Positions 1-64,000 of a stretch of DNA of 64,000 nt are shown here, in pieces. The stretch's first letter is position 1. Each line of letters begins with the position of its first letter. Under the pieces are notes generated by a model. The model had not been told where the DNA came from. It did not search any database and saw only the letters and a list, made by a program, of their open reading frames with translations. The position numbers and the translations under genes were made by a program. This DNA is from Myxococcales bacterium (GTDB lineage Bacteria; Myxococcota_A; Polyangia; Polyangiales; DASUME01), in the NCBI GenBank assembly GCA_047601445.1, contig JASGJH010000001.1:4032001-4096000 (forward strand). The letters run 5' to 3'.

Positions 1-17
1 CGAGGTGCGAATCGCGC

Positions 18-872
18 TCATGTCCCCCCCAATGCCGCCGCAGCGGCCGCTGCTCTCGCCGCTGCAGCGCGGTCGCGGATGCACGCCAGATCCGGGTGAT
101 CGGCGCGCTTGTAGCGAACCTCGTGGCGTTCCAACTGGGCGAGCATGCTGCGGAAGTCTGCGTCGTCTTCCGCCGCGATGCCCTTGCGCACGGAAATCGA
201 CACGAAGGCCCGCAGGTGATTGCGCAGCACTTCCGCAGGAATGGCATCGCCCTGCGCACTGCAGAACAGGTCGAGGTAGCGCACCGGCGCCACCCCTTCG
301 CGCAGGGCCGGCTGCACGTAGTCGAAATCGAGCGGGCGAAACCCGCGGCCGCGCCAGTACTCGTAGCGCAAGTACGGGTTGGCCGACGTGGCCGTGTCGG
401 CTGCGATATCGGCTGCGCTCATGCGCAGCGGATTGTTGACCTCGAAGAAAAGGAGCGGCGGACCACTGGGCCCCGGGTCCAGCCCAAACGTCTTCAAGGC
501 GGTGTCCTCGAAGTAGCGCTTGAACTCCTCAATGGCGCGGCGACCGCGCACGTCCTTGCGGAGGAAGGTGTAGATGCACTGGGCGCTCGCTTGATAGCCG
601 TGCGCGACGTGGGCGGCGCTGGTGGTGACGCCAAAGATGTGACCCCCGACGATCGGCCCACCTTCAGAGGGATGCAGCCCCACGACGTACTCGCGCCAGG
701 GCCCGAGCTGCGCCTGCAGCGGCGCGTTTTCGTTGAGCCCCATGATTTCGTAGAACGCTTCGATGGGCTCGCGCTCTTCGGGCAGGGGAAAGAGCTCCTC
801 ATAGAGCCGGTAGAGAGCATCCAGCGTGACCTTGCGTTCGAGCGTGATTTCGTCCGGGTAGAACGCCTGCAT
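18..872 (-). CDS. GNAT-fold-like hypothetical protein (putative acetyltransferase)
   Basis: Start moved to the ATG at 872 (GAGGA RBS). Motifs LFPLPEEREP, YTFLRKDVRGR, FFEV and GFRPLDFDYVQPAL resemble divergent GNATs. The stop overlaps an ATG at 21 (ATGA), so the operon continues off the window. Confidence 0.6.
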   Translation of the reverse strand: MQAFYPDEITLERKVTLDALYRLYEELFPLPEEREPIEAFYEIMGLNENAPLQAQLGPWREYVVGLHPSEGGPIVGGHIFGVTTSAAHVAHGYQASAQCIYTFLRKDVRGRRAIEEFKRYFEDTALKTFGLDPGPSGPPLLFFEVNNPLRMSAADIAADTATSANPYLRYEYWRGRGFRPLDFDYVQPALREGVAPVRYLDLFCSAQGDAIPAEVLRNHLRAFVSISVRKGIAAEDDADFRSMLAQLERHEVRYKRADHPDLACIRDRAAAARAAAAAAALGGT

Positions 873-1729
873 TGGTGAATTCCTCGAGTGCCACTGGCCG
901 GCGCGCTCGCGCCACGGCGAGCGGCCTCCCAACGGCGATATGCGTTGCGACACCTCGACTGAGAACGACAGCAGTACGATCCAAGGCAAACGAAGCGGTT
1001 CGCCACGCAAGCTGAACTCAGCTCGAGCGGAGCAGAACCACGACGAGTGCCGTTCCTGAACATGTACGTGAGCAGCGCTGGTTAGGCCAACGAAAAGCAG
1101 TTTCATCAGCGAGAATGAAGGCGCGCGAGTCTGCTTGAACGGTATGAATGCGCATCTGACGGTCTGCTTCGTCTTTTCACGAGCATCACTCGGGTCTGCG
1201 AGCCCAGAAATGACCATGGAGTGAAGGACGACGTCCATGAGTCCAGTGATTCGTCAGGCGAGGTTCGCGCTTCGATCTCGGTGAGAGCTCAGGGGGCGCA
1301 CGCGAACTTCCCGCACCGAGCTCGCGCGAAGCAGTCGAGCTCGCGTTCCGACGGGTCGACCTCCGAGCGCTCCACCCTCCTCCCTACGACCACCTCACGG
1401 GTCGCCCCGCTCGAGCCGCGCCGCGAGGGTGTGAGCGTGAGCGACGGTGGCCCACCTAGGCCTCCAAGCACCCGGCTGCGCCTGAACGCTGGCGTACTCT
1501 TTGTTTCCGCGCTCGTGTAACGTTGGGAGCCCCGAGTTGTGGGACTCCGGTCTCCCATTAGCGAGGAATCTCTGAATGGCCGAATTAAATCAGCCCCCCC
1601 GCCGATTTGGAAGCGCCCGCGAGCCCCGTCGAAGCTCCGCCCAGCGCACGCCAGTCCGGGGTCGTCCAGCGCGATGGGGAGGAAGAGCCCAGGCCGCGAA
1701 CCAGCGTGCGGCCCTCCCGTTGGCCTACC

Positions 1730-3634
1730 ATGGCGGCGGATCCCCACACGCCGGTCCACAGCCATGCGTCGTTCGCCGCCCTCACCCTGACCGCCATCGG
1801 CGTGGTCTACGGCGACATCGGCACGAGCCCTCTCTACGCGCTCAAGGAGTGCCTCTCTCCGCACTACGGGCTGTCGGCCTCGCGCGACAACGTGATGGGC
1901 TTGTTGTCGCTGATGACGTGGGCCCTGACGCTCGTCGTCACGGTCAAGTACCTGGTCTTCATCACGCGTGCGACCAACCGCGGCGAAGGCGGCATCCTGG
2001 CCCTGCTCGCGCTGGTGCCCGAGCGCCTGCGTATCGCGAAGCCCGGCCGCATCAAGCCGATCACGGTCCTCGTGATCTTCGGCGCGGCCCTGCTTTACGG
2101 CGACGGCATGATCACGCCGGCCATCTCCGTGCTCTCCGCGGTCGAAGGTCTGGGCCTGGCCACGCAGGCCTTCGAGCCCTGGGTGGTGCCTCTCTCGTGC
2201 CTCATCCTGCTCGGGTTGTTCGCGATGCAGCGTTTCGGCACCGCGCGCGTGGGCGTGCTGTTCGGTCCGGTGATGGTGGTGTGGTTCGTGGTGCTGGGCC
2301 TCCTGGGCATTTGGCACATCGGGCACAACCCCTCGGTGCTGTTGGCGCTCTCGCCGCACTACGCGGTGATGTTCATGCTGGAGCACGGCTTCGTGGGCTT
2401 TGCCGTGCTGGGCTCCGTGGTCCTGTGCGTCACCGGCGGCGAGGCGCTCTATGCCGATATGGGTCACTTCGGTATCAAGCCCATCCAGCATGCCTGGTAT
2501 CGCTTGGTGATGCCGTCCTTGCTGCTCGGCTACTTCGGACAAGGGGCCAACGTGATGTTGCACCCCGAGGCGGCCGCCAATCCCTTCTACGAGATGGTCC
2601 CTGCCGGAGCACCGATGCTGGCGCTGGTGTGTCTGGCCACGGTGGCCGCGGTAATCGCCTCGCAGGCGCTGATCTCTGGGGCCTACTCATTGACCAACCA
2701 GGCCGTGCAGCTCGGCTTGTTCCCACGAATCACCATTCGCCACACGTCGTTTCAGACCGAGGGACAGATCTATCTGCCCGAGATCAACTGGGCGCTCGCC
2801 GTCTCGTGCATCGCGCTCGTGCTTCAGTTCAAGACGTCGGCGGGGCTGGCGGCTGCCTACGGCATCGCGGTCTGCGGCACGATGGCCATCACGTCGGTGC
2901 TGTTCGTGCTGGTGGCGCGCGACCGCTGGAGCTGGCCCATCTCCACCTGCCTGAGCATCCTGGCCCTGTTCCTGATCTTGGACCTGACCTTCCTGGGCTC
3001 CAACCTGCTCAAGTTCGCCCACGGCGGGTCCGTGCCCGTGTTCATCGCCGTCGGCATCTCGCTACTGATGATCGCGTGGCCCGTCGGACGCGGGAACCTC
3101 AGCGAGTACTATCGCAAGCGTTCGCAGAGCTGGGAGGCGTTCAATGAGCGGCTCAGGGCCGAGCGCATCATGCGCCCCGAGGCCGTGGGCATCTTCATGG
3201 CTTCCGACGCCAACGGCGTGCCCGTGATGATGTTGCACCAGGCCGAACGCATCCGCGCGGTGCCCGCCCACGCCATTCTCATGACCGTGCGCATCGAGCA
3301 CGTGCCCGTGGTCCCGAACGAGAAACGCCTGGTGGAGGTGACCGACCTAGGCAACGGCTTCTACCGCGTGATCGCCAGCTATGGCTTCATGCAGATCCCG
3401 GAAGTGCCGCCCGTGATCGACGAGGTCAGCCGGCAGCTGGTCCTGCGCACCACGCCGCGCGAGGTCACGTACTACCTGGGCCGTGAGAGCCTGGTCTCGG
3501 GTACGCGGGGCACGATGAACAAGCTGCTCCAGCCCATCTTCCGCGTGCTGGTGCGCAACGCGCTGCCGGCCACGGCCTACTTCCGCTTGCCCGCCGAGCA
3601 GGTGGTGGAGCTGGGGTTGCAGATCGATCTGTAA
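1730..3634 (+). CDS. kup: KUP/HAK/KT potassium uptake transporter
   Basis: GVVYGDIGTSPLY, GEGGILAL, YGDGMITPAISVLSAVEGL, GGEALYADMGHFG and GQIYLPEINW motifs; many TM helices. Confidence 0.97.
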   Translation: MAADPHTPVHSHASFAALTLTAIGVVYGDIGTSPLYALKECLSPHYGLSASRDNVMGLLSLMTWALTLVVTVKYLVFITRATNRGEGGILALLALVPERLRIAKPGRIKPITVLVIFGAALLYGDGMITPAISVLSAVEGLGLATQAFEPWVVPLSCLILLGLFAMQRFGTARVGVLFGPVMVVWFVVLGLLGIWHIGHNPSVLLALSPHYAVMFMLEHGFVGFAVLGSVVLCVTGGEALYADMGHFGIKPIQHAWYRLVMPSLLLGYFGQGANVMLHPEAAANPFYEMVPAGAPMLALVCLATVAAVIASQALISGAYSLTNQAVQLGLFPRITIRHTSFQTEGQIYLPEINWALAVSCIALVLQFKTSAGLAAAYGIAVCGTMAITSVLFVLVARDRWSWPISTCLSILALFLILDLTFLGSNLLKFAHGGSVPVFIAVGISLLMIAWPVGRGNLSEYYRKRSQSWEAFNERLRAERIMRPEAVGIFMASDANGVPVMMLHQAERIRAVPAHAILMTVRIEHVPVVPNEKRLVEVTDLGNGFYRVIASYGFMQIPEVPPVIDEVSRQLVLRTTPREVTYYLGRESLVSGTRGTMNKLLQPIFRVLVRNALPATAYFRLPAEQVVELGLQIDL

Positions 3635-3665
3635 GGGCCTCGAACCGCCGCTATATTCCCGGGCG

Positions 3666-4184
3666 ATGCTCGACGAAGCCATCACCATCGTGCCCTACGA
3701 TCCACGCTGGCCCGACATGGCCGACGCAGAGATCGAGCGCCTGCGTGGAGAGCTGGATCCGCTGGTGGTCGCCTACGAGCACTTCGGCTCTACATCCGTC
3801 CCCGGTTGCGACGCCAAGCCGATCATCGACGTCCTGGTTGGATCCGAGAGCTGGCCCGTGCCTGTCGAGCTCAGGCTCGGCCTGGTCGGGCTGGGCTACG
3901 ACGATTTCGCTGAAGCAGGGGTGCCGGGCAGGCTCTACTTTCGAGCTCGGCGGCCCGCAACCTTCGACGTGAACCTGGCAGTAGCTCTATTTGGCGGAGT
4001 GCTCTGGCAGACGAACCTTCGCGTGCGCAATCGGCTCCGTCGGGATCCAGCACTCGTCGCGCGCTACGTGCGCGAGAAGCGCGAGGCACTGAGCTCCGGC
4101 GCCGACACGCTGCTCGCCTACTCCGCCCAAAAGTCGGCCTTCATGCAAGAACTCGTGCGGCTTTCGACCTACGACGAGCTTTGA
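3666..4184 (+). CDS. GrpB/UPF0157 family nucleotidyltransferase-like protein
   Basis: IVPYDPRW, EHFGSTSVPG..AKPIIDV, Y..EK and Y...KS.F motifs. Confidence 0.9.
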   Translation: MLDEAITIVPYDPRWPDMADAEIERLRGELDPLVVAYEHFGSTSVPGCDAKPIIDVLVGSESWPVPVELRLGLVGLGYDDFAEAGVPGRLYFRARRPATFDVNLAVALFGGVLWQTNLRVRNRLRRDPALVARYVREKREALSSGADTLLAYSAQKSAFMQELVRLSTYDEL

Positions 4185-4223
4185 ACCCGTGAGGGGGAGC
4201 AGCACTGGCACAACGCGTCCATT

Positions 4224-4494
4224 ATGATAGACGCGACAAGATGGACACCGCGCGCGCGCCGCTTCGATCTGGAAGATGTGCTTTCCTGCGTGGCCACGCG
4301 GGGACTCTTGGTCGTGTCTTCCGACGCCGACCCCTTGACGGCCGATGCTGCTGCTCTGGTCGACCGAGCGTCGGTCGCCTACCGCGCGAGCGGAGCGTCA
4401 TCGCCTGCGACATCTGCATGCCGGAACGGGCCACCCGCTCGACGAGCGGCGATTCGAGTCCATCATCGCCTGGGTACGGCAACAGCGCGTGTGA
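4224..4494 (+). pseudogene. 3' remnant of an alpha/beta-hydrolase (dienelactone hydrolase/esterase-like), frameshifted
   Basis: Frame 1 reads FDLEDVLSCVATRGLLVVSSDADP..AYRASGAS. The +1 frame from 4402 reads RLRHLHAGTGHPLDERRFESIIAWVRQQRV* (His-loop-like end). No N-terminal half is present. Confidence 0.55.
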
Positions 4495-4559
4495 TCACGA
4501 GCGAGTAACGTTGTCCTCGCGCGCGCTTGCCTTCGCGACGGCGCCTTGCGCGGGCTAGC

Positions 4560-5057
4560 TCAGAGCAAGATGGGCGGCGCGCAGCCGAAGGCGATGCCGA
4601 TTTTTCCGCCGGCTTTCACCTTGGTGCAGGCCGTGGGGCAGAATTCGACGTGGGTGGGTGCGTCGTTGTTGTCGAAGTACCAGCCAATCTTGTCGCCGCA
4701 GGCGCTCATGTCCTTCGCCTTGGGGAAGCTCTCCTTCGTCTTGGAATCAGGCGCAGTGAAGCCCACGTCGACCAAGTCGGGATCGAGCTCCATGCCACCG
4801 GGCGGTGGAGGCACCTCGAAGTCGCAGGGCAGCGGCGCCGACGCGATGACGGCTGACTCGAGCTTCTTGAACAGACCGCTCCAGTCGGAGGTGCAGATGG
4901 GGAGCTTCTGCCCCATGGTCTGGTCGGCCAGCGTCAGATAGGTGGTGCCCACGCTGCTGCCGTTGCAGCCATTCTTTCCGTCGGCCACCACGGCGTGGAA
5001 GTAGAAGGAGTGGCCGAGCTTGGCCTCCATCTGGGTCTTGAAGTCCGCGCCGCTCAT
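4560..5057 (-). CDS. C-terminal part of a myxobacterial vWA-domain exported protein (stand-alone or remnant)
   Basis: Y..LA..T.G....IC..DW, PCDFEVPPPP...LDP..V.V and GWYFDNNDAPT..EFCPTAC are typical of vWA lipoprotein tails. There is no signal peptide or MIDAS motif. GGAGG RBS precedes the ATG at 5057. Confidence 0.6.
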   Translation of the reverse strand: MSGADFKTQMEAKLGHSFYFHAVVADGKNGCNGSSVGTTYLTLADQTMGQKLPICTSDWSGLFKKLESAVIASAPLPCDFEVPPPPGGMELDPDLVDVGFTAPDSKTKESFPKAKDMSACGDKIGWYFDNNDAPTHVEFCPTACTKVKAGGKIGIAFGCAPPILL

Positions 5058-5701
5058 GCCGTGAGCCCCTCCCTGGCTGGACTCCCCCAACTTGACCGGA
5101 GTGCCCGCAGCAGTAACCGCGTGTACCGGCACACGTAAGGCGGCCCACGTCGTGAGCTGCCAGGACCATCCCCTGGTATCACGCTAGCTCGATGGCTTTG
5201 GGAAGGCCCATCCGGGCCCGAGCCCGGTAAGCCGGACGGCTAGCATCCCCTCAGCGCTCCATGGCGGGCGGCGGCACGATGCTGGAGCCGTCCACTCATC
5301 GCCCGCGCTCGATGATGCCGACCTCGTCCACCAGCGGCTGCAAGCCGATGCGATGGATGCCAGGCGCGCTCGCACTTGAGCCTCGCAAGCGCGACGAGCG
5401 AGTCGCTGCAGGTCCGCTCGCCGCCCCACTCTCTTGCCCGGGGTGATCGGCCCTGCGAACGCTTGGCGATGCTCGAAGTCGCAAGGCGTGCGCATGCGAA
5501 GCGTCGCTCGGGCGACAAAATTACTATGCCTTTTATCTGGCTTTTTGAGGCCTGACTACCAGACACTCCAAAGAAGACTGAGTGGTGCTGCCTCGAGTGC
5601 TGCGCTTCGCAGCGCGGTCAAGCACCACGCCTGAAGCAGTAAGTCATCCGACTCCTCTTGGAAGGCGGCGTGGTCCAGTACACGCCGAGCAGCGTGGATT
5701 G

Positions 5702-8347
5702 ATGGATCGGCCAGGAATCGGACGTTGCGTCGTCGTAGTCGTGGTCTCGTTGCTGATGAACGGCTGTGGGCAGGCCCGGCAGGACCACGTGGACACGGAT
5801 CCGGAATCGTCGCGAGCCCCGGAAGGCAAGCTGGGCAAGTCGACGCCTTCGGTGGCCGAACGGCCCTCTCGAGGTCCTGTCATCCCGCCCGCTACTTCCG
5901 TGGAAGGCGAGTTGAGGAGTCTGCGTCCCGAACCAAGCAGGGCATCGAGGGCGAGTCCGGTCCCGGAGATCGACGACTGGACAACGCCACCCCCCGAAGG
6001 GGCCGCGCCAAGCACGGCATCGCGAGCGAGTCCGGCTCCGGACGTTGACGACGCGAGAACACCAATCCCCGAGGCTGCTGCGCCGAAGTCTTCGAGAAGA
6101 TTGCATACGCGGCGCAGGGGCCCTGACTCGGGAAGCGCCGCGTCTCCGCAGGTTGCGGCCACCGAATCCAGCGCCCCGGAGGATTCTTCAGGTCGCGGTC
6201 GGGTCTACCGTTCGGCTGAAAGCCTCGACCCCTGGGACAGCCCGGGTCGCAGCCACCGCTCCGGCGGCATCGACGTGGATGACTTCGGGCCCGACGAGGG
6301 TTCGGCCGTGGGAGTCGTCGGCGAGGCCCTGCGCGAACCCGCCCCAACATCGGCGCTTCCTCATCTCGAGCCGACGCGGCCAAGGGCGACGCTCCCGGAA
6401 AGCGATGCCCGTGCGGCCGCCCGCGTTTCGCTCTCGCGTGCGCTGGAAACAGAAGCGCGCGGGCCCGGTCGCGAATCGGGCCGATCCTACGAGCCCGCAG
6501 CGGAGGTCGCCCATTCTCCCGCGAGCGCGATCCGAAGCGAGGAGCCGCGCGTAGCCGCCCCTCGTCCAGCGCTCGTGGCTCCAACTGCTTCTGGACTCTC
6601 CCCCGCGACACTCGCAGAAGCGGTGGCCCCGCCTGCCATGGTCGGAGTGTCTCCGGTGGGCCCTGTGCGCCCAGCCTTCTGGAATGCTTGGTGGAGTCCT
6701 GCCGATGAAGACGATGGAGACCCGTTGAGCTGCGTCGATGCCAACACGCGGGTGCAACTGAACCTCAACCTGGCGTCGCACTTTCGCTCGAAAGTCTCAC
6801 CCGGTCGGGCCGCCGGTGGAAAGCTGCAGACTGCGCTGGAAGAAGCGGCCGCACGCGGAAGCCGGCGCGTTCGCCTGCAGGTCGTGCCCATCTCGAACGA
6901 GCGTTACCTGCGCGTGCTGGACGATACTCGGACCATGACGATCGACCTGGATTCGATGCGAGAGAGCGCGGGCCCACTGGGCGGCGCCTACACCGAGTTC
7001 AGCCGAGTCACCTTTCGGACCGACGTGATCGCGGCGGGCAAGACCGAGGTGGGCTTCTCCATTTGGCACGACGGCAAGCCTATCGACGAGGTTCACGCCT
7101 ACGTGACGGTGCGAAAGAAGACCACGGAGACCTGTCCGCCCATCGCACTCGACCAACGTGCGCACACGCTCGATGAACTGGCCAGCGCCGGCGCAGCCCG
7201 GGCCTCCATCCATTTGGTACAGCTCGACGATCAAAGCTCGATGGGCGTATTCCGCCAAGCGGACTGGCCGACCACCAAGTTCATCACGTGGCAACTCCAG
7301 GACAACGTCTCGTTCGCCAAGTACGTCGAAGGCACCATCGCCGATGCCCTGAGCAGTGCCCTCAAGCAGGAGGGCGAAGCCGAGCTCAAAAGCGTCGGCG
7401 AAGACCTCAAGCTGGCGCTCTTTGGCAGCAACCAGGAGATCCGCGACGCCTTCGAGGCGCTCGTCGCCGCGCAGGGCGCGTCAAAAAAAGCGGAAGTCCT
7501 CTACGTACGTTCGGTGTTGAAGCACGAAGGGCCCGATTGGCTCCCGCTTGGCTTCATTCCAGTCGACAATGAAGCAGCCTTCCTCGGATTCTTGTTCCGA
7601 ATCGAGATGCCGCTTCGGGGGCAGTCGAATGAGCTGCCTGCCAGCTGCCTCTCGCGCTGGGTCTTGGCGTACCCCAGCACCGACGGCGACGGTGCTTCCT
7701 CCAAGGCCTGGGATGTCATCAAGGAGGTTGTCCCCTGGAAAGGGTTGGCCTCGACCTTCTCGAACGTGGGCGCCGTGCGTGACTGGCTGCGCGACAACAA
7801 GGCGGAGCCCGAGAACGTCGTGGTCACCCTGCTCGGACACCACAAGCCTGGCATGTTCTCCTATCGAGACGACGGCAGCCGTTTCGTACTTGCGTCCAGC
7901 GTTCAGCGCGAACTCGGCCCCTCTTCGGTCGTCATCTTGAACGGCTGCAGCACGGGCACTGTGCGAAGTGATTTCGTCACTCGCTTCGCGAGCCATGGCG
8001 CGTCCGCGGCTATCGTGACCGCCAACGAAGTGTCGCCCCACCTCGCGGGCACGTTCTTGCGGTGCCTCGCCGAGGCCACCGCCGCACAGCCAGGTGCGAC
8101 CCTCCTCAATTTGCAGTTCGCTGCGGCCTCCTGCGTTAGCAAGGCCGACATTCCCTTCGCCGGCCGCAAGTATGGCGCGCGAGCGCTGACCTTCTCGTTG
8201 CTCGGCAATGGCTCGATTCCTCTTTGTCTACCCGAGGCTCCCCGTGAAACGCACTCTTCTGTTGGCTCTGACACTCTGGCTCCCTCTCCTGTCTTCCAAG
8301 ATTCGAGCGCAGGACCCACCTCCAGCGCGGCCGATCATCGCCATTAG
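5702..8347 (+). CDS. Lipoprotein with long disordered N-region and C-terminal CHAT (caspase-like) domain
   Basis: Signal VVVVVVSLLMNG-C, then a Pro/Ser/Ala-rich linker. Catalytic-type motifs LLGHH and VILNGCSTG are followed by F...GASAAI and FSLLGN. Confidence 0.72.
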   Translation: MDRPGIGRCVVVVVVSLLMNGCGQARQDHVDTDPESSRAPEGKLGKSTPSVAERPSRGPVIPPATSVEGELRSLRPEPSRASRASPVPEIDDWTTPPPEGAAPSTASRASPAPDVDDARTPIPEAAAPKSSRRLHTRRRGPDSGSAASPQVAATESSAPEDSSGRGRVYRSAESLDPWDSPGRSHRSGGIDVDDFGPDEGSAVGVVGEALREPAPTSALPHLEPTRPRATLPESDARAAARVSLSRALETEARGPGRESGRSYEPAAEVAHSPASAIRSEEPRVAAPRPALVAPTASGLSPATLAEAVAPPAMVGVSPVGPVRPAFWNAWWSPADEDDGDPLSCVDANTRVQLNLNLASHFRSKVSPGRAAGGKLQTALEEAAARGSRRVRLQVVPISNERYLRVLDDTRTMTIDLDSMRESAGPLGGAYTEFSRVTFRTDVIAAGKTEVGFSIWHDGKPIDEVHAYVTVRKKTTETCPPIALDQRAHTLDELASAGAARASIHLVQLDDQSSMGVFRQADWPTTKFITWQLQDNVSFAKYVEGTIADALSSALKQEGEAELKSVGEDLKLALFGSNQEIRDAFEALVAAQGASKKAEVLYVRSVLKHEGPDWLPLGFIPVDNEAAFLGFLFRIEMPLRGQSNELPASCLSRWVLAYPSTDGDGASSKAWDVIKEVVPWKGLASTFSNVGAVRDWLRDNKAEPENVVVTLLGHHKPGMFSYRDDGSRFVLASSVQRELGPSSVVILNGCSTGTVRSDFVTRFASHGASAAIVTANEVSPHLAGTFLRCLAEATAAQPGATLLNLQFAAASCVSKADIPFAGRKYGARALTFSLLGNGSIPLCLPEAPRETHSSVGSDTLAPSPVFQDSSAGPTSSAADHRH
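5936..6085 (+). repeat. Two in-frame tandem 75-bp (25-aa) repeats
   Basis: SRASRASPVPEIDDWTTPPPEGAAP (5936-6010) and STASRASPAPDVDDARTPIPEAAAP (6011-6085). Confidence 0.85.
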
Positions 8348-9707
8348 CGATACTCACTTCGGGGTCGGCAAGCGCGGCAGCAAGTGGCTGCCCTACGAGG
8401 ACTTCCGTTGGAACGCCGACCTGGTTGCGTTCCTCGGCTACTTGACCAAGCGCTATCCTGGAGGCGCACAGGTCCTCCTCAACGGCGACACCTTCGAGCT
8501 CTGGCAGTTCGACAGTAGCCTCGCACCCGAGGGCGACTGCCCGGCGCTCCCCAATGCTCGACTCGGCTGCACCGAGGCCCAGGCTCTCGCCCGCTTGACG
8601 TATATTCTCAAGCAGCACGCGGACGACCTCAAGGCGCTGAACGACTTCGCGACAGCTCCCAACAACAGCGTCACGATCATCCCCGGCAACCATGATGGCG
8701 CGCTGCTTTTCCCGTCACTACGCGCAGCCGTGATGGCTGCCTATCCGAAGCTGCTGGTCTCGGACAAGGGACACTGGCTCAGCTCGGATGGTCGCGTCCT
8801 GGTGGAACACGGACACCAGATCGGAGCCGACGTCAATGCGTTCGCCAAATGGCCGCAGCCGTTCATCGAGCTCGACTCGAAGAAGTATCTGGAGCGCACT
8901 GGCGGCGAGCTGTTCGTGAACAGCTTCTACAACCCCATCGAGAAAGACTACCCGACCATCGACAACATCACCGACGAAGGCGCGGCCGTCTCGTACGCAC
9001 GTGAGCGTGTCGGTGCGCACGGCATGTTCGACGCCGTCGGCCAGTTCCTGCGCACACTCTTCATCGACGCAGCCTGGCCACAGACCGCGCGCTGGATGAG
9101 CATCGCCCCGGGCGGTCCCAAGTGGGACCTCGACGAGACCCGCAAGGGCGGCGACGAGCTGCTGCGCAATCTGATCCCCGGTCGTCCTTCGCCCGATCTC
9201 CTCGAAGCCTCCGGCTTGACCATGGCCGGGCTGACCGCACCGGAACTCACCAACCTCTGCGACCGCGCGGAGGCCTATCGCGCGGCGGTCGCCGACTCCG
9301 TCGCGGCCTGCGTGCCGCCGATGGGACAAGCGCTGGAAAAGCTCAAGAACAAGTACGCGGTGCTGGTCAAGCACCTGCAGCAACGTGCGCAAGAATACCC
9401 GGGGTTCATGACGTTCGTGTACAGCCACACGCACGCCGCGGAGGCCGAGTTCAAGCCAGTCGATGCGGAGTGGAACCCGTCCGTGATCAACACGGGCGCC
9501 TTTCAGCGGGTGATTTCACCCGAAGAGATCGAGGCGCGCATCAAGAGCGGGGCGCTCAAGCGAGCCGACGTGATCACGCTGAAGCACGACCAATTGCCCC
9601 GTTGCTACACGTTCGTGGAGATCGCCAGCACGAAGGACTCCCCGAAACTTTCGCGCTTCAACTACGTGACGGACAAGTGGGTGGCCGAACAAGGGGCTTG
9701 CAAGTAG
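8244..9707 (+). CDS. Exported calcineurin-like metallophosphoesterase
   Basis: GTG start with GAGG RBS and signal peptide KRTLLLALTLWLPLL. All metal motifs are present: ISDTH, LNGDTFE, PGNHD, EHGH, SHTH, plus NTG. Confidence 0.88.
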   Translation: MKRTLLLALTLWLPLLSSKIRAQDPPPARPIIAISDTHFGVGKRGSKWLPYEDFRWNADLVAFLGYLTKRYPGGAQVLLNGDTFELWQFDSSLAPEGDCPALPNARLGCTEAQALARLTYILKQHADDLKALNDFATAPNNSVTIIPGNHDGALLFPSLRAAVMAAYPKLLVSDKGHWLSSDGRVLVEHGHQIGADVNAFAKWPQPFIELDSKKYLERTGGELFVNSFYNPIEKDYPTIDNITDEGAAVSYARERVGAHGMFDAVGQFLRTLFIDAAWPQTARWMSIAPGGPKWDLDETRKGGDELLRNLIPGRPSPDLLEASGLTMAGLTAPELTNLCDRAEAYRAAVADSVAACVPPMGQALEKLKNKYAVLVKHLQQRAQEYPGFMTFVYSHTHAAEAEFKPVDAEWNPSVINTGAFQRVISPEEIEARIKSGALKRADVITLKHDQLPRCYTFVEIASTKDSPKLSRFNYVTDKWVAEQGACK

Positions 9708-9764
9708 GACGACGAGTTTCGCGCGCGCCGAGTGCTTGCGGCTGCGGGGTCCAACTTCGAGCCC

Positions 9765-10334
9765 CTACCCGCCCCGCTTGATGGCGGCCACCAACCACTG
9801 CAAGAGCGCGCGCCGATCCTTGGCCGACGTGGGATGCGCCAAGAGCCCCTCGGCCACGAACATCACCACGCGCGACGCGTGGCCGAGGTCTTCTTTGGGC
9901 ACGCCCTCCGCCTGCAGCCAGGCCAGCAGTGCGGACTCGAGCGTGCGGTGAAAACGCGTGTGCCAGCTGCCCACGGCCTCGGATACCGAGGCGCGCGCGT
10001 GGACGCTGGCGATGAGGCCGCGGGAGCTGTCGAACAGGCTCAGGAGCCACGTGACCTGAGTGTCGAGCGTGCCGCGCCCCCGCTGCTGGAACTCGCGCGC
10101 CGCGTGGTTCACCAGCGAGTCGAGCACGGCCACCAGCAACGCATCTTTGTCGGCGAAGTACCAGTAGATGGTGTTGGGGGCGACACTCGCCTCCTCTGCA
10201 ATGCGGCTGATGGAGGTGAGCTCGTAGCCGGTCTCCAGGAACAGCCGCCGTGCCGCGCCCAGGATCTCCTCGCGCTTCTCCTCCCTGTCGAGCTCGGCCT
10301 TGTTCTTCGCCACGGGCTGCCTCTTGATTGTCAT
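9765..10334 (-). CDS. TetR/AcrR family transcriptional regulator
   Basis: ILGAARRLFLETGYELTSISRIAEEASVAPNTIYWYFADKDALL. Confidence 0.95.
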   Translation of the reverse strand: MTIKRQPVAKNKAELDREEKREEILGAARRLFLETGYELTSISRIAEEASVAPNTIYWYFADKDALLVAVLDSLVNHAAREFQQRGRGTLDTQVTWLLSLFDSSRGLIASVHARASVSEAVGSWHTRFHRTLESALLAWLQAEGVPKEDLGHASRVVMFVAEGLLAHPTSAKDRRALLQWLVAAIKRGG

Positions 10335-10379
10335 TCAAGCACATTTTTGGCCACATAACACTCTTGAATGACGCTCAAG
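10323..10379. promoter_or_regulatory. Two palindromic CTTGA-N7-TCAAG boxes, probable TetR operators
   Basis: CTTGATTGTCATTCAAG (10323-10339) and CTTGAATGACGCTCAAG (10363-10379) lie in inverted orientation between the divergent tetR and SDR genes. Confidence 0.75.
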
Positions 10380-10453
10380 ACGGACGTATGACGTGGGCAG
10401 ACCCCACCGGGCTGGCCGCCGCGCCCCGCCCCGGTAGGCGAAAGGGAACGTTC

Positions 10454-11326
10454 ATGAGTGCCAAACCGACCGTGCTGATCACCGGGGCCTCCACGGGCAT
10501 CGGCTATGCCTGCGCCATCGACCTCGACAGGCTCGGGTTCTCCGTCTTCGCGGGCGTGCGCAAGCCAGAGGACGGCGAGCGCCTGCGCCAGGCGAGCGCG
10601 GGACGCATCGAGCCCCTGCTGCTCGACGTGGCCGACTATGCGAGCGTGCGGCGCGCCGCCGACGATCTGGCGCAGCGTCTGGGGGAGCGCGGACTGGACG
10701 GTCTCGTGAACAACGCAGGCATCTCGGTGTCGGGGCCGCTCGAGTGCCTTCCCATGGAAGACTTCGACCGCCAGCTGAGGGTCAACGTGTCGGGCCAGGT
10801 CGCCGTGACCCAGGCCTGCCTGCCGCTGCTGCGCCGCGCGCGCGGGCGCATCGTGTTCATGAGCTCCGAGAGCGGGCGCGTGGTGATGCCGCTGCTCGGG
10901 GCCTACGCCGCCTCCAAGCACGCACTCGAGGCCGTCGCCGATGCCTTCCGTCGCGAGCTCGCGCACACGGGCGTGCGCGTGGCCATCATCGAACCGGGTA
11001 GCATCAAGACGCCGATCTGGGAGAAGGCCACCTCCGCCGCGCACGACCTGCGCAGCTCCGTGCCGCGCGCCAACGAGCTCTACGGCAAGCAGCTCGCGTT
11101 CGTCGAAGTCATGGCCAAGCAGGCCGCTCGCTTCGCGGCCGAGCCCGAGGTGGTCACGCGCGCGGTGCACCACGCGCTCTCGTCGCGCTTCCCCAGGCTG
11201 CGTTACCTGGTCGGTCCCGAGGCGCGGGCACTGGTGCTCGTGCATGCGCTATCGCCCGCGCGTGCCTTCGACTGGGGCGTCCGCCAATCCTTGCGGGTGA
11301 TGAGCAAGCTCCCCGTCCAGGGCTGA
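10454..11326 (+). CDS. Short-chain dehydrogenase/reductase (RDH/17beta-HSD-like)
   Basis: TGASTGIG, LVNNAG, catalytic YAASK and IEPGSIKTPIW. Confidence 0.93.
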   Translation: MSAKPTVLITGASTGIGYACAIDLDRLGFSVFAGVRKPEDGERLRQASAGRIEPLLLDVADYASVRRAADDLAQRLGERGLDGLVNNAGISVSGPLECLPMEDFDRQLRVNVSGQVAVTQACLPLLRRARGRIVFMSSESGRVVMPLLGAYAASKHALEAVADAFRRELAHTGVRVAIIEPGSIKTPIWEKATSAAHDLRSSVPRANELYGKQLAFVEVMAKQAARFAAEPEVVTRAVHHALSSRFPRLRYLVGPEARALVLVHALSPARAFDWGVRQSLRVMSKLPVQG

Positions 11327-11340
11327 TTAGGAGGATTCCC

Positions 11341-12279
11341 ATGAAACACGTCGTCTCCCGCGTCGCAGGCAAAGTCGGCATCATCGAGCTTCACAACCCG
11401 CCTCATCAGTTCATGACCACGCGCATGGTGCGCGAGCTCGACGAGCTCACGGAGCGTTGGGAACAGGACGAGCGCGTGCGGGCCATCGTCATCACGGGCG
11501 CCCCCGGGGACGTGTTCATCACCCACTTCAGCGTGGACGAGCTCTCGCGCAGCGCCGCCATGGCGCCGGAGAAGGAGCTGCCCGCGCCCTTGAAGCGCGC
11601 GGTCACCGGCGTGTTCTCGGGCATCGACGTGGCCCAGCGTTGGCTCGAGGGGGTGCCCGCGCTACGCAAGGTCCTCGAATCGCGCGCGCCCGGGGCCCTG
11701 CGTCCGCTGTTCTCGCTGAGCACCATCCACCGGGTGTTCGCGCGCCTCGAGCGCATGAACAAGGTGGTCATCTGCGCGATCAACGGCACCACCATGGGCG
11801 GCGGCTGCGAGCTCACCTTGGCCTGTGACTACCGCCTCATGGCCGAGGGCGACTACGTGATCGGCCTGGTGGAGGTGTTGGGGGGAATCATCCCTGGTGC
11901 CGGCGGCACCCAGCGACTCGCCGCCACCGTGGGCCGCGCCAAGGCCCTCGAGATGATGCTCGACGGCGCGGTGCTTTCGCCGCGAGAAGCGGAGCGCGCC
12001 GGCCTGATCACGCGCGCCGTCCCCAAAGAGAAGCTACTCGACGAAGCCCTCGCACTGGCGGCTCGCATGGCCACGCGCTCCCCAATGGCCGTGGGCGGTG
12101 CCAAGCGCGCGGCACGCGTGGGCGCCAGCCTCCCGCTCGACGACGGCCTAGCGTTCGAGCGACTCGCGTTCGTGGCATGCGGTCTGCATCCCGACGCCAA
12201 GCGCCATGGCCTCGCCTACCTGAGCGGATTTCGCGCAGGCAAGAGCGCGCGCGAGATCTTCGACGAGCTGCGCAAAGCG

Positions 12280-12288
<9 letters not shown>
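11341..12288 (+). CDS. Enoyl-CoA hydratase/isomerase (crotonase) family protein
   Basis: AINGTTMGGGCELTLACDYR and E..GGIIPGAGGTQRL; AGGAGG RBS; 14 bp after the SDR. Confidence 0.92.
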
Positions 12289-14583
<2,295 letters not shown>

Positions 14584-14768
14584 GCGATTCCCGACGTCTG
14601 CCGGGATCCAGCGCGCGCGGTGAGAGCCCTGCCAGGTTGTGCCATCCCTTTCCGGCCTGCGGGGAGGGATGACGATAGCTGGCGCACCGCGCATGCCCCC
14701 ATGTCGGCTAAACGGGCGCAAGTTCGAGTCTTTGCTGGTTGGCTCACAACTTGCTGTTGGGCTACGGC

Positions 14769-17700
14769 ATGAGCTTGCGAACGCGCCTTGGTGTCAGTGC
14801 CCTGTGGTTGTGTTGTGTGCTTGGTCTCGCCGCCTGCGGTGACGAGAACGGAGACAAAGCCAGGGGGGGACCGCCGGACGATCCGGATGGTCCGCCGACA
14901 GAACCGGGGGACCACGAGACCGACTTCATCTCCGACGTGCCTTCGCAGAGCACGGGAGCCGGAGCGCTCGCTCCGGAGGCGAACGGGGACGCCAGTAGTG
15001 GGGACGGGGACAGCGCCAGCGAGAGCGGCGGAGAAGCCGACCGAGCCATCGCGGAAGCCGACATCATCCAAGTGGACGGCGACCGTCTGTACGCACTCTC
15101 GCGCTACACGGGCATGCACGTGATCGACGTCTCGAACCCGGCGCAGCTCCAGGTGCTGGGTCGCTGGCGCGTGAAAGCGGAGCCTTTCGAGATGTACCTC
15201 AAGGGCAACGTCGCATACGTGATGTTCAACGCCTTCGGCCGCTACGAGGTCGATAGCGCCACGGGACAATACGTGTGGCGTGAGTCGAGCCGCATGCAGG
15301 CACTGGACGTGTCCAACCCGGGCAAGATCTCCCTGATCGGCAGCTACGACCTGGGGGGCAACATCTCGGATTCGCGCATGGTGGGCAACGTGATCTACAC
15401 GGTGACCTACGAGTACGGCTACTGCTGGGCCTGCGACCCCGTGCCGAACACGCGCGTGGCCAGCTTCGACGTCAAGGACCCGACCAAGTTCACGCTGGTG
15501 GACCAGCTGCGCTTCAGCGACGGCAACGGCTACAGCTGGGGGCCGCGCAGCGTGAGCGTGAGCCAGACGCACATGTTCGTGGCCGGACCGCACTGGGACG
15601 ACAAGGACGGCACGATTCAGGTGGTGGACATCGCCGACCCGGCGGGCGATTTGAAGCTCGGCGCCGAAGTGACGATCCACGGCAGCATCGACAGCCGCTG
15701 GCAGATGGACGAGTACGAGGGCGTGCTACGCGTGGTCAGTCAGCCGCGCAGCTGGCAATCGAGCGACAGCCCGCACCTATCGACCTTCCGCATCGACGAT
15801 GCCGACCACCTGGTGAAGCTCGCCGAGCTCGGCATGGTGTTGCCGCGCCTCGAGACGCTGCAATCGGCTCGCTTCGACGGCGACCGCGCCTTCGTGGTGA
15901 CCTTCGAGCGCACCGACCCGTTGTTCACCTTCGACGTCAGCGACCCAGCGGCACCCAAGCAGGTGGGCGCGCTCGAGATCCCCGGCTTCCTCTACCACAT
16001 GGAGCCGCGCGGCGACCTCCTGTACGCCCTCGGCTTCGACCAGGGGAACGAGGCCGGGGCCATGCACGTGTCGATCTTCGACGTGAGCAACCTGGCGGCT
16101 CCCCAGATGAAGTCGCGCGTGAACTTCGGCGGTGACTGGGCCTACCTCGCCGAGGACCAAGACCGCGTGCACAAGCTGTTCAACTTGGCGCTGGACCAAA
16201 ACCTGATCATGGTTCCCTTCGGCGGTGGCAGCTACGACGAGCTCAGCTGCAACTACGAGTACTTGAGCGGGATCCAGCTGATCGACGCCATGGGCTCGCA
16301 GCTCACCTTGCGCGGCATGGCGCCCCAGCTCGGCCAGGCCCGCCGCGCCCTGCTCCACCGCGACCACTTGTTCGGTGTGACGGACAACGCGGTACAGGTC
16401 TTCGATATCAGCGACCGCTCGACGCCGCGTCGCATCGAGCAGCTCGAGGTCGCCCGCAACATCGAGTACGTGAAGGTGGTGGGTGAGAACGTCATGCGCT
16501 TCGGTCGCGATTGGTGGACCGACCGCGCGGTGCTCGACATCGCCGCGCCCGATGCCGTGGAAGCGGCCGAGGGCCTCGGCGAGCTCGACCTATCGGGCGG
16601 CGGCACGAACGACAACGACGGGACCTGCCAGCAATACGGCTGGTCGGGCTGGGATGGCCGTGTGTTCGTGCACGGCGACTACGCCTACATTCCGCGTTCC
16701 CGCTACAAGTACGAGTCCAACGGCACCAACGAGCAGACCATCCGCTTTTACGTGGTGGCGCTCAAGGATCCGACGGCGCTCAAGGTGGTGGGCACGTTCG
16801 ATGTCGCTCCGGCGACCAACAACGAGTGGCTCGGTGAAGTCCTGCTCACCGACAGCGCGCTGCTGGTGGGCCGCGGTGCGGGCTACTACTCCTACTGGGA
16901 CCAGGGCACCGACAAGGTCCGCTATAGTTACGACATCTTCACGCTCGAGAACCCGAGCGCACCCGCCTTCGTGAAGCGCTTCGACGTGCCCTCGACGATG
17001 GCCGGTGGAGGCTGGGGCTACGGCATGGGCGCCTGCGGCGTCGACATGTACTGGGGCTACTGGTACGGCGGCACCTCGGCCCTGGTCTCGGGCAATCTCG
17101 TGGTCAGTCAGCACGAGAGCGATGTCGACGACGGGACCCAGCGCGTGCGCTACTACCTCGATCGACTCGACGTGAGCGACCCGCGCAACCCCGTGCTCTT
17201 GCCTCCGGTAAACATCCCTGGACAGGTCGTGCACTACGATGGCGCGAGCCAGCGGGCCGTGACGGTGAGCTATGTGCATCACGAGGAGCGGGCCGCGAAC
17301 TGGCAAGATTGCACCTGGCGCGCCTATGGCGCTTGGTACGAGGACGAAAGCGACGCCTGTCACCTTTACGAGCGTCAGGTCAACGTGCTTGCCGTAGACG
17401 ACGACAAGGCGACCCGCATCAGCCAACTCAAGCTCGACGGCGAACGCATCGCCACGAGCCTCGGTGTCAGCAACGAGCGCTTCTTCTATCTGAGCAGCGA
17501 GCGCAAACCCTACGACTACAACAACCCGACCGCCGCTTCCCAGCGCCTCGAAACCCTCGCCTTCGCTGCAGGCGGACAGATCCAGCGCTTGCCGAGCCTC
17601 GAGCTCGAGGACTCGCTCGGGTACTACTGGTACGGCAGCGACCTCAAGGTGCGCGGCACCCGCGCGTTCGTGCCGGGCAACGGCACACTCCAGGTGGCCC

Positions 17701-17840
17701 AGACGAGCGACAAGCTCCACCCCGCGCTCAGCTCGCACGAGGTACAAGCCTGGGGCTGCAGCTACCTCGAGATCGGCACGGACCGCGCCTACTGCGCCTC
17801 GAACGAATACGGCGTCACGGGCATCCCGCTTCAGCAGTGA
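14769..17840 (+). CDS. Large lipoprotein with Beta_propel-type secreted beta-propeller domain
   Basis: Lipobox LAAC; EADII, QMDEYEGVLRV, RFDGDRAFVVTF..TDPLF.FD and GALEIPGF..HM motifs. Confidence 0.88.
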   Translation: MSLRTRLGVSALWLCCVLGLAACGDENGDKARGGPPDDPDGPPTEPGDHETDFISDVPSQSTGAGALAPEANGDASSGDGDSASESGGEADRAIAEADIIQVDGDRLYALSRYTGMHVIDVSNPAQLQVLGRWRVKAEPFEMYLKGNVAYVMFNAFGRYEVDSATGQYVWRESSRMQALDVSNPGKISLIGSYDLGGNISDSRMVGNVIYTVTYEYGYCWACDPVPNTRVASFDVKDPTKFTLVDQLRFSDGNGYSWGPRSVSVSQTHMFVAGPHWDDKDGTIQVVDIADPAGDLKLGAEVTIHGSIDSRWQMDEYEGVLRVVSQPRSWQSSDSPHLSTFRIDDADHLVKLAELGMVLPRLETLQSARFDGDRAFVVTFERTDPLFTFDVSDPAAPKQVGALEIPGFLYHMEPRGDLLYALGFDQGNEAGAMHVSIFDVSNLAAPQMKSRVNFGGDWAYLAEDQDRVHKLFNLALDQNLIMVPFGGGSYDELSCNYEYLSGIQLIDAMGSQLTLRGMAPQLGQARRALLHRDHLFGVTDNAVQVFDISDRSTPRRIEQLEVARNIEYVKVVGENVMRFGRDWWTDRAVLDIAAPDAVEAAEGLGELDLSGGGTNDNDGTCQQYGWSGWDGRVFVHGDYAYIPRSRYKYESNGTNEQTIRFYVVALKDPTALKVVGTFDVAPATNNEWLGEVLLTDSALLVGRGAGYYSYWDQGTDKVRYSYDIFTLENPSAPAFVKRFDVPSTMAGGGWGYGMGACGVDMYWGYWYGGTSALVSGNLVVSQHESDVDDGTQRVRYYLDRLDVSDPRNPVLLPPVNIPGQVVHYDGASQRAVTVSYVHHEERAANWQDCTWRAYGAWYEDESDACHLYERQVNVLAVDDDKATRISQLKLDGERIATSLGVSNERFFYLSSERKPYDYNNPTAASQRLETLAFAAGGQIQRLPSLELEDSLGYYWYGSDLKVRGTRAFVPGNGTLQVAQTSDKLHPALSSHEVQAWGCSYLEIGTDRAYCASNEYGVTGIPLQQ

Positions 17841-17941
17841 GCAGCCAGCGCGCGGCATGTCAGCCAGCGCACGCTCCTGCTCACCGCACTTGCACCCGCG
17901 CGCGCTCGCACCCATGCTCGACTCGCTTCGGAGGAGATGGG

Positions 17942-18313
17942 ATGCGGCCGCGCGAATTTTTGAACGCCCTGGAGAACCCGCAGGCGCCCAAGTGCACCGC
18001 CAGCGGGGAGCAGGCCGAGATGCTGCGCACCTTGCTGGTGCACCTGTTCTTCATCGACCGCGACCTCGATCAGGGAGAGCTCTCCATGCTCGGCCGGGTG
18101 CTGCCCGAGGTCAACCTGCGCGAGTACATCCAGGGCGCGGCCGCGCGACGACTGGACCTCGACCGACTGGCCGCGCTGTTCCCGGATTCCGGCGATCGCG
18201 ACGACATCATTACGCTCGCCGAGCACGCCGTCTGGGGCGACAACCACGTCGAGCGCGGCGAGTGGGAGCTGGTCGAGCGTCTGATGGAGAGGCTGGGCGT
18301 AGTGCGCGACTAG
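17942..18313 (+). CDS. TerB-like small protein
   Basis: Two acidic D..xD..E motifs (IDRDLDQGE, GDNHVERGE) and a terminal L..RLG; GGAG RBS. Confidence 0.6.
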   Translation: MRPREFLNALENPQAPKCTASGEQAEMLRTLLVHLFFIDRDLDQGELSMLGRVLPEVNLREYIQGAAARRLDLDRLAALFPDSGDRDDIITLAEHAVWGDNHVERGEWELVERLMERLGVVRD

Positions 18314-18329
18314 CAGCGCGCGAAGACCG

Positions 18330-18818
18330 CTAGGCCACCCTGGCGCCAGTACTGCCCTGAGCGAGCTTCATGTACCTCTCCACGGTCTCGGCCCTGAGAT
18401 CGCCCACGCCGGTCGCATCGAGCGAACGGAACCAGGAGAGCGCACTCTCGAGGTCCGCGAAGACCCGCTGGGGGCGCTTGATCTTGGAGAAGATCACGAA
18501 CGCGGTCATGAACGCGCGCAGGATGGTGACGCCGATGCCTTCTCCGGTGATCACCATCGCGCTCGCGACGAGCTCGCCTTCCACCCCACGCAGGATCGCG
18601 GCGGCCTTGACCTTGACCTCGTCCGGCACCTTGTCGGTCACCGTGGATCCAGACATGTGCGTGAGGGTCAGCACGCGCCCGTGCTCCTTGGCGACCTTCT
18701 TGAGTGCCGCCTCGGTCGCTTTGAGCGATTCCATGTCGCTCACCTGCGAGAAGTAGCTGAACACCATGTAGCCCGAGCGTGCGAGATGAAGCCTCGGCGT
18801 CTTGTAAAGCGTTTCCAT
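18330..18818 (-). CDS. STAS/SEC14 (SpoIIAA-like) domain protein
   Basis: A.AMVITG.G....LRAF and the C-terminal RVFADLESALSW are typical of myxobacterial STAS/SEC14 proteins. Confidence 0.65.
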   Translation of the reverse strand: METLYKTPRLHLARSGYMVFSYFSQVSDMESLKATEAALKKVAKEHGRVLTLTHMSGSTVTDKVPDEVKVKAAAILRGVEGELVASAMVITGEGIGVTILRAFMTAFVIFSKIKRPQRVFADLESALSWFRSLDATGVGDLRAETVERYMKLAQGSTGARVA

Positions 18819-19023
18819 CGTCCCCTGCGAGCGCTCGTCACGACGAGGCTCACCCCTCCAAAGATGGGACCATGGGCGCTCCGTGAACGCAACCGTTTTG
18901 CTTCCCAAAACAGCCAGTTAGAGCCCAGCAAGCGCGCCCGCCAACGATGCGTCGGAACCCGCAACGACGCTTGCTCCAGCGCGGCCTTCGGAGGCGTTCG
19001 TCGCTCGTCGGTGAGCGTCCCTC

Positions 19024-19554
19024 TCAGCCGAGCGTCTTCGCCAGATAGATGGCGCTCTCGCCGGGCATGTACGAGCCGTAGTAGCGAGCATCGGCGCCGC
19101 AGAGCGAGTAGCCCAGACGTTCGTAGGCCCGCACGCCGGGCGCGTTCACGTTCGACGTCTCGAGCCACAGGTGCGACGCACCCAGCGAGCGACCGTGGGC
19201 CTCGGCATGCTCGAGCAAGGCACGCCCCAACCCCTGTCGACGAGAGTCGCGGTCGATGTAGAGAAACCACAGGATCAAGCGTTCGTGCCAGGCCTCGTGC
19301 TGGACCGCCGCGAAGCCGCGCACGCCGTCGTTCGTCTCCGCGACCCAGCCCCGTTCCCAACGGGCCCAGGGCGCGAAGACCTCGTCGATGGCATAGCGCT
19401 TGGTCATCGGGCGCTCGAGCCCACGCTCGGCGAGCTCGAGCCCGCGCGGTCGCACGACCAACTCGAAGATGCTGTCGGTCTCGAAGCCGGTGTCCAGCGC
19501 CTCGATGGCGCGACGATCTCGAGCTCGGTTCAACTCACGAACATGGAAAGCCAT
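19024..19554 (-). CDS. GNAT acetyltransferase, streptothricin/nourseothricin acetyltransferase-like
   Basis: AIEALDTGFETDSIF, RRQGLGRALL, HLWLETSNVNAPGVRAYERLGYSLCGAD..YY and GESAIY closely parallel Nat1/SAT sequences as I recall them. Confidence 0.8.
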   Translation of the reverse strand: MAFHVRELNRARDRRAIEALDTGFETDSIFELVVRPRGLELAERGLERPMTKRYAIDEVFAPWARWERGWVAETNDGVRGFAAVQHEAWHERLILWFLYIDRDSRRQGLGRALLEHAEAHGRSLGASHLWLETSNVNAPGVRAYERLGYSLCGADARYYGSYMPGESAIYLAKTLG

Positions 19555-19569
19555 CGCGCGATCATAGCG

Positions 19570-20127
19570 TCACTTCGGGTTCACCCGCTTGAACTTGGTG
19601 CCCTTCATGGTGACGCCCCCCATCAGGCCCTTGTCATCGAACGCGAAGCCCGCGATCTGTCCCTTGTCCTTCAGCGTGCTGGCCGTTGCATCCGCATTCT
19701 TGTCGATCATGGTGACGCCAGCCTCGGCTGAGACCGCGAACTCGCCATCCTTCTTGAACTTGTTCACGGCATCGTCCGTGAAGAACACGAACACGAAATC
19801 GCCCTGTTCGTAGCCCGCTTGCAGGCCCACGGAGCCCCCGCGCATCTTGTAGTAAGCGACGTTTTGGCCGCCGACGCGCAGCGCTCCTTCGCCCCACTCA
19901 CCGCCACCCACGAGACCGACCCTCTTTACGTCCGGCACCACGAGCACGGCCTTGGCCTCGCGCATGAGCTCGGGCGCATCGTCCACCGCCTTGTTGAAGC
20001 GCTTCAGCGTGGTCTGCACTTCTTTGTCGACTTCCTGCTTGCTCTCGTCGGCCTGGCCCCCCGCCGGAGAAAGCAACAGCCACCCGGCCAAAAGCCCTGC
20101 AGCCGCTCTCGTGATGCGTGCACTCAT
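19570..20127 (-). CDS. YSC84/SYLF lipid-binding domain exported protein
   Basis: Signal peptide; AKAVLVVP, GLVGGGEWGEGAL, GGSVGLQAG and KGLMGGVTM.G.KF. Confidence 0.88.
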   Translation of the reverse strand: MSARITRAAAGLLAGWLLLSPAGGQADESKQEVDKEVQTTLKRFNKAVDDAPELMREAKAVLVVPDVKRVGLVGGGEWGEGALRVGGQNVAYYKMRGGSVGLQAGYEQGDFVFVFFTDDAVNKFKKDGEFAVSAEAGVTMIDKNADATASTLKDKGQIAGFAFDDKGLMGGVTMKGTKFKRVNPK

Positions 20128-20267
20128 GTTCCACCTCGCATGGCAAACGTCCTCTACCCTTGCAGTGATCACGCGCGCCCGAACGGAAAGACGTTCGCCC
20201 AAGTACACGCTGTCTACCGGACAAAGCGTTTCGGGCTCGCGAACCATGAGCCGGGGCGATCAGGACG

Positions 20268-20765
20268 TCACTGCTCCGTGGCTGCCAGCACCTCCAACAC
20301 CTCGCGGCTACTGCGGTGCGACGCCACGGCGATCTGGGCGGGGCTGGCTGCGGGCGTAACCTCCTGAAGCCCTGCCTTCTGCAGGCGCGCGACGAGGCGT
20401 GTGGGCTCCTCGTCGAACACCGGCGCCAGCTCCACGAGCGGAGCGTTCTCGATGCGCACGCGCAACGCGTCGAGGCCACCGCGCTCGACGCCCATGAAGG
20501 ACGCGAGGAGGAAGCCCGCCGCGAGCAGCCCCGCCACCCACAATGAAGCCTGCAGCGAGAAGCCTCGGCGCGCGTAGGCGAGCAGTGCACGCCCATTGCG
20601 GAGCGCATGCAGGCTGGCCGCCACCACCATCAGCAACCCGGCCCACTCGTGCAGGGACTCGAGCTCGCGCTGGGCCACGTGCAGGAACATGAGTACGCCC
20701 GTGCTTCCCACCACGAGAAAGCTCGCCGCGGATGCGGGCGTCGAGAGCTGAAAAATCCTCTTCAT
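20268..20765 (-). CDS. DUF4405-like membrane protein (two His-bearing TM helices)
   Basis: FLVVGSTGVLMF, LHEWAGLLM...LHALRN. Confidence 0.75.
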   Translation of the reverse strand: MKRIFQLSTPASAASFLVVGSTGVLMFLHVAQRELESLHEWAGLLMVVAASLHALRNGRALLAYARRGFSLQASLWVAGLLAAGFLLASFMGVERGGLDALRVRIENAPLVELAPVFDEEPTRLVARLQKAGLQEVTPAASPAQIAVASHRSSREVLEVLAATEQ

Positions 20766-20778
20766 GCCGCCTTCCATT

Positions 20779-20819
20779 TAGTTCGCATCACAAATCATAA
20801 TGGTTTGCATTACGAACTA
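20779..20819. promoter_or_regulatory. AT-rich inverted repeat, probable MarR operator
   Basis: TAGTTCGCATCACAAATCA-taa-TGGTTTGCATTACGAACTA between the divergent DUF4405 and marR genes. Confidence 0.65.
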
Positions 20820-20841
20820 CGTCAAGATAGCCTGACCGCCG

Positions 20842-21291
20842 ATGAAGCGGGCATCGACGAAGGGACCAGGGCACTCCAGGCAGGACGCGCTGGTGGATGG
20901 GCTGGCGCAAGCTGCTTTCGCGACCATGGCGGTGCTGCAGAAAGTGAGCGCCGAGAACGAGCTGTCGCTCACGCAGCTTCGGGTGCTCGGGATCCTGCGC
21001 GATCGCAGGCCTCGCATGGCCGCGCTGGCGGACTATCTCGGACTCGAGAAGTCGACCCTGAGCGGCCTGATCGACCGCGCCGAAAAGCGCGGCCTGGTGG
21101 CGCGCGCGGCGAGCCCGGACGATGGTCGCGCGGTGGATGTGTTCCTGACGCGTCGGGGCACCGAGCTCGCGGAGCGCCTCACCGCGCAGGTGCGGGAAGC
21201 ACTCGCGCCGCTCACGCAGCGGCTCGAGGCGAGCGAGCAGCGAGAGATGCAGCGCCTGCTCGGGCGCATGCTGGAGAGCTCCGAGGGCTGA
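20842..21291 (+). CDS. MarR family transcriptional regulator
   Basis: LSLTQLRVL, LADYLGLEKSTLSGLIDR.EKRGLV.R...DGR...V.LT..G. Confidence 0.95.
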   Translation: MKRASTKGPGHSRQDALVDGLAQAAFATMAVLQKVSAENELSLTQLRVLGILRDRRPRMAALADYLGLEKSTLSGLIDRAEKRGLVARAASPDDGRAVDVFLTRRGTELAERLTAQVREALAPLTQRLEASEQREMQRLLGRMLESSEG

Positions 21292-21334
21292 GGGGAGCGC
21301 CCTCCTCCAGTACTACGCTCGCATTTGCGTGGCG

Positions 21335-23119
21335 TTAGTCGAGAGTGGCTGGCGTGACGAGGGTACTTCCCGGCTGGGGCGGAGCCACGAGGTGGTACCG
21401 ATGATCGTGGAAAAGCAGGAAGCGATAGCTCGCGTCCTCGAGGGCACGGGCGAACCGAAACTCGGCCTCGCGCACGGCGCCGTCAGGCGTGACCGCGCGC
21501 ACCGTGACCTGGAGCTCGCGTAGCTCGACGCGCAGGCCGGGGACGAGCGGCCGCTCGGAGCGCGAGCCGCGGTCGAGGCGTTGCATCACAAACACGGGCG
21601 ACAGGATCGGCGCATCGAGCGCGTGCCCTGGCCATGTGCCAGGCAGCTGAAGAAAGCCCGTCGTGGCACGAACCGAGAGCGTGCGCGAATCCAGGCGGCG
21701 ATACGTGAGCGACGTGCATCCGGAGGCGAGCGTGTGCACCAAGCGCGGCAGGGGCCCAGCGTCCAGCCGTCGCATGGGGAGAAGCTGGGCGGGCAGGAAA
21801 CTGCTGGGCGGATTGAAGAAGAAGAGTGTTCGTCCGGCAACCTCGCCCCGCGCTAGATCCTCGGTGAAGGCGTCGTGGGTGAGGGCTCGATACTGGAAGA
21901 GCGAGGCCGCATAGGCGGGGAAGAGCACGAGCGAGACCGCGAGCTTGGCTCGCAGGCCCCAGCGCCAGAGGCGGGCCCTACGGGCTCCGGCACGCAAGCC
22001 GGCATCGAACACGAGAGCGATGCAAGCGCACGCGCCCACGTTGGCGACGATGAGCAGGCGGTCATGGGGCACCGTCGAGCAGACGGGAAACAGCGCGAGG
22101 AGGCCGGCGAGGAGGCCGAAGCGCGCGCGGGCGTCATGGCGGAGGACTCGCACGGTGGGCGCCGCGAGACACGTGGCGAGGAGTGCGGCGAGGATGGCGA
22201 AGGCCCAGCGGGCCCGGTTCGAAAGCATGATGGTCATGCTGGTGACGGGTAATCCCCACTGGCCAAACCACAGGATGGGAAAGTTGGTGACGAGTGTGCG
22301 CGCGAAGGTGAGCGGGCTTTCGCGGGCGTCCACGTAGAGCATGGAGCGCGCCGTGCCTAGCCCGAGCCCCTGGTAGAGCGCGAGCCAGAGCAGGCAGATC
22401 ACGCACGCCGGCAGCAACGCGAGGAGCCGCGAGCGCAGACGGGTGGTGTCGAGGCACAACGTGTAGGCCACCAGGAGCGCCATCGACGAGAGACCGATTT
22501 CGCCGGACGCGAGACTCAGGAGCAGCGCCACGCAGGCGAGCAGCTGCAGGGGCAGCGAGTGCTCACGACAGCCACGGTCGTGGGCCAGGAGCGAACACAC
22601 ACCGAACAAGGCAGCCAGGCATGCGTTGCGGTTGGAGATCCAGCTCGCGGCGAAGGCGTGACCAGGCGCGAACACGTAGAGCACGAAGGCGATGCCGAGC
22701 GCGCGTGGTGATGCCTTGAGGAGCCGTGCGTACCAGGCGCCCACGGCCAAGTTGAGCGCGAACAGCACGAGCACGCTTTCCAGGTGCATCAGCCAGGGCG
22801 CGTCGCGCAACAGCCAAAAATCCAGCAAATGAGTCAGCGCCGTGAGCGGACGCAGGAAATGGATCTTGAAGGCGTCCTCGGTCCACCAGGGCCACATGCC
22901 GTCTGTGCGCAGTTCCGGCGCCTGGCCGGCCTTGGCCCACGCGAAGGCGTCGAGCAGCCCTTGCCAGCGTGGCTCTCCGGCGGCGCCGATGACCCGGCTG
23001 CCGATCACGTGGTCATCCAACACCCAACCGCTGAAAAGGGCGGGCGCACAAAGCAGGCAGGCCGCCGCCGCCAGCCAGGCGCGACGCTGGGGATGAGCCA
23101 AGCTGAGCAAGAAGCGCAT
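21335..23119 (-). CDS. Polytopic membrane protein, GT-C glycosyltransferase-like
   Basis: About 10 TM segments. The first loop has DD (WVLDDH) and FLRPL; later W.S.RN and SGE motifs resemble TMTC/PMT-like GT-C folds. Confidence 0.55.
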   Translation of the reverse strand: MRFLLSLAHPQRRAWLAAAACLLCAPALFSGWVLDDHVIGSRVIGAAGEPRWQGLLDAFAWAKAGQAPELRTDGMWPWWTEDAFKIHFLRPLTALTHLLDFWLLRDAPWLMHLESVLVLFALNLAVGAWYARLLKASPRALGIAFVLYVFAPGHAFAASWISNRNACLAALFGVCSLLAHDRGCREHSLPLQLLACVALLLSLASGEIGLSSMALLVAYTLCLDTTRLRSRLLALLPACVICLLWLALYQGLGLGTARSMLYVDARESPLTFARTLVTNFPILWFGQWGLPVTSMTIMLSNRARWAFAILAALLATCLAAPTVRVLRHDARARFGLLAGLLALFPVCSTVPHDRLLIVANVGACACIALVFDAGLRAGARRARLWRWGLRAKLAVSLVLFPAYAASLFQYRALTHDAFTEDLARGEVAGRTLFFFNPPSSFLPAQLLPMRRLDAGPLPRLVHTLASGCTSLTYRRLDSRTLSVRATTGFLQLPGTWPGHALDAPILSPVFVMQRLDRGSRSERPLVPGLRVELRELQVTVRAVTPDGAVREAEFRFARALEDASYRFLLFHDHRYHLVAPPQPGSTLVTPATLD

Positions 23120-23167
23120 GCCTGGGTCTTAGGCGGGACACCTGGCGACGAGCAGGATTAAAACCGG

Positions 23168-24172
23168 TCACTCATCCCGCGTAGCTGGGGACGCGCGCTT
23201 GCGTCGCAGCGCATTGCGCAGCGCTCCCGCATTGGCGAAGCCCAGGAGTCGGGCTCGTTCACGCAGCGAGAAGGCGCGCGCACCAGCCACCTCTACCACC
23301 CCGTCCAGCAGGGCCGATTCCCGCTCCCGCGCCCGCTCCACCACGCCGCGGAACGAGTCCCCGAATTCGGCAAGACGCCTGCGCAGGGTGCGCTCGCTGA
23401 TGCCGAGAGCTTGGGCCACCGACTTGGCGGCGGCCCCCTGAGCGAGCCGCTCGACCACGCGATCCTCCACGGACACACTCGCTTCGCGCAGCGCGCGCAC
23501 CTGCTCGCGAGCGGTATCGAGCAATTGCTGGAAGCGCTCCGGCGCGGCCGAGGGCAGCGGCTCTTCCCATAGCGACCTGGGGAGCTCCAGCCCGAACTCG
23601 GCTTGCCCGAAGTGGAGCGCGCCAGTCCCCAACATCTCCCGGTGCATCGCCGTGGAACGCGGACGCGGATAGGAGAAGAACGCCGCCGTGGGCTCGAGCG
23701 CCGGACGCTGCAAGACCCCGCGCCAGCTTTTCACCTGCATGGCGGCACGGAAGTCCTCTTCGGCGCGGTCCACACGGCGCATGCCTCCTCGCCCGTACCA
23801 CACGCGGACGCTGGTGGCGTCGAGCTCGAGGCGCTGCGGCATGCAGTCGAGCAAGAGCGCTCCCAGCTCGGAATAGTGCGCATGAATGGCAGCCAAGTTG
23901 GGCGCCGCGCAGTAGAGCGTCCACAGCGACCCGACGCCGTCGGCGGGCACGCCCACGGCCAGGCGAAAGCCGTGATCTTCGCTGCCCGTCATGCGTCGCC
24001 CCACGGCCCACACCAGCTGCCGCGCGTCCGGGCTCATCGCGGTGAGCGGATAGCGCTCGGCCCAGCGAGGGATCGGCGCGAGCTCCGCGGCCGCACGCAG
24101 CAGGTGCGGTATCAAGGCGCGCGCCGGCTCCGGTGGTTCGACGGCTGCGCCGAGCAAGCCATGGAGCGTCAT
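23168..24172 (-). CDS. AraC family regulator (Arabinose_bd_2-type N-domain)
   Basis: VAQALGISERTLRRRLAEFGDSFRGVVE..R and LLGFANAGAL; N-domain F.Y.RP...H and FGQ...L.LP. Confidence 0.85.
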   Translation of the reverse strand: MTLHGLLGAAVEPPEPARALIPHLLRAAAELAPIPRWAERYPLTAMSPDARQLVWAVGRRMTGSEDHGFRLAVGVPADGVGSLWTLYCAAPNLAAIHAHYSELGALLLDCMPQRLELDATSVRVWYGRGGMRRVDRAEEDFRAAMQVKSWRGVLQRPALEPTAAFFSYPRPRSTAMHREMLGTGALHFGQAEFGLELPRSLWEEPLPSAAPERFQQLLDTAREQVRALREASVSVEDRVVERLAQGAAAKSVAQALGISERTLRRRLAEFGDSFRGVVERARERESALLDGVVEVAGARAFSLRERARLLGFANAGALRNALRRKRASPATRDE

Positions 24173-24225
24173 GGGCCTTGTCTTGGCACATCTGGCAGCC
24201 GGGAGCCCGAAAGACCGCGAAGCGC

Positions 24226-25803
24226 TCAGTGGCTCAGCTTCGTCAGGACCAGCTCCTGCGTCAGTGAGGTCTCGTCGATGCGCTCGAAGCTGAGCACCAC
24301 GGGGTGATTTTGCGCGTCCACGCCCAGGCCGGCTTCGATCGACTCCAGGCGGTCGGGCGCGAACGAGTCGATACGAATGAGCTGGCCCTTGGTGTCGAAG
24401 CTGCCCGTCACGAGATGTCGCTTGCCGTCGCCGCCCGGAAAGGTCTTGCCACCATATTCGAGTGGGTCCTGGTGATCGGCCAAGAAGTACACGCGTCCAT
24501 TCGGGGCGGCGCGCACGTAGTTCGGGTCGACGCTCGCGGTGCCGGGCGCGACCGCACGCCATGCGAGCTCTCCCTGCGTGGTCCGATCTTCGATGGTGAG
24601 CGTGCCGCTGCTGTCGGGTGAGTCGTAGGCCACGACGAAATGGCCAGGGCGTCCGCGGATGATCACCGAAGAATTCTCGTTCACACCGGCGAGGCCTTGG
24701 CTGAGCATACGGTCCCAGCGATAGGCGCCCTGGCCGTCGAGCAACACCAGGTTCTCGCCCTGGGTGCCGTCGGCGTCAGCCGTCTTGCCACCGACGCCGT
24801 AGGCCTTGAAGACTTCGCCTTCGAGGGCGAACTCACCGGTCGCGCTGGTGGCGACACGCCGTGCGCTCTCGAGCTCCGGCACCTCCTCGGAGGCGAGCAG
24901 ACGGCCCGAGGTGTCGTAGCGCATCACGTACGACGCAGGTGCGATAGGCCAGAAGCTGTCCTTGTCGCGCTTCACGCCGGTCATGATCACCTGGCCGTTG
25001 GGCGCGACGGCGACGGCTCCGAGCTCGCCGATCTCGTCGCGATAGTCCGCCCCCACGTAGGTCCGCCAGAGGTCCCGGCCGTCGGCGCTCAGGCGCTGCA
25101 GGTAGTGCCACGACTCATCCACGAACCAGTCGGCCGTGTAGATGTCTGGGCGCTGGGAGACGAGCAGCGTGACCTCGTCGGAGTCGAACTGCTGGGCCAC
25201 GGCCGCACCCGGGTAGCCAGAGGACGTGAGAGCGCGACTCCACAGCACCTTGCACTGGCTGTCGAGCTTGACGACGAAGGCCATGAACTGATCGTTGCTC
25301 TGGCTGGTCATGGATCCGCCATCCCAGCTCAGCGTGCCGCGGAAAGTGCCGGTGACCACTGTGTTGCCGTGCGCGTCGTTGCTGACGGCCTGGTTGCCGT
25401 GCCCGAAGAACCAACCCGACGCCCCGGCGGCATCGGAGCGAAAGTGCTGCGTGCACAGCACGGTCGGCGCTGCACTGGAGGGAGCATCGTCGCCACCAGC
25501 ATCCGATTCGCCCTGGTCACCCGCGTCCGCATTCGAGTCCCCAGCGCGCGGTGCGCCAGCGTCCGCGCGATCGCCATGGCCCCCGCAGTCGCCTAGCTCG
25601 AACTCCCCGACGCCCCGGCATGGGGAGCCATCGGCCCCCTCGGCCTCGGCGTCGTCGGGCAGCTCGGAGTCTGAGTCGTGATCGCCCGTGACGGGCGCGG
25701 TCCCCTCGTTCACGGCGAGGTCCGGCGTGCAGGCTGAGCTCACCAAGGTGAAGCCGAGAGCGAGCCGCGCGCCATGGCGGCATGTACGGGGGGAGCGAGT
25801 CAT
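24226..25803 (-). CDS. Lipoprotein with acidic linker and beta-propeller (SBBP-like) repeats
   Basis: Lipobox SSAC; D..GN.VVTG.F.G, AFVVKLDS.C..LW, YD.SG.LL and LD..G...W repeats. Confidence 0.72.
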   Translation of the reverse strand: MTRSPRTCRHGARLALGFTLVSSACTPDLAVNEGTAPVTGDHDSDSELPDDAEAEGADGSPCRGVGEFELGDCGGHGDRADAGAPRAGDSNADAGDQGESDAGGDDAPSSAAPTVLCTQHFRSDAAGASGWFFGHGNQAVSNDAHGNTVVTGTFRGTLSWDGGSMTSQSNDQFMAFVVKLDSQCKVLWSRALTSSGYPGAAVAQQFDSDEVTLLVSQRPDIYTADWFVDESWHYLQRLSADGRDLWRTYVGADYRDEIGELGAVAVAPNGQVIMTGVKRDKDSFWPIAPASYVMRYDTSGRLLASEEVPELESARRVATSATGEFALEGEVFKAYGVGGKTADADGTQGENLVLLDGQGAYRWDRMLSQGLAGVNENSSVIIRGRPGHFVVAYDSPDSSGTLTIEDRTTQGELAWRAVAPGTASVDPNYVRAAPNGRVYFLADHQDPLEYGGKTFPGGDGKRHLVTGSFDTKGQLIRIDSFAPDRLESIEAGLGVDAQNHPVVLSFERIDETSLTQELVLTKLSH

Positions 25804-26108
25804 GGTCGTTCTCAAGCCAAGAGAGTCGAGCGAGTCGAGTCTCTTCGTAATACGGGCTGCGCCCGCAAGGGAGCGAGCGCACGAGCGCGTTCACTGATCA
25901 CTATGAAAACGCGAGCGGCGCCGGGTGAGCCGGGCGGTGTTGACCTGGTCACAATTCGACCAAAATCGACATCGTGGCAGGCCATCTCGCAGGTCTTTGG
26001 CGACGCCGAGTCGGGTGGCCCCGCCCTGACAACGCTGCCCGCCAAGTGTGGTCGCATGTGTCATTTAAGATGGTCCGAGTATCAGTCGGATAACTGCCAT
26101 GGTACGCC

Positions 26109-26687
26109 ATGCCCTTCACTTCCAATATTCCGTCGATTCGCTCCGCCGCTCTTGTAAAGCTCCTGACAACCGGCCTGGTCGCCTGCCTGGTCTTGCTCGG
26201 CGCCGGTTCTGGTTGTGGTGATGACCCTGTCGCCCCCGGCAGCTCCGTGTCGACCCCTGGTGATGGGGATGGCGACGGTGACGGTGATGGAGACGGCGAT
26301 GGGGACGGTGATGGAGACGGCGACGGTGATGGAGACGGCGACGGCGACGGCGATGGCGACACCACCGTTGGCGATGGCGACGGCGACACGACCGTTGGCG
26401 ACGGCGATGGTGATGGCGATGGCGACACCACCGGCAGTTCCAGCAAGCCGCCCAAGGCGGACGCGGGCACGGGCGGCCTGGACCTCGGCAGCCTCTTCCC
26501 CTCGAGCCCGACGCCCGACGCAGGCACGCCCGCGCCCTCGGGTCCGAAAGACCCCAGCGCCCCCTGCAAGGACCTGAAGCTGCTCTGCTTCGATCCTTTC
26601 GACATGTTCCTCTTCAACCCGAGCGACTGCTTCACCTGCAACGGTGGCAAGGGTTGCATGGGTTGCGCCTTCCCCTTCGCTTACTGA
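26109..26687 (+). CDS. Lipoprotein with Gly-Asp repeat stalk and 6-Cys C-terminal mini-domain
   Basis: Lipobox GSGC; a (GD)n tract; terminal C..L...C..PF....NP..C..C....C..C. Confidence 0.82.
26259..26426 (+). repeat. Coding (Gly-Asp)n hexanucleotide repeat
   Basis: GGNGAY units with synonymous variation, interrupted twice by TTV. Confidence 0.95.
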
Positions 26688-26848
26688 GCCGTCCGAGCGC
26701 GTTCGTTCGCGCTGACGCTGTAGCGCCGCCTGTCGCGTTGAAGGTGTAACCGCACCTGTCGCACTGGCGGCGGCCAAGTATCGACCGCCCACGGCCACCA
26801 CGATGTTCTCTGTGGTCAGGGCCCACGGGACCGCGGCATGAAGCGTTC

Positions 26849-28561
26849 ATGACGCAGGATCCTAACGACTTACTTGGTCGACGATTGCTAGGGCAGCGAA
26901 TCCTCGGCGCGGCGGCTCTTCTCGGTCTTCGAAGCATCGGCGGCGGTGCTTTCGCTTCTGCCGTGCTCGCCGGGTGCGGGCCCGATGGCGCCGATCCCTC
27001 CTTGGGCTCAGACGCGGCTGCGGGACCCAGCTTCGCCCCTGGCGCGGACTCCGTCGCCGTACCGCTCACGTACGTCGATGCCGAAACCGTCGTCATCGGC
27101 ACCGGCTACGGCGGAGCAGTCGTCGCCAAGCGCCTGGCTGAAAAAGGCGCCTCGGTGCTCATGCTCGAGATGGGGCGTCTTTGGAACCAGCCCGGGCCCG
27201 ACGGCAAGGTGTTCTGCAGCGTGAATGGTCCGGACGGTCGCGCCATGTGGTTCCGCGACAAGCTCGTGCTCGGCGGTTTGATGCCCCTCGACATCAACGT
27301 CCCCGTGTCCCGCCAGGCCGGCATTCTCGATGTCGTGCAGTCGCCCAACATGAACGTGTACTGCGGCCGCGGGGTGGGCGGCGGGTCGCTCGTGAACATG
27401 GCGATGCTGGTGACGCCGCCGCGGGACGTGCTCGAGCGCGCGATGCCCAGGGTGAACGCCGCCGCGATGCTGTCGACCTACTATCCGCGCGCGCTCAACA
27501 TCCTGCGTGGCAACACCGTGCGAAAGGCGTTTTGGGACAGCACGCCCTGGTATCAGTACAGCCGCGTGGCCTACGCTGCCTCCAAGGCAGCGGGCTTCAA
27601 GTCCGAATATCTCACCTCGGGCTATGACTACGCGTACATGGAGAAGGAGGCGGCGGGAAAGGCCCCGGCCTCCGCGTTGGCGTCCGAAGCCGGCTTCGGC
27701 AACAACTACGGCAAGCAGAGCGTGGACAAGAACTATCTCGCCGACGCGCTCGCTACGGGCCGCGTCACCATCGAGAGCCTGCACATCGTACGGGAGATCA
27801 ACCGCGAGCCAGACGGCAAGTACGCCGTCTCGGTCAACGTGATCGACGTGGCCGGCAACCTGGTCGAGCGCAAGGAGATCTCGTGCACCCGCCTGTTCTT
27901 GTGCGGCGGCAGCATGGGCACGAGCCAGCTTCTGACGCGTGCGCGCGAGACGGGCACGCTCGAAAACCTCAGCGAGTCCATCGGAACCAAGTGGGGCCCC
28001 AACAGCGACATCTTCACCATGCGCGGCAATCAGCCCTGGAACCCCACGGGCGACAAGATCGCCACCGTGCCTGCTACCGGCTTCCGCACTGTGGACAAAC
28101 AGGGCAAGGCCATCTTCTCGATGGACATCCCTTACCCCATCGGCGTCGAGACCTTTATCAGCTTCAACATCGTGATGACGGAGAACCCCGAGGCCGGAAA
28201 GTTCGTGTACAACCCCATCACCGACACCGCGGATCTAGTTTGGCAAAAGGGCCAAAACGACCCGGCCGTCACGAGCGCTCGCTTCGTCTTCGACAAGCTG
28301 AACGCGACCAACTGGACCAGCTATCACCCGGAGATGTTCCGCGGCAAGGACCTGCTCGATGATACGACCTATCATCCGATCGGCGGCTGCCCGCTCGGCG
28401 AGGCCACCGACGACTACGGCCGAGTCGCAGGCTACGACAACCTCTACATCGCGGATGGATCGCTGATTCCGCAGAGCGTGGTCTCGAACCCAGCGCTGAC
28501 CGTGGCCGCCCTCGCCGAACGCAATATCGAGCGGATCTTGGCCGAGGACTACAAGCTCTAA
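26849..28561 (+). CDS. Cholesterol oxidase (class I GMC, ChoA-like), Tat-lipoprotein signal
   Basis: RRLL..LAGC signal; GTGYGGAV, GRGVGGGSLVN, YHPIGGCPLG..TDDYGRVAGY.NLY..DGSLIP and NP.LTV.ALAERNIERI match Streptomyces ChoA-type enzymes. Confidence 0.88.
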   Translation: MTQDPNDLLGRRLLGQRILGAAALLGLRSIGGGAFASAVLAGCGPDGADPSLGSDAAAGPSFAPGADSVAVPLTYVDAETVVIGTGYGGAVVAKRLAEKGASVLMLEMGRLWNQPGPDGKVFCSVNGPDGRAMWFRDKLVLGGLMPLDINVPVSRQAGILDVVQSPNMNVYCGRGVGGGSLVNMAMLVTPPRDVLERAMPRVNAAAMLSTYYPRALNILRGNTVRKAFWDSTPWYQYSRVAYAASKAAGFKSEYLTSGYDYAYMEKEAAGKAPASALASEAGFGNNYGKQSVDKNYLADALATGRVTIESLHIVREINREPDGKYAVSVNVIDVAGNLVERKEISCTRLFLCGGSMGTSQLLTRARETGTLENLSESIGTKWGPNSDIFTMRGNQPWNPTGDKIATVPATGFRTVDKQGKAIFSMDIPYPIGVETFISFNIVMTENPEAGKFVYNPITDTADLVWQKGQNDPAVTSARFVFDKLNATNWTSYHPEMFRGKDLLDDTTYHPIGGCPLGEATDDYGRVAGYDNLYIADGSLIPQSVVSNPALTVAALAERNIERILAEDYKL

Positions 28562-28584
28562 GCACGCGCTACCATGTGCTCCCG

Positions 28585-29023
28585 ATGAGCGCCTCCGAAC
28601 TCTCCCTCGCCGACCAGAAAGAGATCCGCTTCCTCACCATGGCGGCGTCGCTCGTGACCCTCGGCATGCTGCAGCTCTTGATCCATTCCGACGCAGAGAT
28701 GACCGCCAAGTTGCATCGCGCGCTGGGTCCCGCGCCCCATGGCGTCGCAGTCACGACCTACATCCCGCTGTTCGCGACGCTGATTCTGGCTGCCCACGCC
28801 GTTCTTCGTACGTCATCTCGTCATCCTCAATCGCCTGAGCCCGCCCAAGATTGGCGGACTCGGAGGGACCGGTCAGTTCCTGAGCTACCTGCGCTACCTC
28901 GCCTCGGTAGAGGGGGATTCGCCCATGGTCCGTCGAGCCAAGCGCGTGGGCTTTGTGGCCATCGGGTACTTCGTCGCGCTCGTCAGCTGGTGGGTCCACT
29001 GGACCAGCGCCCACCACATCTAG
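28585..29023 (+). pseudogene. Small membrane protein with +1 frameshift (or sequencing error)
   Basis: Frame 1 runs to ..PLFATLI. Removing one T at 28784-28785 continues WLPTPFFVRH..GYFVALVSWWVHWTSAHHI* with GC-rich third positions. Confidence 0.65.
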
Positions 29024-29025
29024 CT
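29010..29025 (+). repeat. 16-bp direct repeat, copy 1 (CCCACCACATCTAGCT)
   Basis: Identical to 31163-31178; contains the stop codon of the upstream gene. Confidence 0.85.
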
Positions 29026-29166
29026 TCGGCGGAGCCTGGAGAGCCCCTGTACATCGGCTGATCGCGGCCTGCGCGCCGGTTGTACATGCTCGCGCACCCA
29101 CCCAGGTAATTCCCGCATGGTTCCACGGCCCGCGCGCGTGGCATGGAACGTGAGTTAGGGCCCACT

Positions 29167-29880
29167 ATGGTCCCGCTCCTCATCCTCTGCGCCGCCCTAT
29201 TCATGATCACGGTGGAGCGCTTTCGGCCCGCTCGTCACTGGCCTCGCGTCAAGGGCTGGCTCGTGCGGGCCTGGGTCGTGAGCGCGCTGCAGGGTCTGGT
29301 CGTGCTCGCGTTCGGTGCATTTCTCGACGACTTCTTGCAGGGCCAGCACCTGTTCGTGCTGGCCCGCTCGGGCGCGCGCCTCTGGCCTTCCCTGATTGGC
29401 TACGTCGTCGTGACCTTCGTCTTCTACTGGTGGCACCGGGCCCGCCATCGCTCGGACGTCCTGTGGCGCTACCTGCATCAGTTTCACCACAGCCCGCAAC
29501 GTCTGGAGGCGATCACCGCATTCTACAAGCATCCCCTCGAGCTCGTGAGCAACAGCATGATCACGAGCCTCGTCTTGTACGTGCTGTGTGGACTCTCGCC
29601 TGCGCAAGCGGCGGGAACCCTCGCGCTGTGTGGATTGGGTGAGCTCTTCTATCACTGGAACGTGCGCACGCCGCGTTGGCTGGGTCTCTTCATTCAGCGT
29701 CCGGAGATGCATTGCGAACACCACCGTGAAGGCATCCACGCCTGCAACTACGGCGACCTCCCGGTGTGGGATCTGCTGTTCGGCTCCTATACGAACCCGG
29801 AGGTCTTCGACGGCCGCTGCGGCTTCGGGGACGACGAGCACCGCCTGCGTGAGCTGTTGCTGGCGCGAAAGGTGGCTTGA
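29167..29880 (+). CDS. Sterol desaturase/fatty acid hydroxylase family protein
   Basis: His boxes HRARH, HQFHHS, HWN and HCEHH; NYGDLPVWDLLFG. Confidence 0.92.
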   Translation: MVPLLILCAALFMITVERFRPARHWPRVKGWLVRAWVVSALQGLVVLAFGAFLDDFLQGQHLFVLARSGARLWPSLIGYVVVTFVFYWWHRARHRSDVLWRYLHQFHHSPQRLEAITAFYKHPLELVSNSMITSLVLYVLCGLSPAQAAGTLALCGLGELFYHWNVRTPRWLGLFIQRPEMHCEHHREGIHACNYGDLPVWDLLFGSYTNPEVFDGRCGFGDDEHRLRELLLARKVA

Positions 29881-29881
29881 G

Positions 29882-30370
29882 ATGAGTCGGCGCGCCTATG
29901 GGGCCTTGATGCTCCTCGCTTGCTTGCAGCTCGCGGCCCTCCTGGCCGGCCTGCCGCGCCTGAAGGGCATGGCCATGGCCAGCGTGGCCTCTCCCTTGCC
30001 AAGGGTCTTCACAGTGAACGACGGGTTGGAGTCCTTCTCCAGTCACTACGTGCTCGAGCTGCGCGACGCCGATGGCACGATCCGCAGTCTGGAGCTGACC
30101 CCTGAGCTCCAGGCACGAATGCGCGGTCCTTACAACCGTCGCAACGCCTACGGCGCGGTGTTCGCGTATGGCCCAGTGCTCGCAACCCAACCCCAAACGC
30201 GTGCCATGTTCTCGGCGGTGTCCCGACATGCCTTGTGCGGCGAGGCACCGCTCCTGCGCGAACTCGGCATCGATCTCTCGCGACTGCGCGGACCCCGCAC
30301 GCTGCACCAGCGGCCGCGCGCGGGCACCCAGACCGCGCTTCCACTCACCCAGGAGATCACATGCCCCTGA
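29882..30370 (+). CDS. Conserved hypothetical membrane-anchored protein
   Basis: Starts 1 bp after the desaturase; N-terminal TM; ASP.P.VF, GLE.F and GPYNRRNAYGA motifs. Confidence 0.78.
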   Translation: MSRRAYGALMLLACLQLAALLAGLPRLKGMAMASVASPLPRVFTVNDGLESFSSHYVLELRDADGTIRSLELTPELQARMRGPYNRRNAYGAVFAYGPVLATQPQTRAMFSAVSRHALCGEAPLLRELGIDLSRLRGPRTLHQRPRAGTQTALPLTQEITCP

Positions 30371-31176
30371 CGGCGCGCAGGCACTTCGAACTCGCGCGTG
30401 GCCTCCTCGGAACCTACGTGGCGCTGCACTTCGCCATGCTTTGGCCGTACTCGGACGAGCTCTTCTCCTCGCGCGGAATGCTCCCCAGTGCGGCGGCGAG
30501 CCCACTTTCGATGGCATTCCCCAACCTGCTCACCTGGTTCGACGCGCCGTGGATGGCTCGATTTCTGGTCGGTCTCGGCGCGCTGGCAGGCATCCTTCTG
30601 CTCAGCGAACGCAGCGCGCGCCCCGCAGCCCTCGTCGCTTACTACGTCTGGGCGTGCCTGTTCGGACGCAATCCCCTGATCGCCAATCCCAGCCTTCCCT
30701 ACGTAGGTCTCATGCTCCTGGTCGTGGCATGCGTCGACGTTCGCAGGCTGTCGGAAGCTGGCCCCGGGCGAACCCGCCATCTCCGAGTGCTCTGGGTCGC
30801 CATGTGCTTGGGCTATAGCTACAGTGGATTCACCAAGCTGCCGAGTCCCTCCTGGGCCGACGGGCAAGCGCTCCACTACGTACTCGTCAGTCCGCTCGCA
30901 CGCCCCTCGCACGTGCGTGCACTGCTCCTCACGCTACCCGACGGGCTGCTCCAGGCAGCCAGCTTCGGCACCCTGGCCCTCGAGTTGTGCTTCCTGCCGC
31001 TCGCGCTGTTCGAGCGAGCTCGACCGTGGCTGTGGTCTGCCATGCTCGCGCTGCACGTGGCCCTGATCGCCTGCGTGCAGTTCGCAGACCTCAGCATCGC
31101 CATGGTCCTCCTGCATGTGTTTGCGTTCGATCCGCGCTGGCTCGCTCGTGGTGACGCCTCGACCCACCACATCTAG
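30361..31176 (+). CDS. HTTM-domain membrane protein
   Basis: GGAG RBS; RNPLIANPSLPY.G, GYSYSG.TKL.SPSW.DG.AL, LEL.F and M..LH motifs. Confidence 0.82.
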   Translation: MPLTARRHFELARGLLGTYVALHFAMLWPYSDELFSSRGMLPSAAASPLSMAFPNLLTWFDAPWMARFLVGLGALAGILLLSERSARPAALVAYYVWACLFGRNPLIANPSLPYVGLMLLVVACVDVRRLSEAGPGRTRHLRVLWVAMCLGYSYSGFTKLPSPSWADGQALHYVLVSPLARPSHVRALLLTLPDGLLQAASFGTLALELCFLPLALFERARPWLWSAMLALHVALIACVQFADLSIAMVLLHVFAFDPRWLARGDASTHHI

Positions 31177-31178
31177 CT
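31163..31178 (+). repeat. 16-bp direct repeat, copy 2
   Basis: Identical to 29010-29025; contains the HTTM gene stop. Confidence 0.85.
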
Positions 31179-31225
31179 GCAGCTAGGGCCGCTTTCCGCG
31201 TCTGCGCGGGCGGCGGGCTGCGCGC

Positions 31226-31603
31226 TCAGGGACGATCGAGCTGCCACGGATCGGCGACGCAGATGTCCAGCGAGCCGATGATAGGCAGGGCATCGCAGGC
31301 CGGCATGCGCGAGAGGTTGGTCAGCGTCAGGGTCACCGTGGACTCTGGCTGGGAGGTGTCCCGAGTGAAAGAGCCTCCCCCGACACAATAGCGGTCGCCA
31401 TTCTCCAGCACGAAGGTTCCCGACGTGACCTTGCCGCTGGTGGCGCTGAGCGACGACGTATCGCTGAGAAGGACAAGCTCGGTCGGCGCGAGCACTCGAA
31501 AGCGCCCGGGAGCCTGCTGAATCCGACCGACCTCATGATCGAGGACCATTCCGTCGACGCTCCCAGTGACTCTGGAGGACGACACCTTGAGCGTGCCAGT
31601 CAA
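31226..31603 (-). pseudogene. Probable 3' remnant of an exported protein gene
   Basis: Beta-rich Cys-containing tail (YCVGGGS..L.NLSR..AC...G.L..C), TTG-only start, no RBS or signal; abuts the stop of the TPR gene. Confidence 0.4.
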
Positions 31604-31626
31604 CGTCGGTCACGATGGGCTGCCGA

Positions 31627-32883
31627 CTAGTGCCCCGCCTGCCTCACTTCACCCCTGCATACGCGGCGCCGCTCCACCTCACGCATGACGAACACTCGCT
31701 CGTCCGATGCCCCGTTAGCGAGCTGCGGACACAGCGCGCTGCGTTGCTCCTCGAGCGCAAGTGCCTCGACAAGATCCCCTCGGGCAGTCAACAGGCGGAC
31801 CACACTCGCCAGGCTGGTGCTGAGCATCCGTTGCCAGCGGACATTCAGCAAGTCCCTCTGCACGAGCTGGGTGACCAGGCTGCGGCTCTGCTCATAGGAG
31901 GCCAGCGCGCCTCCCAGGTTGTCCTGGGCCTCGAGCACGCGGCCCACGTTGTCGAGGCTCACGCACAGGTCCTCTTGCCAGTGAGTGCGCGACGGCTCCT
32001 TGGCGCTGAGCTCCGCGCAGATGAAGCCGCTGCGATTGTAGGCGTCCAGCGCGCCCGCAAGGTTGCCCTGGGTCTCGAGCACGCGGCCGACGTTGTCGTG
32101 GCTCACGCTGAGGTCGCGCTGCCGCGCCGCATCGGCAGGCTCCTTCTCGGCAAGGTTCGCGCGGATGAACCCTGCCTGGTTGTAAGTCTCGAGGGCGCCG
32201 ACGAGGTCGCCCTGGCGACACAGCACGCGACCGACGTCGTCCAGGCTGGCGCACAGGTCTTGCTGCCATACCTTGTTGAAGGGCTCCTTCTGAACCAGCT
32301 TCATCAAGATTTGCCGACTCTGATCGAAGGACTCCCGAGCCGCCTCGAGTGCGTTCTGCGCGAACAGCACCCGCCCAATGTGGTCGCAGCTGATGCCGAG
32401 CAAGCGCTGCCAGACGAGGTTGTCGGGCTCGAGGGTGGTGAGCCGCGTCGCGATGCCGTGGCTCTCTTCGTAGCTCTTGAGCGCGCGTGCGAACTCGCCT
32501 TCCGCCTCCTGAACACGTCCCACGTTGAGGAAGCTGACGCCGAAGTCTCCATGCAAGGTGGCGTCCTCGGGGTCGAGCGCGATGAGCCGTACGGTGATGA
32601 GGCCACTTCGGTTGTAGGCCTGGAGCGCAGCGCTGAAGTTCCCCTGCGCTTCGAGCACGCGCCCTGTGTCATCGATACTTGCGGCGAGCTCACGCTGCCG
32701 CTGGATGTTGAAGGGTGCCTTGGCGGCGAGTTTCGCGCGGATGGCGCGACTCCGCTCGTAGGCATCGAACGCGCGTCCGAGGTCGCCTCTGGTGAAGAGC
32801 AGCCCCCCTGCCTTCGCGAGCTTCTTCAGCTCGTTCTCGGTGGACTCGACGACCGTCGAGCTGCTGTCTTTGTATTCCAGCAT
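31627..32883 (-). CDS. Tetratricopeptide-like repeat protein (about 48-aa units)
   Basis: Recurrent WQ.DL..S.D.VGRVL..QG.L.GAL..Y..S..I...L...EP, about 7 units. Confidence 0.88.
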   Translation of the reverse strand: MLEYKDSSSTVVESTENELKKLAKAGGLLFTRGDLGRAFDAYERSRAIRAKLAAKAPFNIQRQRELAASIDDTGRVLEAQGNFSAALQAYNRSGLITVRLIALDPEDATLHGDFGVSFLNVGRVQEAEGEFARALKSYEESHGIATRLTTLEPDNLVWQRLLGISCDHIGRVLFAQNALEAARESFDQSRQILMKLVQKEPFNKVWQQDLCASLDDVGRVLCRQGDLVGALETYNQAGFIRANLAEKEPADAARQRDLSVSHDNVGRVLETQGNLAGALDAYNRSGFICAELSAKEPSRTHWQEDLCVSLDNVGRVLEAQDNLGGALASYEQSRSLVTQLVQRDLLNVRWQRMLSTSLASVVRLLTARGDLVEALALEEQRSALCPQLANGASDERVFVMREVERRRVCRGEVRQAGH

Positions 32884-33126
32884 GCTGCAGCCTAGCGCAT
32901 TCCCGCACAAGTCACGTCGCGATCAGCATGCGCTACGTGCAATCGTCGGCTCGTCATCCAGTGACACGCCAAGATTGACACCACGCGAAACGCGCCGGTC
33001 ATGCCTTCGACTGCACGAGGTCGACTGAAAACCAGAGGCCTTCAGAGGCAACCGCGCAAAGCTGCCACATGTGACAGCTGTGCTCGCGCGAAAAGGCCTG
33101 GAATCAAGCGAGGATCGTGATGACCT

Positions 33127-33690
33127 TCAGTGATCATCGTCGTCTTCTCGCTCGCAGATTCCGCCGTGACAGGGGCCGCGATCGCACTTGTGGCCACAGG
33201 CTCCGCAGTGCTTGTTGTCCTCCAACAGGTCGACGCATTTGTCGCGGCACGAGCTCAGTCCCGCATCGCAGGGGAGCGACGCGTCAGGATTCGCAGGGGG
33301 CTCCGGCGTGGTAGGCACGGACGGCTCGGGCGCAGAAGGCTCCGTTGGAATGGGCACCGATGGCTCCGGCGCGACAGGCTGTGTCGGAGTGGGCACCGCA
33401 GGTTGCGGCAAAGTCGACTCCGTAGGCGCACGGACGCCGGCGTCCGCAGATGGATGCCTGCCGGCGTCAGGCACGGGACTCTTGCCCGCGTCGACCTCGG
33501 TGACCGCAGCGTCTAGTTCGTGTGCCGTATCGTCGTCAGGCGCGGGCACACAGAAGCCGTGACTGCAGATTTGATCGACCTCGCAGTCTCGCTTCGAGGC
33601 GCAGCGCGGCGCCGGGTTCGCGTCGGCCGAGACGTGGCAACCTGCCAACGCCAGCCAACACAGCGCGCCTGGCCGGCATGTTTGCCTCAT
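33127..33690 (-). CDS. Cys-rich lipoprotein with Pro/Thr linker
   Basis: Lipobox LAGC; C..K.DC...QIC..GFC and CVDL..D.KHCGACG..C; ATGA-coupled to the upstream gene. Confidence 0.8.
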   Translation of the reverse strand: MRQTCRPGALCWLALAGCHVSADANPAPRCASKRDCEVDQICSHGFCVPAPDDDTAHELDAAVTEVDAGKSPVPDAGRHPSADAGVRAPTESTLPQPAVPTPTQPVAPEPSVPIPTEPSAPEPSVPTTPEPPANPDASLPCDAGLSSCRDKCVDLLEDNKHCGACGHKCDRGPCHGGICEREDDDDH

Positions 33691-34643
33691 CGCTCCCTCC
33701 CCGTACTGCCAGGTTCGAACGTCCCCCGAACGAGCAAGCCTGCGCCGTGCCAACTCGGGGAGGCCGCCACCTGAACAGGAGCGCGCACGCGGCGCTCGCC
33801 CACGTAGCCCCAGACCAACAGCCCTGCGCCCAATACTGCAGTGGCCGCGCTCGCGACGAAGAGTCCGTTGGCAATGCGGGCCCGCTGCTCGGCCTGTTGC
33901 AGCACGTCCTGGGCGCGCGCCGCGTCGCGGGAGTCCTGGATGTTCATCGCGGCGTAGGTTCGCTCGTCGTGACGGGCAGACGTGCCCACGGCAATGCCCG
34001 CCGAAAGGAGCGCGCCTGCGATGCCGACACTGGCCCAACCCATGGCGCGACGGGCATCGAGGTCCGTACGACGGGGCTGGGCGGGAGGAGTGGCCGTAAC
34101 GACGGGTGCGGCAGGGCGTCGAACCGGCGCGGATCCATAGAGCCCAGACACCAGCGAGCTCACGACTGCGGTGATTTCTGGCTCGGCCAGAGCTGCAGTC
34201 TCGGCCTGACGGGTCCGCATCGTGGGCGCGTCCGGACCATCCTGGGCCGACAACGTGATGCGATGGGCGCCCGAAGGGAGCCGCACGAGCTGACGAACGA
34301 GCAGCCACTCCGACGCTCCCGCCGCTGGCTCGCGCACGTCCGGTGCCAGGGTGTGCGCGATGCGGCCGACGCAGTCCGCGAGTTGGTCAGCCTCGCAGCC
34401 GGCCATCTCCGCGATCTCGGAGAATGACGTGGGCGAAAACTCCACCTCGAACGGGCCCTGCGAAGCAAGTGACCTTTCGAGCGCATCGTCCACGACGCGC
34501 GCAATCGCCACACCGGGGTCGCCTTGATCGTCTCGCATGACAATCAACGGACATGTTCCTTCGGCCCGGCCACGCGAGGCGCCCCCAAGCAGCAGCAACG
34601 CGAAGATCGCGAGCGCGACCCAGGGGCACGCACTATTTCCCAT
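33687..34643 (-). CDS. Exported/membrane hypothetical protein (myxobacterial type)
   Basis: Signal peptide; AGC....DC; two C-terminal hydrophobic helices and a G....G.F terminus. Start uncertain (34688 is an alternative). Confidence 0.68.
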   Translation of the reverse strand: MGNSACPWVALAIFALLLLGGASRGRAEGTCPLIVMRDDQGDPGVAIARVVDDALERSLASQGPFEVEFSPTSFSEIAEMAGCEADQLADCVGRIAHTLAPDVREPAAGASEWLLVRQLVRLPSGAHRITLSAQDGPDAPTMRTRQAETAALAEPEITAVVSSLVSGLYGSAPVRRPAAPVVTATPPAQPRRTDLDARRAMGWASVGIAGALLSAGIAVGTSARHDERTYAAMNIQDSRDAARAQDVLQQAEQRARIANGLFVASAATAVLGAGLLVWGYVGERRVRAPVQVAASPSWHGAGLLVRGTFEPGSTGRER

Positions 34644-34775
34644 CCTGCCGCGCTGTCCGAGCCAAGGATGCATCCTGCCACCCCTCATTTTCGGTGAGCC
34701 CGAAGGTCTCCGGTGCGTGTCGTAGTGCAGGACACGTGCCGTAGTTCCCCGAACGGGACGCCGAGGCGGTGGCGA

Positions 34776-35315
34776 TCACTTCACCATGCGGAAGCTCGGA
34801 TGCAGCAACCACTGCCGGAGCGCGCCCGGCGAGAGGTACACGTGGCGACAGGAGTCTCCGCTCGATGAGCGAGATTCCGACGCGAAGACACCGGGCCCCT
34901 GGAGAAGAGATTCAGCGTGTCGGCGTGCGCCAGGATCGCCCCCGAGGTCCACCACACCGTCCCAGCGTTCCGCGACGGCGCAACACAGCTCGGCCAGGAT
35001 TCGATGGTCCTGTTCCGCGTTGCAAGCGGCCGAGAACGTGAGCTCGTCGGATGGGCGAAAGCCGAACCCGCGCTCGACCTCCGCGAGCTGCTCCGCCAGC
35101 TCCGTGGGCAACAGGTACGGCTCGAAGCCATGGGTCCACGTGAAGGGTTGGCCGCCATCACCGGCGAGGAAGCTTCCCCCAATCGGACGCGTGTCGGTGA
35201 CCCAGAAGTCACGTCCCCGGACCGCGGAGGAGATGTCGCCCACGTCGGCCTCGAGACGAACCAGCTCTTCCGAAGACAGCGGACGCTCGAACAAGACGGA
35301 GGCAATCGGACCCAT
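34776..35315 (-). CDS. DUF6368-like protein
   Basis: GF.P.....SA.CN..QDH.IL..L, GVVDLGG and H.Y....LR.WL.HP.F.MVK, recalled as the DUF6368 pattern. Confidence 0.68.
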   Translation of the reverse strand: MGPIASVLFERPLSSEELVRLEADVGDISSAVRGRDFWVTDTRPIGGSFLAGDGGQPFTWTHGFEPYLLPTELAEQLAEVERGFGFRPSDELTFSAACNAEQDHRILAELCCAVAERWDGVVDLGGDPGARRHAESLLQGPGVFASESRSSSGDSCRHVYLSPGALRQWLLHPSFRMVK

Positions 35316-35454
35316 GGGCGAATTGTACAAGGAGCGAGAGCGAACCGACGTGGAACCTCGACGCTGGTTGGTGAATTACGGTGGGCGAAGGGACGCTGTC
35401 ACTCGAGTCCTACCCGAACGGGTAGCCACGCGACGCCGCATCTCGCCGTGACTG

Positions 35455-35519
35455 TGTAGTGCAAGGCGCATCTCGGTTGCAGCGCGCATCCGCAGCGCGC
35501 CGAGCCTGTAGTGCAAGGC
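35455..35519 (+). promoter_or_regulatory. 13-bp direct repeat TGTAGTGCAAGGC, 52 bp apart
   Basis: Copies at 35455-35467 and 35507-35519, each followed by GTTGC, upstream of the 35629 operon. Confidence 0.6.
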
Positions 35520-35628
35520 ACGACCGTCGTTGCGTCCGCGCGCGCTCGAGGAATTTAACGTGGACACTCCGAACCTCCTTCGAGACGATCGAATCCGTCA
35601 CCGCTTGGAACCAGGGGGAAGGTTCACC

Positions 35629-36474
35629 ATGGATCGTGCTGGGCGCGCCGGATGGCTTGCGCGCGCGTTGCTTTGTTTGCTCATCGGTGTCTCGGGAATC
35701 GGCTGTCACGGGTATCGCGACGTCAACCTGCATGGAGACGCGCACCGTCCGATCGGATGGACGTACTTCCCCAACCTGCGCCTGAACGTGGCCCCGCCCG
35801 AGGGCAAGTTCTTGCAGAGCGCCGAGACCACGCTGCAGGAGCTGCGAAGCTGGGTGCAGGACGCCCAGGACGCATCCCATCCGGTTCAGCTGAAGTTCTC
35901 CTCGAACGTGGAGCGCAAGCGCAATCCCTACACCTTCACGGGCTGCGTGCTCACCTTGGGTGTCGTGCCTGCCACGGCGAAGTGGACGGCTCGCAGCGAG
36001 TTGGTCGTCGTGGCCTACGGCGAGCAAGTGCATGCCCATACGGTCACCGAGCACGTGCGCGAGACCGTGGTGGCGCTCGGCGCCTGGATCGGGCTAGGCG
36101 GAGGCGGCGACACCGACGCCCGCGACGTGATGGAGCGCCATCTGTTCGACCGCAGCATGGCGGCGCATCGGACCGCGCTCTTCGACACCCTGCACAAGCA
36201 CGGGCAGGAGTATCTGGCATTCGTCAACGACGGCGGGGCCGAAGCCAATCGACGCTTCGTGCAGACGCACAGGAGCTCCCTGTTCCGTGAGCTCGCCGAG
36301 CAGCGTGCCGGCGAGGCTCCAGCGAACACGCAGGCCGCCTCTGCGCCAGAGACGAGCTCGTCAGCTGTGCCCGCCACGGAGAGCACGCCTGTTGTCCCCA
36401 CGACGGAGACGAGCACACCTACCACGCCCATCGAGTCGAACACGCCTGCCGCTCCCGCGACGGAGGCCATGTGA
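35629..36474 (+). CDS. Lipoprotein of unknown function with Thr/Pro-rich tail
   Basis: Lipobox GIGC; LTLGVVP internal hydrophobic motif; GTGA-coupled to the next gene. Confidence 0.78.
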   Translation: MDRAGRAGWLARALLCLLIGVSGIGCHGYRDVNLHGDAHRPIGWTYFPNLRLNVAPPEGKFLQSAETTLQELRSWVQDAQDASHPVQLKFSSNVERKRNPYTFTGCVLTLGVVPATAKWTARSELVVVAYGEQVHAHTVTEHVRETVVALGAWIGLGGGGDTDARDVMERHLFDRSMAAHRTALFDTLHKHGQEYLAFVNDGGAEANRRFVQTHRSSLFRELAEQRAGEAPANTQAASAPETSSSAVPATESTPVVPTTETSTPTTPIESNTPAAPATEAM

Positions 36475-38771
36475 ATACACTCGTGCGAAAGAGAGGGCTG
36501 TGTTTGCTGCGCTGGAGCGTCTGGCTAACTTGCTGGTTCATGCTGAGCCTGAGCGGCACGGCGATGGCGCAAAACGGAACCGTCACCGCGCGCTTTCAAG
36601 GCAGTCCGCAGCGTGATGGCTATGGATGGGCGACCGTCACGGTGCGCTATGCGTTCCTGGCGTGTCCGGGCGATCCCAACGTGCAGCTGGCCTTGGGCCT
36701 GGACAAGTCTTCGCTCTCCACCGACACGCAGTATTGGTACAAGGGAAAGCTCTATCAGCTAGGCTCGCCGCCGCTCCCGCTCTCGGTCAAAAGGCCTTCG
36801 TTCATCGACACGCGGGTCGTGGCGAGCATCCATCGCGCCGGACAGATCGTGGGCAACGTGAACCGAGAGGTAGGGGCCACCTTGGGCATGGGTTGCTTCA
36901 ACGGCGAGCTCAGCGACGTCATGAGGTTCCCGCCAGACGTCAAGGATCGCAACGAGTTCCTGCGCAGCATGGGCCTGAATGAACCCACTCCGGGTCTCGA
37001 GTCCCTGCGCAACGACGACATCGAGTCCATCATCGAGCGCGACCTGGCCGAGCAGGAGCGTTTGAAGCGCGAGGCCGAAGCCGCGGCGGCCAAGGCGGCC
37101 AAGGAAAAAGCAGATCAGGAGAAGGCGGCGGCCGAACAGGCCGAGCGCGAGAAGAAGGAAGCCGAAGAGCGCGCACAGAAAGAAGCCGAAGAGCGCGAGA
37201 AGCGCGAGCGTGACGCGGCGGCCGCAGGCGCGGCGGGAGAAGGTGCCGGAGGCGGAGGCGGCGGAGGCACGACATCCGATGTGCCCGGTGGCTCCAGCGC
37301 GGGACTCACCGATGACAGCGGCGGCAGCTCTGGCAGCGGAAGCAACGGCGACGTTCCCATCGAGTCGACCCCCGAGTACCAACGCGAGCGCTGGGAACGC
37401 TTGCAGCAAGAACAGCGCGAAGCGGAACGCGAGGCCGAGCAAGCCGAGCGTGATCGCTCACTCCAGGCGCAGATCGAGGCCCAGCAAGCACGTGAGGCCC
37501 GTGCCGAGGCCATCGGCAACGCGGCGGCCGACGCGATTACCTCGTTCGGAGCCATGATCGTCGCTGCCAACCAACAGCGAGAGCTGGAAGAGCAGCGACG
37601 CTGGGAGCGCGAGCAGCGCGAGCGAGAGGAACGCGAGCGGGAGCTGGCGGACCGCTGGGAGCAGGCCAAGGCAAGCCCCGACTTCGAGGGCTTCTGCACG
37701 CCTTCACTCGACGCCGCCGACGGACAGCTCGGCGTGGGCGACACCTTCACGGGATGGCACACCTTCACGGACTGTTTGACGCAAGAGCTTCCGCGGACTC
37801 CGAGAGATCACCTGCGCTTCAACGTGATCGAGCCAGGCATGGTGCAAATCGACGTGTTCGGTCGGGTCAGCCGCGTTGAACTCGTGTCGCCGCTCGGCGA
37901 GATCATAGTGGCCGAGCGGATGCAGAACGCGGACGCCTCCTTACGCATCCGCCGCCCCGTGGTGACTGGTCCCCACATGCTGGTGGTGGTCGGCGTCGAA
38001 GACTTGGAGGACGAGTACCGAGTGGTCGCCCAGGTCGCACCTCCAGCGAAGCCGCGCGCCTGCATACGGGGCAGCTGCGGCCCGCGTTGGCTCGAGACCG
38101 GACCCGAGTTCGGTATCCAGCTCAACGGGCTCTACGGCTCGACCCAGCTGGACGCCCAGCCGAACGTGCCCGACAACCTCACGGTGCCCTTCAAGCCCTT
38201 CGAGCCGCACTATTTGCCTGCCCTTCAGCTTGCGCGCCGCAATCCCAAGGGTAGCTGGGGCGGACGCCTGGGATTCGCGACGAGCACGCTGGACGCGCTT
38301 CAAGCGGACTCCTACCTGCTGCGCCTGAGCTCTCGCCTGACCGAATCCGAGATCCGCCGCAGCTTGCTGCGCATGGGCATGTTCCGCGATGTGACCGTCT
38401 ACAGCTTCGAGTTCGCCGACATGCACCTCTCCACATACGTCGAGGGAGCGCTCTACATGCAGACGCTGCTCTTCGGCGGCAAGGGCGTCGATGCCGACGG
38501 CGAGGAGCACCGGCAGCGCATGCGCTTCGCGATGTTCACGCCGGCGCTCGGCGTGGGCGCAGACGTGGCCTTGCTCGACGGCCTGATGCTCGGTTTCTAC
38601 GTGGGCGGCGCGCTCAACGTGGTGGGCACGGGCAAGTACATCGGCCAGGGCGGAACCCAGCGCAGCGAGGACAGCGACATGCGTCCCCAGCTCTTCATGA
38701 ACACCGAGATTCGCACCACCTTATCCTACAAGTTTGGCCAAGGTTACCGTGACCCGCTCACTGAAGACTGA
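36471..38771 (+). CDS. Large exported protein: N-domain, charged coiled coils, beta-sandwich, C-terminal beta-barrel-like region
   Basis: Signal ending TAMA-Q; EAKR-rich helices; Gly/Ser linker; alternating-hydrophobic strands near the end (LGVGADV, LGFYVGG, TLSYKF). Confidence 0.78.
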   Translation: MNTLVRKRGLCLLRWSVWLTCWFMLSLSGTAMAQNGTVTARFQGSPQRDGYGWATVTVRYAFLACPGDPNVQLALGLDKSSLSTDTQYWYKGKLYQLGSPPLPLSVKRPSFIDTRVVASIHRAGQIVGNVNREVGATLGMGCFNGELSDVMRFPPDVKDRNEFLRSMGLNEPTPGLESLRNDDIESIIERDLAEQERLKREAEAAAAKAAKEKADQEKAAAEQAEREKKEAEERAQKEAEEREKRERDAAAAGAAGEGAGGGGGGGTTSDVPGGSSAGLTDDSGGSSGSGSNGDVPIESTPEYQRERWERLQQEQREAEREAEQAERDRSLQAQIEAQQAREARAEAIGNAAADAITSFGAMIVAANQQRELEEQRRWEREQREREERERELADRWEQAKASPDFEGFCTPSLDAADGQLGVGDTFTGWHTFTDCLTQELPRTPRDHLRFNVIEPGMVQIDVFGRVSRVELVSPLGEIIVAERMQNADASLRIRRPVVTGPHMLVVVGVEDLEDEYRVVAQVAPPAKPRACIRGSCGPRWLETGPEFGIQLNGLYGSTQLDAQPNVPDNLTVPFKPFEPHYLPALQLARRNPKGSWGGRLGFATSTLDALQADSYLLRLSSRLTESEIRRSLLRMGMFRDVTVYSFEFADMHLSTYVEGALYMQTLLFGGKGVDADGEEHRQRMRFAMFTPALGVGADVALLDGLMLGFYVGGALNVVGTGKYIGQGGTQRSEDSDMRPQLFMNTEIRTTLSYKFGQGYRDPLTED

Positions 38772-38787
38772 ACCGCGGAGCGTCCTC

Positions 38788-40041
38788 GTGCATTCATCCG
38801 TCGCACTTCGTTCGAAGCTAAGGCTGTCACTGCTCGCGTGGTGGCTGCTCACCAGCGCGGGCTGCCCCGAGAGCTCGGGCTCCCCCGAGTACGAGTGCAG
38901 CGGCGCACAGGAGCTTTCGTTGTCCTGGACCAGCGCAGGATCCAGCTACTGCAACACCGGCTCACTCCTGCCGAACGCGATCCAGGTCGACAGCGACGGC
39001 GGTCTCTCCGCGACCGGCTGCAGCTTTCCCGAAGGCAGCCGTCTGAGCGAGGCCTGCCAGCTCGTCATCCCCGCGATCGGTGGGGGCGCCCAGTGTTCGA
39101 GCAGCAGCAGCTACGGCTACGGATCCGTCAAGTTCTCCCTCTACGCAGAGGGGCTGGGCCCGCAGCTCTCCGGGAACGAACCGATCGCCGACAACCAGGC
39201 GACCGTGCACATCGCGACGGGGGATGGCTGCTCGGCGCCCTATCGGGTGAGCGTCTCGCGTCAGATCCGAAGTCCCCAAACGTCCTGTGAGTTCGTTTGC
39301 GTGAACTACGGGGACTGCGTCGACAACGACGTCGTGTGCGACGGAAACCCCGACTGCGCAGATGGTTCGGACGAGAGCGACTGCCCGGACAGCTGTGGGG
39401 ACGCCAGCCTGGGATACCAGTGCAGCGATGACACCTGCGCTACGCGCTGCGACGGTTCCTACGAGTGCGCCGACGGTAGCGACGAAGATGGCTGTGAGAG
39501 CAATCAGGTCTGCGAGTTCAGCTGCGGCAACGGTGAGTGCGTTTTCCTCTCGCAACAATGTGACGGCTACACCGATTGCGCGACTGGCGCCGACGAGCGC
39601 AACTGCAACTCATCCTGCTCCACCCACCTGATCTGTGACGGCAGATGCGTGCCTCCGAGCTGGATGTGCGACGGCGTGTACCAGTGCAGCGACCGCGCCG
39701 ACGAGCGCACCTGCAACGGCTGCAGCTTGAGCGAGATCGACTGTGGTGATGGCACCTGTCTGGACGACCGCTACCTGTGCAACGGCATCCGGGAGTGCGG
39801 CACGGGCGCCGACGAACAGGACTGCGCGTGTTCGGCCGGCCGCTTCGAGTGCTCGGGCAAGCCCTGCCAACCAGCGGCCAAGCGCTGCGATGGCATCAGC
39901 GACTGCGCGGGCGAGGACGAGGTCGACTGCCGCTGCCCCACCAACACCTTCGACTGCGTCGACGCCTGCGTGCCACGGAGCTTCCGTTGCAACGGCTTCG
40001 TGGACTGCAACAACGGAGCGGACGAGAGCAATTGCCCGTAA
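38788..40041 (+). CDS. Lipoprotein with seven LDL-receptor class A repeats
   Basis: GTG start with GGAG RBS; lipobox SAGC; seven C..C..C-[DN]G..[DEQ]C...DE..C units from about 39286, e.g. CDGNPDCADGSDESDC. Confidence 0.92.
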   Translation: MHSSVALRSKLRLSLLAWWLLTSAGCPESSGSPEYECSGAQELSLSWTSAGSSYCNTGSLLPNAIQVDSDGGLSATGCSFPEGSRLSEACQLVIPAIGGGAQCSSSSSYGYGSVKFSLYAEGLGPQLSGNEPIADNQATVHIATGDGCSAPYRVSVSRQIRSPQTSCEFVCVNYGDCVDNDVVCDGNPDCADGSDESDCPDSCGDASLGYQCSDDTCATRCDGSYECADGSDEDGCESNQVCEFSCGNGECVFLSQQCDGYTDCATGADERNCNSSCSTHLICDGRCVPPSWMCDGVYQCSDRADERTCNGCSLSEIDCGDGTCLDDRYLCNGIRECGTGADEQDCACSAGRFECSGKPCQPAAKRCDGISDCAGEDEVDCRCPTNTFDCVDACVPRSFRCNGFVDCNNGADESNCP

Positions 40042-40086
40042 GGCGAGCGTCCTACGGCCGCGCATGCGCGGGCGCTCTGTGGTACA

Positions 40087-40800
40087 TTGCGCGGCAATCC
40101 TTTGCCAGGCCAACGCAAGTTCCAAGCCCCACGCGGTGGGACCGTCGTGCTCCTCGTGGTCGGACTCGCCATCGCCAAGCTGTATGTGCTGCGCTACGGC
40201 TCGCCCCTCTGGGCCCTGGTTGACGAACCCGGTGAACGGTTCAGCGAAGCCGATGACGCTGCTGGTGAGGTCCTCGAGAACCCGCTCGAAGTGGAAGCGC
40301 TCATCCACGAGAAACCTCTCGAGCACTGGCTCGGATCCATCGAAGATTCCCTGCGGCGTTGCCGTCCCGATGTCCTTAGGCGCGCCCAATTGCGGCCGCC
40401 AGCCACCACGGAGGCGCTCGAGCAGCTCGCGGGCGAACTCGGGCACCCGCTTCCTCCCGAGCTACTGACCTTGCTGCGCTGGCACGACGGACAGCAAGGG
40501 CGCAACTCCCTGGCGGGCTCCGACTACGATTATCTCGATAGCCTGCTGCTCGGCACAGCCGACATCGCTGCGACCCTGCAACGGCTGAGGGGACTGCCCA
40601 AGTACGAACGGACGCCCCTGGTGCCCATCATGAAGAGCGTCGAGCACTCCTACTTCATCGCGATGGACTCCGTAGATCCGGGGGTACAGTGCGAGGTGTC
40701 CCTGGATCGCGATGCCGGCAAGGATCCGTGTCTCGTGGACAGCTTGCAGCAGCGCTTCGGCGTGTTGGCCCTGGACCTGGCCAAGAGCTGCTCGCCGTAG
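40087..40800 (+). CDS. SMI1/KNR4 (SUKH) family protein with N-terminal TM
   Basis: LRPPAT...L..L..ELG..LPPEL..LLRWHDGQ. Start uncertain (TTG). Confidence 0.82.
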   Translation: MRGNPLPGQRKFQAPRGGTVVLLVVGLAIAKLYVLRYGSPLWALVDEPGERFSEADDAAGEVLENPLEVEALIHEKPLEHWLGSIEDSLRRCRPDVLRRAQLRPPATTEALEQLAGELGHPLPPELLTLLRWHDGQQGRNSLAGSDYDYLDSLLLGTADIAATLQRLRGLPKYERTPLVPIMKSVEHSYFIAMDSVDPGVQCEVSLDRDAGKDPCLVDSLQQRFGVLALDLAKSCSP

Positions 40801-40812
40801 AGCGACCGCTCG

Positions 40813-41214
40813 TCACTTCGCAGGGCACGTGCCGCCCGGGCAGTATCCTTCTCCGGCCCGCACGAAGCCGTCGGCATCGGGCAAGAGCTTGCGGTAGATG
40901 ATGAGCACGTGCGTAAAGGCGGCCGTCGGAGTCATCTCCATGCAGTACACGCCACTGCCGTGGTCGAGGGGTGTGCTAGCCAGGAGCTTGGCGGCCTCGC
41001 CGCCGATGGCGCAGGCAGACATGGTGCCCCAGAATCTCGAGGCGGAGTGCGTTGGGCCGGCGCTCGAAAAGCGTCATGTCGGGTGAGATGGCGTAACGCT
41101 GCCCGGCACTCATCGGTGTGTCTAGCTTCTTCCAGCTCGTACTCCACACCGAGCCTTCGCCCGTGTCGATGCCGGACGCCCGCGCGGCGGGCACGGTGCA
41201 GATCGCCGAGTTTG
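40813..41214 (-). pseudogene. 3' remnant of a Cys-containing exported protein, frameshifted
   Basis: ..WKKLDTPMSAGQRYAIS..LRLEI joins WGTMSAC..VYCMEMTPTAAFTHVL..YCPGGTCPAK* if one T is removed at GATTCTG (41030-41036). No start or signal; abuts the upstream gene's stop. Confidence 0.5.
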
Positions 41215-41568
41215 TCAGTGTTCTGCTTCGAAGGTGTAAGTGCAGAGGCCGTTCTCGCAGGTCACCTTGCCGCTCCCGCATGCGGGAATCCGCCCCATCA
41301 ACGTGCAGCCATTGGGGCACTTGAACTGCGACTCCCACCTTTCCTCGAACGCACGGTTAATGGCGGCTTCGTCTGCTCCGTTCATGCAACTGCAGCACCC
41401 GTTGTGTACGAACACGCAGTCGTCGTCCTTGCTACACCCGCGATACTTCAGCATGCCGCGCTCCGACAAGGGGCGATCGTTCGGGCGGAACTCCGGCTCG
41501 TTGTTGCAGGCGGAGCAGGCTGCCGAGGCGAGCACGAGCATGGCCAGAGCGAGAAGGCGTCGAGTCAT
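41215..41568 (-). CDS. Small Cys-rich lipoprotein
   Basis: Signal MTRRLLALAMLVLASAAC; C..DDDC....GCC.C..G...AIN and C..G.C. Confidence 0.8.
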   Translation of the reverse strand: MTRRLLALAMLVLASAACSACNNEPEFRPNDRPLSERGMLKYRGCSKDDDCVFVHNGCCSCMNGADEAAINRAFEERWESQFKCPNGCTLMGRIPACGSGKVTCENGLCTYTFEAEH

Positions 41569-41675
41569 GAAGCGCCCAGCGTAGTGCCTCTCGCGTCCCA
41601 AATCACCCGGCGCCACCCTGGCCGCGCGCTACAACAGGACCTGCCCCACGGCTTACCTCGCCAGGACCACCTTCC

Positions 41676-42266
41676 ATGCGCACCCTCGTCCGCTCGTTTA
41701 GCATCCTCCTCAGCCTGTCCTTCGTCCTACCTGCTCTGGCTGCTCCCCCCAGCAACACAGCAGTGCTCAAGCCCGTCACGGACCTGGTGTTCAAGGTGCG
41801 TACTCAAAAGGATCTGAGCGCGCTCAAGAACTTCGACAGCGAGCAGCAAGCTCGCTTCGTGCTCGAAGGCGCCTACGACGGGATGACCGACGCGCAGCGC
41901 AAGGAATTCAGCTCCCTGTTCCAGACCATCTTCGCCAAGATCGCTTTCCCCAGGGTGCGCGAGAATCTCAAGGACCTGCTGTCCGCCAGCTACGCCAAGC
42001 CCGTGGTCAAGGGCGACCGTGCGAGTGTCGACTCCACGCTGACCCTCGCCCATCCCATGAAAAACGAGGAGCTCAAGCTCCGATACGTGTTGACCAAGGA
42101 CAAGACGGGCTGGAAGGTCCTGGATGTCCTGGTGCTGGGCAACTCCATGCTGGTCGACGTGCGCGACAACCAGGTGCGCCCGCTGCTCCAGGAGAAGGGT
42201 GTAGAAGGAATGCTCCAGGCCATGCGCGACAAGAATGCGGAGCTCGCGAAGGTCATCCTCAAGTGA
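41676..42266 (+). CDS. MlaC/Ttg2D phospholipid-binding periplasmic protein
   Basis: Signal peptide; QR.EF..LF, A.V.S, L.Y.L.....WKV.DV...G.S and G.EG.L..M. No other mla genes adjacent. Confidence 0.82.
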   Translation: MRTLVRSFSILLSLSFVLPALAAPPSNTAVLKPVTDLVFKVRTQKDLSALKNFDSEQQARFVLEGAYDGMTDAQRKEFSSLFQTIFAKIAFPRVRENLKDLLSASYAKPVVKGDRASVDSTLTLAHPMKNEELKLRYVLTKDKTGWKVLDVLVLGNSMLVDVRDNQVRPLLQEKGVEGMLQAMRDKNAELAKVILK

Positions 42267-42296
42267 CCCGTCCGGAATCATGCCCAGGAGGCAGCC

Positions 42297-43082
42297 ATGG
42301 CTACGACTCAAGAAGAGAAGGGTGAGATGTTCCGCAAGCTGCACGAGGGCCCCCCCTTCGTGATCGCCAATGCGTGGGACGGCGGCTCGGCGCGCGTGCT
42401 GGCCGCGGTCGGCTTCCAGGCCCTCGCCACGTCGAGCGGGGCATCGGCCGCCACACTCGGAAAGCGCGACGGCGAGCTCACGCGCGACGAAGCACTCGCC
42501 CACGTTGCGCTCATCGCGCGTTCGACCGATCTCCCGGTGGCCGGGGATCTGGAGAATGGCTTCGGAGTGGCTCCAAGCGACGTCATGGAGACCATCCGCC
42601 TCGCCAGCGACGCTGGCCTGGTCGGCGGATCCATCGAAGACGCCACCGGCAATCCGGAACATCCCATCCATGAATTCGATCTCGCCGTGGAGCGCATCGA
42701 GGCCGCCGTGCAGACCGTGCGCACGCTTTCGGTGCCGTTCGTGCTCACGGCCCGCTGCGAGAACTTCCTGCGCGGTCGCTTGGACCTGGCGGACACCATC
42801 AAGCGGCTGCAAGCCTACTCCCGAGCCGGCGCCGACGTGCTGTTCGCACCCGGGCTGCCAGATCTGGATGCGGTGCGCGCGGTGTGTTCTGCCGTGGACA
42901 AGCCCGTCAACTTCATGGTCGCCATTCGCGGCAAGTCGTTCTCGGTGCGCGAGCTGGCAGACGCAGGCGTGCAGCGCATCAGCCTGGCAGGGTCGCTCTA
43001 CCGTGCGGCGCTGGCGAGTGTGCGCGAAGCCGCCCTGGAGGTCATGCGGGACGGAACCTTCGGCTATCTCGAGCGCAGCTGA
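42297..43082 (+). CDS. Isocitrate lyase/PEP mutase family protein
   Basis: NAWD..SA, GF.ALATSS, DLENGFG, IED and AGADVLFAPG; AGGAGG RBS. Confidence 0.92.
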   Translation: MATTQEEKGEMFRKLHEGPPFVIANAWDGGSARVLAAVGFQALATSSGASAATLGKRDGELTRDEALAHVALIARSTDLPVAGDLENGFGVAPSDVMETIRLASDAGLVGGSIEDATGNPEHPIHEFDLAVERIEAAVQTVRTLSVPFVLTARCENFLRGRLDLADTIKRLQAYSRAGADVLFAPGLPDLDAVRAVCSAVDKPVNFMVAIRGKSFSVRELADAGVQRISLAGSLYRAALASVREAALEVMRDGTFGYLERS

Positions 43083-43087
43083 GAGTT

Positions 43088-43576
43088 CTAGCGCTGCGTC
43101 GGCGCCCTCTGTTCGAAGGCGGCGATGGCGTCCACGAACGCGGACGGCACGGGCACGGGGTTCCGCGACTCGAGCGAGGCGGTCACGTACACCAGACTGC
43201 CGATCACCAGCAGCTCTTCGCCTCGATATACCGCGAGCTCCGCGGTCAGGCTCGTGCGCCCGATCCGTGCCACGCGCACCGCGACCTGAAGCTCGTCGTC
43301 ATAGCGCGCCGATGCACGGAAGGTCGCGTTGGCACTGACCGCGAACAGGTCGCAGCCTGCCGTGCTGAGACCGCCCGGGTAGGCGTAGCCAATGGCCCGC
43401 ATGTACTCGCTGAACGCGACGTCGAAGTACATGAAGTAGTTCGGGTTGAACACGATGCCTTGCGGATCGAGCTCCGCCCAGCGCACGCGCAGCGGGTGGA
43501 AGAAGACAAACTGCGAGCGACGAATGAGCTCGTCCTCTCGAGATGCTTTGGGTGGGATCGAGCCGGTGTCTTCCAT
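43088..43576 (-). CDS. Acyl-CoA thioesterase (4HBT/YbgC hotdog family)
   Basis: VRWAELDPQGIVFNPNYF.YFD, F...ARYDD.L.V and IGRTS. Confidence 0.92.
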   Translation of the reverse strand: MEDTGSIPPKASREDELIRRSQFVFFHPLRVRWAELDPQGIVFNPNYFMYFDVAFSEYMRAIGYAYPGGLSTAGCDLFAVSANATFRASARYDDELQVAVRVARIGRTSLTAELAVYRGEELLVIGSLVYVTASLESRNPVPVPSAFVDAIAAFEQRAPTQR

Positions 43577-43617
43577 GGGCGAGGAATATGCCACCAGATC
43601 CCGCGACGCGCCGGCGC

Positions 43618-44091
43618 CTAGCGCGCGCCAGTGGAGCGTTCGCGCTCTCCCAGAGCCGAGCAGAACGCCAATACGATAGCCGTGAGGAGCGAGAGCCCCG
43701 CCCCCCAGCTCGCGCGCACAACACGCACGGCCCCCGGAACATCGGACACGGGTCCACCGTGCTCCGGAGTGAGCTCGGCAATGTGCGCCGCGTAGTACCA
43801 AAACGAAGTCGCCGCGAAGAGCGCGACCAGCGCCAGGAAGATCATCACGCGCGGAGCGGCCCGGGCACGCGGGCGCATGCTCCTCGAGCTCGACGAGTCG
43901 TGCAGTGCCTTGCGCATCAAGTAGAAGATGGGCCCGAGTACGGCTCCGGCGAATCCCCAGGCCGCGCTCAGGAAGATGTCGTTGTGGGAATGCCCACCTC
44001 CCGCCACCCCCATCGCGGCCCCGATCCACAGGCTGCCTGCGAAGAAGCCTGCGGGAACGGATAGGACGAAGTACAAGAATGTCCAAAGCAT
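43618..44091 (-). CDS. Hypothetical membrane protein (about 4 TM)
   Basis: Four hydrophobic segments; fills the gap; GC-rich third positions. Confidence 0.6.
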   Translation of the reverse strand: MLWTFLYFVLSVPAGFFAGSLWIGAAMGVAGGGHSHNDIFLSAAWGFAGAVLGPIFYLMRKALHDSSSSRSMRPRARAAPRVMIFLALVALFAATSFWYYAAHIAELTPEHGGPVSDVPGAVRVVRASWGAGLSLLTAIVLAFCSALGERERSTGAR

Positions 44092-44217
44092 GGAGCAGAA
44101 ATCTACAGGAGTAAGGTGAGCCTTGCGACCTTGCTGCGTAAGGGGTCCAGGTACGGCGCACCCCGCTTTCTCGGCCTGGGGAATGCGCCGGTTCCTTCGG
44201 GTCGTTCCGTAGTCCGG

Positions 44218-44775
44218 ATGCGACATTGGGTTTGGCTTGCGATGGCCGGCATGACGCTCGGCTGTGGAGACGACAAGGGTGCAAAGCGCGCCCCCGATAG
44301 TTCGAACGACGCGCCCCCTCCGGCCTGCGACGAGATGGAATGCTCGAACGTGCTCTGGGTGAAGGTGACGTCCGACGCGGGGTGGGATCCTGGCGGCAAT
44401 TCCCTGATGCTCATGGTCGACGGTGAGCCAGTCCAATGCGTCCTGGACGACACCCCTTCCGAGGTGGCCTTGCGGCGGTACGATGCCACGTGCGTCCCCG
44501 CAGAGACCCAGGACGGCCGCATCGACGTCTTTGCTTCGCAAGTCTACGCCTGCGCGCCGAGCACCGATGGCGGCGTCTCCGATTGCGGGGAAACTCCCGC
44601 CCACTTCGACTTGCAGGTCCTCGTGCAGGGGACGCCTCGCATGCTCGATATGACCCTCGAGAGCGCCGGTGAGATCATCTTCTCGGGCAGCTACGCTCCC
44701 CAATACGCACCGCCCTCCGGCGACTGGGGGTGCCTGCGCTTCTGCCTCTACGGGCGCATCGAGGCATCCTTCTAG
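44218..44775 (+). CDS. Lipoprotein of unknown function
   Basis: Lipobox TLGC-GDD; C..M.C.N, GTP and P.Y......C...C. Confidence 0.75.
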   Translation: MRHWVWLAMAGMTLGCGDDKGAKRAPDSSNDAPPPACDEMECSNVLWVKVTSDAGWDPGGNSLMLMVDGEPVQCVLDDTPSEVALRRYDATCVPAETQDGRIDVFASQVYACAPSTDGGVSDCGETPAHFDLQVLVQGTPRMLDMTLESAGEIIFSGSYAPQYAPPSGDWGCLRFCLYGRIEASF

Positions 44776-44793
44776 CGAACGCCAGCGCGAACC

Positions 44794-45408
44794 TCACCGT
44801 GCGGGCGGGCACATCGCCCCGGGGTCGTCTGCGCATCCGCCGTAGCAGACCCACTCCTTGGTCGTGGTATCGCACAGGCACTTCTCGGCGTTGCAGGCGT
44901 AGTTGCAGGCAGCGTCCTGGCACTTGAAGGTGCAGCCGAGCGGCGCGGGCTCCACGCAGCCCGCCTCGGCGCAGAGATTGGCGCAGCAGTCGAGTCGTTC
45001 ACAGCCGGATGCGCAGATGGCGCCGCGCACGCAGATCATGCTGCTGCCACAGACGTCCTCCACGCACTGGGTGGGCGGACCGCATTCACAGGTCAAGCAT
45101 CCGTTGCGACTCAGGTAGGTCCAGCCCGGCTTGCAGGCAACGCACGCAGAGTGCGCGGGACACATGGTGCACTCCCCGTCGGTGCACAGCGCGCTTTCTC
45201 CACAATCGGTGTCGTCTTTGCAACGGTCACCCTGAGGCTGGCCCGCATCCACCTCGTCCGGCACCATCATTTGTCCGTCGAGCGCGGGCTTGCCAGCCCC
45301 AGCATCGTCCGCCGAGAGCAGCTCACGCGTGGGGCTGACGCAGGAGAACGCGAGAGGAAAGAACAGCAGTCCGAGCGGCCTCGACCAAGCACGTGCGATT
45401 GAACTCAT
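44794..45408 (-). CDS. Cys-rich lipoprotein
   Basis: Lipobox AFSC; more than 25 Cys including NGC.TC.C; ATGA-coupled to the upstream gene. Confidence 0.8.
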   Translation of the reverse strand: MSSIARAWSRPLGLLFFPLAFSCVSPTRELLSADDAGAGKPALDGQMMVPDEVDAGQPQGDRCKDDTDCGESALCTDGECTMCPAHSACVACKPGWTYLSRNGCLTCECGPPTQCVEDVCGSSMICVRGAICASGCERLDCCANLCAEAGCVEPAPLGCTFKCQDAACNYACNAEKCLCDTTTKEWVCYGGCADDPGAMCPPAR

Positions 45409-46409
45409 GGTTGCACCGCGGCATCGAGTCGAAGCCCCACGAAGGGCCCGTGCAGGGAGCTCACCAACTCGCCAAACGAGCGCGCACTCGGGCCATGGGC
45501 CAATCCCCCCACGGCCGATAACTCGAAGGCCACGGATGCCGCGCTGACGCGCGCCGAGATCACGAGGCTGCCGGACGCCACGGGAGCCTCGTAGCCCTTC
45601 CCCACCACATGCTCCACGTTTCCTCGCCCCGAAAGTTGCCCCTGGCCCACGCCGAGCTCGAGGCTCGCACAGGACTGCAGCACGGACTTGCCAACGCAGG
45701 CAACTGTCACCCCCGCATTTGCGGTGAACATACGCGCCCGGATCTCTCCGCCCGTGGTCTGCGTGGCGCCCTGCGCGAACGAGCCGCCCAGTGAAATGGG
45801 ACCGAGACCAAAGCGAACCTGCCCTCCGAAGAGCAGCGTGTCCTCGAGCGTGAAGAACACCAAGTGTCCCCCTGCGCCGATCTCGAACCAACGTGAAAAT
45901 TCCGTGCGCTGCCAGAGCGCACGCCGAAACGCACGGCGACGGCTCACAGTGGGCTCGGTGACCCACGCCTTCTCCCTTTCGCGCTGCGCGGAGTTGGCGT
46001 CCGTCTTGGGCTCCTGCGTCGACTCGGTGGGAGCCGTGGGCGCCTCGGACTGGGAATCTTGTCTCTCGCCTGCCCCGCCCGGAATCAACTCTGCCCATAA
46101 CAATGCCAGCGTTCGTGCCCGGATCTCGTCGGGTATGTCCGTCAGATGTGCGCGGGCGCTGCCGACGACCTCGCCTTCGCGCGTACTGACCTGGAGCTCC
46201 GTGGGCACCTCGGGTGAGCAGGCAAAGGTCGCCGTGAATCGATAGTCGGCTGCGCGCGCAGGCAGCTCGACCTCGAGCGCACTCTCGATGGCAGCGCGCT
46301 CCCAGCCATGGTCACAGCCGCGCAGCTCGAGCCCTACGAACGAAGCCCTGGCTCGATCGGCCGTGAACAACGCCAACGCAAGCACACCCAAGGAACGCGA
46401 GAGCCTCAA
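45405..46409 (-). CDS. Exported protein with C-terminal beta-strand-rich (barrel-like) domain
   Basis: TTG start overlaps the anti-sigma stop; signal peptide; ARTLAL..AEL; Gly-rich alternating strands. Confidence 0.72.
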   Translation of the reverse strand: MRLSRSLGVLALALFTADRARASFVGLELRGCDHGWERAAIESALEVELPARAADYRFTATFACSPEVPTELQVSTREGEVVGSARAHLTDIPDEIRARTLALLWAELIPGGAGERQDSQSEAPTAPTESTQEPKTDANSAQREREKAWVTEPTVSRRRAFRRALWQRTEFSRWFEIGAGGHLVFFTLEDTLLFGGQVRFGLGPISLGGSFAQGATQTTGGEIRARMFTANAGVTVACVGKSVLQSCASLELGVGQGQLSGRGNVEHVVGKGYEAPVASGSLVISARVSAASVAFELSAVGGLAHGPSARSFGELVSSLHGPFVGLRLDAAVQP

Positions 46410-47594
46410 GGGGCCTCACTCAAGACGAACGTCATCTGGCCGCGAAAGCGCCCACGTGGATAGCGCTCGAGATAGGCACGTGCGGCGCGCAATGCCTCGT
46501 CGCGCATGCCGCGGCGCTGCTCGGCCTCCACCAAGCGCACGAGGGCGTGCTCGGCCAAGGGAGCGTTGGGCACGTCTGCGACCAAGCGAAAATGGGCGGC
46601 GGCCAGATCGGGTCGGTCCAGGGCGTCGAGCTCGAGCTTGCCAAGGGTGAACGCCGCGAGTTGAGCCTGCGGGCCCGCGGGTTCTCGCCGCAAGAGCTCG
46701 CGCAGCCCGTCCGCCGCGCGCGCGGGGTCGCCGGCTCGACGCGCCGCATCGGACTGGCGCCACAGAATCCTCGCCGGCGGGGTCGACAACCACGCCGGTG
46801 GCCCGAGCGCCGCGCGTGCTCACGGCGCGCGCTTGGGGCGCGTGTGATCGACGCGATGCCAGCGCGGGTGAAATCTGCTCCTCCCCGTGTTCGTCCGCGT
46901 ACCCGTCAGACGTGGTCGAACGCGTGCGCGCTACAACCTCATCCGCAACCACGGACGCTGCAGACACGGGCTCCACATTCACGGCCGCTGCTGTCTCGAC
47001 CTCGGGGCTCTGCACCAGGATGCTCTTGCCCGCCGACAGGCGCACCACGCGCTCCGGCACGCGCTCGCCGCGCACGAGCACCACGCCACGCTCCACGTGC
47101 ACCCGCACCTGATCTGCCTCGCGATCGACGCTGAACTTGGTGCCCAACACCTGCACCGTGAGCAACCCCGCTTCGATGGACCAGCGCCGCTTACCGTGGG
47201 GCCGCACATCGAAGGTCACCTTGCCGCGTCGCAGCACCGTCACGAGCTCGGCGCCATCGTTCCGCACCACCTCGAGCTGCGCACCGGCAGCAAAGGTCAG
47301 CTCCGAGCCATCGTCCAGCGCATAGCGCACAGCGCTCGCAGCCTCTCCCAGACTCACCGGCAAGCGGCCTGCTTCGGCCAGCCCCAGCGGCGCTTCCTTG
47401 TCACGTCCGAGCCACGCACCGAAGGCCAGCACGACGCAGAGCGCGGCCGCCGCCACGGCCCAGCCCACGCGCAGCCCGCGCGCGGGAGCCTTGCGCTCTT
47501 CACGCAGCGATCGCCACACGCGACTGACGGCCAGCTCATCGAGCGCTGGCTTGAGACGTCCCACGAGACGAGGTGGCTCTTGCTGCTCAGCCAT
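46406..47594 (-). CDS. FecR-domain/TPR anti-sigma factor with +1 frameshift near 46766
   Basis: TM, L.DGS, G...FDV and V.VLGTKFSV (FecR). The TPR tail (AAFTLG, LAEHAL, YLERYPRG) is in the next frame. Its stop overlaps the next start, supporting 46406 as the true end. Confidence 0.85.
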
Positions 47595-48237
47595 CGCGCT
47601 CTCCTTTGCGCACAGTGCGCGCCAGGTACGTGTCGGCCTTGTCCAGACGGCGCTTCACTGCAGCCAGGGAGCAGCCACAGGCCGTGGCCACCTCCTCGAG
47701 CGAACAGCCCACGGCGTGCCGCAGGAGCCAGGCCGTGCGCTCCTCTTGCTTGACGCCCGCCAGCGCCCGCTCCACCAGCGCGAGCTCGGCGCGCTCGTCG
47801 GCGCCCAGGTCATCCATGGCACAGGCGGCCAGGTCCTCCGCGTCGTTCTTGCGACCGAGGCCCACCAGCTTGCGCAGCGGGTTCCAACGCAGACGCCTGT
47901 GCACGCGGCTGAGGGCGATCTGCACCAACCAACCACGCACTGCCTGGGGATCTCGGAGCTGGCCAAGCCGCTGAAACGCCAGAATGAAAGTCTCCTGCAC
48001 GACATCTTCCGTTTCGGCACGGTGCCGCAGGAGCCTGAGCGCCGTACCGGCCACCAGCTCGACGTGCCGACGGTAGAACGCCTCCTCGGCCCAGCGATCT
48101 CCTGCGATGACGCGTGCCACGAGCTCGGCCTCGCTGAGCCCCGGGGCGAGCCTCAACACGCCGGCCCCCGTGTCCTTGACGACGCGGGGGTCCTGAAGAG
48201 GCTCGACCAGGCTCGTTTGCAACGTTCGTTTGTCCAC
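47587..48237 (-). CDS. ECF RNA polymerase sigma factor
   Basis: EDVVQETF..AF, GWL..IA and G.SLEEVA..C..SLA.VKRRL. Start uncertain. Confidence 0.92.
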   Translation of the reverse strand: MDKRTLQTSLVEPLQDPRVVKDTGAGVLRLAPGLSEAELVARVIAGDRWAEEAFYRRHVELVAGTALRLLRHRAETEDVVQETFILAFQRLGQLRDPQAVRGWLVQIALSRVHRRLRWNPLRKLVGLGRKNDAEDLAACAMDDLGADERAELALVERALAGVKQEERTAWLLRHAVGCSLEEVATACGCSLAAVKRRLDKADTYLARTVRKGERDG

Positions 48238-48291
48238 CGGAGCCCAAGCGCGTGCGCGAGAAGAGGGGGTGACCCTACTGTGGATCGAACC

Positions 48292-48314
48292 GGTTCGGCG
48301 CCGAAACGGCTCGC
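48292..48314 (-). promoter_or_regulatory. Conserved 23-bp motif upstream of the ECF sigma gene
   Basis: GCGAGCCGTTTCggcGCCGAaCC; 19/23 identical to 49248-49270. Confidence 0.62.
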
Positions 48315-48324
48315 CCAAAGTGCA

Positions 48325-49176
48325 CTACTGCAGCTTTTGCATGACACCGCACTTTTGCGCGACCAGATCATCGCAGGCGTCACCCGAAAGCCCCTGGGCC
48401 TTGCACACTCCCAACACCTCGTTCACGCAGGCGACCGCGGGGTCGTAAGGGGCGGTCATGACGTCACATTTCTGGCTCACCAGCAGCTTGCAGTCCGCAT
48501 CCGAAAGCGCCGCTTGCTTGCAGTAGTCGAGCACGCTGGTGCTGCAGTCTGGGGGCGGAGAGGGGTTCGCCAGGGCGCACTTCTGGCCAATCAATTCCTT
48601 GCAGTCCTTGTCGGGCAGCGCCTGCTCGCGGCAGACCTGGCGCACGGCATCCACGCAGCCGTTGTCCACGGGCTCCACCTCGAGGGTGACGCAGGCCTTC
48701 ACCAGCAGGTCCTGGCACTCGCTGTCGCCCATCTGGTTCTTGGTGCAGGTCTCCAAGACGTGGCTCGTACAGATCGCCGCGCCATTCGCCGGTTTGCCCT
48801 CCCCCCCTTCGCCCTTGCACGGGGGAGCCTCGTTCGCACAGAGCTCCGCGATCAGCTCCATGCACTCCTCGGGCGCCAAAGCCTGACACTTCTGCAGGGC
48901 TTCCTTGGTGCACTCGTCAGCCTGACCGCAGGAAGGCGTGGGTGAAGATGGCGGCAAGTACACGCTGCAGGCCTTCTCGTCCTTCCCGGCCGCGATGCAA
49001 TCCATGTACCCGAAATACGGCCCCGCATCCTGGGGTACCGGGGTTCCCGCATCGGCCGCCGGATTCGCCGCCTGGTCAATGGAATCCGCGCCCTCACGCT
49101 TCAGGTCATCGAGCGGACACCCTGCCAGGGTGAACAACCAGCCCAACATCAAGGCTCTCTTGGAATCGAGTCGCAT
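48325..49176 (-). CDS. Lipoprotein with five 4-Cys helical repeats
   Basis: Lipobox LAGC; C-x7-C-x9-C-x7-C units (the first has an x7 middle). Confidence 0.85.
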   Translation of the reverse strand: MRLDSKRALMLGWLFTLAGCPLDDLKREGADSIDQAANPAADAGTPVPQDAGPYFGYMDCIAAGKDEKACSVYLPPSSPTPSCGQADECTKEALQKCQALAPEECMELIAELCANEAPPCKGEGGEGKPANGAAICTSHVLETCTKNQMGDSECQDLLVKACVTLEVEPVDNGCVDAVRQVCREQALPDKDCKELIGQKCALANPSPPPDCSTSVLDYCKQAALSDADCKLLVSQKCDVMTAPYDPAVACVNEVLGVCKAQGLSGDACDDLVAQKCGVMQKLQ

Positions 49177-49247
49177 AAGTCCTCTCTGCCGCACGGCCCA
49201 TGGTGTCCACTGCAAGGAGCACCGTAGCGGTCAGGAAGAGGGAGCCA

Positions 49248-49270
49248 GGCTCGGCCGTGAAACGGCTCGC
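49248..49270 (-). promoter_or_regulatory. Conserved 23-bp motif upstream of the repeat lipoprotein
   Basis: GCGAGCCGTTTCacgGCCGAgCC, preceded by a T-tract. Confidence 0.62.
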
Positions 49271-49606
49271 AAAAAAATACGGGGGGCCTTGGCTCGAGAT
49301 CGTCGCCGGCTTGGAACGAGCGGCCAAAACCTTGGGAGCGAGGCGCCGGGGCCAGTACCTGGACGTGGGCGGGAACGTGGACGCGCCCGTGATGGTGGCC
49401 GCGCTCGTGAGCTTGGAACGACGCCGGGACCGTGATCAACCGCCCGTGAGCGAGTGAGCGTCGGGCCGCATCGATTACCCTCACGATTGGTTCCGACTCA
49501 CGAGCCCGGCCACCATCACTGGAGCGCCAACGGCCGGTGCCACGCTTACGAACACGTTCAGGACTGGCGTACTGCGATGACAACCTTGATCGGTTGGTTG
49601 ACCTCA

Positions 49607-50482
49607 CTACGGCGTCGGCGTGGGAATCGTCTGCGGCGTCAGGTCTTCCACGAAGGGCACGTCGAAGCACGCTTCATCCGATGAGCTGCCCGTGGTCTCT
49701 TCCACGAGCATGGCCGTGAGGGTCCCGCTGCCACCTGGATCCATGGTGTCGAACAGGTCCTTCTTCTCGTGGAGATCCCACTTGGCCTCCACGAACGACT
49801 TGCTCTGCGGATCATAGCGGCCGGTCATCTCGCCCTTGGCGAAGATGCGCTCCCAACCGCCCAGTTGATTCGCACTGGCGCTCAAATAGATGAGCCGCAG
49901 CTCAAAGTCGATCACGCCCGTGGTACAGTCGACATTGCCCTTCAGCTCGAAGGTGTGGCCGTAGGAAGAAACGCCCTGCTTGAAGGTCTCGGTGCCGGGT
50001 ATGCGGAAGCACCCCCCGCCCACGGTGTAGAACTCGCCGTCGCCGCTGCGCCGGAGCTCGAACTCAATCTCGAACATCGGGTGGTCGACCATGCCCGGCG
50101 TGAGCCCGCCGAAGCTGGAGGCGCGCGAGCGATACATCCCCGCAAAAACTCCCTTATAGGTCCCGGCCACGCAGCGCGGCAAGGTGGTCTCGGCGACCTG
50201 ACACGCTTCGCACTCGCCGAACGATCCGTCGGCACAGGTGCGCTCTCCGTACTCGGTGTCCGAGCACTCGCAAACTTCGTGGTCGCCCTCTTCGCACTCG
50301 GCTTCACCGGCGTCGCCTTGAGCGTTGTTCGCATCGTCATCTTCGTCCGAACCCGCGTCGTCGCCTTCGTCGTCGCACCCCGGCTTGCCAGGGTCGGGAC
50401 AGCGGTAACCCGTAGACATGGGCTTGGCAGTACAGCCGGTCGCGAGCAGGCTCGCCCACATGAGGTGTGAAAGTCGAAGCAT
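49607..50482 (-). CDS. Lipoprotein of unknown function
   Basis: Lipobox ATGC; acidic linker; C..G....C.C.....G.RTC..G.FG.C; C..G.Y.G.F.G.Y and G..DC..G. Confidence 0.78.
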   Translation of the reverse strand: MLRLSHLMWASLLATGCTAKPMSTGYRCPDPGKPGCDDEGDDAGSDEDDDANNAQGDAGEAECEEGDHEVCECSDTEYGERTCADGSFGECEACQVAETTLPRCVAGTYKGVFAGMYRSRASSFGGLTPGMVDHPMFEIEFELRRSGDGEFYTVGGGCFRIPGTETFKQGVSSYGHTFELKGNVDCTTGVIDFELRLIYLSASANQLGGWERIFAKGEMTGRYDPQSKSFVEAKWDLHEKKDLFDTMDPGGSGTLTAMLVEETTGSSSDEACFDVPFVEDLTPQTIPTPTP

Positions 50483-50584
50483 GCCCGTGAGTGGAATGGG
50501 GCTAGTCCGATTACGACCACCGTCTGCTGTGTCGGTCGATTTCACCCCACCGAAAATGCTCGTACATGATAGGACCGAGCGCTG

Positions 50585-51733
50585 ATGGGGAGCGTGAAAG
50601 GCGTTCTAGCTCGCGGCGCGCTGCAATCACGGGCCCTCGCCATCGCACTCGTCCTCGGCTTGTCATCGAGCTCACTCTCGGCACAGACGGTGCCGGGGAT
50701 CACGATGCAAGTCGACGCCCCCGAAGGCTCGTCGTGCAGCACGCCAGAGGACCTGCAGGCCGCCGTAGAAGCGCGCCTGGGCAAGCCCGTGTTCTCCGAG
50801 CCGAGCGGCGGAATCAAGCGCGTGCAGGTGCGCTTTGCGCGCGCGGGTCAGGGCTTCGACGCCACGCTCTCGGTGTTCGACGACGCGGGCGTGCAGCGCG
50901 GCACGCGCGAACTGCACAGCGAGTCCCCGCGCTGCCGAGAGCTCGATGCGGGATTGGAGTTCGTCATCGTGACTCTGTTCCGCGCGCAGGCGGACGCTTC
51001 CGCCTCCCTGCTCGACGGCGCTGACGCTGCCTCGGATCCCCCCATGGCACCCGAGCCCAATGCCGCTCCCCCGGCGGATCCGTCGGCGGACTCGGATGAG
51101 CAGACGATGGGCCCCGAAGCCTCGCCCCCAACGGACGCCCCGCTCTCCCCTTCGGCCCCCGAGGAGACGCATCGACATCGCGTACGCGTCTGGCGCAGGC
51201 CGGGGCCAAGTGAACCCTGGAAAGTGGGGTGGACCGCGGGCGCAAGTTGCGAGGGCATGGTGCTGCCGGGCGTGGCGATGGGAGCCTCGACGGGTCTGCA
51301 GGTCGGCCGGGGAGCCTTGCTACTCATCGGAGAAGCGGTGGGCTTTCCCTCGACCAGCCAGTCCCTCGGCGACGGAGCCTCGGCACGCTTCGCCACGGCC
51401 TTTGGCCGGCTCGCGCTGTGTGGAGGGGCCGGCGATTTGCTGGGCGGCCGACTCTCGTTTTGCGCCGGGGCCCGCGCCGGCATGCTCTTCGTCCAGACGC
51501 GCGGCCTCGACGCTTCGATGCGCGCGCACGCGCCCGCCTTGCATACGGAAATCGGTCTGCGTTACGAGGGCTTACGCACGCGCCGTGCTGGCTTCTACCT
51601 CGGCCTGCGCGCCATCGTACCGGTCTATGCAGCGCGTCCTTTCTACGAGAGCGGCGGCGAGCGCCACTACTACGCCGATCCCGGGCCCGGGCTGGGAGGA
51701 GACTTCGGCGTAATCGTACGACCCGGGTCGTAA
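50585..51733 (+). CDS. Exported protein with C-terminal beta-strand-rich domain
   Basis: Signal ending LSA-Q; C.....L...VE.RLG..VF and G.REL.S....C.EL, typical of myxobacterial ECF-cluster proteins. Confidence 0.75.
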   Translation: MGSVKGVLARGALQSRALAIALVLGLSSSSLSAQTVPGITMQVDAPEGSSCSTPEDLQAAVEARLGKPVFSEPSGGIKRVQVRFARAGQGFDATLSVFDDAGVQRGTRELHSESPRCRELDAGLEFVIVTLFRAQADASASLLDGADAASDPPMAPEPNAAPPADPSADSDEQTMGPEASPPTDAPLSPSAPEETHRHRVRVWRRPGPSEPWKVGWTAGASCEGMVLPGVAMGASTGLQVGRGALLLIGEAVGFPSTSQSLGDGASARFATAFGRLALCGGAGDLLGGRLSFCAGARAGMLFVQTRGLDASMRAHAPALHTEIGLRYEGLRTRRAGFYLGLRAIVPVYAARPFYESGGERHYYADPGPGLGGDFGVIVRPGS

Positions 51734-51837
51734 TCGTCCCCGGCTACTTCCACTCACGTGCAGACCGGGCGGTTCGGTCCAAGCGGGCGGGTGATGCCCC
51801 AAGCGCGCGCGAACAGTCAAGGCAGGTACCGTTCGTC

Positions 51838-52425
51838 ATGCAGGCATCCGGCTCCAACACCTTTCCGCTCGAGCTCCGAGGTCCGGCGAGCGGTGTGAGC
51901 AAGGCCCAAGACGACAAAGCGTTCCACCAGCTCGTGGTCGAGCACGCTCCTTATGTATGGCGCGTGTTGCGCTCCCTGGGCGTCTCCGAAGCGGACCTGC
52001 CGGATGTCGCTCAGGAAGCCTTCCTGGTGGTCCATCGCCAGCTGCCGACCTTCGAGGGCCGCTCCAGCTTACGCACCTGGATCTACGGCATCGTCCTGCG
52101 CGTGGCTTCAGACTATCGCTCCAAGGCCTATCGCAGGCGTGAGCGTGCCACGGACGAGGTGCCCGACCTGGCCGCCCTCGCCGGACCGGAGACGGAGCTC
52201 CAACGCCGCGAAGCTTGGCTGCTGGTCAACCAGCTCCTCGAAGGACTCGACGAGGATCGACGCCAGGTATTCGTACTCTACGAGATCGAACAGCTTGGTA
52301 TGCGCGAGGTGGCGAGCATCATCGGTTGCCCGCTGACCACGGCCTACTCGAGGCTTCACTCTGCGCGCCAAGCGGTCCAGACCGAACTCCAAGCACGAAG
52401 GCAACGAGAGGAGGGATGCCCATGA
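51838..52425 (+). CDS. ECF RNA polymerase sigma factor
   Basis: YVWRVLR.LGV...DL.DV.QE.FLVVHR.L..FEGRSSLRTWIYGI and VFVLYEIE...EVA....T.YSRL..AR. Confidence 0.95.
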   Translation: MQASGSNTFPLELRGPASGVSKAQDDKAFHQLVVEHAPYVWRVLRSLGVSEADLPDVAQEAFLVVHRQLPTFEGRSSLRTWIYGIVLRVASDYRSKAYRRRERATDEVPDLAALAGPETELQRREAWLLVNQLLEGLDEDRRQVFVLYEIEQLGMREVASIIGCPLTTAYSRLHSARQAVQTELQARRQREEGCP

Positions 52426-53540
52426 GCGAGCTGCGCGATCCACCCCGCCTCCTCGATAGCGCCACCCTCGATCCAGGGCTGCGCAAAGCATTGGAGGTCG
52501 TGCGACGTGACGGCCTGAACCTGAGCGAAGCCCAGCTGTGGGCCGACCAGGTGGTGCAAACCCTACCCGTCGCCACGGGGGCCAAGGCCGCATCGGCGCT
52601 CAAGTCCCTTTGGATCAAGCTCGGGGCGCTCGCCGTTCTGACAGGAACGGGTTTGGTGTGGCTGCTCGCTGGTCGCGCGATGCGGCCTTCCACATTGGAC
52701 TTCGAAAACGCCACGCCCGTGGTGGAGCTAGTCGTGCCCGCGGGCTCGCGCATTCATGCGGAGTCCGCCACCCGGCGCTCAGCTCGCAGCGCAGACGGTG
52801 TCGCACAGGTCCATGTCGAAGTTGACAGGTCTACGGACCAGGTCCACGTCGAGGATCTTTTGCAACCGCAAGGCGGGGCAGCGGAGCGCGAGCAGGCAGG
52901 GCCCGCCAACGTGCAGCCCGAAATCTCAGCACTCGCGCGAGAGCCGGCTCAAGCCGTTCGTCCTGAAGCAATCGAGCCCGCAACAGGGGTCCGCACGCAA
53001 GCGATGGAAGGAGTGACAAGCTCTCCATCTCCAGATGCCCAGCACGCTCCGAATGTCGACAGCCGCGGAGTCCGTCAGGCAGGCCCCACTGAAATGCAGC
53101 CCCAAACAGCGCCATTCGCGCGAGTCGAAGCCCCGTCCACCAATTCGAGACCGACCCACGCACGGCAACATCCAGTGCGCGCGGCTAACCACGAGCCCGA
53201 AAGCTACGTACGCCCCACGGCCACATCCAAGTCTTCCGCGGATTCGGAGGCGAACTCAGAGCTCGCCCTCTTGACGCAAGCGCAGCAAGCCATGACCGTG
53301 AGCCCGGATCGTTCGCTGGCACTCCTCGAAGCTCACCGCCGCAGCTATCCTCGCGGGGCGTTCGCGGAAGAGCGTGACGCGCTCCGGGTCGAGGCACTCC
53401 ATCGATTGATGCAAAGGGCACGCGGGACCGAACGAGCGCAGCCGACCGAAGCGAAACTTCGCCAGGCCGTGCGTGACTTTCTCGGGCGCTATCCGCAGTC
53501 GCCCCAGCGCGCGCACGTCGAGAAGCGAGCGGGCGAGTGA
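52422..53540 (+). CDS. Putative anti-sigma factor (TM plus C-terminal TPR-like domain)
   Basis: ATGA-coupled to the sigma; DPPRL N-terminus; single TM; EL.LL..AQ, H...YP.G..AEER.AL and FL..YP.SP. Confidence 0.82.
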   Translation: MSELRDPPRLLDSATLDPGLRKALEVVRRDGLNLSEAQLWADQVVQTLPVATGAKAASALKSLWIKLGALAVLTGTGLVWLLAGRAMRPSTLDFENATPVVELVVPAGSRIHAESATRRSARSADGVAQVHVEVDRSTDQVHVEDLLQPQGGAAEREQAGPANVQPEISALAREPAQAVRPEAIEPATGVRTQAMEGVTSSPSPDAQHAPNVDSRGVRQAGPTEMQPQTAPFARVEAPSTNSRPTHARQHPVRAANHEPESYVRPTATSKSSADSEANSELALLTQAQQAMTVSPDRSLALLEAHRRSYPRGAFAEERDALRVEALHRLMQRARGTERAQPTEAKLRQAVRDFLGRYPQSPQRAHVEKRAGE

Positions 53541-53887
53541 ACGGCAAACCTGAGGCTGTGCCGAAGGTGCAGGTCTAAATTGTGACGTCAACTCGTGCGA
53601 CTCACGGCGCCGACGAACGCGCCTCGCGCGCCCGTTTGCCACGCTCGAAGCGATCGCTCCAGGCCACACCGATCAGCGAGCTCGCGAAGAAGGCTCCCGC
53701 TGCCGCCCCCAACCAGTCCGCGACGAGCAGCCCTGCGAGCCATGCCATGCCGTATCAATGGGGTTCATGCATCGCACCCGCGTCGACCACGGGGTGTCAT
53801 GGCTCACCGCAGCGTCGAGAGATTGTGCGCGCACCCAAACACGATGGAGACATCAGGCAGGCGTGAGGCGGCCGGCGGGCCACCAGC

Positions 53888-55387
53888 TCAACTCCGATGC
53901 TTGCCGGCCGAAGCGGCAGCCCGCCCCGGCGCCTCCACCGTTCGAGCGTTGTCATTCGCCACCTCCGGAAGCCGGCGGACCGCCGAACCGGCCTCGAGCG
54001 GCCGCGGCCGAAGAGCTCCCCACAACGCGCTCACGGTCTGGGACGCCGGCTCCTGAATGCGAAGGCCCACGAAGGCTGCGCCAAAGCGCAAGAAGCCCGA
54101 TGCCACGAACACGACCTGCAGATCGGTGAGCTCGTGACCGGCGAGCAAGAAGCGATCTGGCAGTGCCTCCGCGACGAGGCCTCCCGCCAGCGTGGCAAGC
54201 GTGAACGAGAGCCCCGTGAGCGTGGCGAACGCCGCCAAATAGAAGGGACGCTCGGCGCGTGGCGTGATGGCGAGCGGAAGATTGAAGATGGCGAGCGCGT
54301 GCCCCGACCACAACACGCCTGCGAGCACAGCATCCGCCACCAGGGGCCAAAGGAAGTTCGCGGTGGGAAACAACCAGATAAAGGGGATGGAGGCGATGGT
54401 GAAGGAGCACGCGATCAGGACCGGACGTGCGCCCATCCGATCGAGCAAGCGTCCCCACACGGGCGCCGCCAACATGCGCACCGCGGCCACCGCGGTGGCA
54501 TGCAGCGCGACCAAGGTGTAGCTCATGCGCAGATTGCGGAGGCTGTGCAACACGAAGAAGCTTCCTGCCACGCCCACGGCCGCGTTCCACACCACCAGGT
54601 ACAACATCAGGCCTCGCACGCTCGCATCGCGAAACGGCGCCGCTACCCAACGCCACGCGAGGGGCACCGTGCGACGTTCGCTGCGCGGTGCATGCTGTCG
54701 CAGCATGAGCCACGTCGTCACGAGACCCGTGACCGCGCCCAAGATCTGCAGCGAGGCCAGCGCCATGCCCGTGCGCTGGTGCTGCTTCGCCAAGTCGAGC
54801 AACGCGCCTGCGGCCGCCGAGGCCAACGCGCCGCCGAGTGTGCACCAGGCCGTGCGCCGGCCGAAATAGCGTCCGCGCACGCGCTTGGGCACCAGGTCGC
54901 TCATCCAGGAGACCCAGGCGTTGTTGCCCAGCGTCCCGAGTACCGCGGACAGCCCGGCCACCACGAGCAGGATCGTCTGCCGCACCTCGTTTGACACCGG
55001 CAAGAACGGCAGCGCTGCCAGCGGCAGCATGGCCTGTCGCGATGCGGCCACCAGCACGATGCAAGCGCGTCGGTGACCCAGCGCCGAAGTGATCCAGGCA
55101 GCGGGAAACTGAAACAGCTGAGCGAGCTGCGAGAGCGCGACCAGTGTCCCCGTCAACAGCGTGCCCGCGTCGAGATAGATGGCCCAGGCCGTCAGGATGG
55201 CGCCGCCCGCACAGGCGCCCACCACCTCGGCGAGAATTCCCTCTGCCATGCAGGCCCGCAACGATCGCCGCAGCTGTCCCTTCTGCGCGAGGCCCACCGC
55301 CCCATCGTTGCGTCCGGGCGCCGCGGCCAGCGAAGGCGATGCCCCCGGCCCCATGCCGCCGAGACGACTCGGCGAGATCGCCGCCAT
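53888..55387 (-). CDS. MFS transporter
   Basis: About 12 TM; WMSDLVP...RGRYFGRR and WGRL.DR.G.RP. Start uncertain. Confidence 0.9.
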   Translation of the reverse strand: MAAISPSRLGGMGPGASPSLAAAPGRNDGAVGLAQKGQLRRSLRACMAEGILAEVVGACAGGAILTAWAIYLDAGTLLTGTLVALSQLAQLFQFPAAWITSALGHRRACIVLVAASRQAMLPLAALPFLPVSNEVRQTILLVVAGLSAVLGTLGNNAWVSWMSDLVPKRVRGRYFGRRTAWCTLGGALASAAAGALLDLAKQHQRTGMALASLQILGAVTGLVTTWLMLRQHAPRSERRTVPLAWRWVAAPFRDASVRGLMLYLVVWNAAVGVAGSFFVLHSLRNLRMSYTLVALHATAVAAVRMLAAPVWGRLLDRMGARPVLIACSFTIASIPFIWLFPTANFLWPLVADAVLAGVLWSGHALAIFNLPLAITPRAERPFYLAAFATLTGLSFTLATLAGGLVAEALPDRFLLAGHELTDLQVVFVASGFLRFGAAFVGLRIQEPASQTVSALWGALRPRPLEAGSAVRRLPEVANDNARTVEAPGRAAASAGKHRS

Positions 55388-55562
55388 GGGCGTCGCGAGG
55401 CTCGAAAGCCAGCGAAATTTACGAAGGTTCTTGAGCACAGCCTCGGCGCGCGGGACGACGGCGCCGCGCCATCCTCTCACAGGCCGCGACGCGAAGAAAT
55501 GCCGCCATGGCGCTGACTCGGTGACACTCGCGTTTCGACTACGTCGTTCGATACGCGGACGT

Positions 55563-55937
55563 TTAGCGCTCCAGCAGCCAGCGCAAACGATCGAGTGAAA
55601 GCCCGTAGTGAACCAACGTCACCAGCCCCAGCGCCGCTGCTCCGCTCTTCGCCCCCGTCCTCCACAGCGCGAAGCTCGCGATCGCGAAAAAGGCTAGTTC
55701 CACTCCCAGACGCGCGGCACCAGGCACAGAAACCGGCGCGCGCCCCGAGCGACTCGGATCTCCAGGCACGGCAAACGTCCCCCAAGCCGCTGCCGCCGCC
55801 AGCGGGAACACCAGCATCAACACGTATCCCGCGACGCCGTCTGCACTACGCAAGCCCGCGCGGCCGTAGGCGTAGAGAGCCGTGAGCTCGAGCGCGAAGC
55901 GGAGAGCCAGATTCAAACCGTGGGTACCGAAGTTCAT
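55563..55937 (-). CDS. YrdB/DUF2568 family membrane protein
   Basis: NLALRFALEL, WG.F..P and RL..EL..F. Confidence 0.85.
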   Translation of the reverse strand: MNFGTHGLNLALRFALELTALYAYGRAGLRSADGVAGYVLMLVFPLAAAAAWGTFAVPGDPSRSGRAPVSVPGAARLGVELAFFAIASFALWRTGAKSGAAALGLVTLVHYGLSLDRLRWLLER

Positions 55938-55993
55938 GGGAGTGCGATTCTCCCTGCTATCCTCGCCCTCTGCCAGAGGAGCACGCCCCCCGC

Positions 55994-56584
55994 ATGAGCA
56001 AGAAGAACCCGAAAGTCGATGCCTACATCGACCGCGCGAAGCAGTGGCAAGGAGAGACCAAGAAGCTGCGGTCCATCCTCATCGGGTGCGGGCTCGGCGA
56101 AGAGCTGAAGTGGGGCAAGCCCTGCTACACCCATGGCGAGGCCAACTTGGCCATCATCCAGGGCTTCAAGGAGCACTGCTCGGTGATGTTCTTCAAGGGC
56201 TCGCTGCTCAAGGACCCCAAGAAACACCTGGTGCGTCCTGGTGAGCACTCGCAGGCCGGAAAGCGCATGGAGTTCACGAGCCTCAAGAAGATCAAGGAGC
56301 TCGAGCCCGTATTGAAGTCCTTCGTCGACCAGGCCATCGCGGTCGAGGAGGCCGGCCTCAAGGTGGACTTCAAGGAGAAGCACGAGCTCGAGCTCCCCGA
56401 TGAGCTCACCAACCGACTCGCCGGTGACCCGGACCTCTCTGCGGCCTTCGATGGTTTGACCCCCGGCAGGCGCCGCGCCTACGTGCTGCACTTCACGGCG
56501 GCGAAGCAGAGTGCCACCCGGGCCACCCGGATCGAGAAGTGCGTCGAGAGGATCCTCGCAGGCAAGGGCCTCAACGACTTCTAG
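55994..56584 (+). CDS. YdeI/OmpD-associated (DUF1801) family protein
   Basis: NPKVDAYI, EELKWGKPCY, FFKG.LLKDP and LTPGR.R.Y..HF..AKQ..TR..RI. Confidence 0.93.
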   Translation: MSKKNPKVDAYIDRAKQWQGETKKLRSILIGCGLGEELKWGKPCYTHGEANLAIIQGFKEHCSVMFFKGSLLKDPKKHLVRPGEHSQAGKRMEFTSLKKIKELEPVLKSFVDQAIAVEEAGLKVDFKEKHELELPDELTNRLAGDPDLSAAFDGLTPGRRRAYVLHFTAAKQSATRATRIEKCVERILAGKGLNDF

Positions 56585-56594
56585 TGCAGCCGCC

Positions 56595-56930
56595 TCACAG
56601 CTGAATCAGGGCCGACCGCACCGACGTCCACATACGAGGATCCAGGCAACGTCGGTGGAAGATCTGGAGCGCGTCGATCACATCCGCGCCGATGATCTCG
56701 TGGGCGGTCTGGGAGGCATTGGGCGAAGGCTCCTGGTTCCACTTCACCCGACCGCGGTCGTAGTTTCCGGTCAGAACGACGTTCCGCTTCTCAACGCTCC
56801 ATACGAGGACCCGCAAGTCGGGCCAAATGTGGACCTCTACCTGCGCCCCCTCCCCCCCGGGCATGAGGCGCTGGAACGTGAGGGGGGCGTCCTTGACCAA
56901 GAACGGTTTGGTGATGGCGAACTCGGGCAA
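56595..56930 (-). CDS. Hypothetical protein
   Basis: Plausible composition and codon bias; TTG start. Confidence 0.5.
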   Translation of the reverse strand: MPEFAITKPFLVKDAPLTFQRLMPGGEGAQVEVHIWPDLRVLVWSVEKRNVVLTGNYDRGRVKWNQEPSPNASQTAHEIIGADVIDALQIFHRRCLDPRMWTSVRSALIQL

Positions 56931-57074
56931 GCCTGTAGTCCCAAGGATGAAATGTGCGCGCGACGGACGGCGGGCGCCCAGGCCCCCGCCTCCCCTTCTG
57001 GTGGCGGGACCTGGGGATGAGGTTGAAAGAAAAAGCGCGGCCGGGGCGATTCTTAGCCGCCTGCGGGTGGAGAG

Positions 57075-57524
57075 CTAGGGCTCCTTGGCCTCGGCCCAGT
57101 CACGAGTGGTGAAGTAGGGACCACACAGGTCCTCGTGGGTGAAGACCATGGTCCAGGTAAGCTCGGGATCCGACACGTATGCATCGCGTCCATGGAGCAT
57201 GGGGAGCTGCTCCGATTCGCACCAATACCCTGGCTCCTCGGCCAGGTGCGGGAGCACGAGAAACCGCGCAGCCACCCGAGCTTGATATTGCGCGATTGCC
57301 TGCGCCCCCCGGCGACAATAGACCAGCTCGTAGCTGAACGCGTGCCAGTCGAAGTCCCGATAGATCCAGGAGCCCGTGGCCGCTTTGACCCGCACTGCGA
57401 ACACTTCGCGCCAGCGTTGCTGGAGTGCGGCGGTCTCTGCCGCCGTCATGCGCGCGACCACGACGAGCGGCGTGCACTCAGCGAGTGCGTTCGCGATGGG
57501 ATGGCGTCGATTCGGGCGGCTCAT
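57075..57524 (-). CDS. DUF4275 family protein
   Basis: W...F, WH.FSY, G..A...Y and D.YV.D....WT...THE..CGPYF. Confidence 0.82.
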   Translation of the reverse strand: MSRPNRRHPIANALAECTPLVVVARMTAAETAALQQRWREVFAVRVKAATGSWIYRDFDWHAFSYELVYCRRGAQAIAQYQARVAARFLVLPHLAEEPGYWCESEQLPMLHGRDAYVSDPELTWTMVFTHEDLCGPYFTTRDWAEAKEP

Positions 57525-57600
57525 GGATCCTGGAAACGATGGCTCGGACTATACCGTGGTCCCCGCGGCTTCACCCTCGCGTTCCGAGCCGGCCACCTCA

Positions 57601-58287
57601 TCACCCCCGTCGCTCCACCCGCCACACGCCGATCCGCTCGAGCACCGCGTTGACCACGCGGTCACAGCGCGTGAGGTGGAACCCGTAGGCGGTTTCGGTG
57701 CCGCGCTCGATGGAAGACACGAGACTCTCCTGCAGTTTCTTGCGCGCGCGGAAGAGTCGCGTCTTCACGGTCTGCTCCTGCACTCCCAGGATCTCCGAAG
57801 TCTCGGCCACGCTCATCTGCTCGACTTCGCGCAGCACGAACACCAGGCGGAACTCCTCGGGGAGTTCGTCGATGGCTCGATCCAGCAAGCGCCGCATCTC
57901 GAAGTCCATCGCTGCCTGCTCGGGGGATTGCCGCTCCGCTACCATGCTGGCCTCCTGACTCGGCGCATCCAACGACTCGAGCCTCCGCTCTCGCCTGACC
58001 CGCGCGTACGCCTCGTAGATCGCGATGCGAGTCAGCCACGTGGAGAAGCGCGCCTCGCCCTTGAACTCGGCCAGGTGCGTGAATGCGCGGACGTAGGCGT
58101 CCTGCATCACGTCCTCGGCTTCATCGTCGCGCTTCAAGATCGCGCGCGCGGCGCGGAACACCTTGCGGTTGTGACGGCGCATCAAGAGCTCGAACAAATG
58201 GCGCTCTCCCGCACACACGCGCTCGACGATCTCTTCGTCCGAGAGCAGGCTGAACACCGGTAGTTCGCTGGGATGCAGACTGGTCAT
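57601..58287 (-). CDS. ECF sigma factor with C-terminal RCD extension (ECF29-like)
   Basis: AEDVMQDAY, FSTWLTRIA and VKTRLFRAR; tail F...RCDRVV..VL. Confidence 0.92.
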   Translation of the reverse strand: MTSLHPSELPVFSLLSDEEIVERVCAGERHLFELLMRRHNRKVFRAARAILKRDDEAEDVMQDAYVRAFTHLAEFKGEARFSTWLTRIAIYEAYARVRRERRLESLDAPSQEASMVAERQSPEQAAMDFEMRRLLDRAIDELPEEFRLVFVLREVEQMSVAETSEILGVQEQTVKTRLFRARKKLQESLVSSIERGTETAYGFHLTRCDRVVNAVLERIGVWRVERRG

Positions 58288-58320
58288 GGTTCGCTCGCGC
58301 GGGTTCGAAGGACTATTTCC

Positions 58321-58350
58321 TCGAGTCGGAAGCAGGCCAAATGGTTCCCC
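58321..58350 (-). promoter_or_regulatory. ECF promoter for the sigma gene (GGAACC-N14-CGACTC)
   Basis: The minus strand reads GGGGAACCATTTGGCCTGCTTCCGACTCGA. Confidence 0.78.
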
Positions 58351-58390
58351 AAAATGTGCGGTCCAAGAAAGAATCTCCCCGGGTCGGAGC

Positions 58391-58420
58391 GGGGAACCAA
58401 ACCGGCCCCTCGCGACTCGA
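58391..58420 (+). promoter_or_regulatory. ECF promoter for the DoxX gene (GGAACC-N14-CGACTC)
   Basis: GGGGAACCAAACCGGCCCCTCGCGACTCGA; same boxes and spacing as the divergent copy. Confidence 0.78.
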
Positions 58421-58483
58421 TCCTGGAGAGCGGGCACACAACTTCCCCGAGCAGGGGCCCCCGCTCAGGAAAGGATCCCTACC

Positions 58484-58960
58484 ATGTCCCCCTCGAGCGA
58501 AGTAACCGACGCACTCACGCGGGCTACGACCATCGAGCCCCCCGTCCGCCAAGCCTTCCAAATCCTGCATTGGGGCTTCGTGGCGGCACCGGTGCTCGCG
58601 GGCCTCGACAAGTTCTTCAATCTGCTCACCGCCTGGGAGCACTACCTGGCCCCGAGCCTCGCGAAGCTCTCTCCGCTGAGCGCCCACGCCACGATGATGG
58701 CCGTGGGAGTCGTGGAGATCATCGCAGGTCTCTTGGTCGCCTTTCGACCGCGCATCGGCGCCCCGATTGTCGCCGCCTGGCTCGCCGCCATCATCATGAA
58801 CCTGCTCATGCTCGGGAACTACTTCGACGTCGCGCTGCGCGACTTCGGACTGTTCTTGGGTGCGATCGCGCTGGGCCGACTCAGCGTCGTCTGCGAGAGC
58901 GAATCCCACAAGGAGGCAACGGTCCACGGGCCGCGCCGCCACGCGTGGGGTGGAGTGTAG
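58484..58960 (+). CDS. DoxX-like membrane protein
   Basis: GF..AP..AGLDKFFN.L..W..YLAP, VG.VEI.AG and D.ALRD.GL. Confidence 0.85.
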   Translation: MSPSSEVTDALTRATTIEPPVRQAFQILHWGFVAAPVLAGLDKFFNLLTAWEHYLAPSLAKLSPLSAHATMMAVGVVEIIAGLLVAFRPRIGAPIVAAWLAAIIMNLLMLGNYFDVALRDFGLFLGAIALGRLSVVCESESHKEATVHGPRRHAWGGV

Positions 58961-58993
58961 AGGCTCGTCGCTTGGCGCTCGAGTGCACGACGG

Positions 58994-59524
58994 CTAGTCG
59001 TCGCTGATCGCTTCAGCCAGCATGTCGAGAAACTCGAGCAGGTTTTCAATGGGCCCCACCTTCCGCGGGGAACCCACTCCTGCCCACTTGTTTTCAGCTT
59101 GCAGCTCGGCCTGGGCACGTGCGATCTCGACATCGTGAGGAGACGCTACGTGCTTCGGCCGCAGCGCAATCCGGAGCCGCTCGAGCTCTCCGCCGTCAAG
59201 CCAAACCAACTGGCAACTCGGGCATGCATCGAGCTCCAACGCTTCGCTATGGGCTTGTGTGGCGCCGTGTTGGTGCTCGCCCGCCCGCGTCTCGAGCACA
59301 CGCATCGCAGCGAAGCAGGACGGACAGCGTCGGCTCGAACGCTCCGCTGCGTCACGCACGCGTGCATGGAGAGCGGCACCGAAAGTGGGCTCAACGTGCC
59401 GCCGCAACAACCCCAAAGTCACCGCCGTGCCAGCACAGCTCGGGCAGCGCCAGGTGAACCCCAGCTCATGCGCGGTGCGCACGAGTTGGGTTTGGCATGC
59501 TGGGCAGGGGTAGAGCTCGGCCAC
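58994..59524 (-). CDS. Double zinc-ribbon (zf-TFIIB-like) protein
   Basis: Four CPxC motifs; ELD.C..C..VWLD.GEL. Confidence 0.8.
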   Translation of the reverse strand: MAELYPCPACQTQLVRTAHELGFTWRCPSCAGTAVTLGLLRRHVEPTFGAALHARVRDAAERSSRRCPSCFAAMRVLETRAGEHQHGATQAHSEALELDACPSCQLVWLDGGELERLRIALRPKHVASPHDVEIARAQAELQAENKWAGVGSPRKVGPIENLLEFLDMLAEAISDD

Positions 59525-59639
59525 CGGTTGGTTCGAGCGTAGCTCAGCGATGGGGCCTCTGGCTCCCGGCTCCGAGCGCCGATGTGTTGCTCACCTCACG
59601 CACAGCCGAGGTGACGGCAGCTCCTTTCCAGAGCGCCCC

Positions 59640-60350
59640 TCAGTTGCTTGCCGCCACGGCTGCCGCAGCTTGCTTGATGAGCTCGGCGACCACCTTGGGT
59701 CGGGACACGTAGATGGCGTGGCTGCCAGGGCTCTCGGAGATCTTCGCTCCCGCGCGCTGAGCCATCGTGCGCTGCGCAGGCGGAGGAATCATCTTGTCCT
59801 CGGTGGCGACGAGGTACCAGCTCGGCTTGGTCTTCCACGCGGGTTCGCTCACGGCTCCCGCGAGCGCCTCCACGCCCCAGGGCACCTGCGAGTCCGCGAG
59901 GAAGGTCGCCTTGTCGTGCGGGAGGTCACCCGCGAAGGACGCCGGGAACTTCTCACGATCGAGCAGCAGCATGCCGTCCTGTGGGGGCAGAATCGGCGGG
60001 ACCGGCGCGCCCGGAGGAGGATTCGCGATCAGCGTCTGCACGGACTCTCCCTTGTCTGGCGCAAACGCCGTTACATAGACGAGCGCTCCGACCGAGGGAT
60101 CGGTGCCCGCCTCGGAGATGACTGCCCCACCGTAGGAGTGCCCCACCAGGACGACCTTCCCGCGCTGCTTCTTGAGCACACGCTTGGTCGAGGCGACGTC
60201 GTCGGCCAGGGTGGTCGTGGGGTTCTGAACGATGGACACGTCGAAGCCCTCGGCCGTGAGGATTCGGTAGACCGACTCCCAGCCGGAGCCATCGACGAAG
60301 CCGCCGTGGACGAGGACAATGGATGGACGCTCAATATTCGCTGTCGACAT
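59640..60350 (-). CDS. Alpha/beta hydrolase
   Basis: VLVHGGF.DGS.W, GHSYGG, D.MIPP and GSH. Confidence 0.95.
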   Translation of the reverse strand: MSTANIERPSIVLVHGGFVDGSGWESVYRILTAEGFDVSIVQNPTTTLADDVASTKRVLKKQRGKVVLVGHSYGGAVISEAGTDPSVGALVYVTAFAPDKGESVQTLIANPPPGAPVPPILPPQDGMLLLDREKFPASFAGDLPHDKATFLADSQVPWGVEALAGAVSEPAWKTKPSWYLVATEDKMIPPPAQRTMAQRAGAKISESPGSHAIYVSRPKVVAELIKQAAAAVAASN

Positions 60351-60558
60351 GGCCAGTTCCTTTCGCTCTCCGCCCAGGAACGCAAAGGCTGCGCCATGCC
60401 CCTCCTTCCACGAATTCGCCGAAATTTCAGGTCGACACTGCTCACCCGAAACGGCCCGCCGCCACACCACGGCGCCGCGACGCTCCTTTTTCCCCCAGGC
60501 CCCCGCCAAGGATTGGGGCCGTAGGGACATAGAGTCTTCACCAGTGGACCGAGGAACC

Positions 60559-61293
60559 ATGTCAAACGCTTGCTTGGCTTATTCTACCCGCCCCCTCCGA
60601 ATCACCCTCGCGCTCGCCCTCTCCATGCTTGGCGTCTCGGGATGTAGCGAGGACCCGGTCACCTACGGTCCGGAAAGCGGGCACACCGACGGCGGACCGC
60701 ACAACCACGAGGGCGATGGTGACGGCGACGGTGATGGTGACGGCGACGGTGATGGTGATGGTGATGGTGACGGCGACGGTACGGCCGGCAATGACGCCGG
60801 AGTCGTCCCAAGTACCAGCTCCGGTGACGGCTGCATGCTCGGTGAGGCGGGCAGCTTCGCGACCGATCAGAGCCTCAACCTCTTCGGCGACATCGTGTAC
60901 TTCGCCAAGGGCAAGGACTTGCCCGCCGGTCGCTACCGCGTGGCCTACGACGACGGCTGCATGAAGTACAACTTGCTCTTCAACTGGGCCGTGAACAGTC
61001 AGGCCGGCAAGGACGGTTGGTGGCTGGTGGGTGCCACCTCGCAAGACCGCGTCGTGGTGCTCCCCGGCGAGGCAGGGTCCAGCGTGCTCGGGGTAGCCCA
61101 GAACTTCGAAGACTGCGTCGCCGCAAACAAGAAGTTGCTTCCCAAGGAGTTCGACTTTACCGGCGGCAAGCTCGGCATCTGGCTCAACGACGCGCCCTAC
61201 GAAGACAACATCGCGGGCGAGGGTGGACGCAATCCCAAGTGGAAGCTCACGCTGTTGGTCGAAGAGTGCCCGCCCGACCTCGTACTCTTGTGA
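60559..61293 (+). CDS. Lipoprotein with Gly-Asp repeat and C-terminal beta domain
   Basis: GAGGA RBS; lipobox VSGC; LPAG.Y...Y..GCMKY and GG.LG.WL.D.PY.DN..G...NP.W.L. Confidence 0.82.
   Translation: MSNACLAYSTRPLRITLALALSMLGVSGCSEDPVTYGPESGHTDGGPHNHEGDGDGDGDGDGDGDGDGDGDGDGTAGNDAGVVPSTSSGDGCMLGEAGSFATDQSLNLFGDIVYFAKGKDLPAGRYRVAYDDGCMKYNLLFNWAVNSQAGKDGWWLVGATSQDRVVVLPGEAGSSVLGVAQNFEDCVAANKKLLPKEFDFTGGKLGIWLNDAPYEDNIAGEGGRNPKWKLTLLVEECPPDLVLL
60712..60780 (+). repeat. Coding (Gly-Asp)n hexanucleotide repeat
   Basis: 11 GGYGAY units. Confidence 0.92.
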
Positions 61294-61381
61294 GGTCCCA
61301 CGCGGGGTGTCCGCAGCCTCGTCGAGCGCAACGCGCGGCCCACATGTAGGCGAAGGCGACGCCAGCGCTCGGGGTCTCAGA

Positions 61382-61684
61382 TCATTTGAACGGGCGCTTG
61401 TAGCAATGCACGAGGCCCGAGTGATAGTCGACCGAGGCCGAGACGAGCTCCCAGCCCTGGCTCCCATACTTGACGATCTCTTCGTTGGCTTCGTCCATGA
61501 ATCCGAGCCCCGCATGCCTGTGACAAAACTGCTGCCACGGGGTGAAGCTGGTTACCGGTTTGAAGGCGATCTGCTTATCCTCCGCCCGAACTCCGACCAC
61601 GGCGCCCACGGCACAGCCGATCAAGACGCCGACGACGAAGATCCAATTCTTGCTGAGTGTGTTCGGACTTGGCTTGACTTCCAC
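61382..61684 (-). CDS. Small membrane-anchored protein, DUF4177-like
   Basis: N-terminal TM; W.Q.C and G..GWELVS..C.KRP. Confidence 0.68.
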   Translation of the reverse strand: MEVKPSPNTLSKNWIFVVGVLIGCAVGAVVGVRAEDKQIAFKPVTSFTPWQQFCHRHAGLGFMDEANEEIVKYGSQGWELVSASVDYHSGLVHCYKRPFK

Positions 61685-61844
61685 GTTCGACGTCCCTTCG
61701 CGGTCTGACTGAGGCGGTCGCTGCGGCAGCGGCGCTTCCGCGCCAACGTAGAATTGGCGCCCCTGCGGTCAACGCTCAATTTCGAAAGCTCCTGAGATAT
61801 CCTCCCTTCCCATGGGTTGGCAGTGGCTGGGGCGGGGTGCCCGC

Positions 61845-62765
61845 GTGAACTGGGTCCGAGGCGCCTTACATCGTGGGACGGGTGCCATTTTCCTTTCGCT
61901 GTTGGTGGCCTGCGGCGGGAGCCCTCCCCCTCCAGTCGAATCCTCGGCAGCCGCCAAAGAGCAGGAACCGGCCACCGATCCCCTGGCCTCGAGCGCCAAG
62001 AGTCTGGCCCTGGCCTCCCCTGCCAGTCATGGCGCACCTCCCGAAGCGCGCTCGGCCCATGCCAGTCCGAGTCCAGCACCGGCCCGCGATGCAAGCCGCA
62101 GCGTCGGAGTGCGCGGCATCACGGGAAGCCTCAGCGCCTACGAGGTGGAGCAGGCCATGAACGAGCGGCAGACCGAGCTGCTCGCGTGCGTCCAACAGCG
62201 TCCGCGCGGGCTGGGCTTCGTGGCGGGTAACATCGCCTTTCACATGGAAGTGGACGGGAAGGGTCGGGTCGACCGCGTGCTCGTGACTGAGTCGGATATC
62301 GGATACCCCGTGCTCGAAGCGTGCCTGAGCTCGGTGGTGGCCACGGCGCCCTTGAAGGCACCGGCTGGTGGCCAGGCGGCGGAGGCGCAGTGGCGTATGG
62401 GCGTGGACCCCCTGGGTCGCGCTGCGGAGTTCATCGACAGCGCCGAACTAGAGAGCACCATCGAACGTCATGCCGCCGACACCTACGAGAGCTGCGAGAT
62501 CGCCAAGAACAAGCGCTTCCTGGTGAACGGCTACGTCGGCCGCAAGCACACGCTCGACCCGGCCAGCGTAGTCCCCGCGCAGCGCAAGCTCGAAGCCCAA
62601 GACGAAGAGACCCGTACGCAGATCGCGTGTCTTACGCAGGCCCTGGCGCAATGGAAGGGTTGGCCGAAAGTGCGCGGCGCTGCCAAGGTCGGCTTCGAGT
62701 TGCGTTGGGTTCCCGAACCTCCACCACCAGCTCGCAAGGGCAAGAAGGCCAAGCGTAGGCGCTGA
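61845..62765 (+). CDS. Lipoprotein with AgmX/PglI C-terminal (TonB-C-like) domain
   Basis: Lipobox LVAC-GG; L..C......G.I.F...V...G.V..V....SD.G....E.C......P.GG. Confidence 0.72.
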   Translation: MNWVRGALHRGTGAIFLSLLVACGGSPPPPVESSAAAKEQEPATDPLASSAKSLALASPASHGAPPEARSAHASPSPAPARDASRSVGVRGITGSLSAYEVEQAMNERQTELLACVQQRPRGLGFVAGNIAFHMEVDGKGRVDRVLVTESDIGYPVLEACLSSVVATAPLKAPAGGQAAEAQWRMGVDPLGRAAEFIDSAELESTIERHAADTYESCEIAKNKRFLVNGYVGRKHTLDPASVVPAQRKLEAQDEETRTQIACLTQALAQWKGWPKVRGAAKVGFELRWVPEPPPPARKGKKAKRRR

Positions 62766-62871
62766 ACGGCACCAGATGGACACCGCCGCGCGTTCGCACC
62801 TGCTCTAGAAAGGGCGGACGCTGCTGTCTGCCTGATTGGAACAGAATCACCAAAAACAATAGACTAGCTGG

Positions 62872-64000
62872 GTGAGCGGTCCCGATGCACCTCTGAGCCC
62901 AGCGGCGCCATGGCGAGAGCTGTTAGCCCTGCGCATGATGCAGGCGCTGACACCTCTGTGTGCCCTTGCCATCCTCAACCTTCTCTGGTTCGAGCGCTCT
63001 GCGAGCACACTCTTGGTGTCCAGCGTGCTCGCGATCCAGTTCGTGATCCAGCTGCGCGAAATCGCGCGCGGGCCGGTGACGTCCTCGCGTCACGCGTGGA
63101 TCTTGGTCGTGTTTCTGATGATCTGCAGTCTGGTCTCTTACTCGCAGGTCGGCTTTCTCTCCGGCCCCACGGCCGGCCTCCTCGTCGCCATCATGATGGC
63201 GGGCCTGCTGCTGAGCTTCCGAGCCATGATCGCGGTGATCGCGATCGCCTTCTTGGGTATCTCGGCCGTTGGTTGGGGAATCGTGAGTGGCCTTCTTCCC
63301 GCGCCAACCACGTCCGACATCTCCATGCTCAGCGGACGCGTGTGGATCCGCACGACCATCACCACCTTCATCTTGATCGTCCTCGCGGTGATCTTGGTTC
63401 GCCGACTGGTCCTCGAGCTCGAGGGCGCGCTTGCGAGGGCCGAAGTCCAGGCCTCGGAGCGCGAACGCGCCAACCAGGAGAGACTCCGAACGCAGCAGCG
63501 CGCTCTGGAAGCCCAAAAGCTCGAAGCGCTGGGTACGCTCGCGGCCAGCGTCGCGCACGACTTCAACAACTCGCTGATGATCGTCCAGATGTGGAACGAC
63601 ATCCTCGAGCGCAGCGAGGTGACGCCGGCTCAGCGGCGCGAGGGGAGCGCGGCCATCGCTCAAGCGGTGGACGGCGCTGCAGCCCTGTCGCGCCAGCTCC
63701 TCATGTTCGCGCGCAAAGAGCCCCGCGCGCCCAAGCGCCTCTCGCTGGCAGGCACCGTGAATACGTTCAAGCGCAGTCTCGGAAAGCTCCTGCCCAGCGA
63801 CATCGAATTGGTTGCTCAAGCCGATGGAGACACTCCGATCAGGGCGGACCCGCTGCAGATTGACCAGGTGCTCCTCAACCTCTCCATCAATGCGCGCGAC
63901 GCCATGCCGCGCGGTGGCCGTCTCGAGCTCCGTGCTCGCGAGGTGCAGCTCACGGAGGACGTCAGCGCAGTGAACGGCCTGCTCGCCCCGGGCGACTACA
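62872..64000 (+). CDS. Membrane sensor histidine kinase (3' truncated by window end)
   Basis: Not in the ORF track because it has no stop in the window. Frame 1 from the GTG at 62872 gives several TM helices, H-box QKLEALGTLAASVAHDFNN and N-box QVLLNLSINARDAMPRGG. Confidence 0.92.
   Translation, partial: MSGPDAPLSPAAPWRELLALRMMQALTPLCALAILNLLWFERSASTLLVSSVLAIQFVIQLREIARGPVTSSRHAWILVVFLMICSLVSYSQVGFLSGPTAGLLVAIMMAGLLLSFRAMIAVIAIAFLGISAVGWGIVSGLLPAPTTSDISMLSGRVWIRTTITTFILIVLAVILVRRLVLELEGALARAEVQASERERANQERLRTQQRALEAQKLEALGTLAASVAHDFNNSLMIVQMWNDILERSEVTPAQRREGSAAIAQAVDGAAALSRQLLMFARKEPRAPKRLSLAGTVNTFKRSLGKLLPSDIELVAQADGDTPIRADPLQIDQVLLNLSINARDAMPRGGRLELRAREVQLTEDVSAVNGLLAPGDY

Follow-up and report, generated by a model that had tools for sequence, protein, structure and literature searches.

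A predicted myxobacterial lipoprotein with seven tandem LDL-receptor class A modules

The LDL-A gene and its surroundings

The DNA analysed here (the window) is a stretch of 64,000 nucleotides from a Myxococcales bacterium. It contains a gene for LDL-receptor class A (LDL-A) modules, which is the third of four open reading frames (ORFs) on the same strand (Table 1). The gap between the stop codon of the preceding ORF (at 38771) and the LDL-A gene measures 16 nt. Promoter- or terminator-like sites were not detected between positions 35000 and 41500. The exported protein encoded directly upstream has two charged helical segments and a predicted C-terminal outer-membrane beta-barrel (feature score 0.96, TM of approximately 0.7 to outer-membrane protein barrels). 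No homologue of it was found in the database, and its gene was found in none of nine genomes of the same genus. The similarity of the downstream ORF to SMI1/KNR4 proteins is weak and lies below the cut-off. Other Cys-rich exported proteins in the window are encoded at 33130-34308 (-), with a STIG1-like match, as well as at 41215-41616 (-) and 44794-46098 (-). Judged by eye, the region 45405-48318 (-) resembles genes for an ECF sigma factor, a FecR-like anti-sigma factor, and exported proteins.

Table 1. Features in and around the LDL-A gene. Module motifs give the two residues ahead of the fourth cysteine (C4), starting with position -2, then C4 and the pentapeptide between C4 and C5.
Feature	Position	Strand	Remarks
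First ORF of the run	35530..36474	+	314 aa; lipobox-bearing; no known family; 4-nt overlap with next start
Orphan exported protein	36471..38771	+	766 aa; probable operon partner; database start 23 codons later
Ribosome-binding site GGAG	38777..38780	+	7 nt ahead of the GTG start; from sequence
LDL-A gene	38788..40041	+	417 aa; start GTG
Predicted lipoprotein-type signal peptide (residues 1-25) and lipobox Cys26, LTSAG-C	38788..38865	+	Prosite-style pattern
Orphan N-terminal domain, residues 27-166	38866..39285	+	140 aa; 6 Cys; predicted beta-rich
LDL-A module 1, V-V-C-DGNPD-C...DE	39286..39384	+	Canonical Ca site; -2 non-aromatic
LDL-A module 2, T-R-C-DGSYE	39394..39495	+	C3-C4 loop short; weakest match
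LDL-A module 3, Q-Q-C-DGYTD	39511..39606	+	Canonical Ca site
LDL-A module 4, W-M-C-DGVYQ	39616..39714	+	Sole Trp at -2; fifth position Gln
LDL-A module 5, Y-L-C-NGIRE	39721..39825	+	
LDL-A module 6, K-R-C-DGISD	39829..39930	+	One residue short after C5
LDL-A module 7, F-R-C-NGFVD	39934..40035	+	
Downstream ORF	40087..40800	+	237 aa; N-terminal hydrophobic segment; SMI1/KNR4 (SUKH) 22.6 bits, cut-off 25.4

The LDL-A protein begins with a basic n-region (R8/K10/R12) and a hydrophobic h-region (LSLLAWWLLTSAG), followed by Cys26. The lipobox LTSAG-C26 fits a Prosite-style pattern, with a non-canonical Ser at -3. The pattern match agrees with the original prediction of a bacterial lipoprotein; lipidation of Cys26 and a location at the outer membrane or cell surface are likewise predicted. 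The N-domain of about 140 aa that had been described behind the lipobox was also recovered. No homologue of this domain was found among 164 candidates, 300 other genomes of the order, the bacterium's own genome, and metagenome contigs. Six non-self matches were rejected as tandem-repeat proteins with summed weak stretches. A single-sequence AF2 model of the domain reached a pLDDT of 31.0, and comparison with Atlas models gave leads only (feature scores of at most 0.79, TM of at most 0.50), the nearest including lipocalin- and avidin-like barrels. The N-domain may be the functional part of the protein.

Residues 167-416 contain 42 cysteines (7 × 6), and all seven units match the six-cysteine pattern in LDL-A spacing. 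Cysteines of LDL-A modules pair as C1-C3, C2-C5, and C4-C6, and the same disulfides, along with bound Ca2+, are predicted here. Linkers between the modules are short (1-5 aa), and the protein terminates one residue past module 7. Against the Pfam family Ldl_recept_a (PF00057; curated cut-off 24.1 bits), the ORF scored 129.9 bits (E = 3.6e-38), with six stretches passing individually. The seven tandem modules proposed earlier are thereby confirmed, and all seven motifs quoted for them occur verbatim in the translation. Module 2 is the weak one, with three residues between C3 and C4 where about six are usual; a module profile trained on prokaryotic sequences detected all seven modules, module 2 at 14.4 bits. 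Every module retains its C3 cysteine and its DE pair. Among themselves, the modules share 30% identity outside the cysteines (mean 0.304), and no recent internal duplication was seen, the longest strong DNA self-match being 23 nt. The best PDB matches were LRP2, LRP4, VLDLR, and LDLR. The structure prediction suggested as a further check gave a pLDDT of 36.7 for the mature protein (single-sequence AF2), too low for a usable model.

The gene is native to the bacterium, as it is intronless, has typical codon use, and lies in the four-gene run on a single 9.5-Mb contig. Its GC3 is 0.837 in both halves (genome mean 0.809), its codon adaptation corresponds to the 72nd percentile, and GC is flat along the window. 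The contig context, which the original prediction had proposed to inspect for contamination, gave no sign of it. The genome is 98.7% complete and 5.43% contaminated by a CheckM-type estimate. It encodes a type II secretion system (T2SS) secretin and, by a crude filter, 172 coding-like Cys-rich ORFs.

LDL-A modules in prokaryotes and their origin

LDL-A modules are usually associated with animal receptors, proteases, and complement. Matches to PF00057 were detected in 18 of 61 relatives (including the bacterium's own genome), in eight of nine genomes of the genus, and in 44 of 251 genomes of the phylum, but in none of 14 control genomes. Searching a collection of species genomes with one eight-residue pattern returned 452 stretches; 222 of these were confirmed and 77 loci kept. 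Most of the loci are labelled Myxococcota or Deltaproteobacteria, and eight are from Poseidoniales archaea. Twelve pattern matches on viral contigs included no confirmed one. Before prokaryotic modules were counted, 10 of 80 rows were left out: one 1.2-kb contig and six intron-like fragments of one locus, both suspected to be eukaryotic contaminants, and three wrong-frame or unrelated entries. The pattern used for this count does not capture the archaeal form.

Among 62 prokaryotic ORFs with intact N-end, a lipobox was called in 42, an undercount given that several misses show one by eye, and the array ended at most 30 aa from the C-terminus in 53. The number of modules ranged from 2 to 29, and arrays of varied length sit on unrelated N-domains. 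Only one of the 62 has seven modules, so the parallel to the seven repeats of LDLR that had been drawn is a matter of chance. Of 53 prokaryotic LDL-A proteins scanned with Pfam, none matched an enzyme, EGF, or YWTD family; SRCR domains were seen in one and a secretion tail in one. Among 470 prokaryotic modules, 219 have C3 and 251 lack it, and thus six- and four-cysteine forms coexist, while archaeal proteins retain just two cysteines per module. The uncharacterised LDL-A lipoproteins of Myxococcota share with our protein the lipobox, a variable N-region, the C-terminal array, and a low frequency of the DxDxD pentapeptide (see below). Unlike them, it keeps the six-cysteine form throughout, and its N-domain is of a folded, Cys-containing type without homologue, whereas in many relatives its place is taken by a low-complexity tether or a helical Cys domain.

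Several individual loci were also recorded. The Poseidoniales loci (L060, L071, L083, L090, L095, L101, L103, and L104) encode very acidic exported proteins of approximately 900-1400 aa that contain numerous LDL-A-like repeats with two cysteines each (C1, C3, and C6 absent, C4 position replaced) and PGF-CTERM-like tails; the three that were tested score on both PF00057 and the glucosidase II beta-like family PF12999. The deltaproteobacterial locus L032:3-1328, on a 43-kb contig, combines LDL-A modules with two SRCR domains in an animal-like mosaic. The matches at L059 and L098 (genomes labelled Burkholderiales and Dysgonomonas) lie on short contigs and look like eukaryotic contaminants, L098 with an exon-like split. 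At L040 and L084, genes for four-cysteine LDL-A lipoproteins occur as tandem pairs 3′ of a HEAT-repeat gene. The bacterium itself has a second LDL-A gene at G000:C1:5384885-5385388 (-) (locus L001), encoding 168 aa with two four-cysteine modules, flanked by genes for an exported protein of 302 aa and a protein of 480 aa that has a HEFVH metallopeptidase-like motif; similar short proteins are encoded at the same-genus loci L026 and L027. A third, divergent LDL-A-like lipoprotein gene at G000:C1:4879999-4880919 (-), which the PF00057 search of the genome did not detect, encodes a helical Cys-rich N-domain as in many four-cysteine family members.

Some Myxococcota members are labelled 'LDL receptor domain-containing protein' in databases (e.g. 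P0020), and the protein described here is one member of this large class. In agreement with the original prediction, which knew of no characterised function for such bacterial proteins, searches of a literature collection with few subscription journals listed no paper on prokaryotic LDL-A proteins. One preprint (bioRxiv 10.64898/2026.06.07.730663) deals with a different Cys-rich repeat. The prokaryotic class is widespread, native, and apparently unstudied, and comes in three cysteine grades. It makes testable which role the module plays without the lysine-grip motif and whether the module arose in prokaryotes. The present gene is a clean representative of the six-cysteine grade, animal-like in form and from a genome in a single contig.

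A profile classifier placed the protein with animals (mean -2.1 bits). The score was positive for 22 of 24 bacterial proteins held out as controls and not positive for 50 of 57 animal ones. This result counts against descent from the bacterial pool, in a test biased by an animal set chosen for similarity to the protein itself and by 17 of 26 bacterial six-cysteine proteins falling into one cluster. Mean identity outside the cysteines was practically equal to bacterial (0.317) and animal modules (0.309), and linker length does not separate the two kinds of arrays (median 4 in both). The phylogeny called for earlier was built from 200 subsampled modules; the tree is poorly resolved, with 8 of 194 nodes at 0.95 or above, and the modules of the protein are scattered in it.

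The animal-leaning score, best sequence matches of the array to animal proteins (30-40% identity), and the contamination estimate for the genome would fit a mis-assembled or contaminating sequence or a recent transfer from an animal to the bacterium. We consider recent transfer unlikely, and the whole of this explanation has a minute probability: the gene is intronless, carries a ribosome-binding site, has native GC3 in both halves, and lies on one 9.5-Mb contig; the signal peptide is bacterial; LDL-A lipoproteins are present in genomes of the same genus; and identity to the two pools is equal, the animal set of the profile test having been picked by similarity. Other genes have been proposed to have passed from myxobacteria to early eukaryotes (PMC13012113; bioRxiv 10.1101/2024.11.01.621555). 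As a speculative scenario to which we give little credence, LDL-A could be a prokaryotic invention, its forms with one disulfide (marine Poseidoniales), with two, and with three (Myxococcota) being steps of a single series; the animal ligand-binding module would then derive from six-cysteine surface proteins of myxobacteria such as the present one, which would already serve as calcium-dependent receptors, here with a dedicated outer-membrane barrel partner.

Predicted calcium sites and the lysine-grip motif

According to the sections of Gettins and Dolmer (PMC3304490) used here, calcium is bound by the Asp residues at either end of the pentapeptide that separates C4 from C5, and the side chain of the middle residue is free for the ligand. 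The same sections link the grip on basic Lys/Arg patches to a pentapeptide of the form DxDxD and to a Trp close by, two residues ahead of C4; loss of the middle Asp costs approximately 7 kJ/mol, and DxxxD modules still bind lysine esters, weaker by about that amount for paired charges. None of the seven modules has the motif D-x-[D/E]-x-D. It was found in 54 of 116 modules of the LDLR family (17 matches carrying EGF or YWTD families), in 11 of 60 modules of proteases, and in 67 of 470 prokaryotic modules. By Fisher's test, the protein differs from the LDLR family (p = 0.018) and not from prokaryotes (p = 0.60), the modules being non-independent in both comparisons. Trp at -2 occurs in one of the seven modules (LDLR family: 57 of 116), and none pairs Trp with DxDxD. 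The middle residue of the pentapeptide is hydrophobic in five modules.

The canonical calcium pentapeptide, DxxxD, is restricted to modules 1, 3, and 6. Departures consist of N at position 1 in two modules, which is also seen in VLDLR-like matches, and of E or Q at position 5 in three. The -2 residue is aromatic in three modules, all with an altered pentapeptide, and non-aromatic in the three DxxxD modules. The four modules without the canonical pentapeptide could reflect decay instead of specialisation. Of the calcium-binding-type acidic ends in the original prediction, the DE pair is thus present in 7/7 modules, but the canonical pentapeptide in just 3/7. The proposed grip on Lys/Arg patches has become less probable in the light of these motifs, and with it the role as receptor or decoy for basic proteins; the acidity of the array (53 D/E vs 14 K/R) and the weak lysine binding of DxxxD modules leave some room for both.

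Possible roles of the array

With LDLR, VLDLR, LRP1, and LRP2, the protein shares the six-cysteine module, the C-terminal DE calcium ligands, and a tandem array distal to the membrane. The LDLR family has a C-terminal transmembrane helix with an endocytosis tail, EGF repeats, and a YWTD beta-propeller; here, a predicted N-terminal lipid anchor takes the place of the former, PF00057 is the only family found, the linkers are short, the N-domain is an orphan, and DxDxD is missing. The protein carries true LDL-A modules but is no member of the LDL-receptor family.

A closer likeness in layout was seen in nematodes. In eight of ten nematode matches, a hydrophobic segment at the N-terminus is followed by a spacer and by 8-9 modules at the C-terminal end. 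Of 65 such modules, 2 have DxDxD, 42 a hydrophobic middle residue, and none the Trp. One of these proteins is named Egg-1 by its source, and the others were grouped by layout. All were retrieved among animal matches resembling our protein, and the agreement is therefore partly built in. EGG-1 and EGG-2 share with our protein the N-terminal anchor, the spacer, and a C-terminal array poor in DxDxD and Trp with hydrophobic middle residues, and differ in having a transmembrane-like anchor and in being animal proteins. Homology to them outside the modules was not found. Convergence or a common ancestry of the module probably accounts for the likeness; being one of motif statistics and layout, it would support a similar way of working, not membership. 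C. elegans EGG-1/2 are described as organising eggshell and oocyte-membrane or surface proteins, with their direct partners still undetermined (PMC13042291).

Our preferred reading, to which we assign a probability of roughly 0.4, is that of a lipid-anchored envelope protein whose distal LDL-A chain acts as a multivalent protein-binding arm. The N-terminal lipid would anchor the protein in the envelope and leave the seven modules as a free C-terminal end, stiffened by disulfides and calcium. The chain might tether or space other envelope or matrix proteins, organising surface proteins much as EGG-1 and EGG-2 do, with contacts made by hydrophobic side chains beside the calcium cage instead of the lysine grip of the LDL receptor. 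The array occupies the free end, so it is no stalk for another domain, and the absence of DxDxD from all seven modules makes a tether or organiser of envelope proteins likelier than a catcher of lipoproteins. The outer-membrane-barrel gene 16 nt upstream, the T2SS secretin, and the 172 Cys-rich ORFs are consistent with such an arm. On the other hand, the nematode analogues were selected by likeness, share no detectable homology outside the modules, and themselves lack established partners; a scan of 104 out of 112 crudely called neighbours of prokaryotic LDL-A genes brought up no recurrent partner family, the barrel gene was not found in the nine same-genus genomes, and 4/7 modules depart from the canonical pentapeptide.

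Much of this evidence also bears on other explanations. Variation in module number (2-29) on unrelated N-domains, heterogeneous neighbourhoods, patchy presence in the phylum (44/251), the wealth of Cys-rich ORFs, and the one-disulfide archaeal form in very acidic proteins would all suit a ligand-free structural or near-neutral surface tail, rich in Cys and calcium, i.e. an acidic, calcium-holding coat element and one of many shuffled Cys-rich modules. We hold this to be possible but unlikely, in view of the retention of 42/42 Cys and 7/7 DE pairs despite 30% identity between modules elsewhere, and of exposed hydrophobic residues recurring at the ligand-facing position in five modules. Rather less probable is a receptor or decoy of the LDLR kind that would grip lysines of cationic ligands, be they basic proteins, antimicrobial peptides, or cationic toxins, at its calcium cages through the avidity of seven modules. 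Human LDLR module 5 lacks the middle acid, and is hence of the DxxxD type, yet is essential for LDL binding. Such a receptor would also fit the acidic array, the residual affinity of DxxxD modules for lysine esters (PMC3304490, sections used above), and the immunity-type, sub-threshold SMI1/KNR4 similarity of the downstream gene. Against it stand the lack of DxDxD, the absence of any module combining an aromatic -2 residue with DxxxD, the poverty of prokaryotic modules in the motif as a class (67/470 vs 54/116), and a YWTD/EGF release unit that was not found.

An orphan, fast-diverged N-domain with Cys-rich repeats, encoded 16 nt after an outer-membrane-barrel gene, recalls the logic of TraA/TraB: TraA, a myxobacterial surface protein, combines Cys-rich repeats with a variable domain and has a partner encoded in its operon (PMC13184517). 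By analogy, our protein might be a polymorphic cell-cell recognition receptor acting with the upstream barrel protein, an idea we regard as improbable. TraA belongs to another repeat family and is anchored at its C-terminus (MYXO-CTERM), whereas the protein studied here has no MYXO-CTERM, its predicted anchor is N-terminal, and its orphan domain lies next to the anchor; moreover, the gene pair was not found in nine same-genus genomes, and neither Pfam nor NCBIfam gave a match to the TraA/TraB families. The likeness is one of logic only.

A receptor for sterol- or lipid-carrying particles, tied to sterol synthesis by the host bacterium, is very improbable: LDL-A modules bind the protein part of lipoproteins, and the motif for that grip is absent. 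The lipocalin- and avidin-like barrels among the nearest Atlas models of the N-domain (TM of at most 0.50) would suit it, as would a cyclase encoded in the genome, whose best model is 2,3-oxidosqualene cyclase (710.8 bits, cut-off 851) and which passes the threshold of the general model for squalene/oxidosqualene cyclases. This cyclase, however, lies approximately 0.73 Mb from the LDL-A gene. Outside the genus, with presence scored at E < 1e-100, a cyclase occurs in four of nine genomes with LDL-A and in 10 of 42 without it, which is no significant association (p = 0.24). The gene of the probable 2,3-oxidosqualene cyclase is located at G000:C1:4800236-4802257 (+) (locus L107), and close homologues are present in eight of nine same-genus genomes.
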